Source: Candidatus Thorarchaeota archaeon
GTDB lineage: Archaea > Asgardarchaeota > Thorarchaeia > Thorarchaeales > Thorarchaeaceae
NCBI GenBank assembly: GCA_963726195.1
Contig: CAVSBO010000003.1
Span: forward strand, 800,001 to 864,000
Direction: 5' to 3'
DNA length: 64,000 nucleotides
Shown: one piece after another, positions 1 to 64,000 of the stretch
Layout of the letters: each line of letters opens with the position of its first letter
How positions within the stretch are numbered: position 1 is the first letter of the stretch
Translations under genes and position numbers: made by a program
The notes under the pieces: generated by a model
Database searches by the model: none
Told to the model about the DNA's origin: nothing
Seen by the model: only the letters and a program-made list of their open reading frames with translations

Positions 1-74
1 TTCTTGTCTCTGGCGGCAAGTTCGGCCATTTTCCTACGACGGATAATAGCAAGTTCAGAATCATCGTCGCTCAA
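1..74 (-). CDS. N-terminal fragment, PDCD5/MTH1615-like dsDNA-binding protein (or thioredoxin-type leader); runs off the window
   Basis: Manual translation from TTG at 74: MSDDDSELAIIRRRKMAELAARDK, matching the archaeal 'D.EL..IRRRK.AEL' leader. Confidence 0.5.
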   Translation of the reverse strand, partial: MSDDDSELAIIRRRKMAELAARDK

Positions 75-185
75 GTCGGAACCCTTGGGTCCTAGGGAAG
101 ATAGACTGCTTTTTAGAATTGCTTTTTAGGACTAGTACGCCACACATCCTGAGAGCAGGCAGCTCATATAGCCAAGAGAGGCGAG

Positions 186-1129
186 ATGAATCGTGTCTAT
201 CAGTGGGCCATGCGACTGGTTGCAGAGTTCCTTATCGGGCCATTCATGCAGGCTCAGGAACCAGCTCCTAGCAAAGGCCGAAGTGTCTGCAAAGTGCTCG
301 AACTCAGATGTGGCGGCCATTTGTGTTGATGCGTACACCTCCCTCGGGAAAGGGCAAGAATCTATTGATTCCGGTAGTACTGATGCTTTCCCCTATCTTG
401 TCGATTCTGCAACACACTTCGAAAGCCTACAAGAGTTAGACAATGCTGTCATGGCTTACGTGAAGGGCATTAATTTCGCGGGAGGACTGGGACTGATAGA
501 CAAGGGCTACGAGATGTTTCGACTCGCAAGGGCACTCTTCGAAAATGGCTTGTTGCATTCCGATCCATCATTGAAGAGCCCCGGAACAAAACAGATGCTA
601 GTCAAGGCTGGCCAAGGGCTTATCGATTCGGCTCGGAAGAAGAAGGAACAGGCTCCCGTAATCGACGTGCACGCGGAACTGAAAGCCACGATATTGGGAG
701 GGGTGGGACTCAGGAAAGCTGAGAAGCGTGAGAGCAAGGACATAGTCGGAATTGACGGACAACAGCTCTACGCGCGGAAGGCCCAGGAATACAGAGATAG
801 TGCCGAAACATACGTCAAGTCTGGGATGGTGAAGAGTGCGGTAGTATTCGCCTGCATGGCAGCCCTCGCAGACCTCATGCTAGGAAAAGCGACGGAGGGA
901 ATGGCATATCTCACTAAGACTGCGGCTGACTCAGGACAACGCGACAAGTTCAGTGAGAATCCTTGTTTCCAGTGGACAAAGTCTGGTTTTCAAAGTCTCA
1001 CGTTAGCAAGGACATCATAGCAATCGAGCAAGCACAGACTCAGTTCTTGCAGATACCATGGGGCTTCAAGGACGACCGCGAGTTTGCACGGCGAGTGATG
1101 GATGCGACTGCAAGACGTATCACTGAATG
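186..1129 (+). CDS. Helical hypothetical protein with internal WH2-like motif (probably frameshifted at both ends)
   Basis: ORF 193-1020; another frame continues KSHVSKDIIAIEQAQTQFLQIPWGFKDDREFARRVMDATARRITE* to ~1129; ATG at 186 is in a different frame. Confidence 0.6.
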
Positions 1130-2412
1130 ATTCGCAAGTGCGCGATGAAGAAACCACTTGTCGCATGTTTGTGAGGAAAGAGCCGACATACCTTCTGGGA
1201 GCATTTGAAATTGGGATATCCCGGGGAGTTCGGAACTGGACTCTGAAGCAGCTCGAACTTATGTTTCAGCATTGCAGAGTCTATCTGAGATTCCCCTTCA
1301 TGTGGAAGAAGGGAACAAGTCGCATACACAATCTCGGTACCGGGTTTGTCGGCATATGCCGTGAGCACGCCATCAAGTATCTTGTTCTGAACTGACATGA
1401 TGGCAAGTAGTCTGGCCTTGTTGAGCCGCCACTTGAACGATGGGTGACTGCGAAGGACGCCTGTGGAAGTGCAGGGCGCGTCCACTAGTATCTTATTTGC
1501 CCCTACAACCGGCGATCTGGAAGCATCTGCTTGAACCCACTCCACCTCCTCGCAGCCGAGAAGTCCACTTCTTTCATGGCCCATCCTCACACGATTAGAG
1601 TAGATGTCAGTAGCAACGATTCGGCCCCTTCCCGTCATAAGCTCGCAAATCAGCTGCGTCTTCATTCCTGGAGATGCGCATGCATCCCAGACAGTCTCTC
1701 CTGGACGCGGATTCAACGTGATGACTGTCAGAATGCTGGCTTTGTCTTGAATCAGGACTCTACCGTCCCTGAACTCGTCAGAGCGCACAATCGATTCAAT
1801 GCCTCGATTGACTCGATACAGCCATTGGACGTCTGGGTCTGGCTCAAGCTGAGCACCGGAGTCCGCAAGACACGAAATCACGTCCTCATCACCACTCTTG
1901 ATAGTGTTTGCTCTCACATAGTAGTCATGAGCCGCATTGTTGTGTTCCATCAACGATATTGCCTCTGCGCGTGGCAGATTGTCTAGCAATGTTCGCACGA
2001 GAAACGAGGGATGTGCAAGGCTAATACTAAGTCGCTCAATTGGTTTGAGATTCCTTGTGCTTCTCTGCAAGTCCAAAGACAAGGCGGAGGAGACCAAGGG
2101 GAGTAGATGCGGCATTTGACCCAAGTAGTCTTTGCTGATGACTTCGAGGGGCGTCTGCAGCCAGCGGGTCTCATAGACAGCCAACCGTAGAGAACTCCGT
2201 TCGCGCGCGGACAGCTCCGAGAGACGCTTGGAGCCTGCAACTTTCAGGAGAATGAAATCTATAGTGTTGAAAAACCGAACCACACCCAGAGTGAGAGAAT
2301 GCATGATGGGCTGTGCATCTGTGGAAATCCAAGAGTCCTGGTCATGCTTCCGGAGAACTGAACGCACTGAGGTCGACCGATCATAAGCCTCTAGGGCTCT
2401 CAGGGTCTCCAA
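1120..2412 (-). CDS. RsmB/NOP2/Sun-family RNA m5C methyltransferase
   Basis: IQDKAS, WDACASPGMKT, LVDAPCTSTG, YATCSL motifs; NusB-like N-terminus. Confidence 0.93.
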   Translation of the reverse strand: METLRALEAYDRSTSVRSVLRKHDQDSWISTDAQPIMHSLTLGVVRFFNTIDFILLKVAGSKRLSELSARERSSLRLAVYETRWLQTPLEVISKDYLGQMPHLLPLVSSALSLDLQRSTRNLKPIERLSISLAHPSFLVRTLLDNLPRAEAISLMEHNNAAHDYYVRANTIKSGDEDVISCLADSGAQLEPDPDVQWLYRVNRGIESIVRSDEFRDGRVLIQDKASILTVITLNPRPGETVWDACASPGMKTQLICELMTGRGRIVATDIYSNRVRMGHERSGLLGCEEVEWVQADASRSPVVGANKILVDAPCTSTGVLRSHPSFKWRLNKARLLAIMSVQNKILDGVLTAYADKPGTEIVYATCSLLPHEGESQIDSAMLKHKFELLQSPVPNSPGYPNFKCSQKVCRLFPHKHATSGFFIAHLRIIQ

Positions 2413-2471
2413 ACGGGCTGTGCGCTCAAATCCCTTGGCATCTCATCCCTCAATACAACTTGCACTGAGTC

Positions 2472-4139
2472 TCATATGAACTCGATTCCCGGTCCGACAT
2501 GTACGTACTTCATGCGTGTCAGCATTACTGGGAAATACTTCGCTCCGATGATGCCCGAGTCCTTGTATCCACCAAGATGGGGCATATGCGGGTCGAAGTA
2601 GAGGTGATCCTGGCCGATTGATACTCCGGCAGCTTCAACTCCCTTGGCCCACTTTGTTCTCACTGCCGCATCATCTGCAAAGACGGAGGACCTCAGGCCG
2701 AATCGAGAGGAATTCGCGATCTGAATGGCTTGGTCGACGCTGCTAACGCTCATGACCGGTAGTGATGGCGCAAACACCTCTTCCCTCATCACTCTCATGC
2801 TCTCGTCGACGTTAGTTAGCACTGCGGGTTTGTAGAACAGACCAGCAGCGTCGGGCTCTGAGAGGTAATTGCACCGAAACCCGCCGGTAATCACCTTCGC
2901 CCCTTTTGCCTTGGCGTCCTCCATCTGTTCAAGCAGGAGGTACAATGCGGTGAAGCCGACCGGTGGCAGGCTTACTTTGGGGTCTGACGGCTTTCCAATA
3001 CGGAGTTTCTCAACTTCGTCCGTTACTAGACGAACAACCTCGTCGTGAAGTGTGTCTTGGACCAGCAGGCGTTTGATTGCCATGCAGGCCTGCCCGCTGC
3101 CGAGAAACCTGCCCTTGACAATCATCTTGGCTGCGAATTCCAAGTCCACGTCTCGGCCCCATACCAAGCATGCATCACTTCCTGCGAGCTCCGGAGCCAT
3201 CTGTACCCTCTTGCTTGTAGCATCGGACCACAGCGTGATGCCAGTGTCACTGTCACCATACCACACAATCGCACCGACGTCAGGGTCTGACACGAACCTG
3301 TCCATTAGCTCCTTCCCGCCGCCGGTGAGAACCTGTATCATAGCCGGAGGAAGCCCCATTTCGGTGAACGTCTGCATGAATATTCGGCCCAGCAGAATCG
3401 TGCTCAAGGGTACCTTGCTTGGCGGCTTCAGAATCGTAGCGTTGCCAGCGAGAATGGAGGAGGTAATGCTGAGAATCCCTAGGGCAAGTGGTGAGTTGTA
3501 GGGCGTAAAGAGACAAGCGACTCCGTACGGCTCTCGAAATCTGTAGTTCTTGCCGCCATCTCTGCCGGGTGCTTCTATCAGATCGACGTCTTTTCCCCAG
3601 AGCTCGAATGTCTCACGTTCAAGGTATTCCGTGAACATGTCCCATGTCCATTCAAAGGTCTTGATGGGAACACCCTCCTTCACTGAAACGTCTCTCACTT
3701 CTTCGAAATGCTTCTTGACAGCAAGACCTGCTTGGTAGAGAGCCTCGACACGGTCGTCGAGTGTGCATCCCATATCGGGCAACTTGAACGGATTGAATAA
3801 TGCTTGGTGATCTCTCACTCCGGCCGCAATGGCGTCCTTGATGTCTGATTCACGTGAGACGGCAACCTTTGCATAAGCTGCGTTGTCTAGCTCGTCCTTT
3901 GTATAGTGTGGAACCCCGTGCGCCTTCCGATAGTCTCTCAGGTATCTCATTTCTGGGCTATCTGCAGGAATGAAGCGTGGTGCCCTAGAGAAAACGAATC
4001 GCTGAGAGAACGATGCTCCTCGGAGCTGAAGAGCGATTGCCAAACCAGGATCAACAACGACTTGATCCATGTCTGGAAAAACGACGTACTTCCCAGTATC
4101 GACCTCGCGTCCGTCAACGATGATTGGATAAACTTCCAT
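2472..4139 (-). CDS. Aldehyde dehydrogenase family protein
   Basis: REPYGV, PYNSP, AGNATILKP, ELAGSD (Glu), SGQACMA (Cys), EEVFAP; likely start MEVYPII at 4139 because the upstream ORF extension lies inside the IS. Confidence 0.92.
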   Translation of the reverse strand: MEVYPIIVDGREVDTGKYVVFPDMDQVVVDPGLAIALQLRGASFSQRFVFSRAPRFIPADSPEMRYLRDYRKAHGVPHYTKDELDNAAYAKVAVSRESDIKDAIAAGVRDHQALFNPFKLPDMGCTLDDRVEALYQAGLAVKKHFEEVRDVSVKEGVPIKTFEWTWDMFTEYLERETFELWGKDVDLIEAPGRDGGKNYRFREPYGVACLFTPYNSPLALGILSITSSILAGNATILKPPSKVPLSTILLGRIFMQTFTEMGLPPAMIQVLTGGGKELMDRFVSDPDVGAIVWYGDSDTGITLWSDATSKRVQMAPELAGSDACLVWGRDVDLEFAAKMIVKGRFLGSGQACMAIKRLLVQDTLHDEVVRLVTDEVEKLRIGKPSDPKVSLPPVGFTALYLLLEQMEDAKAKGAKVITGGFRCNYLSEPDAAGLFYKPAVLTNVDESMRVMREEVFAPSLPVMSVSSVDQAIQIANSSRFGLRSSVFADDAAVRTKWAKGVEAAGVSIGQDHLYFDPHMPHLGGYKDSGIIGAKYFPVMLTRMKYVHVGPGIEFI

Positions 4140-4157
4140 TGTGGGATCCTCGTTGGG

Positions 4158-5464
4158 TTGCAAACAGTTAGTGGATTTAATATCAATTGGTACCACACAT
4201 AGACAGGTAATTGACTGTGCTGAATGGCCGACCGAGGTCATGAGAACACGAAGATCACGCGGGCCTACAAAACAGAACTGGGACCCAACAACGCCCAACG
4301 TTCGGTCATGCTCAAGCATATCGGTACAGCGAGGTTCGCGTACAACTGGGGGCTTGCGCGGCGGAAGGAAGAGTACGAAAGGACGGGAACTTCATCGAAC
4401 GCTATCGAGCTGCACAGGCAGTTGAACGCATTGAAGAAGACAGAGTTCCCGTGGATGTACGAGGTTTCCAAGTGTGCCCCGCAAGAGGCCCTACGAGATC
4501 TCGACAGGGCGTACAAGAACTTCTTCGAGGGGCGAGCAAAACACCCGAAGTTCAAGCACAAGAAGTTCGGCGCAGGCAGTTTCAGGCTCACAGGAGCAAT
4601 CAGGGTGTTCAGAGACTTTGTGCAGTTGCCCCGAATCGGCACGGTCAGACTCAAGGAGAAAGGCTATCTCCCAGTTGAGAGAGGCCATGTGCTGTCCGCA
4701 ACTATTTCAGAAAGGGCGGGAAAATGGTTTGTGAGTCTTCATGTAGAGGAAGAGATTGAGGTCAGGATTAATACTGGACCTGTGGTAGGGGTTGACGTTG
4801 GTATCTCGAATCTTGCCACAGTCAGTGACGGTACTATCATTGCAAATCCGAAACCTCTTTCACGCTTGGAGCTGAAGGAGAAGAGAATCCAGAGGTCTCT
4901 TGCTAGAAAGGTAAGGGGCAGCAGAAACCGTGCCAAGGCCGTGATACGGGTGGCCCGGTTCGAACTCAGGATTGCTAACATCCGCAGGGATGCACAGCAC
5001 AAAGCCACAACGGTGCTGGCGAGAACCAAGTCCGTCATCTGTGTGGAAAGCCTCTATGTGGCGGGGCTACTGAAGAACCATCGCCTCGCAAAGCATCTCG
5101 CGGATGCAGGCATAGGAGAGTTCCTTCGCCAGCTGAAGTACAAGACAGTGTGGAACGGAAGCACAGTCGTGGAGGCTGACCCGTTCTTCCCGTCCACGAA
5201 ACGATGCTCCAGCTGCGGAGCAGTCAAGGACGAGATACCGCTTTCTGAGAGAACATACAAGTGCGAGAGTTGTGCTTTTGAGGCCGACCGCGACTTGAAC
5301 GCTGCAATTAATCTGGCTTCAGTCGCCGCCAGTTGGGCGGAGACTCAAAACGCCTGCAAGAGTGGAGAGGTCCATGCCTCTACAAGAGGCAGGTGCTCCG
5401 CGATGAAGCAGGAACCGAACACTGTTTGGGACAGTGTCCTAAATGGGTAAGTTTCGGACAACGG
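4158..5464 (+). mobile_element. Non-autonomous TnpB-only IS (IS607-type ends, no tnpA)
   Basis: GGTT at both junctions (4156-4159, 5463-5466); right end AACGG as in the 55-63 kb element; contains only tnpB. Confidence 0.7.
4224..5450 (+). CDS. tnpB: TnpB RNA-guided endonuclease
   Basis: RAYKTEL..ARFAYNWGL N-terminus; RuvC GVDVG / VESL / DRDLNAAINL; Zn finger CSSC..CESC. Confidence 0.95.
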   Translation: MADRGHENTKITRAYKTELGPNNAQRSVMLKHIGTARFAYNWGLARRKEEYERTGTSSNAIELHRQLNALKKTEFPWMYEVSKCAPQEALRDLDRAYKNFFEGRAKHPKFKHKKFGAGSFRLTGAIRVFRDFVQLPRIGTVRLKEKGYLPVERGHVLSATISERAGKWFVSLHVEEEIEVRINTGPVVGVDVGISNLATVSDGTIIANPKPLSRLELKEKRIQRSLARKVRGSRNRAKAVIRVARFELRIANIRRDAQHKATTVLARTKSVICVESLYVAGLLKNHRLAKHLADAGIGEFLRQLKYKTVWNGSTVVEADPFFPSTKRCSSCGAVKDEIPLSERTYKCESCAFEADRDLNAAINLASVAASWAETQNACKSGEVHASTRGRCSAMKQEPNTVWDSVLNG

Positions 5465-5561
5465 TTGTGCAAAAGCAAGCGGATGTGAGCATCCTATAGT
5501 TCTTCTGAAATGCTGCAGAGCAATTAGAGTGATATCGCGCCGACGGACAGCACGCGAGCCC

Positions 5562-6110
5562 TCATTGCTCTGCTGAGTTGCTCTTCTGCCCTCTCCGATT
5601 CACGGGACGCTGATACATCTGAACAGGCATCCCCGGATGCTGTTCATAGGGCTTTCCCCACCGACGGAATCCGAACTTCTTCATCAGGCGCTCTCCAACT
5701 TCTTGCCCTGCGAGGATGTTGCAATAGTTGCGCTGACACCCTTGTGCCTTTGCGTAGTCTATGAAATGAATGTACATGGCTGAGGCCAGTCCGCTAGACC
5801 TGCAAGCCGAGCGGACAGTCTGGTGTTCGCCGAATAGTCCCTTGTCAGTAATCTTGGCCTTATAGACGCCCACGATCCGCCCTTCAAGTCGGCTTCCGAA
5901 GTAGTGGTGTCCGGATCGCATTTCCTCAACTATCTGCTCAGGACCGTACATCCTGATTCTTCGCCATGGTTCGGGATACTCCATCGCGAGCGGCCAGACC
6001 TCCTTGAAGAGCATGGAAATCTCTTCAGCATCCTCTTCTCCGAACTCGATAATCCGGATTTGCTCGGCTGGGAGTTGTGACGTGGAAGACCCCTCTAATG
6101 GAGAGCTCAC
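5562..6110 (-). CDS. GNAT-family acetyltransferase
   Basis: Motif A-like VRSACRSSGLASAM; KKFGF; ~180 aa. Confidence 0.75.
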   Translation of the reverse strand: MSSPLEGSSTSQLPAEQIRIIEFGEEDAEEISMLFKEVWPLAMEYPEPWRRIRMYGPEQIVEEMRSGHHYFGSRLEGRIVGVYKAKITDKGLFGEHQTVRSACRSSGLASAMYIHFIDYAKAQGCQRNYCNILAGQEVGERLMKKFGFRRWGKPYEQHPGMPVQMYQRPVNRRGQKSNSAEQ

Positions 6111-6113
6111 TGC

Positions 6114-7229
6114 TCAGGCGAATGCCTTTGCCCAGTCATAAGCCTCTTGGATTGGAGTGCAAGCGCCACAACTGTGGCAGCCAGCAGCAGTCTTTGCAGG
6201 ATTCAGACGATGCTTGTAGAGAATTCTACCTACTTCCTTGTAGAATTCAACGGAGCCACTTAGGTCCCCTACATAGGTTGGTGTGTAATCTGCAAGCTGA
6301 CTTCCAAGGGCAGGTCTCACAGGCAGGACCACAGGCATGACGCCCATGTCAGATATCTCATCAGCCATATGAAGAGTGACAACGGCGTCTTCACCAAGAC
6401 CCTGAAGGAAGAAAGTGCTCACGTTTCCTCTGCCCAAGCGGCTGAGCGCATGTTTCCAACTGACTCGATATTGTTCTACCGTTGCTTGACGATACTTACC
6501 CGGGCACACATTGCGCCGTACGTCATCATCAGCGCATTCAATGTGCATCCCAATAGCGTTGACTCCAGCATCTATCAGCTCGTCTACCCGCGCCTGTTCC
6601 ACTGGGGGCTCGAACTGAACGCCGATTGGAATGCGGCTGAACCTGCGTATCTCTTTCACGATTTGGGACAGCCTTTCACAACCCATGTCAGAGGTCTCAG
6701 GTGTTCCCGTTGTAAGCAGAACACTCCTTATCACGCCCTCCTTCTCCGCTGCGCGAACAACCTCGGCGACTTGTTCCGGAGCTTTTTCCAGAATCGTGTC
6801 GCCTGTGGATTGCGATACAGGTATCGTGCAGAACTTGCACTGCTCGCCACTAGCCCAGTATCTGCAGGCTTGATACACAGTTGTTGCCAGAACATCTGCG
6901 CCGTGCAGAAGTGCAATCTTCTGATATGGAGTACCGTCGGCTGTAGTCAGGTTATAGAATCTGGGTCTAGGTACTTCCTTCAGTCGAACTCTGCCGTCGT
7001 ACAGCCAGATCCCCGGACTCTTAGCAGGAACAAGAGAAGCAGGACTGTATCTCTGGACCATTCTGCCTGTTCGGACAGGCACCCCACACGCCCTGCCATT
7101 TGACAATATGAAATACCGAGCTCCCACTGGTCCGGCGCCGCCACGTCTTCCTGTCCATTCTCCTTCGGGCAGAGTCACACCTTCGGTCAACAGACGGACC
7201 TTGAGTGTGAGCACGTCTTCTGCATTCAT
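6114..7229 (-). CDS. Radical SAM protein, MSMEG_0568/NitD-like
   Basis: RRGGAGP, YQKIALLHG..LATTVYQAC, extended CRYWASGEQCKFC cluster motif, C-terminal AGCHSCGAC. Confidence 0.82.
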   Translation of the reverse strand: MNAEDVLTLKVRLLTEGVTLPEGEWTGRRGGAGPVGARYFILSNGRACGVPVRTGRMVQRYSPASLVPAKSPGIWLYDGRVRLKEVPRPRFYNLTTADGTPYQKIALLHGADVLATTVYQACRYWASGEQCKFCTIPVSQSTGDTILEKAPEQVAEVVRAAEKEGVIRSVLLTTGTPETSDMGCERLSQIVKEIRRFSRIPIGVQFEPPVEQARVDELIDAGVNAIGMHIECADDDVRRNVCPGKYRQATVEQYRVSWKHALSRLGRGNVSTFFLQGLGEDAVVTLHMADEISDMGVMPVVLPVRPALGSQLADYTPTYVGDLSGSVEFYKEVGRILYKHRLNPAKTAAGCHSCGACTPIQEAYDWAKAFA

Positions 7230-7268
7230 TGCGTTCTTGCGCTCACTCTCATTTGGCCTAATGTGTCT

Positions 7269-8392
7269 TCACATGCTGACCCTCGAGGCCGAGTCCCAAG
7301 CCGCCATTACGATTTCAGGAAGGTCAAGAACGGTCAGTCCTTTTCCTGCCCGAGAAGCCAGCATGTTCTTGCAGAACGGACATGACGTGACTAACAGCTT
7401 GGCTCCAACCTCCTTCGCCTGTGACAGCCGGGCATCGCCGATGATGCTAGCTTGATCAGTGAATAGTGTTCTCATGCCAGCGCCGTTGCCGCAGCACATC
7501 GCATTTTCCCTACTACGGGCCATCTCGACTACTTTCCTGCCAGAGACCCTTTCGATGACATTCCTTGGGGATCGTATATGCCGCTGTGCCGACCTAGGTG
7601 ACACGGGTCATGGTATGTGATAGGGCCGCCAAAGTCAGTTACCCTCAGAGCATCCAAGTGCTTTTCGAGCAGCTGACTGATGTGAAGCACCGGTTTCTTC
7701 AGTTCAGCCCCGACCTGCGGGTAATCCTTGGTGAGAGCTCTGAAGCACCCGGGGCAGGTCACCACTATCTGATCACCTTCAGATTTGTTAAGGGCGGCCA
7801 CATTGTGGTGTGCCTGCTCAATTCCTAATTCTCGGAAGCCGGTCCTGAAGAGTGGGGAGCCGCAGCACCATTCGTCAGGAGTCACGGACACCTTGTACCC
7901 TAGGTGGGAGAGTACCGAAACAGTGCTGCGCGCTATGCCGTTTTCGTGATATGCCGCAGTACAACCAGCGAAGTAGAGAATCTTCTTGCCTTGGGTCTTC
8001 GTGGGAACAAACCACTTGTTGCGCTTTCCGTGGGGCTCGGCGAAGGGATTGTGATCGGCCCTGATTGCAGACGATATCTTGTCGAGACCTCGAGGATATC
8101 GACCTTCACTGACCAGCTTCAATCGTTCATTCTCGACCATTGTGGCAATGTCAACCTGAGGCAGACACCATGTGAGACACTGGGAGCATTCGAGACACTG
8201 ATAGAGCACTTCAATGGCGCGCTCATCGAGAGCACGTGTTCCCTTTGCTTCCTGATACATCAGCAGTGCACGGCCATGCGGCGTGGGAGAATCGGATCGC
8301 CAGGCCAAGAAAGTCGGGCACACGTGCCTACACATCTTAGGGCATCCAGCACAGAGGCGAAGCTGCTCAACGTCTGCTGATTCTTCCATCAC
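7269..8392 (-). CDS. (Fe-S)-binding CCG-domain oxidoreductase subunit (GlpC/GlcF/HdrD-like), frameshift ~7560
   Basis: CAGCPKMCRHVCP, CLECSQCLTWC, YFAGC, WCCG, TYHDPCHLGR; continues in ORF 7269-7604 (MCCGNG, TSCPFC). Confidence 0.88.
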
Positions 8393-9816
8393 GAATGCCC
8401 TCCCATTCCAAGCTTGCCGGGGTTCATTATGTCATTTGGGTCCAGAACTTCCTTGATTTTCTTCAAGACTTCAAAACCAGACCCAAGTTCAGCCTCGGTG
8501 TAAGTACTTCGAGTTGTTCCGACTCCGTGTTGATGGCTCATGGTGCCTCCTTCTCTGAGGCAAGCCGCTACTCCGTCATCCCAAATCCTGCGATATGTGG
8601 CCCATGCACTTTCCGCATCTGGCTGCGACACGAAGAATATCATGTAGATGCTACCACCGTTCGGGTACATGTGTGAGAAATGAGACATCACTGCAGCACC
8701 GTGGGCCTCCATTACTCTCTTCATTTCATGGTACACATTCTCGAGCCGATCATAGGTCGCAACAATGTCTATGGTGTCGCCTACAGAAAAGCCGCTAGTA
8801 GTGAACTTGGTAGGATAATACATGTCGTACCTGTGGTCCCACCAGTATTTTGAGGGCCCTTCCCCATAGTCCTTTGCTCCATTCTCGATGCAAATCTTGG
8901 CAGAGATACTCTCGTCTATGTCCACCTTCTCTGGTCTGCCATCGAATGCGAGCATCAGCATACAACTCCCTTCCTCAACCTCAAAGTGAGTACTCACGTG
9001 CATCGCCGTATCCTCAGCATCGTACAGACGCACGACTGACGGGAATACGCTCTCTCTGAATATGGCCCGGATGGCTTTCAACCCTGTATGAACATCTGGG
9101 AAGCACATGCTTCTGAAGTGTCTTGAAGCTGGAAGCGGAAAAAGGCGAAGAGTCGCTTCCGTTATCACGCACAGCGTTCCCTCAGACCCGATGAAAAGCT
9201 GTCTCAAGTCGGGCCCTACGGAGCTGCGCGGAATAGCTTTGCATCTTACGACGGTTCCATCTGCCAACACAACTTCAAGTCCCAGAGTCAAATCCTCGAT
9301 TTTGCCATAAAGAGAAGACATGGAGCCGCCGGACCGCGTAGCAATGAAACCACCCACGTTAGATGCCCTCAAGGAAGTGGGGGTGTGGCCAGTTGTATAG
9401 CCGTGCCTATTGACTTCCTCCTCCAAGTCGATGCCCACCACGCCGGCCTGCACACGGACTAGCATAGATTCGTCATCAATTGCAAGAACCTTGTTCATGC
9501 GTTTCAGGTCAAGTTGAATTCCACCATAGGTTGGCTGCGTTCCTCCACATGTTCCTGCACCTCCCCCAACAGGAACGACCGGCACCCTCAGTTCATTGGC
9601 GACCTGGAGAATCCTAGAGACCTCCTCAGTCGACGACGGATAAACTATCAAGTCTGCAAGCGGAATGGTCTCTCCAGCTCTAAGCCTGGCTTCACTAAGC
9701 GGCCATGCATCATGTGCGTTCAGAATCGCATCGGTCGTGTCTGTTGTGAAATGTTCAGGCCCAACAATGGCTTGAATCCGTTCCACTAATTCGGTCTTAG
9801 TTGCTGAATCCAACAA
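8389..9816 (-). CDS. FAD-linked oxidase, alkyl-DHAP synthase (AGPS/YgcU)-like
   Basis: PVGGG, GHTPTS..SNVGGFIATRSGG..S..YGKIED, GSEGTL, SHFSHMYPNGGSIY, SHQHGVG, MNPGKL. Confidence 0.85.
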   Translation of the reverse strand: MLDSATKTELVERIQAIVGPEHFTTDTTDAILNAHDAWPLSEARLRAGETIPLADLIVYPSSTEEVSRILQVANELRVPVVPVGGGAGTCGGTQPTYGGIQLDLKRMNKVLAIDDESMLVRVQAGVVGIDLEEEVNRHGYTTGHTPTSLRASNVGGFIATRSGGSMSSLYGKIEDLTLGLEVVLADGTVVRCKAIPRSSVGPDLRQLFIGSEGTLCVITEATLRLFPLPASRHFRSMCFPDVHTGLKAIRAIFRESVFPSVVRLYDAEDTAMHVSTHFEVEEGSCMLMLAFDGRPEKVDIDESISAKICIENGAKDYGEGPSKYWWDHRYDMYYPTKFTTSGFSVGDTIDIVATYDRLENVYHEMKRVMEAHGAAVMSHFSHMYPNGGSIYMIFFVSQPDAESAWATYRRIWDDGVAACLREGGTMSHQHGVGTTRSTYTEAELGSGFEVLKKIKEVLDPNDIMNPGKLGMGGHS

Positions 9817-9823
9817 ATATCGG

Positions 9824-11062
9824 TCACCTCTTTTGCGGAAGTCTGCGCGCGATGAAGACTGTAAGATCCTCAACGTCAATCTCGCTGCCAGCACGGAATA
9901 GGTTGCTCTCAATCTGCGCTGTGCACAGTGGGCAGGGTGCGACGAGTGTATCGGCTTCGGTAGAGGAAATCGCAGCAACGTTCTCTGCGATTACTGCATC
10001 GGCCACGTCTCTTGCGTGATACCCTACCATTCCTCCACCGCCGCAGCAAGAGTCTGACATACCAGATTCCTCGATTGTGACGCCGGGGATGAGATTCAGA
10101 ATAGCACGTGCCTGCTGTGCTATCTGTCGTGATGTATGTCTTATGAGGTGGCACGGGTCATGAACGGTCACCTTTGCGGGGGTTAACTTGGCTCGGCCCC
10201 TGAATGAGCGTGAGACCTTGTTGAACCCAACCTCCTCAGCAAGGAACTCGATCATGTGATACACTGGCACGCCCCAACCATCACGCGCACTAACATCGGA
10301 CAGATTAGAAGTGCAACCAGCACAAGTCGTGACTATCTTCTTCACACCGAGCGATTTCACCTTGTCCTGCAGACGGCTGGCTAGCAACCTCGCGGTATCG
10401 TCGTCGCCAATCAGTTTCGCAGGAAGACCGCAACAACTCATCTGGTCAAGCAGAGTATAGTTGATTCCGAAGTAGCTTAGGATATACTTGGCAGCTTCCT
10501 TTACTTCCTGAGCTCGTTCCTCAGCTTGGCATCCAGGATAGAACAGCACATCTGCCCCAGCCGCTACATGATCGGGGACAGAAGGCAATCCTAGTGTCTC
10601 AAGCCGGGCCTTGCGGCTTTCGGACTTCTCTTGCTGGTCTTCCCAAGGTTCGAAAGCGAGTGAATATTTGACAATTATCTCACGCACATCAAGCAGCGCC
10701 TTCGGAACCAGCTCTGGTCGCTGTGCGAGGATCCTCGCACGAATCAGACTGACTACTTCGGGTATGTTCACCTTTTTCGGGCACACTTCCCGGCAAGTAC
10801 CGCAGCCAGTGCACAGGTATACTTTGTCAGCAGTCGCCCAGAACTCAGGGGGTGAGCGGCTCAGTTCCATTGCGATGCTTCTTGGACCACTGAACCTTTC
10901 GACACCGACCGCCTTCACGACTGGGCAATGGCCTATGCATATACCACAGTTGATACAGCTCTCAACGGAAAGGACTGCCTGGAGCTCGGTCTTGTTGAAG
11001 GGCTGAATTCGTTCCGTCTTCAGCGTACCCTTAACAAACTGGAAAGCTTCCTCGTCGCTCAT
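9824..11062 (-). CDS. glpC: Anaerobic glycerol-3-phosphate dehydrogenase subunit C-like (Fe-S/CCG)
   Basis: CINCGICIGHCP, CTGCGTCREVCP, two CCG domains; follows glpB. Confidence 0.8.
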   Translation of the reverse strand: MSDEEAFQFVKGTLKTERIQPFNKTELQAVLSVESCINCGICIGHCPVVKAVGVERFSGPRSIAMELSRSPPEFWATADKVYLCTGCGTCREVCPKKVNIPEVVSLIRARILAQRPELVPKALLDVREIIVKYSLAFEPWEDQQEKSESRKARLETLGLPSVPDHVAAGADVLFYPGCQAEERAQEVKEAAKYILSYFGINYTLLDQMSCCGLPAKLIGDDDTARLLASRLQDKVKSLGVKKIVTTCAGCTSNLSDVSARDGWGVPVYHMIEFLAEEVGFNKVSRSFRGRAKLTPAKVTVHDPCHLIRHTSRQIAQQARAILNLIPGVTIEESGMSDSCCGGGGMVGYHARDVADAVIAENVAAISSTEADTLVAPCPLCTAQIESNLFRAGSEIDVEDLTVFIARRLPQKR

Positions 11063-12432
11063 GAGAGCACCCCCTTGACATAGTCTGCCGCATTTGTGCC
11101 AGCCGCGTAGCCTGTTGCGAGTGCAACTCCCAGTCCGCTTTTCTCCGCTGGATAGTTGTAGCGAGAGAGAATCGAGCCCGCAGCGAAGACGTTGTCAGCT
11201 ACAGGCTGGCCATCGATGCCCGTCGGTCTAAACTTGCTGTCGAAAGCAACACCGACCCCAAAGAGGGAGTGGCCTTCAGAGCTCAGTGCCAAGATGTTGG
11301 TATAATGTTGAGGCCTCGTGTCTTCGGTCTGGTATGATTCGACATCCACGACAGGCAATCCCATGAGTGTCTCACTGAATCCTTTCTCATCGCCCTTGAG
11401 GCCTCCTCCAATGAACTTGCCCGATGCGAGCACAACCGCCGAGGGGGCTATTTTGAAAGCCCGCCGAGGAGTTTTGATACTAACACTCTCGACATGTCCT
11501 TCATGTCTATCAACAGAGACAGCCTCTTGACCAATGAGCAGACTGCCTCCATCGCTGGTTAAGGCAGCTTCCAAGGCATTCTGCAGTCTGAGTCCGGGCA
11601 CCGACGGCGGAAATGCAAGGAGTTCGAAAACCTTCGCACCGGTCTTGTCTTCAAGCTCCGACTTGTTTGCCCTTGCCCGACGTAGTCCCAAGACAGGAGG
11701 CAAAGCGATATAGTCAGCGCCAGTGCTTTTCACGTGCTCTCTCAACGTCTTTGCCAATTGCACAAAGCTATCTTCTCGATCCATGTACCGAGCAATATCG
11801 AAAGAGGAGATATTCCGGGGCTGCCCAAAAGGTAGCAAGTCTACTGAACAGTTTGCCACTCTTCTAGGCCTGTTCTCTCCCGGGAGCCGGCTGTCTAGGA
11901 AATTCTTGGCAGCAATGGAGGAATTGCAGTCGGGAAGACCACGAAATCCAACGAAAAGCACAATGCTGTCCTTCCAATCATCAGAACCTTCAACGAGCAT
12001 TGTTTCTTGCACTAGAGCTGTTGGCTTGGAGGAGCCCAGAAGTGTCACAGCCTGAATGCTATGTCCAAGGTCTCCGACCAATGCAGACGATGAGCCATTC
12101 AGCTTGCCCTTGAGCCATTCGATAGACTCGCCAACGCGTGCTACCACTCTTCCTGGGTCGCTAGGAAGCCCCTCGTCCGAATAGCCGAGTACAGAATACG
12201 GGTGAAGAGGATAAATTTCCGATACTGCATTTAGCCCCTCGATTGCGTTCGTGAAGGGAGTGCTCGCACCCGGCAGGTAGCCCATGATGTCCAGAGCGCC
12301 AGATGAGATAGCAGTCGCGCCTTGACCCTTGCGGAGCACAACGACTTTCAGACCTGCTTCTGCACCAACCATGCCCGCGACGAGACCTGCCATGCCTCCG
12401 CCGATGACAAGTAGGTCAGCCTTGATATCCAT
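11059..12432 (-). CDS. glpB: Anaerobic glycerol-3-phosphate dehydrogenase subunit B
   Basis: GGGMAG, SSGALD, PPSVPGLRL, LASGKFIGGGL, E.SGLGVALATGY. Confidence 0.9.
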   Translation of the reverse strand: MDIKADLLVIGGGMAGLVAGMVGAEAGLKVVVLRKGQGATAISSGALDIMGYLPGASTPFTNAIEGLNAVSEIYPLHPYSVLGYSDEGLPSDPGRVVARVGESIEWLKGKLNGSSSALVGDLGHSIQAVTLLGSSKPTALVQETMLVEGSDDWKDSIVLFVGFRGLPDCNSSIAAKNFLDSRLPGENRPRRVANCSVDLLPFGQPRNISSFDIARYMDREDSFVQLAKTLREHVKSTGADYIALPPVLGLRRARANKSELEDKTGAKVFELLAFPPSVPGLRLQNALEAALTSDGGSLLIGQEAVSVDRHEGHVESVSIKTPRRAFKIAPSAVVLASGKFIGGGLKGDEKGFSETLMGLPVVDVESYQTEDTRPQHYTNILALSSEGHSLFGVGVAFDSKFRPTGIDGQPVADNVFAAGSILSRYNYPAEKSGLGVALATGYAAGTNAADYVKGVLS

Positions 12433-14084
12433 CTAACTCGTCTCCTCCCAAGGCTTTGTCTCGTACCTTGCGTCGGTTCGGTCCAAGTTGGCCACGCAGG
12501 CATAGATTCCTTGCACGACTTCCTCTTGACTCAGCTGTTCGCCTCTCATGGGCGGTCTCTTGCCCTTCCATCGCTCTGCCAAGTAGTCTAGTATTTCCAG
12601 CTGGAATTGCTCTGCAGAGAGTTCAAGCTCATCGGCCAAGATAGCCGCGGCCTTGAACGTGCAGAGAGTGCCTTGGCAAGGTCCGGTACCTAGCCTGACA
12701 CGTCTCCTAAGATCGTTCAGCGTCTGAGGAAACTCCTCACGTATCGCATACCTAATCTCTGCTTCAATAACTGGCTCACAAGCACATATGGTTGAGAGCC
12801 ACTCTGGATGGTCCCGGCTGAGCTCCAACACCTTTCCCAACTCGGTGCCTCTCCTCGCCCTTAGTCTCTCAACTGCATGGCGAGAGATATTGTACTGGGC
12901 TGCCAATGCAAGCACGTCAACGCTTGCCTCGTTCCCGGGCAACGGCTCAGTGTGCGTCGTACACTTGACATCCTTGCCGAGCTTCTTGCAGACCATGTCC
13001 GTGACAGCTTCGGCCATGTGACGACACATCACAAGCTTGCCTCCAGCAAAGCTCAGAAACCCGTCCATGCCTTCCGATGCATGATCAACCACCTGATAGC
13101 CACGAGTCACCTTTCCTTCCGGCATTTTCCACTGAGCCACGAGAGGGCGTGCACCCTCCATGGTTCTGATTATCCGAGCTTCTCTGATCGAAGGCACTAC
13201 CCATTCCATGCTTTTCAGAAGGTACTCTATCTCGTCGTAAGATGCGACCAAGGTGTCCGGGTCTTCCCAAGTATCCAGAGCAGTTGTGCCCAACAGCATT
13301 GTATTCTCATGCGGAAAGAGGTAAATCGTACGCCCATCGACTGCCCTAGCAATAATGCCGACGTTGACGACACGTCTGTCTAGAATCACGTGTGCACCCT
13401 TGTTCAAACGCAATTCGAGATGTGCCCCCAAGAGACCTGCGATTTGTCTGCCCAAGGACCCCCGGCGTTCACAACCACTCGTGCGGCCACAGACTCCTTC
13501 CCGGCGGTAAGCCTATTGAAGAAGTGAACCGCAATCATATTGTTTGCATCTTTCTTTATGTCAGTGACCTCGCAGTAAGTGCGGACGTCTGCGCCGTGTC
13601 TGCGAGCATCTAGTGCTTGGAGCATGCATAGACGAAATGGGTCAATGAAGTACTCCTCGAAATACATTGAAGCAATGAGCTCTGGGTTCAGCTTGGGCTC
13701 AATCTTTAGCGAATCCTCAGGGGTGAGAAACAGAACGGGGGGAACATCTCGACTAGCTGACCGTTTCGAGTACTCTTCGGCGAAACTACCTCCGCTCGAT
13801 AGGTCACTCATTTCGAGCATAGGAGTGAGGATTGGATTCTTCATTATGATGTTCTGGGCTATTCGTTTGAAGTACACTACTTCCTGAGAGCACATGTCAA
13901 CGATATCAGGCTCCTCCATGTACTTCAGACCGGATGATATCATGCCAGCACAGGTTCCAACTGTCGCCGATGCTATGTCGTCACGTTCCAGCATTATGGT
14001 CTTCAGGCCGCGCAGTGCGCAGTCACGGGCAACAGCCGTCCCTGTGCTGCCACCGCCGATGACAATCACATCATACTCATTCAT
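12433..14084 (-). CDS. glpA: Anaerobic glycerol-3-phosphate dehydrogenase subunit A, frameshift ~13440
   Basis: GGGSTG..ARDCALRG, IDPFRL, VNAGGPWAD then KGAH, G.RPL, GGKL, ICACEPV, RLGTGPCQG..C. Confidence 0.9.
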
Positions 14085-14304
14085 TGAGGTCTATGCTCCA
14101 GTCAGTGGTTGACAAGGGATTCCCATGTTCCTCAGCTCTTGCACTTCGACAGTAGTACAACAGTATTGTCGCGAATAGAAGCGTTTCGGATAATGGTGTC
14201 TCGGACGAGACAAATCCAGTGAATGAGACTGAGCTGACTGGAGCGCTCACCTAGTGAGGGTGCGCATCATCTTTCTGTTGGCAAGGCGCTTTACATCAAC
14301 GGTG

Positions 14305-15771
14305 TTAGCTTGTGGCCTCGAGCAATCCAGACATCTCAGCCATCAGGATTTTGTTGAAGGTTCCATACCGTTGCTCGTAGACTGCCACGTTCTCAGGAAT
14401 AGGCTCTCTTCGCTCTTCTATGTGAAGCATGTTCTCAATCGCTTCATCATACGAGTTGTAGGCACCAGTTCCTACTGCTGCCAGTACGGCGGCCCCAACG
14501 GCTGTGGAGTCACGACAACGTGGGAGCACAACTGGTTTGTTGGCACAATCAGCCTGAATTTGCCGCCACAGGGGGGAATTCGCTCCACCTCCATCAATTC
14601 GTAGTTCCTCGAACTCCAAGTCAAGCAAACCCTGCATTGCGTCAATGTAGAACTTGATCCCATAGCCGTTCGACTCCATGATTGCTCGGGCCAAGTGGGC
14701 CTTTGTATGACTGAAGTTAAGGCCGTCAATGATACCCCTGCCGTACGCAAAGAACGGGAAGACAACGACACCATCGCTGCCAGCTGGCACTGTCCGTGCA
14801 GAATCCTCAATGACCTCGTACAGGTCTCTGTTTGTCTGGGCCGCGATTGCCGTCTCGTGCTCGCAATACTGATCTATGTACCACTTGTAAGCCAGACCGG
14901 TTCCTGGAAGAACTCCCTCTAGAATCCACTTTCCGGGTATTGCGGCAGGATTGCTGAACATCACATAGGGATCATCGATGTGACCGTCCGTAGGAGTGAC
15001 GACGAATGTACCAGTTCCTGTCGTCGCCTTGACAATGCCCGATTTGATGGTTCCAGTTCCAAGTGCTGAACACTGTTGGTCGCCGCTCCCCATGACGACT
15101 ATCGTCCCCTTTCTCAAACCAGTCGCCTTGGCAGCCTCGACGCTCACCTCGCCGATAACCGAGCCGGGGGCCACGATATCCGTAAGCTTGTCCATTGGAA
15201 TCCCAGTGGTTTGACACAACTCTTGGGACCACTTGAGCGTCTCATAATCAATTGGCCCGTACCTAGCACCTGCAGGATCAGTGACCATGGCTCCGCACAG
15301 TCGGTAGTTCAGAAAAGCGTCTAGGGCCACGAACTTGTAGGCCTTCTTGAAGAGATCCGGCTTGTTCTCAATGAACCACATCAGCTTGTGTACCGTCTTT
15401 TGAGGACCGATTTCCGCTGCCATCGCTTTGCTCTTCGCAGTAGACCTGTTGTCAACCCATGTCACCGTTGGAGCAAGAGGGAGTCCCTTCCTGTCAATGG
15501 GAGTTATGCAGTCTCTGGTCGTTGCTAACACAACGGCTACGACAGCTTGTGCGCCTGAGGGATGACCAGCCAATGCTCTTTGCATCGTGTTTACTGCAGT
15601 CCTCCAGTAGGTCTCAGCTAGCTGTTCGTGCGTTTTCAGCTCGCGAGGAATCGGGGGATATTGCTCGTAGGCCTTGCTCAATTCTCGACCTTCCTCGTCA
15701 ATAAGACACGATCTCGCACCGGTTGTACCCACATCAAATACTGCAAAGACGCGTTGGCTCATGGCTCTCAC
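14305..15771 (-). CDS. FGGY-family carbohydrate kinase
   Basis: FDVGTTGAR, TWVDNR, GDQQCSALG, TGTGTF, DGGGANS..WRQIQAD. Confidence 0.92.
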   Translation of the reverse strand: MRAMSQRVFAVFDVGTTGARSCLIDEEGRELSKAYEQYPPIPRELKTHEQLAETYWRTAVNTMQRALAGHPSGAQAVVAVVLATTRDCITPIDRKGLPLAPTVTWVDNRSTAKSKAMAAEIGPQKTVHKLMWFIENKPDLFKKAYKFVALDAFLNYRLCGAMVTDPAGARYGPIDYETLKWSQELCQTTGIPMDKLTDIVAPGSVIGEVSVEAAKATGLRKGTIVVMGSGDQQCSALGTGTIKSGIVKATTGTGTFVVTPTDGHIDDPYVMFSNPAAIPGKWILEGVLPGTGLAYKWYIDQYCEHETAIAAQTNRDLYEVIEDSARTVPAGSDGVVVFPFFAYGRGIIDGLNFSHTKAHLARAIMESNGYGIKFYIDAMQGLLDLEFEELRIDGGGANSPLWRQIQADCANKPVVLPRCRDSTAVGAAVLAAVGTGAYNSYDEAIENMLHIEERREPIPENVAVYEQRYGTFNKILMAEMSGLLEATS

Positions 15772-15869
15772 TATTCAATATTGATGTTCTAGGAGAGGTC
15801 AAATCCACGATATGAACTATCCGACGGAGAAAGTTATCTGTTCAATGCATCTGACTCAAACTACACAGA

Positions 15870-16805
15870 ATGTCAGAAGACTATCCTGTCCATATAGAGA
15901 TCCAGCCTCACGTTCATCTGATTCGAGGAGCAAACAGAGCCAAATTCCCTGAGGCAAACGCGCTCTTGATAGACGATGAGGTTCTCACTTTGGTTGATGC
16001 TGGGCCAAGCAAGAGCCACGTTGTGAAGACGCTGACAGACATTGGTCGTTCTGTGAAGGATTTGGACCGCATAGTGCTGACGCATTTTCACATAGACCAC
16101 AAAGGGTATGCGGCCGAGCTCCAAGAGGAGTCGGGATGCGAATTGATGTGCCACCCGCTGGCTGAAAGGGGAGTTCGCACGTTCGGAGGAATGGTTCAGG
16201 ACTACGGAATCAAGGGTAACCCCATGTATTCGGATTGGATATCCGCCATAACCACTTGGCTACCACACGTGACCTCAGATTATGAGGTTACAGGATTCTT
16301 CTCGGACGACAAGCCAATAGACTGTGGAGAGACTCAACTGATACCCGTGCACACGCCCGGGCATACTCCTGACCACACTTGCTTTGGGATAAATGATTAC
16401 GAGACTCTGTTGGTAGTGGACATTGATTTGACAAGGTTCGGCCCGTGGTACGGCAATGTCGTAAGTGACATCGAACAGTTTGAATCTTCTATCAGGAAGA
16501 TAATGGAGATATCGCCAAGAACGTGCATAAGCAGTCACTTGTTGAACCCAGTAACGGAGGACGTTCAGGGAAGGTTAGCGGAGTTTCTAGCGGCCTTCGA
16601 AAGGCGTGATGAGATAATACTGGAGCTAGTAGACAGCGGTCTTGATAGCTTGGAAAAGCTCGTGAACCGCCCAACCATATACCCCAAGTTTCCTCACCCC
16701 ATCTACTATATCTTCGAGGAGTTCATGGTCCAAAAGCATCTTGACAGGCTCGTGAAACGGGGTCTCATTACGATCGAAGACGACAAGATAGTGCGCAATA
16801 GGTAG
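15870..16805 (+). CDS. MBL-fold metallo-hydrolase
   Basis: LVDAG, THFHIDH, HTPGHT, SSH. Confidence 0.9.
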   Translation: MSEDYPVHIEIQPHVHLIRGANRAKFPEANALLIDDEVLTLVDAGPSKSHVVKTLTDIGRSVKDLDRIVLTHFHIDHKGYAAELQEESGCELMCHPLAERGVRTFGGMVQDYGIKGNPMYSDWISAITTWLPHVTSDYEVTGFFSDDKPIDCGETQLIPVHTPGHTPDHTCFGINDYETLLVVDIDLTRFGPWYGNVVSDIEQFESSIRKIMEISPRTCISSHLLNPVTEDVQGRLAEFLAAFERRDEIILELVDSGLDSLEKLVNRPTIYPKFPHPIYYIFEEFMVQKHLDRLVKRGLITIEDDKIVRNR

Positions 16806-16832
16806 AGGCGAGAGAGAATCTCGCCTTGGTTT

Positions 16833-17621
16833 CTACCTATGAGAAAACTTTGGAGTACGTTTGGATAGAAACGCGTCCACTCCTTCGACCTTGTCCTTGG
16901 TGTCAAAGGTCTGTCTGAACACATCGACCTCAAACTTCAGATTCTGCCCAAGTGGTAACTCCCATGACTTGTTTATTGACTGCTTTGCAAGCTTCACTGC
17001 AACTCCGGGTTTTGTTGCCAGAGTCTTTGCCAGTTTGAGAGTCTCAGTCCTAAGAGATTCGACTGTGTCGAAGACCTTGTTCACAAGTCCTATCCTTAGA
17101 GCCTCATCGGCCTTTATTTGATCACCAGTGAGTATCATTTCCTTGGCAATCCCAAGTCCCACGAGTCTCGGGAGCCGAGCAGTTCCTCCGTAGCCGGGTG
17201 TGATTCCAAGATTTATCTCAGGTTGGCCAAATTTCGCATTCGCCGAGGCGTACCTGATATCGCATGCCATCGCTATCTCACAACCTCCACCCAGTGCGAA
17301 TCCATTCACTGATGCAATGACAGGCTTACTCATTGATTCGATGAACTTGCAGAGGTCCTGACCGTTCTCTACGAGCGGTCTCACGGTGTCCGAGTTCTTG
17401 TCCTTGAACTCGGTGATGTCCGCACCGGCAGCAAAGGCCTTGTCCTCAGCACTCGTGAGGATGACGACTCTAACAGACGGATCATTTTCGGCCTTGAAGA
17501 AGAGGCCCCTTATTGCCTTGATCACATCCATGTTCAGCGCGTTAAGCTTCTTTGGGCGATTGATCGTTATTGTCGCAACGCCCTCAGCTACTTGGTATAG
17601 AACTTCTTGTTCGGATGACAT
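16833..17621 (-). CDS. Enoyl-CoA hydratase/crotonase
   Basis: NRPKKLNALN, AFAAGADI, GFALGGGCE, GQPEINLG..PGYGG. Confidence 0.95.
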   Translation of the reverse strand: MSSEQEVLYQVAEGVATITINRPKKLNALNMDVIKAIRGLFFKAENDPSVRVVILTSAEDKAFAAGADITEFKDKNSDTVRPLVENGQDLCKFIESMSKPVIASVNGFALGGGCEIAMACDIRYASANAKFGQPEINLGITPGYGGTARLPRLVGLGIAKEMILTGDQIKADEALRIGLVNKVFDTVESLRTETLKLAKTLATKPGVAVKLAKQSINKSWELPLGQNLKFEVDVFRQTFDTKDKVEGVDAFLSKRTPKFSHR

Positions 17622-17741
17622 GTTGCTCGCCTTCCTAGTGAGCTATGTCAGGCCAGATACTCCGTATTAAGGGTTCGGCCTAGAAGAAACTGAAAGACTA
17701 AAGATGATAAGAGAGTTGACAGAAAAACAGGGAAAATCATG

Positions 17742-17774
17742 CAAAAGGAAGGGGTCGCCGATACTCGACGACCC
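17742..17774 (-). terminator. Hairpin plus T-rich tract downstream of the DUF35 gene
   Basis: GGGTCG..CGACCC stem 17752-17774 followed on the minus strand by TTCCTTTTG. Confidence 0.45.
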
Positions 17775-17798
17775 TCCACTGTCTTACACTGTCACATG

Positions 17799-18215
17799 CT
17801 AGACTTGCCACTTGTAGGTGACCATCTTCTCTGAGACTTTCTCGAAGCTGAGCTTGAGTTTCATCCCAACCTGAGGCTCGCTCGTCAAGTTGGTGATATG
17901 TGCAGTGAGCCTTCGACCGGACGGAAATTCCCCAATCGCCACGACATACGGCGCGCGAGAGGCCATGCTCTCCGGAGCAAAGTCAACTATAACGTAAGAA
18001 TAGAGCTTCGCTTCGCGCTCAGTGAATTCGACCAGCTGACATTCAGTAAGGTCCTTCTGACAATATTGCCTTGGCGGAAGGTATTCCTTCTTGCATTTGG
18101 GGCAGACGCTCTTCATCAGCTTGTTCTTCTCGAGAGACTCAAGAAATTGCCTGAAGAAGGGGGTCACTGCCTTGTCCGTTGAATAACCCAAGTAGAGTTC
18201 TCTTTCAGCTGCCAT
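17799..18215 (-). CDS. DUF35 Zn-ribbon/OB-fold thiolase partner
   Basis: CPKC..YLPPR..C, OB-fold; coupled to the thiolase stop codon. Confidence 0.9.
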   Translation of the reverse strand: MAAERELYLGYSTDKAVTPFFRQFLESLEKNKLMKSVCPKCKKEYLPPRQYCQKDLTECQLVEFTEREAKLYSYVIVDFAPESMASRAPYVVAIGEFPSGRRLTAHITNLTSEPQVGMKLKLSFEKVSEKMVTYKWQV

Positions 18216-19384
18216 TACGACCAACCCCTCTCGTAGATGATTACATTCACGAACTGTCCGCTCTGGCCCACATTGTGTACAAGGCCGTACTTGACATTCT
18301 TAATCTGCCTTGATGGCTTGTCGGCCTTTCCCCTCATCTGAGCCATGACTTCGTAGGTCATTGAGATTCCTGTGGCACCCAGAGGATGGCCTTTGCTCTT
18401 GAGACCTCCATCACAGTTGACAGGAATTCTTCCCGTGTGGTACACATCCTTGTTCTCGATGAGCTGTCTTCCCTTACCAGGTTCCGCGAATCCCAGATCC
18501 TCGTAGGCTATCAGCTCTGCAATCGAGAAGCAGTCGTGCACCTCTGCCATGTTGATGTCCTTTGGTTGGAGACCGGCCATCTTGTATGCAGCGGCTGCCG
18601 CCCTCTTTGCTCCTGGTATGGAGGTCATGGTCGGACGATCTTGAACCATCATGTCTGAGGCGCCAGCTCCCATGCCTTTGATCCACATGGGCTGATCAGT
18701 GAATTCCTTGACACGTGGTTCAGCTACAAGCACGACTGCGGCCGATCCATCTGTGATGAGGCTGCAGTCATACAGATTCAATGGTCTTGCAATTGGAACT
18801 GCATTATTAGCTTCCTCGAGTGTTACTTCCTTGGGCAGGTGAGCCTTCGGATTCTGTGCACCATAATGATGAGACTTCACGGAGATCATGGAAAGCACTT
18901 CATGTGGCATCTTGTACTCAGCCATGTACCGTGAAGCTAGCAGCGCATAGAATGCAGGGAAAGATATACCATAAGGATACTCCCACCGCATGTCTCCCGC
19001 GCGCGACATGTACTCAGTCGCCGTCGCAGAAGACACCCTGTTCATCTGCTCACAACCGAGTACTAGCATCACATCGTACAGCCCTGAGGCAACCATTCCG
19101 TATGCGGCCCTGATAGAGGCTGTGCCCGTTGCACATGCAGACTCGACTCTCAGGTGAGGCTTCTCTTGCAGACCTATGGAGTCTGCCATCAGAGCAGATC
19201 CAGCACCTTGACCCGTGAACTGTGACGCAGCATAAGAGAGGACTGTCGCATCAATGCGGTCCTGAGTGATACCCGCATCATAGATGGGCTTGTAGGCCTC
19301 GGCGCAGAGCTCTCTCAATGTTGCATCATAGCGTTTCCCGAATTTTGAGTGGCCCCCGGCCACTACTGCAACTCTTCTAGTCAT
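18215..19384 (-). CDS. Thiolase (SCP-x-like archaeal type)
   Basis: VESACATG, EVHDCF, GGLKSKGHPLGATG. Confidence 0.95.
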   Translation of the reverse strand: MTRRVAVVAGGHSKFGKRYDATLRELCAEAYKPIYDAGITQDRIDATVLSYAASQFTGQGAGSALMADSIGLQEKPHLRVESACATGTASIRAAYGMVASGLYDVMLVLGCEQMNRVSSATATEYMSRAGDMRWEYPYGISFPAFYALLASRYMAEYKMPHEVLSMISVKSHHYGAQNPKAHLPKEVTLEEANNAVPIARPLNLYDCSLITDGSAAVVLVAEPRVKEFTDQPMWIKGMGAGASDMMVQDRPTMTSIPGAKRAAAAAYKMAGLQPKDINMAEVHDCFSIAELIAYEDLGFAEPGKGRQLIENKDVYHTGRIPVNCDGGLKSKGHPLGATGISMTYEVMAQMRGKADKPSRQIKNVKYGLVHNVGQSGQFVNVIIYERGWS

Positions 19385-19624
19385 TTCTTGTCCTCCGTAG
19401 GATTACCCTACTAGGTAACAGCAAACGTAGTGTGAGACGCTTGGCCTGAGTTGAAAATCCCGTTCACCTAGTCTTAAGGTTGACGATTCACCAGACCGCA
19501 TATGACCGCTTTCGATTGCAGATGCGACTGTGTACTCACAGAACAATCGTGAGAATAGTCAAGTGAGAAACGAGAGCCGTGATTTGCGGCAATTATGAAA
19601 CGTCGGACGCCACATTGTGGCACA

Positions 19625-19661
19625 GAAAAAGAACGGAGGACCCCGGACTGGGACCGGGGTC
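19625..19661 (-). terminator. Hairpin plus T-tract terminator after the ECH gene
   Basis: GACCCCGG-N7-CCGGGGTC (19639-19661), then TTCTTTTT on the minus strand. Confidence 0.6.
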
Positions 19662-19676
19662 ATGGTACACTAAGGT

Positions 19677-20501
19677 TTATGCTCCTGTGAACTTGCCACG
19701 CCGCTTTTCAAATACGGCAGCGACGCCTTCGCCGAGGTCCTTTGTCTTGAAGCACTCCACACATGCGTCGACTTCGTACTTCAAGTTGGCAGCATAGGTT
19801 CCTTCAAAGGCCATGTGAGTGGCCTTCTTGCCGAGCCTCATTCCGACAGGAGCGTTCCCTCCGAACTTGGCTCCGTACCACATAGCTTGGCTCATCAGCT
19901 CATCTACTTTGGTTACCTTGCTGAGGAGACCGGCTGCAAGAGCCTCTTGGGCAGTAAGCTGGCCTCCTGTCAGGATTAGTTCCATAGCCTTGCCCAAGCC
20001 GATTATTCTGGGCATCCTCACACACCCGCCCCAAGCCGGAAAGAGTCCGAGGCCAACCTCGGGCGTGCCAATCTTGGCTTCCTCGTCTGCAATACGGACA
20101 TCGCAAGCAAGCGCGATCTCCGTTCCACCACCAAGACAGAGTCCATGGATGGCTGCGATAACCGGCTTACTCAGCGTCGCAATCCTGTCAATGGCCTTCT
20201 GGCCCTGCTCTACGAGTGTTCTCACCTTCTCAGGTGTAGGAAGGTAGGACTGAACAATCTTAAGGTCGGCACCTGTGCAATACGCCTTATCGTGAGCAGT
20301 GCCTAATACCACTGACCTCACGTCCTTGTCCTTCTCAGCCTCGTCAAGAGCTGCCATCAGGTCTGCGATGAACTGATCATTGATAGCATTCAAGGCATCG
20401 AGCCTGTTGAACTTGATAACGGCCACGTTCTTCACCGGAGAGAGGAACGAGCCCTCTTTGCTGTACAGCATTGTCTTGAATTCGGGCATTCTTTCGACCA
20501 C
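19677..20501 (-). CDS. Enoyl-CoA hydratase/crotonase (second paralog)
   Basis: NRLDALNAIN, TGADL, GLCLGGGTE, PEVGLG..PAWGG. Confidence 0.93.
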   Translation of the reverse strand: MVERMPEFKTMLYSKEGSFLSPVKNVAVIKFNRLDALNAINDQFIADLMAALDEAEKDKDVRSVVLGTAHDKAYCTGADLKIVQSYLPTPEKVRTLVEQGQKAIDRIATLSKPVIAAIHGLCLGGGTEIALACDVRIADEEAKIGTPEVGLGLFPAWGGCVRMPRIIGLGKAMELILTGGQLTAQEALAAGLLSKVTKVDELMSQAMWYGAKFGGNAPVGMRLGKKATHMAFEGTYAANLKYEVDACVECFKTKDLGEGVAAVFEKRRGKFTGA

Positions 20502-20670
20502 CTAAGTGGAATTGTGCTGACCAAAGAAAAGCCACCTTATAAACACAAAGCCAGTCGTCGAAGTGGCCGCGACAAAACGGATTGAAATGGAATCTGCAGT
20601 CAGAAAAGACAGCCGAAATATCAGAAAGAGAATGATGGCAGAGTTGCTGCTCTGCCACCTTGTGTTGCAT

Positions 20671-21796
20671 CTAACCCAGCATCTTTGGCACGCTATAGCA
20701 GGGACCCAATTCCTTCTGGAGCTTCTGGATCTCTGCCTTAACCTTCGGAAGGCCGATCTTGTCAGCCATTTCAAATGGGCCAGCAGGGAAACTCGCACCT
20801 CAGCTTCATAGCTTGGTCTATGTCAGCCTTGGTGGCAATGCCTTGGTCCACCAGAATCATGGCTTCCCGGATTACTGGAATTGAAACCCGGTTCACCAGC
20901 ATCTGGGGGTCGGCTCCTTTGGGCTTCTCAGGTTCTGACTTTGCGCCACCGTACGCATAGAAGCCCTTCTTCGACTTCATCCCGAATGAACCAGCGTCGA
21001 ACAGCTTCTTCAGGGTCTCAGGAGGTTTGTAGCAGTCTCCCAGCTCCCTGTAGAGAGTGCTCATAGCATTGTAGGCAACATCGAGACCAACGAAGTCACC
21101 TAGAGTGAAAGGCCCTGCTTGGAACTTGCCGATTGTTGTCAGGGCGGTGTCGATCTCTTCCTTCGTCGCGACTCCCTTCTCATAGAGAAGGATGGACTCT
21201 CTCAGAACGGGCATTAGTACCCGGTTCACTATGAAACCGGGACTGTTCTTTGCCTTCACAGGAAGCTTGCCTTGCTTCTTGCCGACAGCAAATGCGGTCT
21301 GTATTGTCTCTTCGCTTGTCTTCTTGCCCACGACCACTTCAAGAAGCTTCATCGACGCAACTGGTGAGAAGTAGTGCATTCCCACCATTTTGTCCGGTCG
21401 CTTCGTGGCCGTAGCAAGATCGTCAATGCTCAGAGAGGAAGTGTTGCTGGCGAAAATGGTGCGCGGCGGGGCAGCCTTGTCTATCTGGGCGAAGGTCTTC
21501 TTCTTTGCATCCATATTCTCGAAGATGGCCTCGACCACCAAGTCCGCATCTTTCACCGCGTCCTCCAACTTAACGGTGCTCTTTAGCCGACTTATGAGAC
21601 CTTCTGCCTCTGACATTGACATCTTCTTCTTTTCGACGCCCGTCATTACGTCAGATCGAATTCGCTCCATTCCTTTGTCCAGTGCAACCTGATCGACGTC
21701 CACCATGGTAACGTTGTATCCATTCCACGCAGAAACGTAGGCTATTCCTGAACCCATGAGGCCCGAACCGATGACAGCGATGTTCTTGACTTCCAA
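20671..21796 (-). CDS. 3-hydroxyacyl-CoA dehydrogenase with duplicated C-terminal domain, frameshift ~20800
   Basis: GSGLMGSGIA, VEAIFE, SNTSSL, GMHYFSP, PGFIVNR; shifted frame GASFPAGPFEMADKIGL...MLG* ends at 20671. Confidence 0.93.
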
Positions 21797-21808
21797 AACT
21801 GGTTCCTC

Positions 21809-22165
21809 CTACATTCCCATCATGGCGGCCATTATCAGGTTTGCAAGAGGGTCGCTCTCGTTCGCGTTTCCGATTACCTCGAGGCTGCCATCCTTCATGG
21901 TATCCTTGAAGGGCGTTTGTCCAGTGAAGATGCCGAGCAGCGTTTCTGCCTTCGCTTTGTAGGTGACGTCGGGACTGGGATATGACCCCTCGTGCAGGGT
22001 GATTTTGTCCTTCGTGATGACCATGTATTGCGCACCCTCCTCTGTGAAGACCTGAAGGATCTTGCCGTCAAAGGGGCTTACCCAGTCGGCTAGAAGCTTC
22101 TTGAGATCATCCTTCTCCTTCACCTTGGAGGCTAGGAACTGAAAGAACTCTTGTAGCTGTGTCAT
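21809..22165 (-). CDS. SCP2 sterol/lipid-binding domain protein
   Basis: PDVTY..AETLLGIFTG..F..MKDGSLEVIGN pattern; beta-oxidation context. Confidence 0.8.
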   Translation of the reverse strand: MTQLQEFFQFLASKVKEKDDLKKLLADWVSPFDGKILQVFTEEGAQYMVITKDKITLHEGSYPSPDVTYKAKAETLLGIFTGQTPFKDTMKDGSLEVIGNANESDPLANLIMAAMMGM

Positions 22166-22168
22166 TGC

Positions 22169-22441
22169 CTAGGCCCCCTTCTCCACCCACTCATCGACTG
22201 CCTCATGCACTGCCGCGTCGACGGAACTGGCCCAGATGTTGCCTTTCTTCTTTCGTACGACTTCCAGAAACTCGTCGTACTTGGGTCCGTCAAGCAACAG
22301 GACGATTCGGCCCTTGCGGTCATTGATGAATGACTGATAGACCATCTTCTTGCTGGTCCAGTATTCGTGCTGGATATCGCCTTCCTTCAATCTGGGATAG
22401 AAGGGCCATGCTCCACTCGGGTGCTTTCTGTACTTTGCCAT
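22169..22441 (-). CDS. Hypothetical protein with possible C-terminal RHH
   Basis: Coupled ORF; LLLDGPKYDEF..SSVDAAVHEAVDEWV. Confidence 0.55.
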   Translation of the reverse strand: MAKYRKHPSGAWPFYPRLKEGDIQHEYWTSKKMVYQSFINDRKGRIVLLLDGPKYDEFLEVVRKKKGNIWASSVDAAVHEAVDEWVEKGA

Positions 22442-22698
22442 TACTTAATCCTCCACTTCTTTACTAAATCACCAGTGGCTTCAATGAACCCGGGTCTAAA
22501 GGGCCACTGTACGACATAACGCATGCCCTTCTCACCTGCCACCTCACCTCCGGACCAACGACCAGTGTAGACACGGCCACCCTTTTCCCCACAGAACTGG
22601 CCCATCACGACCTCGATTATGCCTTCGAGGGTCAGGTCGGTTTCTTCGGACAGCTCCTTCAGCTTCTTCATTATGTTCTCGTCAAAGCTAACTTCCAT
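22441..22698 (-). CDS. Hypothetical protein with RHH/CopG-like N-terminus
   Basis: MEVSFDENIMKKLKELSEETDLTLEGIIE strand-helix-helix pattern. Confidence 0.6.
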   Translation of the reverse strand: MEVSFDENIMKKLKELSEETDLTLEGIIEVVMGQFCGEKGGRVYTGRWSGGEVAGEKGMRYVVQWPFRPGFIEATGDLVKKWRIK

Positions 22699-22704
22699 TC
22701 AGAC

Positions 22705-23520
22705 TCACTTCTCCTCCCTGAATGCTAGGCGCTTGTATGGATAGCCCCACCTCTCTTGATACATCAAGCCCTCAAGTGGAGGCCTGCTCGGACCCAGCTC
22801 ACGGGTCTTGATTTTCTTGCCAATGCAGAAGGCTGTGAGCGGCACCCAGATGGGGGGTATTCCCAGCCGATCTCTTATGAGCTCGGCGTGACGCGGATCA
22901 GAACAGACCAGTGCCTCGTATCCACAGCCGTAGCCAAGCTCAGTAGCCACGAGCCACATGTTCATGATTGCCATGCCAGCTACAACGGAGCCGAAGAGCT
23001 CGTTGGGGTACTGATACGCGGCATCGTGCCACATCTCTGAAGCACACACGATGATGACGGTGTCACTCTTCTCGGGGTATCTGAAGAGGTCCCCATCTCT
23101 CAACTTGGCATACGAACTCGCCCTGTACGGGTCAGAGATATACCAGAGTCGGCCGCTGGTCAGCTCGAATGGTGCTCCGCCAAAAGCTTGTTTTGCCATT
23201 TCTTGGGCTATGTCTGCTAGGAACACTTTGGTTTCCTGATCATCCCTGATTACTACAAACCGGATCATGAGCATGTTCTCTGGGCTAGGCGCGTGACGCG
23301 CTGCTTCGAGAATCGTCTCGATGTGCTCGTCCGGTATCTTTTCGCCGGTGAACTCCCTTATTGAGCGTCGTTCCCGTATGAGTTTCAGAGACTGCAGCTC
23401 CTGCAAAGCCATGGCTTTCGGTTCTGGTACAGCTTTGGCTTTCGGTTGTTCTGCAGCCTTTGGTTTCTCAACGGAAGGCGCCGGGGCCGCCGGCTTTACC
23501 TTAGAACCTCGTGAAGCCAT
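22705..23520 (-). CDS. Nitroreductase family protein
   Basis: RRSIREF, ILEAARHAPS.EN, NMWLVATELGYG. Confidence 0.9.
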   Translation of the reverse strand: MASRGSKVKPAAPAPSVEKPKAAEQPKAKAVPEPKAMALQELQSLKLIRERRSIREFTGEKIPDEHIETILEAARHAPSPENMLMIRFVVIRDDQETKVFLADIAQEMAKQAFGGAPFELTSGRLWYISDPYRASSYAKLRDGDLFRYPEKSDTVIIVCASEMWHDAAYQYPNELFGSVVAGMAIMNMWLVATELGYGCGYEALVCSDPRHAELIRDRLGIPPIWVPLTAFCIGKKIKTRELGPSRPPLEGLMYQERWGYPYKRLAFREEK

Positions 23521-23759
23521 TGATACACCTCAACAAGACTGTTGAACGGGCCAATCCACGCAGATGGATGATAAATGTATTCCGAGAGACGCTGGAGCAC
23601 TGACTGTGGCAATCACAATCAATCTCTGGGTGGCCTCATATGACATGGAGAAGGGCGAGTTTCCCATCATGGAATGGCAGATGGTGAGACACTTGGATTG
23701 GCTTAGAAGAATTAGAGAGAATATGAATCCAACACGCCGAGGATATCATCGTGGATATG

Positions 23760-23966
23760 ACTTGAGCAGTATCCTCAGTGCATCAGGGTATCAGCTGGGT
23801 AGTGGCTATGATACACAAGGTCACTTATCTCAGCATGAATCCAACTCTCACGGAGCGCACCAAGCTACTCCCGGCGGACCGTGCGCCCAAACTTGGAGTA
23901 GGAGCAAGCCAGCTCCTACTACAATCATGGTTTGCTCAGATCGAGCGCGTCACCCACAATCCGGTC
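23760..23966. repeat. Diverged direct repeat, copy 1 (~200 bp)
   Basis: Shares blocks TGCATCAGGGTATCAGCTGG, CAAGGTCACTTATC, ACTCCCGGCGGAC, CCAGCTCCTACTACAATC, GTTTGCTCAGATCGAG, CACCCACAATCCG with 25780-25990. Confidence 0.9.
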
Positions 23967-24065
23967 ATGTGACAGAAAGATAGATAACCTTCGAGCACGG
24001 AATCACGCCACACTACGGTGCATGGAAACGTGACGAACCGTAGATAGGGTGGGTGAGCATTACCA

Positions 24066-25772
24066 ATGGAGAAGAGGATAATACTTACATTTCTTGTAAT
24101 GATGACCATACTTGCAGCGACCGCCGCACCAGTCAGCCTGCAGATGACGGCCGCATGTCATGGCCAGGCAATCATGCCAACAGGAAAGGCCACGACAGCT
24201 GCGCCTCTGACTCAGTGGAACAAAACCTACGGGGGAATCGGCCGTGAAAGGGCGTATTCAGTTCAGCAGACATTAGATGGCGGATACATCGTAGCAGGAG
24301 ATACCAATTCCTCTGGCAAAGGCGGCTATGACTTCTGGCTTGTGAAGACCGACTCAGCAGGCAACCAGCAGTGGAACAGGACCCATGGAGGAACCGGCGA
24401 TGACTATGTAGGTTCCATTCAGCAGACCTCAGACGGCGGATACATCGTGGGAGGAGATACAAGGTCGTTTGGCGCTGGTGAGAGTGACTTCTGGCTTGTG
24501 AAAACCGACTCATCAGGCAATGAGGAGTGGAACAGGACCTATGGAGGAACCGATTATGAGCTTGGGTATTCCGTTCAGCAGACTTGCGATAGTGGTTACA
24601 TCATCGCAGGATTCACCTTTTCCTTTGGCGCAGGCGAAGGCGACATCTGGCTGGTTAAGACTAACTCATCGGGCGGCCAGCAGTGGAACAGAACGTACGG
24701 AGGACCCCACGAGGAAGAGGGGTATTCCGTTCAGCAGACCTCAGACGGCGGATACATCGTAGCAGGAAGCGCAGAGACCTGGGGCACAGGCGAGACCGAC
24801 TTCTGGCTTGTGAAGACTGACTCAGCAGGCCACCAGCAGTGGAACAGAACATACGGAAAATACTACCTGAACTGGGCGTATTCCGTTCAGCAGACCTCAG
24901 ACGGCGGATACGTCGTAACGGGAGAAACAAATTCCAATTTAGCCAAGAGTGACTTGTGGCTTGTGAAAACCGACTCATCAGGCAACGAACAGTGGAACAA
25001 AACATACGGTGGAACCGGCAATGACTGGGCGAACTCCGTTCAGCAAACTCCCGACAACGGGTATATCATAGCAGGAGGTACAAACTCATCTGGCAGAGGG
25101 GGCTATGACTTCTGGCTCGTGAAGACCGATTCAGCAGGCAACGAACAGTGGGACAAGACCTACGGAGGAATCCACGATGAGGATGCGTTTTCGATCCAGC
25201 AGACTTCCGATGGTGGATACGTAGTAGCAGGATGGACGAATTCCTTCGGCGCCGGCTCGTATGACTTCTGGCTTGTTAAGACTGGCGAAGGAACACCGCC
25301 TTCGACTATAACTGATCTGGCTGCAGGTAGCCCCACGAGCAACTCCGTCAATTTGACCTGGACTGCGCCAGGAGACGATGGCATGAGAGGAAATGTCACA
25401 GCCTACGTAGTCAAGTATTCGTCCTCGGGGCCGATAGACTCGAGCAACTGGAATCTGGTATCGACCTACGGCCAGTCTTGGACACCAGCCATGAACGGCA
25501 CCGTGGAGACCCACACGATCACGGGCTTGACCGCCGGAACCAAGTACTGGTTTGCAGTACAAGCCTACGACGACGTGCCCAACTACAGCATAGTCTCAAA
25601 CAGTCCCAGCGCAACAACAACGTCGACGACTTCAACCAGCGGCGAAACAGGACCGGGTATACCGTTGACGATCATAGTGGCAGGGGTAGCCGTAGCGGCA
25701 GCAGTGATGGTTTTCGTTGCAGTCCTCCTCATGAAGAAAAGGAAGCCCAGCCAAGATTCACTGAATCTCTGA
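24066..25772 (+). CDS. Secreted, membrane-anchored beta-propeller + fibronectin type III protein
   Basis: Signal peptide; 7 x ~53 aa repeats (WNxTYGG..SVQQTSDGGYIVAG..DFWLVKTDS); FN3 (LTWTAPGDD, GLTAGTKYWFAVQA); Thr/Ser linker; TM helix + KKRK. Confidence 0.88.
   Translation: MEKRIILTFLVMMTILAATAAPVSLQMTAACHGQAIMPTGKATTAAPLTQWNKTYGGIGRERAYSVQQTLDGGYIVAGDTNSSGKGGYDFWLVKTDSAGNQQWNRTHGGTGDDYVGSIQQTSDGGYIVGGDTRSFGAGESDFWLVKTDSSGNEEWNRTYGGTDYELGYSVQQTCDSGYIIAGFTFSFGAGEGDIWLVKTNSSGGQQWNRTYGGPHEEEGYSVQQTSDGGYIVAGSAETWGTGETDFWLVKTDSAGHQQWNRTYGKYYLNWAYSVQQTSDGGYVVTGETNSNLAKSDLWLVKTDSSGNEQWNKTYGGTGNDWANSVQQTPDNGYIIAGGTNSSGRGGYDFWLVKTDSAGNEQWDKTYGGIHDEDAFSIQQTSDGGYVVAGWTNSFGAGSYDFWLVKTGEGTPPSTITDLAAGSPTSNSVNLTWTAPGDDGMRGNVTAYVVKYSSSGPIDSSNWNLVSTYGQSWTPAMNGTVETHTITGLTAGTKYWFAVQAYDDVPNYSIVSNSPSATTTSTTSTSGETGPGIPLTIIVAGVAVAAAVMVFVAVLLMKKRKPSQDSLNL
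24217..25285 (+). repeat. Seven intragenic ~159 bp tandem repeats
   Basis: Recurrent CAGCAGACCTCAGACGGCGGATAC and GACTTCTGGCTTGTGAA blocks. Confidence 0.9.
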
Positions 25773-25779
25773 ATCAATA

Positions 25780-25990
25780 CGACTCGAGTAGTGTCTGTGA
25801 AATGCATCAGGGTATCAGCTGGATAGTTGCCACGACATACAAGGTCACTTATCCGTGATGAGATTGAACAGATATGAAGCCCGCCGCGCCACTCCCGGCG
25901 GACAACCTGCTCCAACCGGAGGTAGGAGCAGACCAGCTCCTACTACAATCCCAGTTTGCTCAGATCGAGTGCATCACCCACAATCCGCTC
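25780..25990. repeat. Diverged direct repeat, copy 2 (includes 3' end of the DRTGG gene and its hairpin)
   Basis: See copy 1; GTAGGAGC-N6-GCTCCTAC hairpin at 25922-25943 (23897-23920 in copy 1). Confidence 0.9.
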
Positions 25991-27023
25991 TACTACCGCC
26001 ACCTTCTCTTTGTTCTCCGGAGTAACGGAGCCCATGTAGTCATCGACAATATCGGCAGTTGTGAAAGCATCGTGGGCAGTCATGATTATGGGGACACCTA
26101 GTTGCTTGGCCCTTGAAACAGTCCGTATGTCGGGACCCATTCCGTCAGTCAGGATGAGCACGTTTGTGTCTGTCTCCAGAGCAGCGAGGCAAATGTCAGA
26201 CTCTGTCTCCGCTGGTAATCACCGCCTTGTTTGCGGCCTGTCTGAACCATCTCAGAGCATTCTCAGGCGCCATGCTGCCTACCATGAAGGTGTCCACAAG
26301 AAGGTCCAGACGATCCTCGCCTGTTACAACCTCACCATCCAAAGCCCTGAGTATCTCTCGCACTGTGGGACTGAACAACTCCCGGTTCTGATACAGGACG
26401 CCGCAGAACAAGAGACCGTTCTGCTCAAGGAATGGTTTGATCTTCTCCGTGATCATGCCCTTCAGCATGGGCGGCACAAGATTGAGAATGATGCCTATTG
26501 GCTCGACTCCATATTGCTTGAAGAACTCCTTGTCCAGTAAAGCTTCATCTATTGCAGTTATGTCAGGGAAGTTCACGAGACAAATAACCGTCGCGTTTAG
26601 CTCTTTGGCTATCTGTGCTGTCGAAAGCTGAACGTGCAACAGGTGCCATGGTGCTTCGGTCCCTTCGACCACAACGTAATCCATCTGGTCCGCGATTTGG
26701 GCATAACACTTTCGTATTCTCTTCAGAAGTGCATCGCGGCCGACCTTGAGTAGTTCATCATAACTTGATCGGGCCCTGATTACTGGAGTGATACAGGATA
26801 CGTCGGTTTTCATGCCGAGCACTTCCTTCATGACGAGCGCATCCTCGTCAACATCCTTCATCTTCTCGCTGTACACATAGCTTCTGTCTCCAATAGGCTT
26901 GAAATAGGCCACCTTCTTCCCCTGAGCCTTCAGCTTCGCCGCAATGGCCATCGCTACCATGGTCTTGCCCGTCATGCTGTATCCGCTAATCACGATGTTC
27001 TTCGCCATGTTATCACCCGCCAA
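25943..27023 (-). CDS. Phosphotransacetylase N-terminal-like (BioD/AAA_26 + DRTGG) protein, frameshift ~26200
   Basis: TGKT, YFKPIG, VVEG, ITSGDR then ICLAALE..LILTDG; follows ACD. Confidence 0.88.
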
Positions 27024-29110
27024 TGGTTATCTTCACGTCGACTGCTGATACACCATTCCCTTTCTCATAGCAGAATAGAGGATTGATGTCGAGTTCGACA
27101 ATGTCTTCGAAATCCGTGACAAGTTGACTGATCCTGAGTATAGTATCTTCCAGAGCGGCCACATCACTTGGAGGCTCTCCTCTAACACCTTTGAGGAGAA
27201 CACCAATCTTGGTCTCATCGATCTGCTCTCTTGCGTCAGACGTTGTCATAGGTGCAAGTCTGAACGCGACATCATGCAGGAAGTTCACGTAGATGCCGCC
27301 CGCCCCGAACATCACAAGCGGTCCGAACTGCAAGTCTCTTGAGCACCCCACAATGAGTTCTTTGCCTTTGTTGGCCATCTGCTGCACATCAACGCCATAG
27401 ACTATGGCCTTGGGCATGTGGCTTTGTGCGTTCTTCAGCACTTGCAGAAAGCCTTCTTCAACTTCCTCAGGTGTGTTCAGACCTACTTTGATACCACCGA
27501 TCTCACTTTTGTGAATAATATCTGGGCTGGCAATCTTCAGCGCAACCGGATATCCCAGTTCAGAAGCTATCGCCTTTGCTTCTTCAGGGCTGGTAGCCAA
27601 GCGAATGCGTGCAACCCCAATGCCGTATGCTTCGGCGATAGCGTGAGCCTCACTTCCAAGCAGCACGCGCCGCTTGTCCTTTCGGACAGCTTCAATGATT
27701 TCACTGACGCGCTTCTTATCCACCTTGAAGTGTGGAGGAGACTCGTCCTTTAGGCTGTCCCTTCTTACAGTATACTTGTAGAGTTCAGCGAGAGCACGCA
27801 CCGCCCTTTCAGGAAAATCAAACACAGGGATATTGGCAGCGTTAAGGATAATTCTGGGATAGACCATCGAATTGCCACCCATGAATACTGCCAAGAGTGG
27901 TTTGTTCGGGTTCCGTTCGTGACACTCCACAAGCGCCTGTGCGGTCTCTGCAACCTTGGTCATTGCCTGTGGGGTCAGCAGCACTATCACCGAGTCTACA
28001 TTCTCGTCTCTTAGCACGGCATCAATGCACAACTGATAATCCTCCGGTTGAGCAGTACCAAGGGCATCAACCGGATTGTAGACAGCTGCAGCTGGCGGCA
28101 GAGAAGACTTGAGCGTCTCTATGGTTGCGGTTGAGAATGCTGCAATAGACAGCCCATTTCCTTCGCACGCATCGGTCGTCAGTATGCCGGGGCCTCCTGC
28201 ATTGGTGACGATTGCCACACGCTTACCAGCAGGAAGATGCATGCCATCGTAGACGTTTGCAATATCGAAGAGCTCGGCCATACTGTACGCTCGGCTGACA
28301 CCACACTGCCGGAACGCGACATCGTAGGCCGTATCACTGCCTGCGAGGGAACCAGTATGCGATGACGCCGCACGAGCACCTGCCGCACTGATTCCCGACT
28401 TGATAATGAATATCGGCTTTTGCGGGACTATCTTGCGGCACACATCCATGAACTTGCGGCCATCAACAACTGACTCAATGTACAACAGAATGAAAGTGGA
28501 GTCGGGGTCGCGACCGAATGCTTCCACAAAGTCGGTTTCGTCGAGATGAGCCTTGTTGCCCAAACTTATGAATTTGGAGAAGCCGATCTTCTCCATCAGA
28601 CTGTAGTCGAGAATACCTGTCATTAATGCTCCTGATTGAGATGCAAACGCGATGATTCCCTTCTGTGGGGTACCTGCTGCAAACGAGGCGTTGTACGGAC
28701 ATGAAGTGTTGATTGCACCGAGGCAGTTCGGTCCTTGGATGACCATCCCGTACTTCTCGGCTATCTCGACCATCTTGCTCTCAACCTCCTGTCCTTCGTG
28801 GCCGACTTCCTTGAACCCCGCAGTTATGACCACGAGAGCTTTCACACCCTTCTTGCCACATTCTTCGACGACTGACAAGACTGCTTTCGCAGGGATGACT
28901 ATCACGGCCATGTCTACTGTGCCTGCTATTTCAAGAATCGATCTGTAGACCTTGTTGCCGAGTATCTCGCCACCAGAAGGGTTGATTGGATAGATTCGAC
29001 CACCGTAGCCGCTATCGACCAAGTTCCTCATGACGTCATTGCCTAGCTTGCCCTTTGTTTCCGAGGCGCCAATGACTGCGATGGAACGTGGGTTGAAGAG
29101 GATGTCAATG
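27013..29110 (-). CDS. Acetate-CoA ligase (ADP-forming), fused alpha-beta
   Basis: FNPRSIAVIGAS..KLGN upstream of ORF 27013-29031; GPNCLG, SQSGA, SHTGSLAG, NPVD, HKSEIGG, ELDINPL; exact start uncertain. Confidence 0.93.
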
Positions 29111-29264
29111 CCTTTTTGCCGGTCTACCGTTGTAGCATGCCTTCATTTGCACGATTTAAGGCCCCCGGAGGCCGTGCAACTGATATAACTCCGTCGATAA
29201 GGTACCAGTATTACTTAGGCCCATATAGCTGTATGCTCTACGTGTGACGCAGGTGAATACCAAG

Positions 29265-29405
29265 ATGAAGCTCGTCACGTTGCACGTTCCAGAGGTTTAT
29301 CTTGATGGACTCGAGAAGCTCGTCACGAACAACCTCTATCCCAATCGGTCAGAGGCAATCAGAATCGCAATCAGAGACCTGCTGAAGCGAGAGCTCTGGG
29401 GCTGA
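29265..29405 (+). CDS. Small RHH transcription factor, CdrS-like (46 aa, below the ORF-track cutoff)
   Basis: MKLVTLHVPEVYLDGLEKLVTNNLYPNRSEAIRIAIRDLLKRELWG*; PNRSEAIR.A.R motif. Confidence 0.85.
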   Translation: MKLVTLHVPEVYLDGLEKLVTNNLYPNRSEAIRIAIRDLLKRELWG

Positions 29406-29505
29406 GATTCCTAGAGCATCAAGAACAGCACCACCACAAGATGCCGACGTTCACTTTGGCATCCCACGAGTTTGCCACACAACGAAACTTCATATCTGCT
29501 CCTAA

Positions 29506-29527
29506 CGCCTGCTATATGTAGCAGGCG
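29506..29527. promoter_or_regulatory. 22 bp near-perfect palindrome, candidate operator
   Basis: CGCCTGCTATATGTAGCAGGCG, ~30 bp upstream of ATG 29559. Confidence 0.5.
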
Positions 29528-29558
29528 CATCTGCGATTTGTGCAACTAGGAGCGTGAT

Positions 29559-30533
29559 ATGATAGCACCTGAATCCCCAGACATGAAGCTCGGCACTTCG
29601 CTGTTGAATTCAGGTGAGGGACCATTTAAGCTGGTCAAAGGTTGTCCTTGTTACAAAGAGTTCGGCACCGAGAAAGTCTGCGTGAACAACGATGATGTTC
29701 AGCCAATTAACTCGATATCCATTGACCCAACATTCTTCGGATTGATGGACTCCAGAGAAGGTCTCGCCGAGTTCAAGAGCAGCAACGAGGGCATGTGTTA
29801 CCTGCTCATAAGCCTCGATGCCGAGGATGGGCGTGCATACTGCGTAAGTCAGGGAAGACAACTCAAGATCAATAACCGTGATATTCAGGCATCCGACATA
29901 AAAGATGCGCTTCAGTTCGTGAGCACGAAGGATATCACGACCGATGGCGTCGTGTGTTCGTCTTGTCTCTACAAATACCTCGTCACCCTAAGCTCCGTGT
30001 TCTCTGACATGCTCTCACAAGCTGAAAGGTCTGATGCAATCAGGGCATATGTGAAACGCACTGCCCTGAAGATGGCAATGAATCTGGACAAAGCCCCTAA
30101 GGAAGAAGACCTTAAGGACGAAGAGGCTCTGCAGCGCCATCTGAGGAAACACATAGCAGATTTGGTCAAGCTGAAGTCCGAACTAATATCACTGGCGTCA
30201 GAAGCCAAAGCCAGAGGGGAGGACGAAGACCTTCTCATCCTGTGTGAGCAGTATAGGTTACTTACGCGGCTATACACTGTGTTCCTATTTCAAGTACTTA
30301 CACTAACGGAGGCAGAAGACGAACCAGTGGCTCTCGGAGCTCTGAAGTTCATGGTGGGGGTAGCAGGCCGAACTGTGGAGCTGAACAACAGGATCCGGGA
30401 GAAGACCCACCAGCTGGAAGAGTCTCACAGGATACCAGAATGGGCTCGCCCGCTCCTAGAGAAGCATGCCACCGTGAGAAAGAGAAACGAACAGGGAATC
30501 CTCAACTTGGCAAGGGTGCTCAGTCAGGTCTGA
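29559..30533 (+). CDS. Cys-rich hypothetical protein, paralog 1
   Basis: GCPCY..CVN, YCVSQG, CSSCLYK, helical C-terminal half. Confidence 0.75.
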   Translation: MIAPESPDMKLGTSLLNSGEGPFKLVKGCPCYKEFGTEKVCVNNDDVQPINSISIDPTFFGLMDSREGLAEFKSSNEGMCYLLISLDAEDGRAYCVSQGRQLKINNRDIQASDIKDALQFVSTKDITTDGVVCSSCLYKYLVTLSSVFSDMLSQAERSDAIRAYVKRTALKMAMNLDKAPKEEDLKDEEALQRHLRKHIADLVKLKSELISLASEAKARGEDEDLLILCEQYRLLTRLYTVFLFQVLTLTEAEDEPVALGALKFMVGVAGRTVELNNRIREKTHQLEESHRIPEWARPLLEKHATVRKRNEQGILNLARVLSQV

Positions 30534-30590
30534 GCAACTCCTTACAACAATGCCTATAACAAAAGCGGCAGAATCATATCAAACTGAATA

Positions 30591-31610
30591 GTGCTGCTTG
30601 ATTGCCTGAACAGAATTATAAAGCGGGGGCATACCGGATTGACACGAACCGAGTTGGAAGGCGGTCGTCAAGGCTCCATAAGACTGGTCAGAGGGTGCCC
30701 GTGTTACAAGGTATTTGGCGACGAGAAGCTCTGTGTGAATGCAGATAGTGTGCTTGAGGTAGACGTCATCGACATAGATCCCCACGTATTCGCATTCCGC
30801 AAAGACAAGAAAGGCATTAATCAGGAACGAGCAGCAGATGGCAATGTGTGCTACGCGGCCATCTACGTCAATTATCCTGAAAACAAGGTTTACTGCATAT
30901 CACAGGGTTGGGTCCTAAGGATACATGGAAAGGACGTCCCGGGCAACGACCTAGAAGATGCACTACAGTTCCTGTCAACCAAGGACCTGTCAGCGAGCGC
31001 AGAGATCTGCTCTGAGTGTCTCTACAAGTTCATGCTGACTCTGTCAGATACTTTCGCTGACATGATGACGAGAAAGGAGAAGACGGATGAAATCAAGAGG
31101 TATGTCGACAAGTTCTCTCTCAAGATTGCCGTCAAGCTCAGTCAGATGGATGAGCTGATGAAACCGATTGGGACAGAGAGCGACATTGAACAAGGCGTCG
31201 ACTACTTTGCGTTTCTCCGGGGATATCTTGTACAGCTCCTAGAACAGCAGGGTTACTGGTCAGAGCTAGGAAGGGAAGTGCAAGAGAACGGTACTGAACC
31301 TTGGGTTTCCAGTCTAGTCTCCATGCGAGAGCGACTCGCTCGACTCGAATTCCAGTTCTATTCTCAGACACTCCAACTCAGAGACATTAGTGATTCTCAC
31401 ATGCTGCTTAGGATGCTTCATTTCATTCTCGCTACATCCGACGAGATTCTTTCTCTGAACGAGGAGATACACACTGAGATTCGCTCTCAGCGCTTCAGAC
31501 AACTTGTTCAGAAAGACCAGCGCCTGGCTCACCTGAAGGGCTATGCCGAGAAGAGTCGAACTGTTGAACATAATTTCGGCAACATACTGCAAATCCTAAG
31601 CAGGCTTTGA
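30591..31610 (+). CDS. Cys-rich hypothetical protein, paralog 2
   Basis: GCPCY..CVN, YCISQG, CSECLYK; colinear with paralog 1. Confidence 0.75.
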   Translation: MLLDCLNRIIKRGHTGLTRTELEGGRQGSIRLVRGCPCYKVFGDEKLCVNADSVLEVDVIDIDPHVFAFRKDKKGINQERAADGNVCYAAIYVNYPENKVYCISQGWVLRIHGKDVPGNDLEDALQFLSTKDLSASAEICSECLYKFMLTLSDTFADMMTRKEKTDEIKRYVDKFSLKIAVKLSQMDELMKPIGTESDIEQGVDYFAFLRGYLVQLLEQQGYWSELGREVQENGTEPWVSSLVSMRERLARLEFQFYSQTLQLRDISDSHMLLRMLHFILATSDEILSLNEEIHTEIRSQRFRQLVQKDQRLAHLKGYAEKSRTVEHNFGNILQILSRL

Positions 31611-31633
31611 GTACAGTAAGGCCATGCCAATGT

Positions 31634-32584
31634 CTACGTGACTGGGCCATATCTCTGTGTCAACCACTTTAGATAGAGCCGAATGCCATCCTCAATCTTG
31701 ACTTTGGGTGCCCAACCCATGGACTTGAGCAGAGAGATATCAATGTCAGTTAGTAAAACGTCTCCGGGCCAGCCTCGCTCGCTGCCCGTGTACTCTATCT
31801 TTGTGGACCGAATGCCTACCTGCTCTCGCACAATCTCTGCTATCCTTGAAACCTTGAGGCGCTCACCTGAGCTAACATTGACCGCGAGGAACCCTTTCTC
31901 CGTTTTGCTTGAGAGAACCATGGCCGCCTCGACCGCGTCGGATACATACAGGTAAGCTTTCTCCTGAGAACCGTCTCCCAATACCTCAAGGCGATTAGGG
32001 TCATGTTTCAGTTTCATATAGAAGTCATAGACCACGCCATGAGTCGAACGTGGTCCAATCACGTTACCGAACCTCATGCTGACGACACTAAAATCATAGA
32101 GCGCGGCGAAAGACGAAAGGTACATCTCCACCGCGCCCTTTGCCGCCCCGTAATTACTGATTGGGCGAAAGGCGGTTGACTCGCGCGTCGGAAAGACATC
32201 TGTCTCACCATAGACAGTCCCTCCGGAGGAAGCGAATACTATCCGCTTGACTTCATGCGTCCGCATGGCCTCAAGAAGGGTCAGGCTCCCCGTCACATTG
32301 ATCTTGAAATCCCAAATTGGGTTCTCAACACTTTTGCGGACGTCAGGCTGGGCAGCGAAGTGATAGACCGTGCTGACCCCATCCAAAGCCTTGCTGACAT
32401 CGGCTTCCGATGCGATAGAACCCCGGACGAACTTGAAGCGCTTGTTGTTCTTGCTAGAAGCAAGATTATCCATGGAGCCTGCCGAGAGATCGTCCAGCAC
32501 AACCACCTCGTTCATTCCTATGAGCCGTTCTACGAGATGACTGCCAATAAAACCCGCACCACCGGTCACAAGGACTCGTTCCAA
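31634..32584 (-). CDS. NAD-dependent epimerase/dehydratase (GalE-like)
   Basis: TGGAGFIGSH, YGAAK, R.GNV.GP, GWPGDV. Confidence 0.93.
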   Translation of the reverse strand: MERVLVTGGAGFIGSHLVERLIGMNEVVVLDDLSAGSMDNLASSKNNKRFKFVRGSIASEADVSKALDGVSTVYHFAAQPDVRKSVENPIWDFKINVTGSLTLLEAMRTHEVKRIVFASSGGTVYGETDVFPTRESTAFRPISNYGAAKGAVEMYLSSFAALYDFSVVSMRFGNVIGPRSTHGVVYDFYMKLKHDPNRLEVLGDGSQEKAYLYVSDAVEAAMVLSSKTEKGFLAVNVSSGERLKVSRIAEIVREQVGIRSTKIEYTGSERGWPGDVLLTDIDISLLKSMGWAPKVKIEDGIRLYLKWLTQRYGPVT

Positions 32585-32631
32585 TCTCAGTCAGCTCCTA
32601 ACAATCAATCAGCATACAAATCGCATAAGTC

Positions 32632-33210
32632 TTACTGGACCGAAAACCTTCGGTCCTTTAGTATGGATTCAAGAAATCCTAGCGCGGTTGGTGCCTTTGT
32701 TGTCTTGTTCCACACCTCGACAAATCCCCTGAAAAGCGACAGATCACTCAGAGCTCTGCTCCCAAGATGAATTCAGCTCGGAATCTCGGACTTCGGGCCC
32801 TGTTCCTAGACCCGGACAGATGGCTTTCATGGCATTGAGACCCCATGACATATCGCGTCCCTTGCGCTCAAAGACGAAAGGGAAAGCCGCACAAACCGAT
32901 GGCCGGGCCACATGAATCATGCAAAGGTTGTCCTTGAGAAAAACGCAGTCTCCGTTCTGTTCCTTCTTCAGTGCCACGAATGCTAGGCCTTGCTCTGTGT
33001 TGACCTGTGGAATCTGACGTAGGCCTTCGGGCACTGGCTGGTTGCTGCCAAGAATATAGAAGTCGGTTGCCGCTGAGCAAGTCTCTCGCTGACAACCCTA
33101 ACGCAACAGACAGGCGGCTTAATCCGTTCCCGTCAAGGTAACAAGCAGCTCGCGCTGCCGACAACAGTCGCCGCACTTAGTACATTCGAAACGTACTCTT
33201 GATGCCTTTT
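32632..33210 (-). CDS. YkgJ-family (CxxCxxCC) cysteine-cluster protein, several frameshifts
   Basis: RFECTKCGDCC near 33190; CVFL..NLCMIH.ARP.VC..FPF; CPGLG; start approximate. Confidence 0.78.
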
Positions 33211-33221
33211 CCGGCCGCGGT

Positions 33222-34397
33222 CTACTTCCTCTTCGTGCCAGCTGGACGCACCTTCTGAAGGGAGGTTAGGTACTTCCTCAGCAGAGCCAACCCTTCCTCG
33301 ATGACCTCCATAGACGTTGCATAGGAGAACCTAAGATGGTGGTCATAGTCCTCTCCAAACTCCTTTCCAGGCGTGCAGACAACTCCAGTGTCTCGCAGAA
33401 TCATCTCGGCTAGATTCTCACTGTCCACGCCGTAAGCAGAAAAGTCAGGAAAGACATAGAATGCTCCATCAGGCTTTGGACACTTGACGTTTCCAAACTC
33501 AGAGAAGAGCTGTACAATCCTGTCCCGACGCTTCTCGTATACATTCCTCATGTTCGCAACTGAACTCTGGTCGCCCTTTAGGGCCTCAACGCCAGCACTC
33601 TGAACAAACGATGTGGCACAGGATGTGGTATTCTGCTGTATCCGCACCATGTTGTCAATCGTATCCGGGTTACCAATTGCATAACCTAACCGCCAACCGG
33701 TCATTGAGTATGTCTTTGAGAATCCATTAATCACCAGAGTATGCTCCATCGCGGGGTCGATTTCCAGCATTGAAGTTTGGGTCAGACCGCCGTATACCAG
33801 ACTCTCGTAGATTTCATCACTGATGACGACGAAATTGTGATCCGCCGCTAGGTCGAATATCGTTTTCAAAACGCGTTTAGATAGGATACCACCAGTGGGG
33901 TTGTTCGGGCTGTTGATGATAAGGCACGTACACTTCTTGGTGATTTTCGACTTGAGGACTTCCTCGTTCAGAGTGTATTTTGAGTCTGTCGGCACAGGTA
34001 CTGGATTGCCGCCAGCAGTGCCAATCATGACCCGGTAGGTTGGCCAATCCGGGCTCAGAACGAGCACGTCGTCTCCGGCATCGATCATGGATAAGATGCC
34101 CATGAACAGGGCCATCTTGGCCCCGGTCGTGACAACAACGTTCTTCCCTCCACTGAAGGAAATACCCCGAGTATGGTACATGGCCTCAATCGCGTCAAGC
34201 AATGGGGGAATGCCCCTCGCAGAGACGTACTTAGTGAAGCCGCGATTCAATGCCTCAATAGCAGCACTCGTGATGTTTGACGGCGTAGGAAAGTCAGGCT
34301 GTCCAACCTCAAAGTGATAGACCTTGCGTCCTTCAGCCTCCAGCTTGTTTGCGAGCTCAAACATCTTCAGAGTACCCGACTCCGGTATTCTTTGCAT
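33222..34397 (-). CDS. PLP-dependent class I/II aminotransferase (aspartate aminotransferase-like)
   Basis: GQPDF, NSPNNPTG, SDEIY, GFSKTYSMTGWRLG. Confidence 0.95.
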   Translation of the reverse strand: MQRIPESGTLKMFELANKLEAEGRKVYHFEVGQPDFPTPSNITSAAIEALNRGFTKYVSARGIPPLLDAIEAMYHTRGISFSGGKNVVVTTGAKMALFMGILSMIDAGDDVLVLSPDWPTYRVMIGTAGGNPVPVPTDSKYTLNEEVLKSKITKKCTCLIINSPNNPTGGILSKRVLKTIFDLAADHNFVVISDEIYESLVYGGLTQTSMLEIDPAMEHTLVINGFSKTYSMTGWRLGYAIGNPDTIDNMVRIQQNTTSCATSFVQSAGVEALKGDQSSVANMRNVYEKRRDRIVQLFSEFGNVKCPKPDGAFYVFPDFSAYGVDSENLAEMILRDTGVVCTPGKEFGEDYDHHLRFSYATSMEVIEEGLALLRKYLTSLQKVRPAGTKRK

Positions 34398-34502
34398 GTG
34401 AATTTCCAAGTACAACCCACCTCTAGCAAGACTGATGGAACAATCCAACGAGGCAGCAGGAGGCTGGCGGCTTTCCTTTTGGATATATCATTTGCGGCGA
34501 GG

Positions 34503-35330
34503 TCACTTGGCACTTGAGAGCTGAGCGATTAGCCTCTTCTGATGCTCTGTCCCCCGCACGGCTATCCTGTCAATGACAATCTCACCCAGGCCCATCTCAT
34601 GCCCACGCTGCAGGTACGGTATTGTGATGGGATCTATTCCCAGAAGACTCACACAATAGGCGTCCACGGCAAAAGGATCTGTGCCCACGACGACGCCACC
34701 CACCTTGAGCAGTGCTGCCGTGCTTCGAGGCCCGGCTACAATTTCGGTCAAGTCCATGACTGTGATATTCGGCCGATAGACTGCTACGAGATCCAGCAGG
34801 CAATCATCAAGCCGCTCATGATAGACGGACTTGTCTCTCTCCGGAACGAGCCCAAATAGATTCTTGATTCCTGCCCCTACCGAGCGTCTCTCCGAGTCAA
34901 CCTTCAACGTTGCCGCGTTGACTAGAAACACTTGACCCGACAAGACTGCAGGCATGGCCCTTTCACGGAACAGGTTGCCGGGCATCTTCACGCTGACTTG
35001 GGGAGCAGTGGACAGATTGAGCAGCTGAACACCATCCTTCTCAAGAGCCGCATACCCACATTCGGAGAAAGCCGTCTCTGCTGATCTCAGCGGGTTATCG
35101 CTTTCAACCACGAACACTTGGCCGGCCGAAGCCATCACTCGCGACAAGAATCGAACAATACCAAGCGATGTGTTGCCTGGCAAGCTTGGACTATAGACAG
35201 ATGTCTTGATGATAACGCGTTCGATATTGCGGGAGAAGGGCAGGGGCGTAACGAGTTTGGAGAGAGCTACTGAGAGCGCCTCCTGCGGAGACCTTCTGAC
35301 GGCAACTGAGACTTCTGTGGTATGGTCCAT
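34503..35330 (-). CDS. DUF362 domain protein
   Basis: VIIK, LK, GIKNLFG, DPFAVD..PYL pattern. Confidence 0.75.
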   Translation of the reverse strand: MDHTTEVSVAVRRSPQEALSVALSKLVTPLPFSRNIERVIIKTSVYSPSLPGNTSLGIVRFLSRVMASAGQVFVVESDNPLRSAETAFSECGYAALEKDGVQLLNLSTAPQVSVKMPGNLFRERAMPAVLSGQVFLVNAATLKVDSERRSVGAGIKNLFGLVPERDKSVYHERLDDCLLDLVAVYRPNITVMDLTEIVAGPRSTAALLKVGGVVVGTDPFAVDAYCVSLLGIDPITIPYLQRGHEMGLGEIVIDRIAVRGTEHQKRLIAQLSSAK

Positions 35331-35420
35331 GAGGATGGCGCCTGCTCAGTCGGGGCTTTAAGTCTATCTCTCAACTCTGTGAGTGTATGTCACTGAGCCA
35401 CCCGCACGATAGGACCGTGA

Positions 35421-36569
35421 CTATGTGCCGAAGAACAATCTTCGTGCACGTTTCTTTCTCTCTTCCTCAGACTCTTCACTTTCGGGTCTAGGCGGTGGAG
35501 GAGGTGGTCTCACGGTTGGGCGCGTTGTGCCCTTCTCGGATTCGTCTTCCTCTTCAGATTCCTCCTCAGGCTCTGTGGGACCCTGCTCAATCTCTTTGCT
35601 CTCTACTTCGCTTGGCTCATCGTACGGGGTCCACACGGGTGACGACTTCCCATCTGCAGAATCTGAAGAGCGGGTCGCAACCTTCGGTTCTTCTGGAAGT
35701 GGTGGTGATGAAATTGTCCGTTCATACTCCTCCCAGGAGAATCCTTCTGATGCCTTCTCGGAAGCCTTCTCTGTGCCTTCCCAATCAGGCCTTGATTCAG
35801 ACTTGTCCCTATACATGGGAAAGCCAATGTCTACGCTACGTTCATAGAATGAGTCCTCAAAGTCGTCCCATGCGTCAGGCAAGTGAGCCTCCGTAGTCCC
35901 CTTGGCCTTTTCTTCAGGGGCGTGAATGCGCCCGGTCGAATCTTCAACAATGGGGGCAGGCCCTTCAGCACCTGCAGGATGTGGGTGCTCTTCGCCAAGA
36001 CCTGATTCGGTCTCAAGACTGGTTGGTTCAGTCAGATGGAACTCAGACAGAAAGTCTCTGGACTTCTCTTCACGCCTTTCCTCAGGTGAAATGCTTCCTT
36101 GAGAGGCAGGTCCCATTCGTGACATGTCAGGCATCTCAGACAGCGGGGGTTCCGCGTAGAGAGCCTCTTCGTGCCCCAAGTCCGGCAGGTCAGGCGGCTC
36201 AAGCGTCTCTTCCGCCGCTGGCTCTTTGAAATCCTGTGGGTATTCTGCTGAGAAAACCGAAGCCCTGCCAGCCGGGAATTCAGGACGCGCCGCCCGTACT
36301 TGACCGCCCCTGCGATCACCAAAATCGGCTGCGGCCTCTTCTCCTTCTGATTCCCCAAAGCTAATCCCAAGGGCTTGGCTCAAGCAGGATTTGCAGTGTT
36401 TATTCACAGCGATAAGTCCGTCATCGATAAAATCGTCAATCCTCTTTGCGCGGTTAGGGTTTCTCCTCGACCAAGCGACAAAAGAATCAATCATTCTGAG
36501 GGCGTCTCTTACGCCTAGCCAATATGACTCGTCTTTATCTGAACTCAACGGGGGCACCATCAACAACAT
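35421..36569 (-). CDS. Hypothetical protein: folded N-terminus, acidic disordered body, polyproline, conserved-looking C-terminal helix
   Basis: YWLGVRDALR..CKSC; E/S/P-rich body; RPPPPPPRP; EEERKKRARRLFFGT. Confidence 0.7.
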   Translation of the reverse strand: MLLMVPPLSSDKDESYWLGVRDALRMIDSFVAWSRRNPNRAKRIDDFIDDGLIAVNKHCKSCLSQALGISFGESEGEEAAADFGDRRGGQVRAARPEFPAGRASVFSAEYPQDFKEPAAEETLEPPDLPDLGHEEALYAEPPLSEMPDMSRMGPASQGSISPEERREEKSRDFLSEFHLTEPTSLETESGLGEEHPHPAGAEGPAPIVEDSTGRIHAPEEKAKGTTEAHLPDAWDDFEDSFYERSVDIGFPMYRDKSESRPDWEGTEKASEKASEGFSWEEYERTISSPPLPEEPKVATRSSDSADGKSSPVWTPYDEPSEVESKEIEQGPTEPEEESEEEDESEKGTTRPTVRPPPPPPRPESEESEEERKKRARRLFFGT

Positions 36570-36606
36570 CTAGACATTTCGAGAAAAGCCTTTGCAATAC
36601 GGGTGC

Positions 36607-37080
36607 CTAGCGTTTGGACTTACCCGCGGGCTCTCTCGCGGAGACCATTTCCTCTAGCATGTCATCGAGAAGTCTGACAATCTCCTTGCTCTTCTCTTCG
36701 GTTAACCTGGGGCCGACCAACAGAGTTCTTGTCGGGAGATCGCCTGCATTAAGTTTGACTTCACTCTGGTACATGCACTCGGTCTCTTCGTCGGGTTCGC
36801 GCAGCACGATAATAACTCCACTAGCTCCCTTGAAACTCAGAGAGAGCATAAGGTCGAGAGCCGAGAACGCAGGCGACATGATGAGTGCTTTGACATCGGA
36901 TCTATCAGTCTTGTGACCTGCAGCGCTAATTCTTATGCCATCGACTTCCATGACCTTCTGACTGAACGCGTGCAAGACCTCTTCGAGCAGAGAATCATCG
37001 GGACCAATCACTGTAATCTTGAACAAGTACCGTGTCTTCTTGGGCTTCTTTGCCTTGGCTGCAGTTGTCCTCGGTGACAT
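36607..37080 (-). CDS. Degenerate Rab/Ras-like small GTPase fold
   Basis: YLFKITVIG..G..VKALI..SLSFKGASGVIIV aligns by eye to Rab YLFKLLLIG..SYYRGAHGIIVV, without GKS or DxxG. Confidence 0.6.
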   Translation of the reverse strand: MSPRTTAAKAKKPKKTRYLFKITVIGPDDSLLEEVLHAFSQKVMEVDGIRISAAGHKTDRSDVKALIMSPAFSALDLMLSLSFKGASGVIIVLREPDEETECMYQSEVKLNAGDLPTRTLLVGPRLTEEKSKEIVRLLDDMLEEMVSAREPAGKSKR

Positions 37081-37309
37081 TCGTCTTCCTCCGGTTTTGC
37101 TTCATCTCATTACCGAACTATTGCAGGTTGCGACAGTTACTTGGCATCGTATTCAATCCATCGATATGTCTTCCATGCAAATTCATTTTGCTTTGAGATC
37201 CCCAAACTCAGGCACTCAATCGAGGTGTTCAAGCATTCTGGCTCGTCGCCGATGACGCAGTTTCCTAACCACAGACGAAGCTTATTAAGGGCTCAGACGG
37301 ACCCAAATT

Positions 37310-37675
37310 TTGGAGATAGCCTTGGTTACGTCTGCTGAAGTCTTTGACAAGCTCAAACCGGTCATGGACCCAGATTACCCCGTGAGCATCACGGACCCTA
37401 GGCTGGGAATAGTGGCTGAGAGCTTCATAGAGGTTAAAGACCGAACGATTAGGGTTAGGTTCAAGCCGACATCAGCCCAATGCCCAATGGGTGGTTTGAT
37501 TGGCATCTTGATACGGCACAAGCTGGAAGATGTCTACCGTGGCTTCAAGGTGCAGGTGACTGTGGTTCCTGGTACACACGTCCAAGAGACTGCTGTCAAT
37601 TCGATGATTGGTGACGATTCCAAGTACAACAAGATTGTGCAGCAACTCGAACAACAGGGCATGTTCGAGGAGTAG
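37310..37675 (+). CDS. DUF59/MIP18 Fe-S assembly protein
   Basis: V.DPDYPVSI..LGIV, F.PTSAQCPM; C-terminal H..E.AVN as in MIP18/CIA2. Confidence 0.8.
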   Translation: MEIALVTSAEVFDKLKPVMDPDYPVSITDPRLGIVAESFIEVKDRTIRVRFKPTSAQCPMGGLIGILIRHKLEDVYRGFKVQVTVVPGTHVQETAVNSMIGDDSKYNKIVQQLEQQGMFEE

Positions 37676-37761
37676 TCCGTCGCGCGTCATTGAGCGTGGT
37701 CCGCTCTACGTGAATCAATGCGACTGAAGAGTAACGGACCGAAGAGAATAGCTGGCTGATT

Positions 37762-38121
37762 GTGATGAGCAGAGGGGAACCGTTAGTAACGGTAGGTTTT
37801 GCTGTGATTGTCTTAGGACTGTTCATGCTTGCCATCCCTAGTCTTGGAAGCGGGAGCTCTTTCGTCGTCATATTTCCATTCTTCTTTGGCAGTGGGAGTC
37901 CTATTCTAACAATAGCGTTAGGCCTGACATTCTTCGTTGCGATGATTTTCGTGATGACGGTGGTCGCCAGAAGAGCATGGAGTTCGCCTCTCTCCCAAGA
38001 GGAGGCAAGCCGCGCCTTTGTGCCAGCCATGGGACAATGCACCGTGTGTGGTAGTCGGCTGCCTGAGAAAGCCCTATTCTGCCCTCACTGCGGCAGTCCG
38101 GTTCACAATGGGAATACATAG
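37762..38121 (+). CDS. Membrane protein with C-terminal zinc ribbon
   Basis: Hydrophobic helices, VVIFPFFF, CTVCG..FCPHCG. Confidence 0.75.
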   Translation: MMSRGEPLVTVGFAVIVLGLFMLAIPSLGSGSSFVVIFPFFFGSGSPILTIALGLTFFVAMIFVMTVVARRAWSSPLSQEEASRAFVPAMGQCTVCGSRLPEKALFCPHCGSPVHNGNT

Positions 38122-38142
38122 AGCGTTTCCAAGAAAGATACA

Positions 38143-38658
38143 GTGTTCACAAGTACCGGCCTAACCACCATTCGAGGAATCCGAATGAATCCGTCCTTAA
38201 GACCTGTCAAAACAAGCGACATTCCTCAGGTGGAGGCAATCGAGAGAGCCTGCTTCCCTGATCCATGGGATCCGGATGTATTCGAGACTCTTGGAGCCGG
38301 AAACGGACGAGTGCAAACCGAATGGGGAGACACACTTGCAATGTATGTGGCAGACCTAGGTGAAGAAGTCGTGGGATATGTGGTGTGGCAAGAAGGGCAG
38401 AAATCGCCCGAAGGCAGAATCCTCAATCTTGCAGTCAAGTCGGAACACAGAGGAAGGAGAATTGGCAGGTCTCTTTTGCTGTATGCATTCGACCTCATGA
38501 AGACCCACGGAATGAAGTCCTGCAGGCTTGAGACCTGGGAAAGCAACTGGGTCGCTCGTCATATGTATGAAAGCTTGGGAATGATGACCACAGGAAGGCA
38601 CCCAGCATATTACGGCAAAGAGGATGCCATACTCTACTCAGTCAGGTTGGACAGCTGA
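38143..38658 (+). CDS. RimI/Ard1-like GNAT acetyltransferase
   Basis: IERACFP.PW, NLAV..HRGRRIG, SN..A..MYE.LG, YY..EDA; likely start MNPSLR. Confidence 0.88.
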   Translation: MFTSTGLTTIRGIRMNPSLRPVKTSDIPQVEAIERACFPDPWDPDVFETLGAGNGRVQTEWGDTLAMYVADLGEEVVGYVVWQEGQKSPEGRILNLAVKSEHRGRRIGRSLLLYAFDLMKTHGMKSCRLETWESNWVARHMYESLGMMTTGRHPAYYGKEDAILYSVRLDS

Positions 38659-41600
38659 CGGAGCCTTTTGGGGCTGAGACGGAGGGAGACGGACAATCAG
38701 TTGTGGCCCAATGATGTCATGAAACAGCTGCAAGTATGTCTTGTCAGATGAAACCAGTACCAGTGGCCGTGATGTCTCTGATGTCCCACCAATCACCACT
38801 TCCTTATTGTCCATCACTGCTAGTGTCATGGGTGACATGGTCTTGCGAACGTGCCAACCTAGTCCAGCGAGATCCTTCACTATGGGCTGCTGTTCCTCGC
38901 TCTCGGGTATGATGAGCACTCTTCTGACAGAATCGCCCGACTTCGTTACTCGCTTGATGTCAAGACCACGCAAGCTGGCTGTGGCAATCACAATTGACTG
39001 CTGAGCCCGTTGAGCCATATCGACAATGTGAGCACGGACCTCGTCGTTTCCCGTGAGATACCAAGTCGATTCAGGCTGGGTTCTCGTTAGGTCTGCACTG
39101 ACTGCTCTTACCGCTTCCATCGCTTTCATTGTCTTGCTGACTACGGACTCCAACCCTTGGGCGACCTCCTCCGTCTTCATTCGAATCTCACGATTGTATC
39201 CGTCTTGGTCTGCACGCCATTTCTCAACGGAACCCTCAAGCTCGAGGTCGAAATGAGATAGGGCCTCCGCGCGCGACTCTTTCGCCCTGCCAATGCTCTC
39301 CTCCAACTGACCTCCGAACTGCTCCGTTGAGCCGCTGATTTCGGATACCTTGGCAGTCACCTCATTCGTGAGATGCTCCATGATGCGTCCTGAACTGCTA
39401 GCAATCTGGGTTCTGACACCCTTACGAGCTGACTCTACCTTCTTGGATACACGCTGGTTTGCGGTAGCGACGCTCTGCTTTGTTCTCTCAGAGAACGAGC
39501 TGACTGACTTGGCCACGGTCTCCTTGAAACGTGTAACCTCTTGGCCGAGTCCATCTGTTACTGACTTTGAAGCAGTTTCGCAACCAGTGAACTGCGCAGA
39601 CAACCCATCGATGGTCTCCGTGTTGCTGGTCTCCGTCTGCGAGAGTGCCTCGTTCACTGCATTGCGCACTGGCTCCGAAATTGAGGACGGGAGGCCAGAC
39701 ACAGCTTTCATGCTTCTGTCTAACGATGTGCTACACTCAGATCCCAGTGCCGCTGCTTTAACCTTGAAACTGTCTTCGGCTCCCACAAGGATGGCAATGG
39801 CGGCCCCTTCGAATTGACTGATGCTGCCCTCACTTCTCTTCACAACGCTAGTCTCGGCGTCTTCTGCACCTCTTCCGAGACTCTTCTGCATCCGTCCGAT
39901 CTTGTCCGTGAGCTTTCCAGTCAATGCCATGAGGGTTGATGAGGCACCTAGGAGTGTGGTCTTGGTATACTCCGAGAACTCGCTGAATGCTTGCTCATCC
40001 CCAGATATCTGGGACTGCAGCAAGGCTTCAGCCTCTTCGTTCGCCGCCGTCCAAGTCTTGGCGGCTTCCTCCTTGCGCGCAGCAACCTCGGCCTTGGATG
40101 ATTCCGTGCGTTGGACAGATTCCTTCAGTGCTTTCGTCGACAGAGTGTCCAGTTTCTTGCCTATGTCACTAGGGAGACGCTGCTGAGCGTCCTTTTCTGC
40201 TGAAACGTATTCATCTAGCGTTGCCTTCATGCTGCTGGTTGCCTTGTTAACAGACTCCACGATAGAATCAGCAATGCTGGCGATGCGATCGGTGAGATTG
40301 TCGCGAGTAGCCGCCAGCGATGTGTTGAATTCCTCTGATGCACGAGCTAATTCGCTTACTATCTCCTGAATAGTACCGCTTTCAATTCCACTCAGTCCCG
40401 TCTCAATGCCACCGGTTGTTGCCTCAATGCGGCTAAGCAAATCGGCCGTTGTTCGTGAGAGCACGGTTCTTCTCTCTGCAACGAGTTCGTCGAGGGCCTT
40501 CTTCATTTCATCGTATGAGTCACTGACTTTCGTGACCCTGCTCTCGATTTCGGAAGCGTATTCCTTCTTCAGCTTGGCCGAGTCCTCTTGCAGCGAGGCG
40601 ATTTCAGCCTTAACGGAATTTCTGAATTGCGTGTGTGCTGAGCCTATGAGGTCGCGCGTTTCCAAACCTTGGCTCGATAGCAAACCACCGAAAACCGAAC
40701 CCAAGCTCTCCGCCAAGTCAGAGTGCTGTTTCGCAATCTCATCAAGGCGCACACGGAACTCCTTTCGAATCGCTTCAGTCTGCCGCTCAATCCGAGATGC
40801 TTGGTCTTCGATTGCCTCGTCGATTTGTCTCTGCATTTGCTCAGCATGAGAAGCAACTGATAAGACGCTCTGTTCCAAGCGCGAATCTATTGATGAGCGG
40901 ATGTCGCGATAGAAAGCCGTTGACTCCTTGATTTGAGCAGCGGCCGTCGAAGTCATGTCCGACACTATCTCTGTCATTTTGCTCGCCATACCGGTATCAA
41001 ACTCGCGAAACGCCTTCTTGGTTCCAGTGATGGCTGACTTATTGCTTTCAGCGGTCGTCGTTAGGACTGAACCGAAAGCCGAGCTGACCTTGTTGTCAAG
41101 GTCTCCAGTTAGAGATGTAAGCTTCCCGGCCTCAGCGTCGAGAGCCGCGCCGGCATCATTGCTCGCCTGAGACAATTTCCTTTGCAGACCACGACCCGTA
41201 TCAGTTCCCCACTTCTCAAGTCCGGCTCCGAGGGAACCAGCGCTGGTGTCAATCCGGTCTCTGCTAGCGGATACTTGAGCCTGTACTAACTTCAGTATCG
41301 ACGCACGCGAGTCAGTTGTGAACGACTCGATTTGACCTTGGAGGCCAGACAGTAAACCATCTACGGCTGCAAACGCTTGATCTACTGTAGCATTTGTTCT
41401 CTCCAAATACGTTGACAATGAGCTCTTCACCGTCTCAAGATGGCTCGCGTTTGCAGAGACAACCTGTGCGAGCTGAGCCGCGAGTCCCTCAGACGCGGAT
41501 GCAATCAGAGCTGTTGGACTCGTCGCTCCAAGAACTGACGTCCATGCCCAGCGTCTCTGTTACCTTTGCCGCATTCTCAATTACCTGCCGAGCGCCCTTG

Positions 41601-42565
41601 GCAATACCATTTGCCGCCTGTCTGGAGGTGGAGGCAAGGCCGGTAATTGACTTCCTTATTTCTGCGTCGGTTTGATCCAACTCGAAAGTAAGCTGTTCAA
41701 GCGAGCGTGCCAACTCATCAGACGATGCCGCCAACTGGCCAGCCGCTTCGTTCACTATGTCAGACAATCTCGACTCGATTACGTTAGACAAACCATCCAT
41801 TGTTTGTCGAAGAGTGGCTAGGTCATTCAGCAGAGCGTTCTTGACCGTGGACCTTGCTTCCTGCACCATCGCCTTTGTTCTCTTGCCAAGGTCAGCGATA
41901 GCCTGTAATGATGCATCCTGCTCGCGGCGAACATCTTGGTCGAGTTCCTTGTTCAAAGTCTTGATATCTGTCTGTGTGTCGCCTTGTACTTTGTCAATCT
42001 CACCCTGCACTTCGGCGAGCTGGCCTGTCAGGCTCTGTGCCAAACTCTCGCCGTCCTCTTTGATTATGGACTCCGCAGCTTGGCAGAACCCTGTCATGAT
42101 ATCGCTTGAAGACTCAATCGCGCTAGTCGCACTGGCCTGCTCTTCGTCAATCAGGGTCAAGTCCTGCTCTTCAAGAACTCGGGAAAGCTCGGTCGACATT
42201 GTTCCTCCGGCTTTCTTGATGCTTTCAGCAAGCTCCTCAAGCGCCCTATCTTGCGCGTCAAGCATTTTTCGAGAAATCTGGGCCAGCGAGTCTGTTTGAC
42301 CTGCAACCGATGACAAGTCTGCACTCATCATAAGGTAAGGTGGAATAGCTCGATAGACTGGTACCACGGAATCCACTCGACTGACCAAACCCTTGTTCTT
42401 GAGACCATCCAACGCCTTCTCAACTGTCTGGGGCTTGTCGCCTGATAAGACAGCAACAGCTCCTACGGTCATGTTTCCCCCAGCGAGTACCGGAAGCAAG
42501 ACTCGGACTTCTGCGTCAGTTATGCCAAGATTGGATTTCAGTACAGCAAGGGTTTCCTCACTCAT
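38638..42565 (-). CDS. Giant TrmB-HTH / long coiled-coil / TrmB effector (PLD-like fold) protein, frameshifted ~41430-41500
   Basis: N-terminal LGITDAEVRV..LKNKGLV..YRAIPP (TrmB wHTH) in ORF 41489-42631; C-terminal AQQSIVI..AVMDNKEVVIG in ORF 38638-41430; amphipathic helical middle. Confidence 0.7.
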
Positions 42566-42623
42566 CGCACCAATACTCAATGTGACTCCATTCCTCCTAG
42601 GAACTACATGGACTACCGCTGAA

Positions 42624-43439
42624 TCACGCATTACCAGTCGGCACGTGCCCTGAAGCGAGTCCGAAGATCCTTTTCAGGTCGCCTACCTCAGGCGCCGAGC
42701 TGTGCTCGTTCATAACGATTTCTGCCTGAAGACGGTTACCTTCGTTAGATGTCTTCAGGGTGAGCACCTCTATGCGGTCACCGACAGACAATTTCAATGA
42801 CTCGAGATGCTTTCTTGCATCGTTATTCGTTGCTTCGATGGAAAGAATCCACCAATTCGTTGTTTCATCTGAGAGATTGAAGTTGAGTTTGTAGTACTCT
42901 GAAAAGAGCGACACGTACAGTCTAAATGCCTGAAGGTCTCGAATCGGCACGTGGTCAGGGTTGAGTACGACAATGTCTCGTGCAAGGTCGAAGTGAAAGA
43001 CCATGTCGTCACCAGTTACAAGCAGCAGATTCCCTTCCCGAACTGTCGAGAATCCGGCCCAAATCTTCGAGAATCTTGTTGTGAACTGCCTAATCGAACT
43101 CATATTGAGAGCTGACAAGAAGTCTCGAACGGGTACTCTTCGATCGACCATTTCGCGAGTCCTCTTCTCCAGTATATAGCGCTTGACCTGATCGAGGTAG
43201 ACTGAATAACAGAAGCTCGGAAGGTCCTTGATGTCGACGCCGAGATCTATGAGCATGTTGAGGAAGTTGCGGTCCTTGCAGGCAGGACGCACGGTACACG
43301 CAAGCCTATCCTCTTGGCAGGAAGTGCACTTCTTCTTGTGGAGCTGCAACAGCTCCCTTGAAAGCTGCGTGTCCGCGGCCTTGTCAAGGAGCTGCAATCT
43401 CGACGCGAGAGTCCTGTCGTGACTTTCGTAATCCATCAT
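42624..43439 (-). CDS. Hypothetical protein with Cys cluster
   Basis: HKKKCTSC..C..C..C.R..LPSFCY. Confidence 0.65.
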   Translation of the reverse strand: MMDYESHDRTLASRLQLLDKAADTQLSRELLQLHKKKCTSCQEDRLACTVRPACKDRNFLNMLIDLGVDIKDLPSFCYSVYLDQVKRYILEKRTREMVDRRVPVRDFLSALNMSSIRQFTTRFSKIWAGFSTVREGNLLLVTGDDMVFHFDLARDIVVLNPDHVPIRDLQAFRLYVSLFSEYYKLNFNLSDETTNWWILSIEATNNDARKHLESLKLSVGDRIEVLTLKTSNEGNRLQAEIVMNEHSSAPEVGDLKRIFGLASGHVPTGNA

Positions 43440-43623
43440 GTTTCCTACTCACCTATCATGCGCTAGACAATCACCGGTCATTAATCACCGCGGTGCTATC
43501 GTTGTGCACCACTGCCCAGTTTCGAAAGGACTTCAGGGGTTCACAATGATAAAGTTATGGAAAAAACAATGCAACAAAGCACGCGAGAAGAGCCCGGAAT
43601 CCACGATGTGGTTAGCTTCTTTC

Positions 43624-44472
43624 CTATTCCTTTGTCAGCTCGTTAAGCTTCTGGGTCCATCCCCGTATCTCCTTGCTCAGACGAGCAATGTCATTCTCGT
43701 TCAAGGTGGTAGTCGGGGGATACGATTTCAGATCTCGAGAGATTTTCCCAAACTGAAAAAGAACGGGTGTATGCCCAGGAATCATGGCAGTCAGCTTGTC
43801 ACGCGCCTCCTCAAGTGCCTTGGCCATCTTGTCAGCTCTGGTCTGAGGTTTGACCAGCTTGAGAAGACCGTCCATCACAGCGTCAACAGTTCCCGGCAAA
43901 ACTGGCTCGCTTTTGTCCGCTTGGCCTGCGGCAGCTGTTGCCTCCTTCTCGCCCTTTGAAGAAGCCTTAGACTTTTCGGGTTTCGGTGCCGCCTCGCCCA
44001 GCTTTCCAGCCATTTCCACGGCTTTGCTGACTTCATCCAGAGTTCTGTTGTACTTGCGCTCGATGTCATCGAGCTGTCTGACTATGATGCCTACAATCTC
44101 CTGGGTCTCAGAAAAGGCATGGCTGAGCTCATCAAACTTCTCTTCAAGCGTCGAAAGGCTTGCTACGTAATGCTGGAGATCGTCGATTTTCTTCCCGAGA
44201 ATACTATCCTGCTCCTCGCGACCACTTTGCAGAGCCGCATCGAGATCCTTCACGGAGATGAGGACATCGTCCATTTTCTTGAACAGCACAGTGGTCTCTT
44301 TTGAGTCCAGTGCATCTTGCACTGTCGCGCTAATACCCTGAACTTGAGCCATGAGACCATCCATTTTCGAAGCGAGCGCGGTTTGCTGGTGCACTTCCCC
44401 CTTTAGTGCGCTTACCTCCTCACTGAGGCGTTCGAGCTTCTTCTCGATATCTCCAAGCGATCCTTCAGACAT
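43624..44472 (-). CDS. Coiled-coil hypothetical protein
   Basis: Heptad-rich N-terminal two-thirds, linker, small helical C-domain; likely start MSEGSLG. Confidence 0.7.
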   Translation of the reverse strand: MSEGSLGDIEKKLERLSEEVSALKGEVHQQTALASKMDGLMAQVQGISATVQDALDSKETTVLFKKMDDVLISVKDLDAALQSGREEQDSILGKKIDDLQHYVASLSTLEEKFDELSHAFSETQEIVGIIVRQLDDIERKYNRTLDEVSKAVEMAGKLGEAAPKPEKSKASSKGEKEATAAAGQADKSEPVLPGTVDAVMDGLLKLVKPQTRADKMAKALEEARDKLTAMIPGHTPVLFQFGKISRDLKSYPPTTTLNENDIARLSKEIRGWTQKLNELTKE

Positions 44473-44620
44473 TCCAAGCACTGCCCTACTGGTATTAGTC
44501 CAGAGGGGAATAACTGTTGTATTTAGCCTTTCGTCGATTGTAGATATGGGGCGCAGCACTTGAGCATCGTGACCAAATCAACAAACGAAGTGCTTGTGTT
44601 GGCAGCTCAGGCCAAGGCCT

Positions 44621-45445
44621 CTACGAAGTCTTTGCCCTTATGATCTCCACACCAAGATTCTGAAGTGCAGGAAGGATACGTTCTCTGTGCTCAGCATTCG
44701 TGCCTTTCCAATCAACCAATGCCGCGACAGTCTTCTCTCTCGCACGATTCACCATCTGGCGAATGACATCTGCAGTTATCCCATCCAGAGCATACTTCGG
44801 AGCAATATGGCCGATTCTGTATCGACCCTCGATTACAATGCCATTGAACTTGGTCGCGTAGTGCGTCCCACCGAAGGCAATGACCGCGTCACGTGCGATA
44901 GGCTCATGAATGCAGTCAACTGCCGCGGCTGCTACTGCTTTGGCCGCTTCTCTATTTCGCCATTGGCTCTCGTCACTGCCAAGCTCAACAAAGAGCAGGG
45001 GTATCTTCATCGATGTTGGTCCGTGATGAGTGACTTCCATGCTGACCTCGAATTCGCTCAGTTGCCGTTCTTTCTGCTCTTGGCTGAGCCTCCTAAGAGC
45101 TGTTCCAACCAATGATGCTATGGAGACCGAAAGCTCGCGCGGCTTCCCACCAAATTGCGCTTCATCTCCGAAATTGCCGGTGCTGTGAACAAGCAATGCC
45201 GGACGCCCAGACTGCGCCCTGTGACGAGAACAGAAGATGAAAGCATCCGCGTCGAAGCTCGCTTCAAGATGATCGCATTCCACGAGGTCTCGACTGGACG
45301 TTATCAGCAGAGCGGACTTATCACGGGCCATAACAGGATTGCCCTCAAAAGACTCACCCGTGTCTGAGAAGCCATGGTCCCTGACCAGGACCTCTCGAAT
45401 TGTCTGGCTCGCAATGTCCTTCTCAGATGTGACGAGAACCCTCAA
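44621..45445 (-). CDS. dtdA: Archaeal D-aminoacyl-tRNA deacylase
   Basis: SRH, HSTGNF, EVTHHGPT, FVELGS.E..W, GGTHYA, H..PKY. Confidence 0.93.
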   Translation of the reverse strand: MRVLVTSEKDIASQTIREVLVRDHGFSDTGESFEGNPVMARDKSALLITSSRDLVECDHLEASFDADAFIFCSRHRAQSGRPALLVHSTGNFGDEAQFGGKPRELSVSIASLVGTALRRLSQEQKERQLSEFEVSMEVTHHGPTSMKIPLLFVELGSDESQWRNREAAKAVAAAAVDCIHEPIARDAVIAFGGTHYATKFNGIVIEGRYRIGHIAPKYALDGITADVIRQMVNRAREKTVAALVDWKGTNAEHRERILPALQNLGVEIIRAKTS

Positions 45446-45458
45446 CAGCTAGGTCTCC

Positions 45459-46694
45459 CTAATCTATCCTGCACTTATCCAGTAGAGGCTCAAGTGTTGT
45501 CCCGACATCTATCACGACTGGTTCGCTGAATGCAGAGAGAAGATCACTCTCTATCCGGGTCTTGGATTCCTTGATTTTGCCGAGCTGTTTGGTGATTTCG
45601 TCCCTGATTCTCAAGAGGTCGTTCTTGTGATACTCAAGATTCTTGCTCGCTTCTTCCAGGCGAGAAGCGAGTTCCGTGTTTCTTTCGTATACTTCCGACC
45701 CTGTGAACGCATGGCGTTTCTCATCAATTGCTTTGGCCTGATTCTGAAGGTCATGCAGCGACCCGTTCCTTATGTCCTCTATTTCCTCTATCGCCCGTCG
45801 CTCCAATCTGTCCTTGAGAGCGAGCTTGCCATCCTCCAATGCCTGTCGGAGGCCGTCAAGCCCTTCAACGAGACCCGGATATCCATCCGACTCAGCCGTG
45901 ATAGCGGCCAAGGGATTCTCGAAATAGTCGGCGAGAGCCTTCTGTCCGGCGGGACCAACCCGGACACCGGTCTCAGTCTGAAGGTATGTCTTGACCTGCT
46001 TCTTCAGAGGATTAAGCTTCATTCTCAAGATGCTGGAAACTCGTTCGGACTCCTCATCTAGAGAAAGGAGCTCCGCGACATTCGAGGACTGTCGAAACTG
46101 ATCGTACACCTGCTTCGCAGATGAGTACTCCTTCTTGGCGGAGTCAATCTTGAGCCTGTTTTGGCGAAGCCGTTCTTCGAAGTTTTCCCTCGCAAGTGTC
46201 AGTTCGCGGAGTGACTGGATTCGACCCTCTATGCGTTCAATGTCTTTCAGCCAGCTGAAATCATACAGAAGCTTGCCTAGCTTCTTCATTTCAAGTGACA
46301 ACTCCTTGATGTACATGTCAAGAGATTTGATCGCGGCCTTGTGCTTCTTGTCCATCCGTCCTATCCATCGAGCACCTGCACCCCACACCTCTCTGATGAA
46401 TCGCTCTGTCTCCGTCTGCAAAGCCTCAGTGCTCTCGTAAGTTATCGTCTTCTTCACATCGAAGTTGTCTACTATCTCAGTAATCTTCATCGCGAACCTT
46501 GCTGCAATGCCCTCTGATTCCTCATCTTCTTCGGCGCTAGTTTCTTTGAGGTTCTCTGCTATTGCCTGAACTTCCTTAAGTCCACTCTCAACAGTCTTGT
46601 AGCTTCTTTCGGCCTGTTTGACAAAGTCCTTTGACTTGTCGGCTAGACGCTTCTTGTACCATTTCTCAAGGTGTTCAATAGTGAGAGTGGTCAT
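45459..46694 (-). CDS. Coiled-coil hypothetical protein
   Basis: 411 aa, K/E-rich heptads. Confidence 0.7.
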   Translation of the reverse strand: MTTLTIEHLEKWYKKRLADKSKDFVKQAERSYKTVESGLKEVQAIAENLKETSAEEDEESEGIAARFAMKITEIVDNFDVKKTITYESTEALQTETERFIREVWGAGARWIGRMDKKHKAAIKSLDMYIKELSLEMKKLGKLLYDFSWLKDIERIEGRIQSLRELTLARENFEERLRQNRLKIDSAKKEYSSAKQVYDQFRQSSNVAELLSLDEESERVSSILRMKLNPLKKQVKTYLQTETGVRVGPAGQKALADYFENPLAAITAESDGYPGLVEGLDGLRQALEDGKLALKDRLERRAIEEIEDIRNGSLHDLQNQAKAIDEKRHAFTGSEVYERNTELASRLEEASKNLEYHKNDLLRIRDEITKQLGKIKESKTRIESDLLSAFSEPVVIDVGTTLEPLLDKCRID

Positions 46695-47022
46695 GGCCGT
46701 TGCACAATCGGAGCCGGGTTCGTGTGTGGTTTATCAACCTTTTCAAAGTCCAATGCTTGATTATGTGCACAGTCGACTGCCTCTCATGTACAACGAACAT
46801 TCCGTAATGGAGGAATTGGTAACCCCTTGACCTTTCGCCCGTGGTCGCACGAATGAAATCAAGGGGTTCAATTCCTATGGTTGACTGTTTATGTCTCCTT
46901 CTGCCGTTCATTGTGAGTTGGACAAAGTTGGACACAGGAGTCTTCGTCCGCCCAGAAACGGCACTGGGCTCAAACTCCTTGAGGTCAGGTTCGTGTCGCT
47001 TCAACCTCAATGACTGAATTCC

Positions 47023-47508
47023 TCATTGAGGCTTATGTACTCCCACAGTTTCATGTCCATGTTTGTCCAGATTCTCGGCAGCTGCCGCTGAACCTAAATA
47101 GTCGGCGAGCATGATTCCTGTCGCCGTCAGGCTTGCCTGAAGCCCTCTGGTTGCCATGTCGCCTCCGACTAGCAGTCCCATGTCGATCAAAGCGCGAAGG
47201 TTCCATTTGACGGTACTATATGGAAGGCTGCTTCTGCGTGATACCTTATCGGCAAGGCCTGTGACTGTCAGTTTGTGAAACCTAAGCAACCAGGCAGTCA
47301 TCCTCAGTACCGTCTTTTGAGTCTCGCTCATCCGAACATCTGCCAGTGTCAGAAATGCTGAGGCAAGGCTCTCAAAAGAAGGCTTCTCAGTCGGTTTGGC
47401 TTCTAACTCAGGTGACTCACGGCCACCAGAGAACGAATCCACCTCGTCGGCGGATTTGGCACCCACCACTTGTCTGAGCGACCCGACATCGATGGGCATT
47501 AGGTACAC
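47023..47508 (-). CDS. Winged-HTH protein
   Basis: YSTVKWNLRAL.DMGLL..SLT.TG. Confidence 0.7.
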   Translation of the reverse strand: MYLMPIDVGSLRQVVGAKSADEVDSFSGGRESPELEAKPTEKPSFESLASAFLTLADVRMSETQKTVLRMTAWLLRFHKLTVTGLADKVSRRSSLPYSTVKWNLRALIDMGLLVGGDMATRGLQASLTATGIMLADYLGSAAAAENLDKHGHETVGVHKPQ

Positions 47509-47590
47509 TACTACCCATTGCGTTTTTCACCTCACTTCAAATCGGGTGGCGTACCGTTTTCCTCATTACACTTAAGCTTTGCTCGCGAAC

Positions 47591-48086
47591 CTACTCCATG
47601 TCACTCGGAAGCTCGAAACCCGCAGAACTGAGCTTCCCAAATCCTTGGCTGTAGAGGCTCATGTGATGTCTGATATCCCGCTCTGCCTCTGAAAGGGATT
47701 CAAGTAGGGGTTCTATTTCATCGAGACCGCCCTCTTTGTATTCGTCTATCATGTCACTCATGACATCACTCTGGCCAAGCATGGAATCCTGAATTACGGC
47801 ACCTCAGCTCAATCATCGATTGAACTACCTCAATCGCATCACTATCAGGTAGATAGGGCAGAAAGTCTTCGAAAGCAACGTTGGCTTGACGGCATCTCTC
47901 GACCCGTGTGGGGATTGTTTCGTCAACCATAGAATACATCCAGCCCACTCGCTCGTTGTCTGTCAATTCCCTCAGATTCTCCATCGAGAAGTATCCGGTC
48001 CAAGGAGCGAATTCTGTGGCCTCGTATTCTATCCACTCCTCAAAGGAATTGATAACGCGCTGCCAAGCGTCCTGCGTCTCAGACAT
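47591..48086 (-). CDS. Acidic hypothetical protein, frameshifted ~47790
   Basis: ORFs 47766-48116 and 47591-47782 overlap and share composition. Confidence 0.6.
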
Positions 48087-48148
48087 CAGCCATCGCCTTA
48101 TTGTGCAGGAGTTCACGTTATAAAAGACTGTGTCTATGTCATGATGGA

Positions 48149-48821
48149 ATGACCGACAGACTCCAGCAGATACTTCACCTCCTTGAAGAAACCAAGGAGA
48201 ATGACATCATCTCTCCTTTTGACGATCAGACTAGAGGCGTTCTTGAACAGACTCGAAGTACACGAAACAATGGACGAGCCACTGCGTGTCTCCAGAGAGC
48301 AGAGAATCTCTCTCGCCCTCCTTGCGGTCTCCTTAGGGGCCGAGATTGAGTCAGTAATTGAAAGAATGACTTGGAAGGACTTCGAAGCGTTTGTGGCGAG
48401 GGTCCTGACTGAGAATGACTATGCCTGCGTGGAGAGCTTCAGGAGGAGGGGAAACCGGTCAGTGAAGGGCATGGAAGTTGACGTAATCGGTGTCAAAGGG
48501 AAGACAGTCATTGCAATAGACGCAAAAATGTGGAACGCGCGGCTTGGGAAATCGTCTGCACTGATGCTAGCAGCAGACAGGCAGAAAGAGAGAACAGCCA
48601 GACTGCCAGATCAAATCGAGAAATTGTCGGATAAGATTCCCAACATGCGAGATGGTTTGTACAAAGTGATACCAGTGCTTGTGACATGGCTTGTTGAAAG
48701 TGTCTTGTTTCAAAATGGCGTCCCAATCGTGCCCGTTTTTCAGCTCAACTCCTTCTTACTTGACTTGCCAGTTTATGAGGACACGATTGTTAGTTACGAA
48801 GCCAGACTTCAACGCATGTGA
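48149..48821 (+). CDS. Mrr-cat/NERD-like PD-(D/E)XK nuclease
   Basis: WKDFEAFVA, EVDVIG, IDAKMW, GVPIVP; probable 5' frameshift. Confidence 0.75.
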
Positions 48822-48826
48822 AAGGC

Positions 48827-49831
48827 TCATAGAGGAGCAAGTAGACCTGTTACTGTATCCATGAATGCCAGCTGAATGAAGGTAGAGGGAAGAAGCCGCT
48901 TCCTCTGCAGCTCGCGGATCTCAGTATATGTGCCAAGGTTTTCCCTCGTCGCTTTTGCAATCGCGATTGCGCGATCATACGGTGTTGCATCATGAGACCA
49001 GTCTGCACGTTTGGCATCGTCCCAAATGCGTTGCAAAATCGACTGAAGTAATCCGTCTGCCAGTTCGGAAGGATTCAGGGAGGCCTTGGCAGCACCGCAG
49101 ACCGCGGCTTCATTGGTTGTATGTCCATGTGCGATGACAACTATTCTCTTGTCCGAAGGATCGTTCTCAAGCCAGCCTGCTAGAAAGTCATCCAAGTCCC
49201 GTGTTTCACGAGACGCATCGTCACAAGCGGGAATGAATCCGCCAAGTGTCCTTATCACCATTGGGACACCGCTGGATGTGCAAGGAGGCAGAAGTCTTGA
49301 GTCTGAGCATAACACAACCAGCACTTTCTCGTCGATCACAGGAGGTGTCACATTTCTCCGAGCCAGCACGCTCGCCAGCAACCTGTCCGTGAACTTGACT
49401 TCACCGACATGTCGGTAGGATCCCGTTGAGTCCTGTTGTAGGCCCAAGATGTGAGCTTTCTTCAGGTGTTCATTTTGGGTGAGGGCAGACATCGACTCTT
49501 GAATGACATCATCGGGCTCGTCGGATTCGAAGGTGATCGCAGCGATAAGTGTCCCACTGAAGTGACCAAAATACGCGGCGGGCCCTCCAAAGAGGAAAGA
49601 AGACTCCTCAGAACCAAGCAACGATGCTTTTGGGAGACGTGTCGCCCAGAACGCATCACCCTGTCCCAGCCCGAGCAGGCTGCAGTCCTGACCGGACTTA
49701 TGCACGGGTGAAATCATGAGGATGTGCGGATTCTGACCTTTTGCAGCTGCCTCCATCCTCGTCTTGAGCTTGAATGAACGCTCTCTTTCGTCTGCCAGCT
49801 GTCTGGACTTGTCGACCATTGAGTCTAGCAC
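48827..49831 (-). CDS. Beta-carbonic-anhydrase-like protein (degenerate N-domain plus C-domain)
   Basis: CSDSR, IRTLGG, H..CGA in the C-half; AKGQNP in the N-half. Confidence 0.6.
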   Translation of the reverse strand: MLDSMVDKSRQLADERERSFKLKTRMEAAAKGQNPHILMISPVHKSGQDCSLLGLGQGDAFWATRLPKASLLGSEESSFLFGGPAAYFGHFSGTLIAAITFESDEPDDVIQESMSALTQNEHLKKAHILGLQQDSTGSYRHVGEVKFTDRLLASVLARRNVTPPVIDEKVLVVLCSDSRLLPPCTSSGVPMVIRTLGGFIPACDDASRETRDLDDFLAGWLENDPSDKRIVVIAHGHTTNEAAVCGAAKASLNPSELADGLLQSILQRIWDDAKRADWSHDATPYDRAIAIAKATRENLGTYTEIRELQRKRLLPSTFIQLAFMDTVTGLLAPL

Positions 49832-50022
49832 TTGGATTTCCTCTGCACGATTTCAGCAACGTGGCGAACGCAGTATTGGTGTCTGAGAGGGGCCTGCGTT
49901 CTGCAGATGCTCATAACGCTTCTTGTATCAGTACCGTGTTGGCTGTCAATCAACACCTTCAATAAAGAACTAGCTAAAGGCGGGAACGGCCGAGTCCTAC
50001 CAAGAACAGGAGTTGTCACCAC

Positions 50023-50907
50023 ATGCTTCTTGGAATCTCCTATGATGAAAACATAAACAACTGGGCAACGGCTGGCCTCATTGAGGCGATGAAGAACAGG
50101 GGATACGAGGTCAAGGCCTTTCGTCTCTCAGATGTTTCCGCGAACATACCTGACAAGTTTGTTCTCTTGGAAGATGACGACATATCCGGGATGAACGGTG
50201 TGATTGTCAGAACGCTGGGCTTCGGAACAGGAGATCAAATGACATATCGCATAAGCCTGCTGGAGCATTTCGAGAACGCCGGTATTTACGTCATGAACCC
50301 TGCCTATTCGTTTCGCAGGGCAAAGGACAAGTATGCGACTCTGACCGCGCTCCACAAGGCAGGTATCAATGTGCCTCGGACTTATGTTGGCGAGAACCTC
50401 GATGCTGCAATTAAGTTCGTAGATGAGGTCGGTGATGTCGTGGTGAAGCCCATGATTGGATCGCGCGGTCTCGGAGCCATCAGGGCTGAGAACCGTGAAC
50501 TCACATACAGGGCACTCAAATTCATACACCAACTTGGTCAGGTGCTGTATGTTCAGGAGACGATCAAGAAACCAGACCGTGACATCAGAGCCTTTGTGGT
50601 CGGAGGCAGGGTCGTCGGTTCCATGTACCGCTACCTACCAGACAAACAGGGAGAATGGCGCACCAACGTGCACGGAGGTGGTCGTGCAGTGGTGGCACAA
50701 CTGGACAATGAATACATAGAGTGCGCTGTTAAGACTGCAGAAGTGCTTCGCTTGGATTACAGTGGGGTCGATATCCTAGAGTCCGAGAATGGTCCTTGCG
50801 TTATTGAGGCGAATGCAGCACCGTCATGGAGCGCCCTATCGGAGGTTACTGGTCTCGACATCGCAGGTTTGATTGTCGATAGACTGGTAGAGCTCACACG
50901 AAAGTGA
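50023..50907 (+). CDS. RimK-family ATP-grasp glutamate ligase (MptN/CofF-like)
   Basis: DKY, VVKP..GSRGLG, DIRAFVVG, WRTNVH.GG, GVDI, EANAAP. Confidence 0.9.
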   Translation: MLLGISYDENINNWATAGLIEAMKNRGYEVKAFRLSDVSANIPDKFVLLEDDDISGMNGVIVRTLGFGTGDQMTYRISLLEHFENAGIYVMNPAYSFRRAKDKYATLTALHKAGINVPRTYVGENLDAAIKFVDEVGDVVVKPMIGSRGLGAIRAENRELTYRALKFIHQLGQVLYVQETIKKPDRDIRAFVVGGRVVGSMYRYLPDKQGEWRTNVHGGGRAVVAQLDNEYIECAVKTAEVLRLDYSGVDILESENGPCVIEANAAPSWSALSEVTGLDIAGLIVDRLVELTRK

Positions 50908-50963
50908 GAGCCTTTATCACCTTGTTGCTGGGGACAGACGGATTTGTTTCAGGATTGTCTCAA

Positions 50964-51698
50964 TCAGAGCGTCTTGAATATCGCCTCAACCTCATCCTGA
51001 CCCAGAATCTTGAACATCTTCGAGGTTGTGTCTATCCGTCCGATTTCAACGATCTTGGCCTTCTCGGCTGCATCGACAGCAGTCTTCTCTCCAGATGCTT
51101 TCACGATGCCTTGGAGTGCTAGCTTCACAGCACCTTCTAGGTCTATGCTAGGTTTGTACTGCTCCTTGAAGAAGTCTCGGACCATGTCAGAGTCCTTTCC
51201 TATTGCTGCGGCTTTCCAGCCCCAGTATGAACCCGAGGGGTCAGTCGTGTAAAGCTGGGGACCGAAGTCATCGACTCCGCCCAAAAGCAGAGATACTCCA
51301 AACGGCCTGGCACCAGCGCCCTGAGTGTAGGACTGCTTGATATCACAGATTTCCACGACAAGAGACTGAACCGAAACGGGCTCGTCGTAGCTAAGTCTGT
51401 TGATCTGTGCCCTTACCCGAGCATAGTCAATCAGCCTTCTAGCGTCTGCATGCAGACCAGCTATTGCCGTTCCTATATGATCATCAATGAGAAGGATCTT
51501 CTTGAGTGTATCAAGATCTACGAGGGCATGGGGAGACCGCTTCTCTCCCGCAATAATCACACCGTCGGTGGCCTTCACACCAACAGCAAGAGGGCCGTGG
51601 CGGACAGCCTCAGTCGCATATTCGACTTGATAGAGCCGACCCTCAGGACTGAACATTGTAATATTCCGGTCATAACCGAGACTCTGTGTGGGAAACAT
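50964..51698 (-). CDS. psmA: Proteasome alpha subunit
   Basis: GYDRNITMFSPEGRLYQVEYA, RPFGVSLL, TDPSG. Confidence 0.97.
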   Translation of the reverse strand: MFPTQSLGYDRNITMFSPEGRLYQVEYATEAVRHGPLAVGVKATDGVIIAGEKRSPHALVDLDTLKKILLIDDHIGTAIAGLHADARRLIDYARVRAQINRLSYDEPVSVQSLVVEICDIKQSYTQGAGARPFGVSLLLGGVDDFGPQLYTTDPSGSYWGWKAAAIGKDSDMVRDFFKEQYKPSIDLEGAVKLALQGIVKASGEKTAVDAAEKAKIVEIGRIDTTSKMFKILGQDEVEAIFKTL

Positions 51699-51810
51699 TC
51701 TGTCCGAACACTCCAGCCCTATCTGGCCTCTGAGCCAGTTTGGCAGGTAAGCCCAACGAGAGGGCGTTTAAAAGCTTAGCGAATGAGCTGTGCTTCGCAT
51801 GTGTCAGTGG

Positions 51811-52533
51811 TCACACGGTCTGTTGCCTACGTTCAAGCTCGAACAGCTCAAGATGCATCTTGATACCCGGTGGTACACCCTTTACGAGTGGTTCAAGCTC
51901 TTCCCGTGTCGGTATCCTGAGTTTGGGCACTTCCGTTTTTCTCGTGCCAGCTGATGCTACATATCTTTGTACAACATATCGTCCCCTGAATCCAATCTCA
52001 TCGAGAAGCCCAAGGATTGCTTGTACATCTTGAGTCGACATGAGATTGCCTGCATAAGTGGTCCGCGGCCAAAAGGCGGCGTCTGAGCCCATCACCAATT
52101 CTATGCTTTCGCGAACTTTGGGCCAAGGGTCATACGATGTTCTGACGACCTCACGATACCTTTTGGGATCCGCTTTGATATCAAACCAGACAGAGTCCAG
52201 ATATGGAAGACAATGCTTGAGGACATCTGGTCTAGACCCTTGAGTGTTCAGGTTAAGGTGATAGTCCTTCTTTCGTCTTAGTTCCTTCAGAAGCTGGGGC
52301 AGGTCTCGATGAATCGTTGGCTCTCCGCCTGTTATGCAGCAACCGTTCGAAAGACTGCCTTCAGTTTTAGCGACTATGGCTTTGATAGGCATATCAGTCC
52401 CCGATGACTCCGGAATGAGCTGTGCGTTCTGACAGTAGGGACAGTCGAAGTTGCATCCGCCAGTAAAAACGACAGTCACAGGAATGCCCGGTACATCAAC
52501 CAGGCTCACATCTATAACAGAAGCAATCCTCAT
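51811..52533 (-). CDS. Anaerobic RNR activating radical SAM enzyme (NrdG-like)
   Basis: SLVD.PG, GCNFDCPYCQN, TGGEPT, DIKA. Confidence 0.85.
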   Translation of the reverse strand: MRIASVIDVSLVDVPGIPVTVVFTGGCNFDCPYCQNAQLIPESSGTDMPIKAIVAKTEGSLSNGCCITGGEPTIHRDLPQLLKELRRKKDYHLNLNTQGSRPDVLKHCLPYLDSVWFDIKADPKRYREVVRTSYDPWPKVRESIELVMGSDAAFWPRTTYAGNLMSTQDVQAILGLLDEIGFRGRYVVQRYVASAGTRKTEVPKLRIPTREELEPLVKGVPPGIKMHLELFELERRQQTV

Positions 52534-52675
52534 TCTATTCCTTCAGTTCCCACTAGGTCATGCGGCAGTTAAATCTGCAACGCAAGAGCAATGCCCTGAA
52601 GTGAACACAGTGTGAGAACGCTTTACCTAGAACACTTATTTTGTAGAAGCCACTTGGTCTCTTGGGACCCCGGCA

Positions 52676-52948
52676 ATGGCAAGTGTATCTAACAAGCGAG
52701 AGCATATTCTCCAGAGTACACTGTTTCACATACAAGTCAATCAGTGTCAATACATCGACAATTTCCCTGAAGCGGTCACGTCAGTCCTCGACGACATGAT
52801 CCATAAGAAGAAGATACGGGACTTCGACGTGGTGAAGAAGAGACTGTACAGAATCAACACGAGCTTCTTCGAAATCAACAAGCAGAAAGTCAGCAAGAAG
52901 GATTTCTTCGAGGGTCTGTTCAGGCGAGTCTCTGGCAGAAGGAACTAA
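52676..52948 (+). CDS. Small basic hypothetical protein
   Basis: 90 aa ORF filling the intergenic space. Confidence 0.45.
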   Translation: MASVSNKREHILQSTLFHIQVNQCQYIDNFPEAVTSVLDDMIHKKKIRDFDVVKKRLYRINTSFFEINKQKVSKKDFFEGLFRRVSGRRN

Positions 52949-53020
52949 AGAGAAAGAATCTCAGAATCTGCCTTGCCGGAAGGTCAGAGGACCCTGCTCC
53001 AGCAGTCTCGCGGTACAGTT

Positions 53021-54226
53021 CTACACGGGTTCTGAAATCTCGAAAGTAATGATGAAGTTTGCTCCAGAGGACACCTTCCCGGACACCCGATCTTGAACCT
53101 CAATTCTCGCGCCGTATTTGTGAACCATCTGTGCGACAAGTGCGAGACCCACGCCTCCAAAACGTTTGGCCCGGTCAAATAGCGACTTCTTCTTCTCGCC
53201 ACTGATGCCAGGTCCATTGTCGGCTATAGAGAGCCTGAACCACTGTCCTTCTCTCTGCCCCGAAACCCACACTTGCTTGTCTTCCTTGGTGTTATGCCCA
53301 GCAGCATTCTCTAGAACGTTCCACAACAGCTCGCCAAGAAGAGAATCTGCCTTGACCCTCACGGGGGAGTCAAAGCCCTCAACGTGCACCTTGGCTTCAT
53401 AGACTCGCTCAAGAACCCCTATCTTCTCTTTTATTGCACTTGACAAGTCAACACTCGCATTAGGGATTCCCCTAATCTGACCTGCACGCTTTGTCTTGGT
53501 TATCAGTCGATTGCAGCGTTCCACAGCGTCGAGGATGTCATGCCTTGCGTCGTCGATGTATGATGGTGGCAGGTTCTGTTCAAGCAATCCTGCTGACATC
53601 ATTATGACCTGTAACTGGTTTGCTATGTCGTGCGTAATCAGATCAAGGTAGAACTGGACTGTTTCCTCTGCATCCTTTTGTTCTGATATTTCCGTGATAA
53701 CAGCGAACGAACCGACAAACTTGCCCTTAGAGTCGAAGTATGGTGCGGCCGCTATGATAGTTGGTACAACCTCTCCCCTGCGGTTCACCCATTCCATCTC
53801 GTATCTCTCGGACTTGCCATCTTTGCGATTGCGAATTCTATCCTTAGCCATCTTGTGGTCCTTTTTCGTCGTTAACTCGACCCAGTTCTTTCCAACAAGC
53901 TCCGAGGGAGAGTAACCGAGCATTTTAGCGAAAGCATCGTTGGCATAGACTATCCTTTCATTCTCATCATCTATAGCCAACCCTTCTCTCATAGTCTCTA
54001 TCAACAGACGGTATACAGACTCTGCATTCGCAAGTATTCCCTTGCCCGAGTCCTGGCCTGTGGCATCCTTGGATTTTACCAAAGTCAGCTTCGCCTCGCG
54101 AGAGTCTGCACATTCATGATGGACCCGAAACACACGTCCTAATCTTGTCTCGGGAAATGGGCTAATTGAGGTTATGCTGTTCGTCTTACAATTCGGCCAC
54201 TGTTTGACCATGAGAAACACCAGCAA
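53021..54226 (-). CDS. PAS-domain sensor histidine kinase (true start probably ~54080)
   Basis: PAS (YANDAF..GY..ELVG), H-box HDIANQL, N-box NVLENA, DNGPGI, GGVGL. Confidence 0.9.
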   Translation of the reverse strand: MLVFLMVKQWPNCKTNSITSISPFPETRLGRVFRVHHECADSREAKLTLVKSKDATGQDSGKGILANAESVYRLLIETMREGLAIDDENERIVYANDAFAKMLGYSPSELVGKNWVELTTKKDHKMAKDRIRNRKDGKSERYEMEWVNRRGEVVPTIIAAAPYFDSKGKFVGSFAVITEISEQKDAEETVQFYLDLITHDIANQLQVIMMSAGLLEQNLPPSYIDDARHDILDAVERCNRLITKTKRAGQIRGIPNASVDLSSAIKEKIGVLERVYEAKVHVEGFDSPVRVKADSLLGELLWNVLENAAGHNTKEDKQVWVSGQREGQWFRLSIADNGPGISGEKKKSLFDRAKRFGGVGLALVAQMVHKYGARIEVQDRVSGKVSSGANFIITFEISEPV

Positions 54227-54262
54227 ACCAAAGGACCTTAAACCAAGGTCAGAAGTTGCCTA

Positions 54263-54973
54263 GTGATGCACTCATCAGAATCGAATACCGACAGACGATT
54301 GAGAATCAGCCATGGTCGCACTTGCAATTGCCCTCCGAATCACATCAACTGCCTGTCGGCCAAAGAGTGGATTCAGCATCAGATTGCTGTATGGGAGTTC
54401 TACTACGAGGCACGGGATGTGAGGGACAAGAACATTCATCCAGCGACCTATCCCATAGCACTTCCGTCAAAGTGCATATCTCTGTTCACTCATAAGGGTG
54501 AACTGGTGCTGGACCCATTCGTCGGTGTGGGAACAACACTCGTCGCAGCCAGAGACCTCGCACGCAACGCAGTCGGGTTCGACCTAAAGGCGGACTATGT
54601 CGATTTCTCCAACAAGCGGCTGAGCTCTATGTCGGACAATGAGACAACGCAGATTGCATTGTGCGATGACGCTCATAACATACCTTCGTACCTTGAGGAG
54701 GAAACTGTTGCCGTCTGTGTGACATCTCCGCCCTATGCAAACCTCCTGAATCGCCGCAGACAGAACAAGAGTATGAGGGGCAATCTCAGGAAGGATGAAT
54801 ACTATCTCAAGGTACAGCAGTATTCTGACGATCCGAGGGATTTGGGCACCATGGATGCCGAGCCCTATGCGAAAACGCTAGGTGAAATCTTCGGTGGCAT
54901 TCTTCCTTTAATGCGACATAGAGCACACTGTCTTGTCAACATAACTGACTACTGGTGGGAAGACAGAAGGGTT
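54263..54973 (+). pseudogene. DNA methyltransferase (N4-C/N6-A, SPPY), 5' part, interrupted by IS607-like element
   Basis: HPATYP, VLDPFVGVGTT, TSPPY; frame runs into the element after YWWEDRRV. Confidence 0.92.
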
Positions 54974-54989
54974 GACAACAGCTGCCTAG

Positions 54990-55009
54990 AAGTTGGACAA
55001 TCTTGGACA
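54990..55009 (+). repeat. Left subterminal inverted repeat (2 x TTGGACA)
   Basis: AAGTTGGACAATCTTGGACA; 19/20 match to the reverse complement of 63088-63107. Confidence 0.9.
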
Positions 55010-55048
55010 CCACAGAACTGAAGAGCCGCAGCGCGACTGACACGATGC

Positions 55049-55675
55049 ATGTTGAGTGTGTCAGCAGCTGCGGTCAGGGTTGGGGTCTGTGCAAAAACCA
55101 TCCGACGGTGGGACGACAGGGGTCTTCTCCGATGTTTCAGGACCCGAGGTGGTCACAGACGAGTGCCTCAGTCAGAAATTGAACGAGTCATCTCAGAAAG
55201 GGAGCCGAGAGCAGATTCTCATATGACCTGCTCAAGAGCAACAATCGTGTACGCACGAGTATCGTCCCACGGGCAGAAGGCCTCAGGTGACCTTGACAGA
55301 CAGGTCGGCGAACTGCTCGCAAGTTCTGGCGAGGCATCTCCTCTTGTCCTCCCTGACGTCGGCTCCGGACTCAACATGAGGCGCAGGGGTCTATGGCAGC
55401 TGATACATGCTGCAGAGAGAGGACTCGTCAACCGGGTGATTGTCACTCACAGGGACAGACTGGCCCGCTTCGGGACCGAATTGATTGAGCATATCCTCTG
55501 CCTCCATGGCGTGGCCGTCAATGTCCTTCACGAGAACCGGGACATGACTCCTCAGGAAGAAGTGGTCGCCGATCTGATAGCACTAATTGCATCGTTCTCC
55601 GGACGTATCTATGGGCTTAGAGGTGCCATCCTCAGGGCCACAAGAGACCCGCTCAGACAAAGTTCTACTTCTTGA
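55049..55675 (+). CDS. tnpA: IS607-family serine transposase
   Basis: MerR-like HTH (GVCAKTIRRWD..TRGGHRR), YARVSS, GSGLN, DRLARFG, SFSGRIYG. Confidence 0.95.
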   Translation: MLSVSAAAVRVGVCAKTIRRWDDRGLLRCFRTRGGHRRVPQSEIERVISEREPRADSHMTCSRATIVYARVSSHGQKASGDLDRQVGELLASSGEASPLVLPDVGSGLNMRRRGLWQLIHAAERGLVNRVIVTHRDRLARFGTELIEHILCLHGVAVNVLHENRDMTPQEEVVADLIALIASFSGRIYGLRGAILRATRDPLRQSSTS

Positions 55676-55694
55676 AAAGGGACGCGGTCCTCCT

Positions 55695-55729
55695 CACGAT
55701 TTCTCTCCAGCCCCGGTGGAGAGACCGTG
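55695..55729. terminator. Hairpin between convergent tnpA and cargo genes
   Basis: CACG..TCTCTCCA-N7-TGGAGAGA..CGTG. Confidence 0.45.
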
Positions 55730-55784
55730 GGCTTCAAGCTGTTTCTCTACTGCGTTTTCGGTTTTTCCGTCTTGAAACCTTGCG

Positions 55785-58700
55785 TCACTCCTGATTTCCA
55801 GAAGCTGCACCCTGTTCATGAGCCTTCCGGACATCTCTAACCACATCAGGGACCTGCTTCCTCAATACCTCGCCAAGGTTCTCAATGCTCTGGAGTCGAG
55901 GCACTATTTCGAGCTCCACAGCCTCTCTTACTTCTCGCACCGCTTGTTGTACACCTTCGCCGAGCAGGATCTTCGGGTCATCATAGAGCATTCCCGATGC
56001 TGTACGAGTTCCATCGGTTTCTTCACTTACCCAATAGATTGCCTGATTCTGAGAATACAAGGTCACTGTCCACGTCGCTGGCTCCTCCGCGAACTCTTCA
56101 TCATGGCGACCAAGGTGTGTTCCAGCATGATTCAGCCAAGATGTCACTCGCCTGATGAACTGCTGTTTGTTCCTTATGGAGAAACCGCTCATCTCGCCCT
56201 CTCTCATGCTTTCCCTTAGCATGTCTACGACTTCCTCGGCATCCTCTTCACTCTCAATCTCTATTGTCCGTGACAGGAGCGGCTCACGTCGACCCTGTCC
56301 GATAGGAAAGACAGCATATGTACAGCTTGTTTCAGACAGGTCAGAGAGCCGTAGTTCACAAGGTGGGCTTCTTGCCGAGTACCCATGTCCCTTGAGTTCT
56401 GACAGGATTCGCTTCCTGAGCGCTCCGTACTCCTCTATTGCATTCATTGGGATCCGGGACGTGATGACATTCAATATCCTCTGGCACTCTTTCTCCGCGC
56501 CGTGGCCGTGCACCAACTCGATTGTCTGGGGAGTTTCCGTAAGGAATAGTCCTGTGATTGTCGACTGTGCTTGCCACTCGACATACTTCGGCTCTGTACA
56601 TGACAGGCCGACCAGCCAAGTCTGTTCTCTCACTCTCAGATAGGTTCCGGGCTCTAGAGGTTTCAATGACAGACCGTTCCTCCGAAGGAACATGCGGACG
56701 TACTGCTCCTCATGATACACCACGCTTTCATCTTCCCCAGAACCCTAGGCATGACGATGGCAAGTCTGTACAATCGCCCTGCATAGACTCTCCCTGGGGC
56801 AAGGAGCCCATTCACAGCTTCTCCGGTCATCGGTCTTCCAAGCTGTCGCTTTACTTGATTAGGACAGTCTGGCGGCAATGATATCCGCCAGCAGGCACCG
56901 TGATCGTACTCCTCACTATAGGGCGATGGGACAGATCGACTGGTCATGTTCAATGCTCACCTTGAGGGTCCCGGCCTCTTCGAAGAACCCGGACACTCGT
57001 GCAGGGAGTTCCTCCACCTCAGTTCGTGCAGCCTTGAAAGTGACATATGGTCCAATGAAATCCAGTTCTCCGTACACGATATCATCGAAGACACTCCAAG
57101 TGACGTACGTGCCCGAGTCTGTGTACATGGGTCCTGAGTTTGTCATAGGCCATCTGAGGAGTGAAATGAGTTCTGCCGTGTATTCCACGTTCACCTCTTG
57201 GAGGATTTCATCATCGCCATCAACGAACCTAACTTGGCAGACATTATTCACCATCTCAAGACGCACACTGACAGATGCTGGTCGCGTGACAGCCTCGATG
57301 TACCTACGCAGAGAGGCTGCCACACGTTGGTAGAACGACTCTGGTAGTTTCGTTCCTTGAGAAGCTTCAGTAACAGAGGGCTTAGTGAAGGACTGTCTTA
57401 TGGCACGGAGATGACGGACTGATGAGTGCCCCTGTTCCACCAGCTCGAGGACTCCCGAGTAGACTCTCTCATGATCGTCCGTTTCCATGCTCCATGTTTC
57501 CAGCCCCTGTTCAGTTGGTCTGAATTCCATTAGGACTTGTGAGGACCCGAGAATCTCGTCGGGTGTCTGTTGTGTTAGTACCTCTTGTTTGGTCTCACTC
57601 CAGAGGAGCCCCTCCTTGTCTGGAGACTTGCTCATGAAGCAACCAATGAGCATGCGGGCCTCATTCTCGGGGTCCTGCATGACAAGCCACCAGGGAAGAG
57701 CAGTCTCATCCTCCGGTAGAAACCTGATTCCAAACGTCAGTCCAGCCGTCGTTCTTTCACTGGAAGTGACAAGCTCCACTGTCTTTGGAGGAAATGCAAC
57801 AATGGTTCCTGGCCTTGTCTTCAACCTATTGGGTGAGCGGTAGAGCCGCTGGGAATTGATTCTACCCAGGGTCGTGGCCACGTACCCCTTGCCGGCCCCT
57901 GTCTCAGGGTGTCGGTAGCGCACAAGGTCAAGGACACTTGGAGTCTTGGCGGGAGGCCCATCAAGAACTCGTACTTCGAAAGTCAGGTCATCAGGGGCTC
58001 CTCTGAACTCATGCATGACTGCGTCGAACCGTTCCTTGATGCTCTCTTTCGAGTCATCTGAGAGCATCTTGTCAGGCCACAGGCAGACAAGCCAAGGGAG
58101 CAAGGTCATCGAGAGGAGCCTTATCCTGCTGCGAGTAGCCTTGTCGGGTACGATGTCGTCCAGCCCTCTCTCCTGCACAACGAGTCCCTTCCCTTGGTTC
58201 TTGAACCGCCTTGACCAGCCCCTCAGCGGAGGTACGAGCACGAGCTCAGTGTTCATGTCTTCGGGAGAATGGCGAACGACTACTCGGATATCATCATGCA
58301 TTGGTGAGTCCCCGATGACTGGCAACCCACATTTCTCAGGCTCGACAGCATTCCTTGGTGCCACAGGTAGGTTCCAGACAATCTCAGTGACGACCTCAGC
58401 AAGAGATGAATTGTCATAGAATGGGAGAAGGGCTCTGGTTGCATATGGGACGGACTTCTCGGAAGAGGGCGTAGGTGCATCGAACCACAGGACCGTCGTC
58501 TTCTTGTTGTCTGGAAGACTGTCCAGAAGCTGGTCCATTACGACCTGTAGTCTATCTCGGTGGCTCTCCGGAGTTGCATCTCGCAGGGTATCTGCCCCCG
58601 TCACGATGACTATTGTGTGGCTATTGATGCCCTTGTCCAGCTCGAACGATGGTATGTCTCCACCCTCATAGAGATATGATAGGATTTCGTCAAGGCGCCC

Positions 58701-60745
58701 TCTAACCTCTATGCCTTGAAAGAACTCTCGAATATGGTCTGGTTGCGTCTTCGCCACCTCGTCATCAGAGTATCCTCTTGGCCTTAGGCGAAGGCGTGCC
58801 TCTGCAAGGTGGGGCTCAGTGAACTGACTTGCAAGGTCAAACCAAACAAACCGTGCACCGAGGTGGCTCTCTTTCATCTCATAGAGCATCTGAAGCCCAT
58901 GATAGTTCCGTGCATTCCAGGCGGCGGACTGGCCTGCAGATGTCGGGGATCTCCCTACAAGATAGAGAATGAATCTTCGTCTGCTCTCTAGGCTCTGCTG
59001 GAACGGGTTGTAGAGTGGTTTCCACGGGACGTCAATAGCCTCTCCCCCCTGCTTCTCAGGAACGACTTGCTCATGAATGATCAGAGCGACTCTGCTATTG
59101 CTTCCTCCAATAGGCCTGATGGCCGTTCTTTGAACTGCTCCACTCATCTTCTTGATGGATTCATAGGCCTTTACCAATAGCCCTTCAATGGTTCGTCTGG
59201 CTTTATTGATATCAGTAATGGACTCGATGACTATCGTTCCTCTTGGCACGTACCTTGGCTCCAGCCCAGTGGCTTCATGGTATCTCTCAGCCAGCGCTTG
59301 TGCATAGACCTCTACTTGTCGCTGTGCAGATGCGCTGGGAGCGGATTTGACAATGGCGTCCCATTCTTTGTCCTCAAGAGTTCGGTCTTCAACGGGTAGC
59401 TCAGCAACAATACGGGGAGGAAGCCCTCTATGCAATCTGGACTCAGATGATTTCTCTTCAGCATCAATATGCCACTGATGCCCCATGCGGGTCTTGATCT
59501 CGCAGACGAATGCTGGTCTCCAGAGGATTTGTTTCCCGTCAGCTGTGATGATCCTCTCTAGAAGTAGAATGTCCACTTTTCCCAACCCGGACTCAGTCAC
59601 TATCGCCAGCTCTGACACAATAGCATACTCAGAGGCCCCTACATACCTATGTCCATTGAAGATGACGTCATTCAGATGCCATGGGCTGGGAAAGAGGTCT
59701 GATATCCTTCTGTGCATTATCGACCCCTTTAGTTTCGCTCGACTGGTTGCCTGCTGTCTGATGTATTCGACATCAGCTTTGGTTAGGCACGGTTCTTCAA
59801 GACCGGGCGTTCTAATGAAACCCCTCTGTGTCAGTCGTTCAAGCTCTTGAAGAGCAGGATGATTGCCATAGAATGTCAGTGCTTCGTCGAGCTGGCTCCG
59901 AAAGAAGTCGAAGGACGTATTGGATGCTCCATGTTCGAAGTCCCCCATCACGCTCTTGGCCGCTTGCATCGTGGGGTGATACCCGGACTCTGAAATCAGC
60001 TCTTTCACTCTTCGAAGAGCAGCGTTCGCCCCCTTTCTGAACTCTGGTCTCCCACACTTGTGCTCTGAGTAGATGTATTCAAGATAAGGTCGTACAAGAA
60101 GGAGAAGGAGATTGCAGTACTTGGTGGTCTCGCTCACAGGCACATCACAGATTGTGCAGTAGGTGGCAAGATACTCACCATGACTCCGAGCAGCATCACC
60201 AAAGTCCATAGAGGGAAGGTCAGGATGCGTGAGCATGACTCGTGGCCCGAAGGAGGACCCCTCGTATCCTGCGACTCTAAACTCTTTTCTGTGAGATCCC
60301 GCTCGCACTGTACGTGTTCCAAATTGAGTGGCATCAGGAAATGGGAACTCTCTCTGTGAGAACTCTCTGAGGGTAGCACCACATGCATTAAACCGCTGGT
60401 TCAGAGGACCCACAGTGCCATCAGGATTCTTCTGTCTGGAGACCTCAGTATGCCCAAATTCAGCAGCCTTCTCATAGAGCATCTTGAGCATGTTGTTCCT
60501 GATTTGAGGTTCAGCCTTGAGAACGGACGAGCAGTCAGGGGTACCTCGTTCCTTGCTCAGAAGATAGACGTGTCGAGTCTCTGCCAAATCTCGTAGGAAC
60601 TCCAGTAATGAGCACAGGTCAGTCTGTTCTTCATGCTACATTGGAGTTTCACCGTCGAGGCAAGCCCTGTCCGCAATGCAGCTGACATGACACGTTCTGG
60701 ATGAACGGGTAGTGGCCGAACAGGACGCCCTCTTGGCCTTGCCAT
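55785..60745 (-). CDS. Giant cargo protein (~1,650 aa if 3 frameshifts are repaired) with RecB/Cas4-like PD-(D/E)XK nuclease
   Basis: Overlapping ORFs 60557-60745, 56916-60587, 56663-56953, 55785-56723; GSIMH, KVDIL, CEIKT, QVEVY motifs. Confidence 0.7.
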
Positions 60746-60955
60746 CTCACTGATAGGATGGCATTGTGATATTTAAGTTCATTTTTTGGAAGTAACAGGC
60801 GCGGAACTCAGGTATCAAGAACTGGCTTGTTTCATAAAATCTGCCCCTTCTTCTTTATCAAACAAAAGGCTAACCTTTTACTCTGGTAATTATACGTCGC
60901 TTGCTTTTGTATGCCCTTATATCCCGACTTCAGCACCAATATGCGGTAGAGGCTG

Positions 60956-63087
60956 ATGAAGAGACAACCCCGGCGTCATCCCCGGGCGCCAAACCATGAC
61001 GTACAACAGGCAAGGCAACAAACAATGGATGATAATTATACGTCCTCTTCATCCACTTACCAAGCCGAGAAGTTCTCTCTCAACTCATATCCTAGAATTG
61101 TCGATCGAAAGGGAAAGAAAAGACGACCTGACCCTTCCTTCTCCGCAACACACAGACCCCCCGTCGAACAAGCACTAAGGGAGCTTGTCAGCGGCAACAA
61201 GTGCTCTGACATCGATATCCAGACACTTGAGCAGCACTTCGACAAGTATCTCAATGCAGTCAATCTCGTACTTGATGAGGTATACTCTGCTTCCGATCGC
61301 GCCCAGCGTGTCGGAGAGCGATTGCGCTCTTCAAGAGGACAAGGCTATGTAGTACTAAGAGAAGAGAACTTTCTAGAATGGAAACCGGACAACAGGTTCG
61401 GACAACTAGTCTATGAGCGAATGTATCGTAATGTCCTTGAGACCGCAGCCCGCATCGTGTTGGCTGACTACACGCGCAGGACACTGGTCAACTCACTAAT
61501 CACGATGCTGGCGAGTGATAGGCAGCAACTCAAGTCGCTCATGGCTCTCAAACGAATCCCTGCTCCTCTTGTCAGAAAGCTGCGAGCGACAGTCGGTGAA
61601 ACATCTGGTTCGTACTATCACTACGCGCTCACGGCATGCAAACAGCTTCGAAGAGCACTCGATGAACACCTCCTTGAGAGCTTCGGCGAGTCCACATCCA
61701 TCCGAAGACTAGCAAGGGACCGAGTTCGCGACCTTCTCGATACTCAATCGTCTGAATCAATCAAGGCCATGAATGCAACACTCAAGAAAGTGCAGAAATG
61801 GCACAAGACCGGTTTTCCATTCACTGCTCCCATTTTCAGACAAACCACCATGGACTTTACTGCATCTACTGAAAACACAACAGGACAAGGGTACTGGTTC
61901 ATGGAGGACTCCGAGCGACAGGACGAGGTTATCCTGTATATCAAGACCCCTCCCGGGGTCACAGGTCGTCAAGCCACGCCTGATTCACCGTACAAGAGCC
62001 AAACTCTTCGATTCAGGTTCCTCGACTGGTTGCCCCGAAAGGCAGCCCGTGCTCACAAAAAGGCAGAGGAGTCGAAAGCTCACGGTCATTTCAGCAGGGC
62101 CGTGGAGTCTGAATATCGTGCTGCACGCTTTGACGATATGACCCAACAGCTGAGGAACAATGTCAGACTGCAGTGCCTGAATAGACAACTTTCTTCTCTG
62201 AAGTCCAGAAAGGACATCGATGGAGAGAGGGTCAATGAACTGAAAGCCCAGATAACGGCGCTCAGACAGACCAGAAGGTGTGCCCCGCCCATCCTCAGTC
62301 TGCGAGGACACACTGCCACACTCATTATTCCCTTCCTATGCCCTGACAAACAGATGCTGAAACGAGTGCTGCCAACAGTCCCAAGGACAGGCAGGGCAGG
62401 AGTCGACCGGGGTCTGAGATATCCGGTGGTCCTCTCAGTAAAGAACGGTGCAAACAGTATGATGAAACAAAGATAGGAAGGCCAGAGTCATTCGAGAGAC
62501 GCGAGAGGCTCAGACAACGTACACGAGTCTTGATGTCACAGATCGTGCGACGACGGAACAACTGGGACAGGAAACGACCGATGCTGTCACCTCCGTCCTC
62601 TATTCTGAAACGGGAGAGAGAGCTGGAGGCAGTGTGGGCCAAGGTCCGACGCATCGACCGAGAAATCTCCCATCAGCTGGCCGCTGAGACCGTCTGGTTC
62701 TGTGAGCATCGTGGTGTCAAGACTGTCTACTTCGAAGACCTACGGTACTTCCAACCACAGGGCGGGTTCAAAACTCATTCATGGGAGCTGTCAACCAACC
62801 TCTGGGGGAAAATCATTGAAGGGGTCCGATATCGCAGACAGGCCCTAGGTCACAAGTACGGTGGAGTATGGACTGTGAACCCAGCCATGACATCCCAGAG
62901 ATGTAGTACCTGTGGTGAGAAAGGAGTGCGCGTCAGAGACAGTGATTCCACAGAGGAGGAGCACGGTGGGGAGTTCTTCTACTGCCCGAGCTGTGACCTC
63001 AAACTGCACGCAGACGTGAACGCGGCCAGAAACATCCTTATGATTCAACAACCCAAGCCCAGTGCCGTTTCTGGGCGGACTGCTTGA
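60956..63087 (+). CDS. Long TnpB/Cas12-like RuvC nuclease (~710 aa), frameshift ~62450
   Basis: RuvC-I GVDRG in ORF 60956-62476; shifted frame QYDETKIGRPES.. joins ORF 62530-63087 with FEDL, TSQRCSTC, CPSC, ADVNAARNI. Confidence 0.88.
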
Positions 63088-63107
63088 TGTCCAAGTTTGT
63101 CCAACTT
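63088..63107 (-). repeat. Right subterminal inverted repeat (2 x TGTCCAA)
   Basis: TGTCCAAGTTTGTCCAACTT immediately after the tnpB-like stop codon. Confidence 0.9.
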
Positions 63108-63117
63108 ACAATGAACG

Positions 63118-63294
63118 GTTCCTGCTCACATGTATGTCATCAATGCATTGCAGGATGTAGGGTACGAACTCCGTAACATAATCATCTGGGACAGGCAGAA
63201 CATAGTGAACCGTGCTGGCATCTTCGGGTGGCCCAACAATTACATCACTCTCAGCACGACCTTCGAGTACATTGTTGATTTCTGGCGTCCATGA
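63118..63294 (+). pseudogene. DNA methyltransferase, 3' part (not in the ORF track)
   Basis: VPAHMYVINALQDVGYELRNIIIWDRQNIVNRAGIFGWPNNYITLSTTFEYIVDFWRP*; IIW and EYI motifs typical of amino-MTases. Confidence 0.9.
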
Positions 63295-63351
63295 TGAGCC
63301 TCGTCAGTGACAAGCCACAGGTCACATGATTTGATTGACATGACAGGATTC

Positions 63352-64000
63352 TCAGATTCCGAGAATGGGAAATACCAATTCCTTGACCTTTCGAACTGTT
63401 TCGCGCACGGTCATCCATATTTCTGCATCATCCTTGAAAGGCGGCTTTTGCTTGGGAGGAGAATACTTGCGACCTGACAAGCACGGATATGACCGTGGCC
63501 ACACCCCAGCACAAAGAGTCTGGATGGTACCCTCCGCCCGTCACTACTCCAAGTCGACCGTCACTCCACTTGTGTGCTGCATTGTGTATTCTCTCTGCGA
63601 TGTATCTTATCATCGTCGTCGTCAGTTTGAGGTGCGCTAGGCGATCCAGGTAATGTGCATCAAAGCCGGGCAGAAACAGGATGAACTGAGGACGAAAGAA
63701 ATCGACCAGCTTCGGGACCAGCTCGTCAAAGGCATATCTGTATACTCCATCGCCCGCGTCCATCGGAAATGGCATATTGATGTTGTAGCCGGAGCCACGA
63801 CCAGAACCGACCTCGTTCACGTACCCTTCGTGAGGGTACATCCATTCAGGATCCTCATGGAAAGAGATGACCATGACCTCCGGATCGTCGTAGAAGTACG
63901 CTTGGTCCCCATTTCCGTGGTGGACATCGAAATCCGCGACAAGTATTCGATTCAGACCATTCTGTTTGAGCTCGCTAACAGCGGCCGCGATATCATTGAA
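63352..64000 (-). CDS. Histone deacetylase-family protein (3' part; late frameshift)
   Basis: DFDVHHGNG, ISFHE, GFDAH..D.L, GGGY; shifted frame ends ..VFPILGI* at 63352. Confidence 0.92.

Follow-up and report, generated by a model that had tools for sequence, protein, structure and literature searches.

An 8.1-kb mobile element of a Thorarchaeota archaeon with IS607-type ends and a Cas1-fold fusion gene between tnpA and tnpB

Introduction

Loci of Asgard archaea in which a diverged Cas1 (aCas1) is encoded beside TnpB, known as Cas1H-Asgard-1 and Cas1H-Asgard-2, have been reported by Altae-Tran et al. 2023 (PMC10691335), with reference to Makarova et al. 2020. The main text of that paper proposes aCas1 as the transposase of the aCas1-TnpB loci, and describes, downstream of tnpB, a variable stretch and then GTTCACTCA; it makes no mention of three-gene elements comprising tnpA, aCas1 and tnpB. 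Transposons of the IS607 family are inserted at a GG core without target duplication, and possess subterminal motifs that are inverted and lie at unequal distances from the ends (PMC6188088); the TAM of CboIStron is TGGG (bioRxiv 10.1101/2023.11.20.567912). Asgard archaea also harbour the Aloposons of Heimdallarchaeum, which are transposons that carry giant genes and occupy tRNA sites, and for which the main text of the original description (PMC8813620) mentions neither Cas1 nor IS607.

Here we describe an 8.1-kb element within a 64-kb window, that is, the whole stretch of DNA that was analysed, 64,000 nucleotides in length, by whose positions all features are given below. The element is a genuine mobile unit in an Asgard archaeon (Thorarchaeota). 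A sequence-only reading of the window had suggested that it might represent an undescribed archaeal family, which is too strong because the pairing of aCas1 and TnpB in Asgard archaea is already set out in the main text of PMC10691335. That association and the chemistry of IS607 are both known; new relative to the same main text are the placement of the module on an IS607 chassis with exact ends, its empty sites, its mini-copies and the swapping of partners. A further addition is that TnpA-bearing copies occupy GG sites away from tRNA genes, and TnpA-less copies lie beside tRNA and 16S genes. Three building blocks of CRISPR evolution, namely an integrase of the Cas1 type, a putative nuclease of the Cas4 type and a TnpB resembling Cas12, meet in this one precisely mapped transposon.

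Like the published aCas1-TnpB loci, the element has a diverged Cas1 beside TnpB and an Asgard host. It differs from them in its TnpB of ~710 aa, its IS607 GG-core ends and its serine TnpA; moreover, GTTCACTCA is absent from this element and the other loci of its type (class A, defined below) but present in a second type (class B), and the motif perhaps marks just one of the two Cas1H-Asgard groups that have been published. With the IS607 family (IS607, IS1535, ISC1926 and CboIStron) it shares an HTH-serine TnpA, a GG core, the lack of target duplication, a (G)GG target in a TGGG-like context that resembles the CboIStron TAM, subterminal inverted motifs, and a TnpB at the right end with a predicted omegaRNA. 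It measures 8.1 kb, however, rather than ~2 kb, and its tnpA and tnpB are split by a 5-kb Cas1 fusion on the opposite strand. Hence, its mode of operation would be that of IS607, but the third gene breaks the compact two-ORF layout and the element does not count as a canonical IS607 insertion sequence.

Three further assignments were considered and rejected. Casposons also contain a Cas1-fold integrase in a mobile element, and related TnpA-less loci share their tRNA association, but the 8.1-kb element has three genes only and lacks PolB, terminal inverted repeats and target duplication. It is not an Aloposon, the features of which, according to the main text of PMC8813620, include tandem genes of 3,000–6,000 aa and a MinD/ParA gene. 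Finally, it is not a type V CRISPR-Cas locus; positions 54800–63300 contain no repeat array, and there are three genes only inside the ends, with no cas2.

Results

Insertion site and element ends

The element splits a host N6/N4 DNA methyltransferase gene (Pfam N6_N4_Mtase) at a GG core, leaving the 5' part at 54263–54971 and the 3' part at 63119–63294, both on the forward strand. The junctions proposed by the sequence-only reading are where it placed them, both 15-mers being found (at 54965 on the left and 63112 on the right), and excision of 8,147 bp restores the complete 294-aa methyltransferase ORF that it had anticipated. With no gap at the joint, the rejoined ORF aligns to a paralog from contig C7 and also to orthologs in relatives. 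Among these is a continuous, syntenic ortholog in the sister species G002 that shows exactly the same empty site, so that the empty allele suggested for a search does exist and the methyltransferase insertion was made without duplication. Two mini-copy sites (see below) are likewise exactly empty in G002, and none of the three exact empty sites carries a target duplication. The left junction is bridged by an independent short-read contig of another study (run X1, record 4, 54882–55085, 3 differences), and no piece among those listed from that study's contigs bridges the right junction. A circle junction joining the right end to the left end was not found among the assembled contigs compared.

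In 40 left junctions the pattern is (A)G-GG-T and in 59 right junctions AAC-GG-T/C, with random sequence beyond. The conserved core is GG and not the four-base GGTT shown at both junctions by the earlier reading, of which the fourth base is chance; that reading's description of IS607-type ends without target duplication agrees with both the junction counts and the three empty sites. The left end (54970–55012, forward strand) comprises the GG core at 54970–54971, directly after a host G, two TTGGACA motifs and an inverted repeat arm, and is common to mini-copies and relatives. The arms of this 23-bp subterminal inverted repeat (54990–55012 and 63085–63107) are 91% complementary and lie at unequal distances from the ends.

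The right end (63057–63119, forward strand) combines the second arm and the GG core at 63117–63118 with the 3' part of a putative omegaRNA scaffold, in which the loop of a hairpin at 63057–63076 is predicted to pair with 63113–63119 as a pseudoknot. In 28 sequences about 93.5–95% of the pseudoknot cells are paired, with 34 two-sided changes, which is far above slid controls. An Rfam search of the right end returned no match and single-sequence folding was no better than shuffles; covariation is the one line of evidence that points to a right-end RNA, and the structure fits an omegaRNA with the host flank as guide. The guide predicted from IS607 TnpB biology (63119–63134, forward strand) matches the empty site only, there being no other site of GGG plus guide in the genome.

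The same genome contains about 17 mini-copies, non-coding and ~190 bp long, with both ends as in the 8.1-kb element, one of which lies elsewhere in the window (46904–47092, reverse strand), as well as tnpA-less aCas1-tnpB copies (contigs C8 and C16) and tnpB remnants. The sister species G001 and G003 have many mini-copies, at other sites.

Gene content

The first gene, tnpA (55049–55675, forward strand), encodes an IS607 serine recombinase with an N-terminal HTH and an intact catalytic RVSS motif; it scores 174 bits on the IS607 transposase model NF033518 (cut-off 110), and no other full tnpA of the IS607 type was found in this assembly, which is 89% complete. The aCas1 fusion follows on the reverse strand (55785–60745) and is ~1,650 aa long in relatives. 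A large TnpB (60956–63087, forward strand), ~710–715 aa in relatives, retains the RuvC D/E/D residues and the Zn finger, and reaches no more than 17 bits against the IS607_TnpB model. Between the divergent aCas1 and tnpB genes lies an AT-richer intergenic region (60746–60955) that is likely to be both a promoter region and a swap point.

This arrangement is the one given by the sequence-only reading, which made no mention of frameshifts: neither the middle gene nor tnpB is open in the assembly, owing to frameshifts near 60590, 56917 and 56712 in aCas1 and near 62457 in tnpB. In ordinary host genes of the assembly, 9 frameshifts were counted over 49 kb (~0.18 per kb), from which about 1.4 would be expected in the element against the four seen (P about 0.06), and two of the four are missing from related contigs of 93–97% identity. 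Given the host-gene rate and these two absences, at least some of the frameshifts are likely to be assembly errors, and this copy is either an intact one that was mis-assembled or one that was broken recently. Indel errors occur in the assembly, as does a long poly-T artefact. A sibling of ~94% identity in the contigs of the other study covers pieces of tnpA, aCas1 and tnpB.

The product of the middle gene, as interpreted from its predicted fold, its motifs and its relatives, comprises a Cas1 catalytic domain, PD-(D/E)xK motifs and a Rad51/KaiC-like fold in that order, followed by a C-terminal half (~800 residues) with no assignment. Pfam, NCBIfam, PDB sequence and Atlas searches produced no match to this protein, and Cas1 was seen by folding only. 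When the N-terminal 851 aa are modelled with AlphaFold (pLDDT 89), residues 1–221 match Cas1 catalytic domains (best Z 13.3–13.8, rmsd 3.5–3.7, ~175 residues), with many Cas1 and casposase chains among the fold matches listed; the N-terminal beta domain of Cas1 is absent. Residues E68, H163 and D173 do not vary in any of the 57 sequences and were assigned to the Cas1 E/H/D triad by motif order, not superposition. A PD-(D/E)xK nuclease domain is suggested by motifs only, namely H, E, D, (E/D)xK and QxxxY, which are conserved (D388, K414, Q473 and Y477 are invariant in 57 sequences); among the fold matches listed for the multi-domain model, the nuclease part is absent. Residues 584–836 match Rad51/RadA/KaiC folds (Z 11–12), and there is no canonical Walker A motif, its lysine occurring in only 12 of 57 sequences. 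A model of the C-terminal ~790 aa (pLDDT 80) gave no fold match with a Z greater than 6.2, which in itself is no demonstration of a new fold. The label of 'giant nuclease cargo' first applied to this gene is therefore apt for the nuclease motifs but incomplete, since the protein is chiefly a fusion of a Cas1-fold integrase (Z 13–14). Judged by codon substitution, aCas1 is under purifying selection; dN/dS is 0.12–0.20 for the Cas1 domain (class A pairs) and about 0.1–0.3 across the three N-terminal domains.

Distribution and genomic context

Within the host's family 25 of 36 genomes have homologs of aCas1, compared with 0 of 24 outside it, and the named matches are Ca. Thorarchaeota. The order of tnpA, aCas1 (opposite strand) and tnpB recurs with an intact tnpA at six other Thorarchaeota loci (L033, L069, L073, L080, L148 and L150) and with a broken tnpA at five (L074, L151–L153 and L163), confirming the suspicion of a recurrent family with one gene order. 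Protein identity among the three-gene loci is 46–81% for tnpA, 24–71% for aCas1 and 35–73% for TnpB. The three genes also travel as one mobile unit, as had been supposed, for 24 of 27 family tnpA matches adjoin either aCas1 (16) or a class A tnpB piece (8). The two-gene tnpA cases taken in full are all truncated, and these observations together identify the three-gene form as the full element. In several loci tnpA and aCas1 overlap or abut, which leaves no room for internal ends; none is present, and given the recurrence of the order a nested insertion was rejected, the cargo having no ends of its own.

In every locus with enough flank, aCas1 and a TnpB are arranged head-to-head, and the TnpB belongs to one of two types. 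Class A, which includes the 8.1-kb element, has a TnpB of ~710–715 aa and IS607 right ends, and class B has a TnpB of ~560 aa and carries the downstream motif of Altae-Tran et al. On the aCas1 tree, the class label needs at least six changes, a single class A clade is rejected (p-AU 2e-56), and the aCas1 of the 8.1-kb element is sister to a class B aCas1. The label changes and the rejected clade indicate that aCas1 is exchanged between the two TnpB types, swapping chassis while still paired with a TnpB.

A tRNA or 16S gene lies within 500 bp of 7 of the 11 class A modules in which no left end was detected and of 14 of the 33 class B modules, counts that are inflated by kinship and overstate independence because the tRNA-linked loci are partly kin; the background near ordinary gene ends is about 3%. 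By contrast, none of 13 scanned loci bearing a left end or tnpA has such a gene within that distance. At four loci (L038, L077, L088 and L090), the best match of the predicted guide is to the 5' end of the neighbouring antisense tRNA, 118–151 bp off and immediately preceded by GGG (0–2 of 60 in shuffles). Duplications of the tRNA end, ~45 bp long, occur in the class B loci L047, L048 and L067, and in some class B loci several short 16S-like segments lie behind the scaffold.

Discussion

The boundaries, the scarless insertion at (A)GGGT, the recurring three-gene order, the conserved catalytic motifs and the covarying right-end RNA structure are directly supported by the data. We consider it probable that the locus as a whole is explained by an IS607-type transposon of which the Asgard aCas1-TnpB module is a fixed part. 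By analogy with IS607 biology, TnpA would excise and integrate the unit through the GG core, and would move the mini-copies and tnpA-less copies in trans, while TnpB with the right-end omegaRNA would cut the empty donor site and the element would be copied back by repair. The TAM of TnpB is probably (A)GGG. We infer that the methyltransferase insertion was made by TnpA and not by aCas1.

For aCas1 itself we tentatively favour an active integrase that would offer a second, TnpA-independent route, placing the module beside tRNA and rRNA genes and probably steered by TnpB. The contrast in tRNA/16S association, the tRNA-matching guides and the ~45-bp duplications favour such a TnpB-associated integrase, which we rank above a role in repair and, lower still, guide acquisition. 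As a repair or homing helper, aCas1 would use its nuclease and Rad51-like domains to process TnpB cuts and promote copy-back into the empty site; the invariant nuclease motifs, the Rad51/RadA-like fold (Z 11–12), the presence in element L149 of an additional RadA-like gene whose Walker A is intact and the strict head-to-head pairing with tnpB are all in keeping with this, but the invariant Cas1 E/H/D residues, the tRNA clustering and the duplications at the three class B loci are left unexplained, and we regard it as somewhat unlikely. The integrase reading has a bolder form, in which aCas1-TnpB is an RNA-guided, CAST-like Cas1 integrase that homes by its guide to tRNA and rRNA genes, the IS607 recombinase being a second route to GG sites. 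It is to this possibility that the contrast between TnpA-bearing copies at GG and TnpA-less copies at tRNA/16S genes with matching guides points, and as a complete account we think it unlikely.

More doubtful is a primitive adaptation module that captures new guides for TnpB. The fusion of Cas1 with a Cas4-like nuclease does adjoin an ancestor of Cas12, short 16S-like segments follow the scaffold in some class B loci, and class A guides near tRNA genes match the tRNA 5' end; against this, no repeat array was found in or near the 8.1-kb element, cas2 was not seen, and the guide of the element is plain host flank, as in any IS607.

That aCas1 and not TnpA is the transposase of the 8.1-kb element, with tnpA an accidental neighbour, would extend the proposal made for aCas1-TnpB loci in the main text of PMC10691335, and seems to us very unlikely. 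Most aCas1-TnpB modules do lack tnpA, and L152 repeats ~13 bp of the start of the left end after its right end; nevertheless, both ends have a GG core and the form usual for IS607, gene-free mini-copies use identical ends, and tnpA genes of the family are almost always within such elements. Integration by a casposase-type Cas1 creates target duplications, and the three empty-site comparisons show none. The published claim becomes directly testable, and scarless insertion at GG speaks against it for class A. Least probable of all, by far, is a passive passenger, nested insertion or assembly chimera, for which the frameshifts of this copy and the indel errors and poly-T artefact of the assembly might be cited, but which conflicts with recurrence in at least seven other genomes at 24–71% protein identity, with purifying selection, with the absence of internal ends and with the ~94% identical sibling from an independent study.

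Intact relatives, for example L033 and L148, represent ready constructs, in which the large TnpB appears active from its sequence and the TAM is predictable.

Cargo and gene order within IS607-type ends

The ends of the window element can enclose other cargo, since a 4.2-kb unit in the same genome, on contig C8 (L187; G000:C8:55322-59494), is bounded by the same left and right ends as the element and holds between them an alpha/beta-hydrolase gene and a BNR-repeat gene, its tnpB being reduced to a stub. In the element at locus L149 (1970-11320), tnpA is intact, aCas1 is inverted and lies on the tnpA strand, a 245-aa ORF precedes tnpB, and there is an additional RadA/Rad51-like gene with an intact Walker A motif. 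Elsewhere, the position downstream of aCas1 where tnpA would sit is occupied by an ORF of 174-209 aa, both in class A (L011, L039) and in class B (L040, L044, L045); a Pfam search with the L039 copy returned no match. At L152 (680-700 and 9290-9305) the initial ~13 bases of the left end recur directly past the right end, representing a short duplication, a tandem remnant or a conversion. Weaker instances of this repeat occur at L085 and L086.

Class B copies in the genome of the window

Contig C16 of G000 carries a class B aCas1-TnpB module beside tRNA-Asp (217300-223400), in which aCas1 is frameshifted, and a separate class B 3' remnant (201700-202100). Two assembly flaws were recognized in this genome, a poly-T run of ~770 nt (C8:114721-115503) and a gene for an RNA polymerase subunit that seems to be frameshifted (C16:~214950).

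Modules adjoining tRNA and 16S rRNA genes

For six class A modules in which the left end was not found (L038, L071, L077, L085, L088, L090), the guide is similar to the 5' end of a neighbouring antisense tRNA-Lys or tRNA-Arg gene; the tRNA gene at L088 contains an intron. The tRNA-Gly 3' end is copied (~45 bp) on either side of three class B modules (L047, L048, L067), and these copies resemble target duplications. Four further class B modules (L051, L053, L056, L059) adjoin the 16S rRNA 3' end, and several short 16S-like segments lie behind the scaffold in this group. Some of the 16S copies at these loci seem to contain small insertions.

Follow-up and report, generated by a model that had tools for sequence, protein, structure and literature searches.

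An IS607-type element of a Thorarchaeota genome carrying an enlarged TnpB and a putative self-targeting guide within its gene

What is a TnpB of about 710 amino acids, and how might a transposon keep such a nuclease in check? TnpB makes double-strand breaks, and little is known about how transposons limit its expression. The question is raised by a gene near the end of a 64,000-nucleotide stretch of a Candidatus Thorarchaeota genome (the whole stretch that was analyzed, here called the window). A first-pass annotation had proposed that the gene encodes a transposon-borne, size-expanded TnpB/Cas12-like nuclease from an Asgard-like host, intermediate between TnpB and Fanzor or Cas12. The evidence points to a different answer. 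The locus is probably an IS607-type transposon whose enlarged, flank-guided TnpB represses itself via an internal guide, with a giant neighboring gene as an accessory. The large TnpB of this IS607-type element probably belongs to a class that computational surveys have listed before. The part for which no description was found in the literature is the predicted self-targeting internal guide, and it is well supported by covariation.

The element and its right-end RNA

The nuclease gene is not an orphan: tnpB is the terminal gene of an IS607-type transposon, 8.15 kb long (54970-63118), and makes up its right arm. The transposon interrupts a host methyltransferase gene, with GG as the point of insertion (Table 1). 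Excising 54972-63118 in silico restores a 294-aa methyltransferase ORF that aligns without gaps to the C7 paralog (71% over 124 aa). The empty-site join is ungapped, meaning that the element went in at the GG core and duplicated no target sequence, the pattern known from IS607 (10.1101/2023.11.20.567912), and that a casposon-type target-site duplication is absent. Short subterminal repeats are found at both ends, a 23-nt arm of the left end is 91% complementary to the right end, and conservation ends at the GG boundary of the right end in all loci. These ends, the empty-site join, and tnpA, which is the only PF00239 match in the assembly (G000), bear out the earlier description of the nuclease as transposon-borne. 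Given this anatomy, TnpA would be expected from IS607 biology to excise and insert the element by crossover at the GG core, with no target duplication. The methyltransferase gene is flanked by a deacetylase-like ORF (63428-64000, minus strand) and a PAS histidine-kinase-like ORF (53021-54226, minus strand), both named from motifs only.

Table 1. Features of the element and its insertion site, in window coordinates
Feature	Position	Strand	Remarks
5' part of interrupted N6/N4 DNA methyltransferase gene (host target)	54263..54969	+	PF01555
IS607-type left end	54970..55012	+	GG core 54970-71, paired 7-nt subterminal repeats; same end in ~190-bp mini-elements
tnpA, IS607 serine recombinase	55049..55675	+	208 aa; NF033518, 174 bits vs cut-off 110
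Giant gene, head-to-head with tnpB	55785..60745	-	~1600 aa (1,400-1,900) in relatives; frameshifts at ~60578, 56919, 56742
Putative self-target	60884..60898	+	TAM-like TGG, then a 12-nt perfect match to the built-in guide; TATA box ~30 nt downstream
TATA-box-like motif of tnpB	60914..60925	+	Putative function; fixed distance conserved in upstream alignment
Large tnpB	60956..63087	+	710 aa once the 1-nt deletion at 62457/8 is bridged
5' copy of omega-RNA core	60969..61032	+	Codons 5-26 of tnpB; 5-bp hairpin with 8-nt loop (60969-86), linker, ACAAT, pseudoknot strand (61027-32)
Putative built-in guide	61033..61047	+	Aimed at 60887-60898
Right end and omega-RNA core	63058..63118	+	Hairpin 63058-75, subterminal repeats ~63085-107, pseudoknot strand 63113-18 ending in the GG core
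3' part of methyltransferase gene	63119..63294	+	First ~16-20 nt = predicted flank guide

Elements of 2.6-8.6 kb share these ends, with or without the giant gene. Their layouts are tnpA-giant-tnpB, giant-tnpB, tnpA-tnpB, or tnpB alone, and the right end is the same throughout. Many related elements lack tnpA, and a loose search found few left ends in the tnpA-less loci. A sister element on an ENA contig (L007), 92% identical over 6.4 kb, encodes an intact large TnpB (P0001) and occupies a different insertion site, which is empty in the window genome. The right flanks of the two elements share 9 nt, offset by one base (window 63121-63129, L007 6386-6394), though the host genes are unrelated. 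This single case could reflect chance or guide-biased target choice; no such sharing was seen by eye among other, more distant flanks. The last 60 nt of the gene also recur in ~17 mini-elements of ~190 bp in the same genome. One of these lies in the window (46904-47098, minus strand) and the rest in ~16 other places; they combine the two IS607 ends and the element's omega-RNA core with a TATA-like box and an additional hairpin. The mini-elements are likely to be stand-alone guide-RNA cassettes for the large TnpB and, since tnpA is the only recombinase found in the assembly, it probably moves them too.

How would the nuclease be guided? At the right end, the loop of a 5-bp hairpin can pair with the element's last six bases, and both helices covary. 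Specifically, 97% of cells in the pseudoknot alignment are paired and 5 pairs have two-sided changes (0/500 shuffles on score); an Rfam search gave no match. By analogy with other TnpBs, the enlarged TnpB would bind this compact (~60-nt core) pseudoknotted omega-RNA, with the flank sequence as its guide. A guide drawn from the flank would direct TnpB to cut the empty site left by excision, thereby favoring retention of the element. Spacer capture beside the right end was ruled out for the window and L007 because their flanks are plain host sequence. The known IS607 elements with TnpB, ISXfa1 (PMC10711439) and CboIStron (10.1101/2023.11.20.567912), likewise have a serine recombinase, a GG core, a G-rich target, and a right-end omega-RNA pseudoknot that ends at the boundary, with the first flank base weakly paired. 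The window element differs from them in the size of its TnpB (710 aa versus ~400), its 5-kb divergent cargo, and a second, putative scaffold and guide at the 5' end of the gene.

The enlarged nuclease and its relatives

The TnpB-type frame covers 60956-63087 and, read through, has the ~710 aa first reported. The proposed start codon at 60956 is supported by an SD-like GAGG upstream and by conservation of the frame, at 39 of 39 loci, between the 5' hairpin and the second Met. Catalytic acids lie at 62405-07 (RuvC-I Asp, residue 484, matching the ~480 aa said to precede this motif), 62734-36 (RuvC-II Glu), and 63013-15 (RuvC-III Asp). The D-E-D triad and the four zinc-finger Cys, both of which had been noticed earlier, are invariant among the 109 homologs compared. 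The description of an intact nuclease therefore holds for the catalytic residues and fails for the gene as assembled. Comparison with L007 shows that the window lacks a C between 62457 and 62458. The deletion splits tnpB into a 506-aa ORF (60956-62476), which terminates just past the RuvC-I motif, and a 3' remainder read in the -1 frame. The ordinary 408-aa TnpB annotated elsewhere in the window (4224-5450) is real; it has an N-terminal HTH and belongs to a branch unrelated to the large family.

A fold model made from P0001, which is 91% identical to the window protein, has a pLDDT of 83.8 and the WED/REC/RuvC fold of Cas12f and TnpB along the whole chain. The model aligns end to end with AsCas12f (residues 10-678, 371 aligned, Z 18.1, rmsd 3.8), including the N-terminal region, and scores lower against ISDra2 TnpB and Fanzor2 (Z 14.3 each). 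The reported size expansion is real and consists of insertions in REC and WED, with ~316 residues lacking alignment to AsCas12f. Judging from the model, the extra mass would comprise ~100 aa of REC helices, an ~80-aa WED helical hairpin, and a longer post-RuvC-I helix pair. The helical insert first seen ahead of WED-like strands corresponds to helices 336-414 of P0001, with WED strands on either side. A NAD_binding_9 match on this insert was treated as spurious because the region is helical in the model. Cas12f (AsCas12f, Un1Cas12f1) is the best match both by fold and, among solved chains, by sequence (E 9e-9, NUC lobe only); the window system differs in having ~300 extra residues and neither a CRISPR array nor a cas operon.

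How widely is the large TnpB distributed? There are 219 homologs (the best 120 have a median length of 703 aa), and almost all of the named ones come from Thorarchaeota, in agreement with the Asgard-like host proposed at the outset. Of 85 genomes from the host family, 37 have the N-terminal region; it is missing from every other family sampled in the phylum. A profile search of 1.84 billion representatives found no homolog of this region outside the family; the C-terminal half alone was matched. The same genome has an intact paralog on contig C16 (49% identity) and two broken paralogs on C13 and C8, and a related-locus search in genome contigs gave no matches. In a RuvC tree that included no Fanzor or Cas12 references and had weak deep support, the large-TnpB clade is a long, isolated branch among anonymous relatives.

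Could the large TnpB nonetheless be a size-expanded intermediate leading to Fanzor or large Cas12? Its REC and WED insertions, its IS607 context, and the identity of its nearest solved sequences (Cas12f) are all consistent with this idea, and it resembles Fanzor2 and pro-Fanzors in its TnpB fold and IS607 association. Fanzors and pro-Fanzors are marked by DPG at RuvC-I and by a Glu six residues ahead of the zinc finger (PMC10711439), and the window TnpB lacks both. Indeed, DPG is found in 0 of 109 large TnpBs, all of which have DRG, and the relocated Glu is likewise found in 0 of 109, the canonical Glu being invariant. The proposal of an intermediate is thus unsupported, because the Fanzor signatures are absent throughout. 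The protein also falls below the cut-off of every curated Cas12 model (for Cas12f2, 65.5 bits versus 450), and its fold score against Fanzor2 equals that against TnpB and is lower than that against Cas12f. As had been stated earlier, there is no CRISPR array: a simple repeat scan of positions 52000-64000, the fetched loci, and the genome (88.9% complete) found none, the single CRISPR-like match being a coding repeat. Together with the confinement of the N-terminal region to one family and the isolated position in the tree, these observations make descent of Fanzor or Cas12 from such a protein very improbable. Instead, the enlargement seems to have arisen in parallel and within this one lineage. 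Judged by its two natural scaffold copies, a nuclease of ~700 aa would work with a core RNA of ~60 nt. The protein would have grown while its RNA shrank, on a path that runs beside that of Cas12 and does not lead to it.

Is the break in tnpB real? Split genes elsewhere in this assembly call for caution, because 30 of 171 ordinary genes (~18%, with related-genome proteins as the reference) are frameshifted, or one frameshift per ~1,840 codons. At that rate, a 710-codon gene has a P of ~0.32 of carrying at least one. Compared with L007, tnpB has a dN/dS of 0.15-0.24, indicative of purifying selection, and the element ends and the putative self-guide are intact. The break is therefore best read as a likely assembly error. 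Alternatively, the element may be decaying and the window copy a genuine pseudogene, which would be compatible with the preferred explanation for the family; this is the less probable reading, although it has evidence of its own. The element has four frameshifts within 8 kb where 1.4 are expected (P~0.05), and 3 of the 4 large tnpB copies in the genome are broken, so real decay is possible; moreover, the 62457/8 deletion lies outside any homopolymer. Two of the element's deletions fall at AGCT, as a systematic error at this motif might produce; 18 of 24 AGCT sites are intact, and AGCT is not depleted. A programmed frameshift in tnpB was ruled out, there being no slippery run and relatives being read in one frame.

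A putative guide in the first codons of tnpB

The first codons of tnpB contain a second copy of the omega-RNA core, with compensatory changes both in the stem and in the loop/strand pairs. The sequence that follows it, in the position of a guide, matches a site at a fixed distance in the tnpB promoter at 35 of 39 loci, with 34 distinct guide sequences; the other 4 of 39 lack a good match at the fixed position. Agreement per position is 0.86-1.0 at positions 2-13, declines over 14-17, and is at background from 18. In the window genome, the 12-mer has only two matches at ≤1 mismatch, namely the self-target and the guide. Seed matches of at least 11/12 occur in the promoter of the same locus at 29 of 38 loci, compared with 2 of 224 promoters of other loci, and in the controls with 0 of 38 for the locus's own CDS and 0 of 190 for shuffled guides; these counts come from loci that are kin and hence not independent trials. 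Shared consensus cannot explain the match, because the guides differ between loci yet agree within each. The loop might instead have paired with the upstream start codon, but the compensatory pattern lies in the downstream strand, and this option was abandoned.

A mechanism for self-repression can be proposed. The tnpB mRNA would start with the second pseudoknot copy, followed by a guide that could pair over only ~12-15 nt with the promoter site; lying within the coding region, this guide would have to be processed out of the mRNA. The paired site is flanked by TG(G/A/T) and lies just upstream of the presumed BRE/TATA of tnpB; this TAM is not identical to the insertion context, which is mostly AGGG. 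For the enzyme as such, a G-rich TAM is predicted, (T/G)G(G/A), perhaps extended by the T that follows. TnpB with 10-nt guides binds without cleavage (PMC13507860). By extension, TnpB carrying the 5' self-guide RNA would bind the site without cutting and block its own transcription. The covariation is directly visible in the alignments, and from it self-repression of tnpB by an internal guide, taken alone, is judged quite probable. Which gene would be regulated? The self-target is kept in elements that lack the giant gene (L014/L038, L041, L024/L043, L044, and L033/L048), so the regulated gene is likely to be tnpB itself.

Alternatively, the 5' repeat could be a DNA-level protein-binding site or a relic of duplication. 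The targets are AT-rich and sometimes TATA-like, as a binding site might be, and the case for a guide is built from sequence, which counts in favor of this alternative. It is hard to reconcile with 34 different sequences that co-vary between two sites, with an in-gene copy that trails a covarying pseudoknot at the same spacing as at the right end, with a promoter copy that sits behind a conserved trinucleotide, or with a match that stops at ~15 nt. There is accordingly only a small chance that the repeat is not a guide.

Self-repression through an internal guide would have precedents. The Cas9 long tracrRNA (Workman 2021, as cited in PMC8730458) and the TnpB-derived repressors known as TldR (10.1101/2023.11.30.569447) likewise rely on short promoter pairing and on binding instead of cutting. 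The window nuclease differs from both in being transposon-borne and, by its residues, catalytically intact, and in having a scaffold and predicted guide overprinted on its own first codons. A literature search mostly of titles and abstracts, covering journals outside subscription barriers, found no description of a TnpB that represses itself through an internal guide, and the main text of PMC10691335 makes no mention of a self-targeting guide. If the proposal is correct, the family ancestral to Cas12 would contain a self-contained feedback loop, with a guide that is written over the first codons of the gene and evolves together with its promoter.

The giant Cas1-fold gene

What is the giant gene that lies head-to-head with tnpB? 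Its protein has 77 homologs, and 52 of the 86 genomes surveyed have the gene. No family was returned by searches of Pfam, NCBIfam, PDB sequences, and the ESM Atlas, and only folding gave matches. In the model (pLDDT 85), the first 240 residues have a Cas1 catalytic-domain fold (Z 12.9, rmsd 3.6, 178 aligned), and residues 590-844 have a RecA/RAD51-type fold (RAD51-paralog Z 11.8) without the canonical Walker A Lys. The middle has PD-(D/E)XK nuclease motifs and QxxxY, an assignment suggested by motifs and not by a fold match, and the C-terminal half is unfolded in the model. The E/H/D residues of Cas1 and the D/ExK residues are conserved. With it the locus has a diverged Cas1 homolog adjacent to TnpB in an Asgard genome, the hallmark of aCas1-TnpB loci; aCas1 was reportedly described by Makarova et al. 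2020.

The closest described systems are the aCas1-associated Asgard TnpBs Cas1H-Asgard-1/-2 (Altae-Tran et al. 2023, PMC10691335). As far as the main text of that paper describes them, these resemble the window locus in their Asgard host, in a TnpB beside a highly diverged Cas1-fold gene, and in their mobile context; the window pair differs in being bracketed by a serine recombinase and IS607 ends. The family fits these computationally catalogued groups, with the named groups compared by description and not by sequence. The protein thus probably falls in an already described TnpB clade, which counts against the reading first proposed for it. A hypervariable region with a GTTCACTCA-type motif downstream of tnpB is absent from the window and L007, where tnpB is followed by plain host flank. 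A motif similar to that of Cas1H-Asgard is instead seen at the C16 locus that encodes a TnpB of ~560 aa, so the motif may define the other of the two Cas1H-Asgard groups.

Is the giant protein the transposase, as the same paper proposes for aCas1-TnpB loci, possibly steered by TnpB and with tnpA incidental? The Cas1 catalytic fold with its conserved E/H/D residues would suit such a role. In addition, 20 of 20 further giant loci sampled have the gene head-to-head with a different TnpB of ~560 aa, with no tnpA match in the 10-15 kb fetched for each. However, the ends of the 700-aa family are of the IS607 type, with a GG core and no duplication, and identical ends occur on elements without the giant, which adjoins the large tnpB in 13 of 20 long loci and, on its own tree, switches TnpB partner at least 5 times. 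A giant transposase is accordingly unlikely for this TnpB group, for which the element's anatomy makes the published guess of aCas1 as transposase unnecessary. The giant was always seen with a TnpB. The reverse does not hold: elements without the giant share the ends, so neither the large TnpB nor its ends depend on it, and it would be an accessory dispensable for these ends. As such, it might help to repair the TnpB break from the element with its nuclease and RecA-type domains, a role offered tentatively. A self-regulated TnpB and the giant could also, with little likelihood, act together as an RNA-guided machine for integration or homing: TnpB would mark or open a site, and the Cas1-type domain would join DNA. 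If true, RNA-guided insertion would have a route that does not depend on Tn7-like CASTs.

The giant may be the mobility enzyme of the 560-aa TnpB family. This second family is found in the same genome (C16:221677-223383) and at L079-L098, head-to-head with the giant and with no tnpA match. Eight of its loci have 11-15-nt repeats ~95-100 nt apart behind TTAAT/TTCAT/ATAAT, unlike the motif of the large TnpB. The C16 copy is adjoined by GTTCACTC-like motifs and a tRNA-like gene, and at L085 (10257-13500) two tnpB genes of the 560-aa family stand in tandem.
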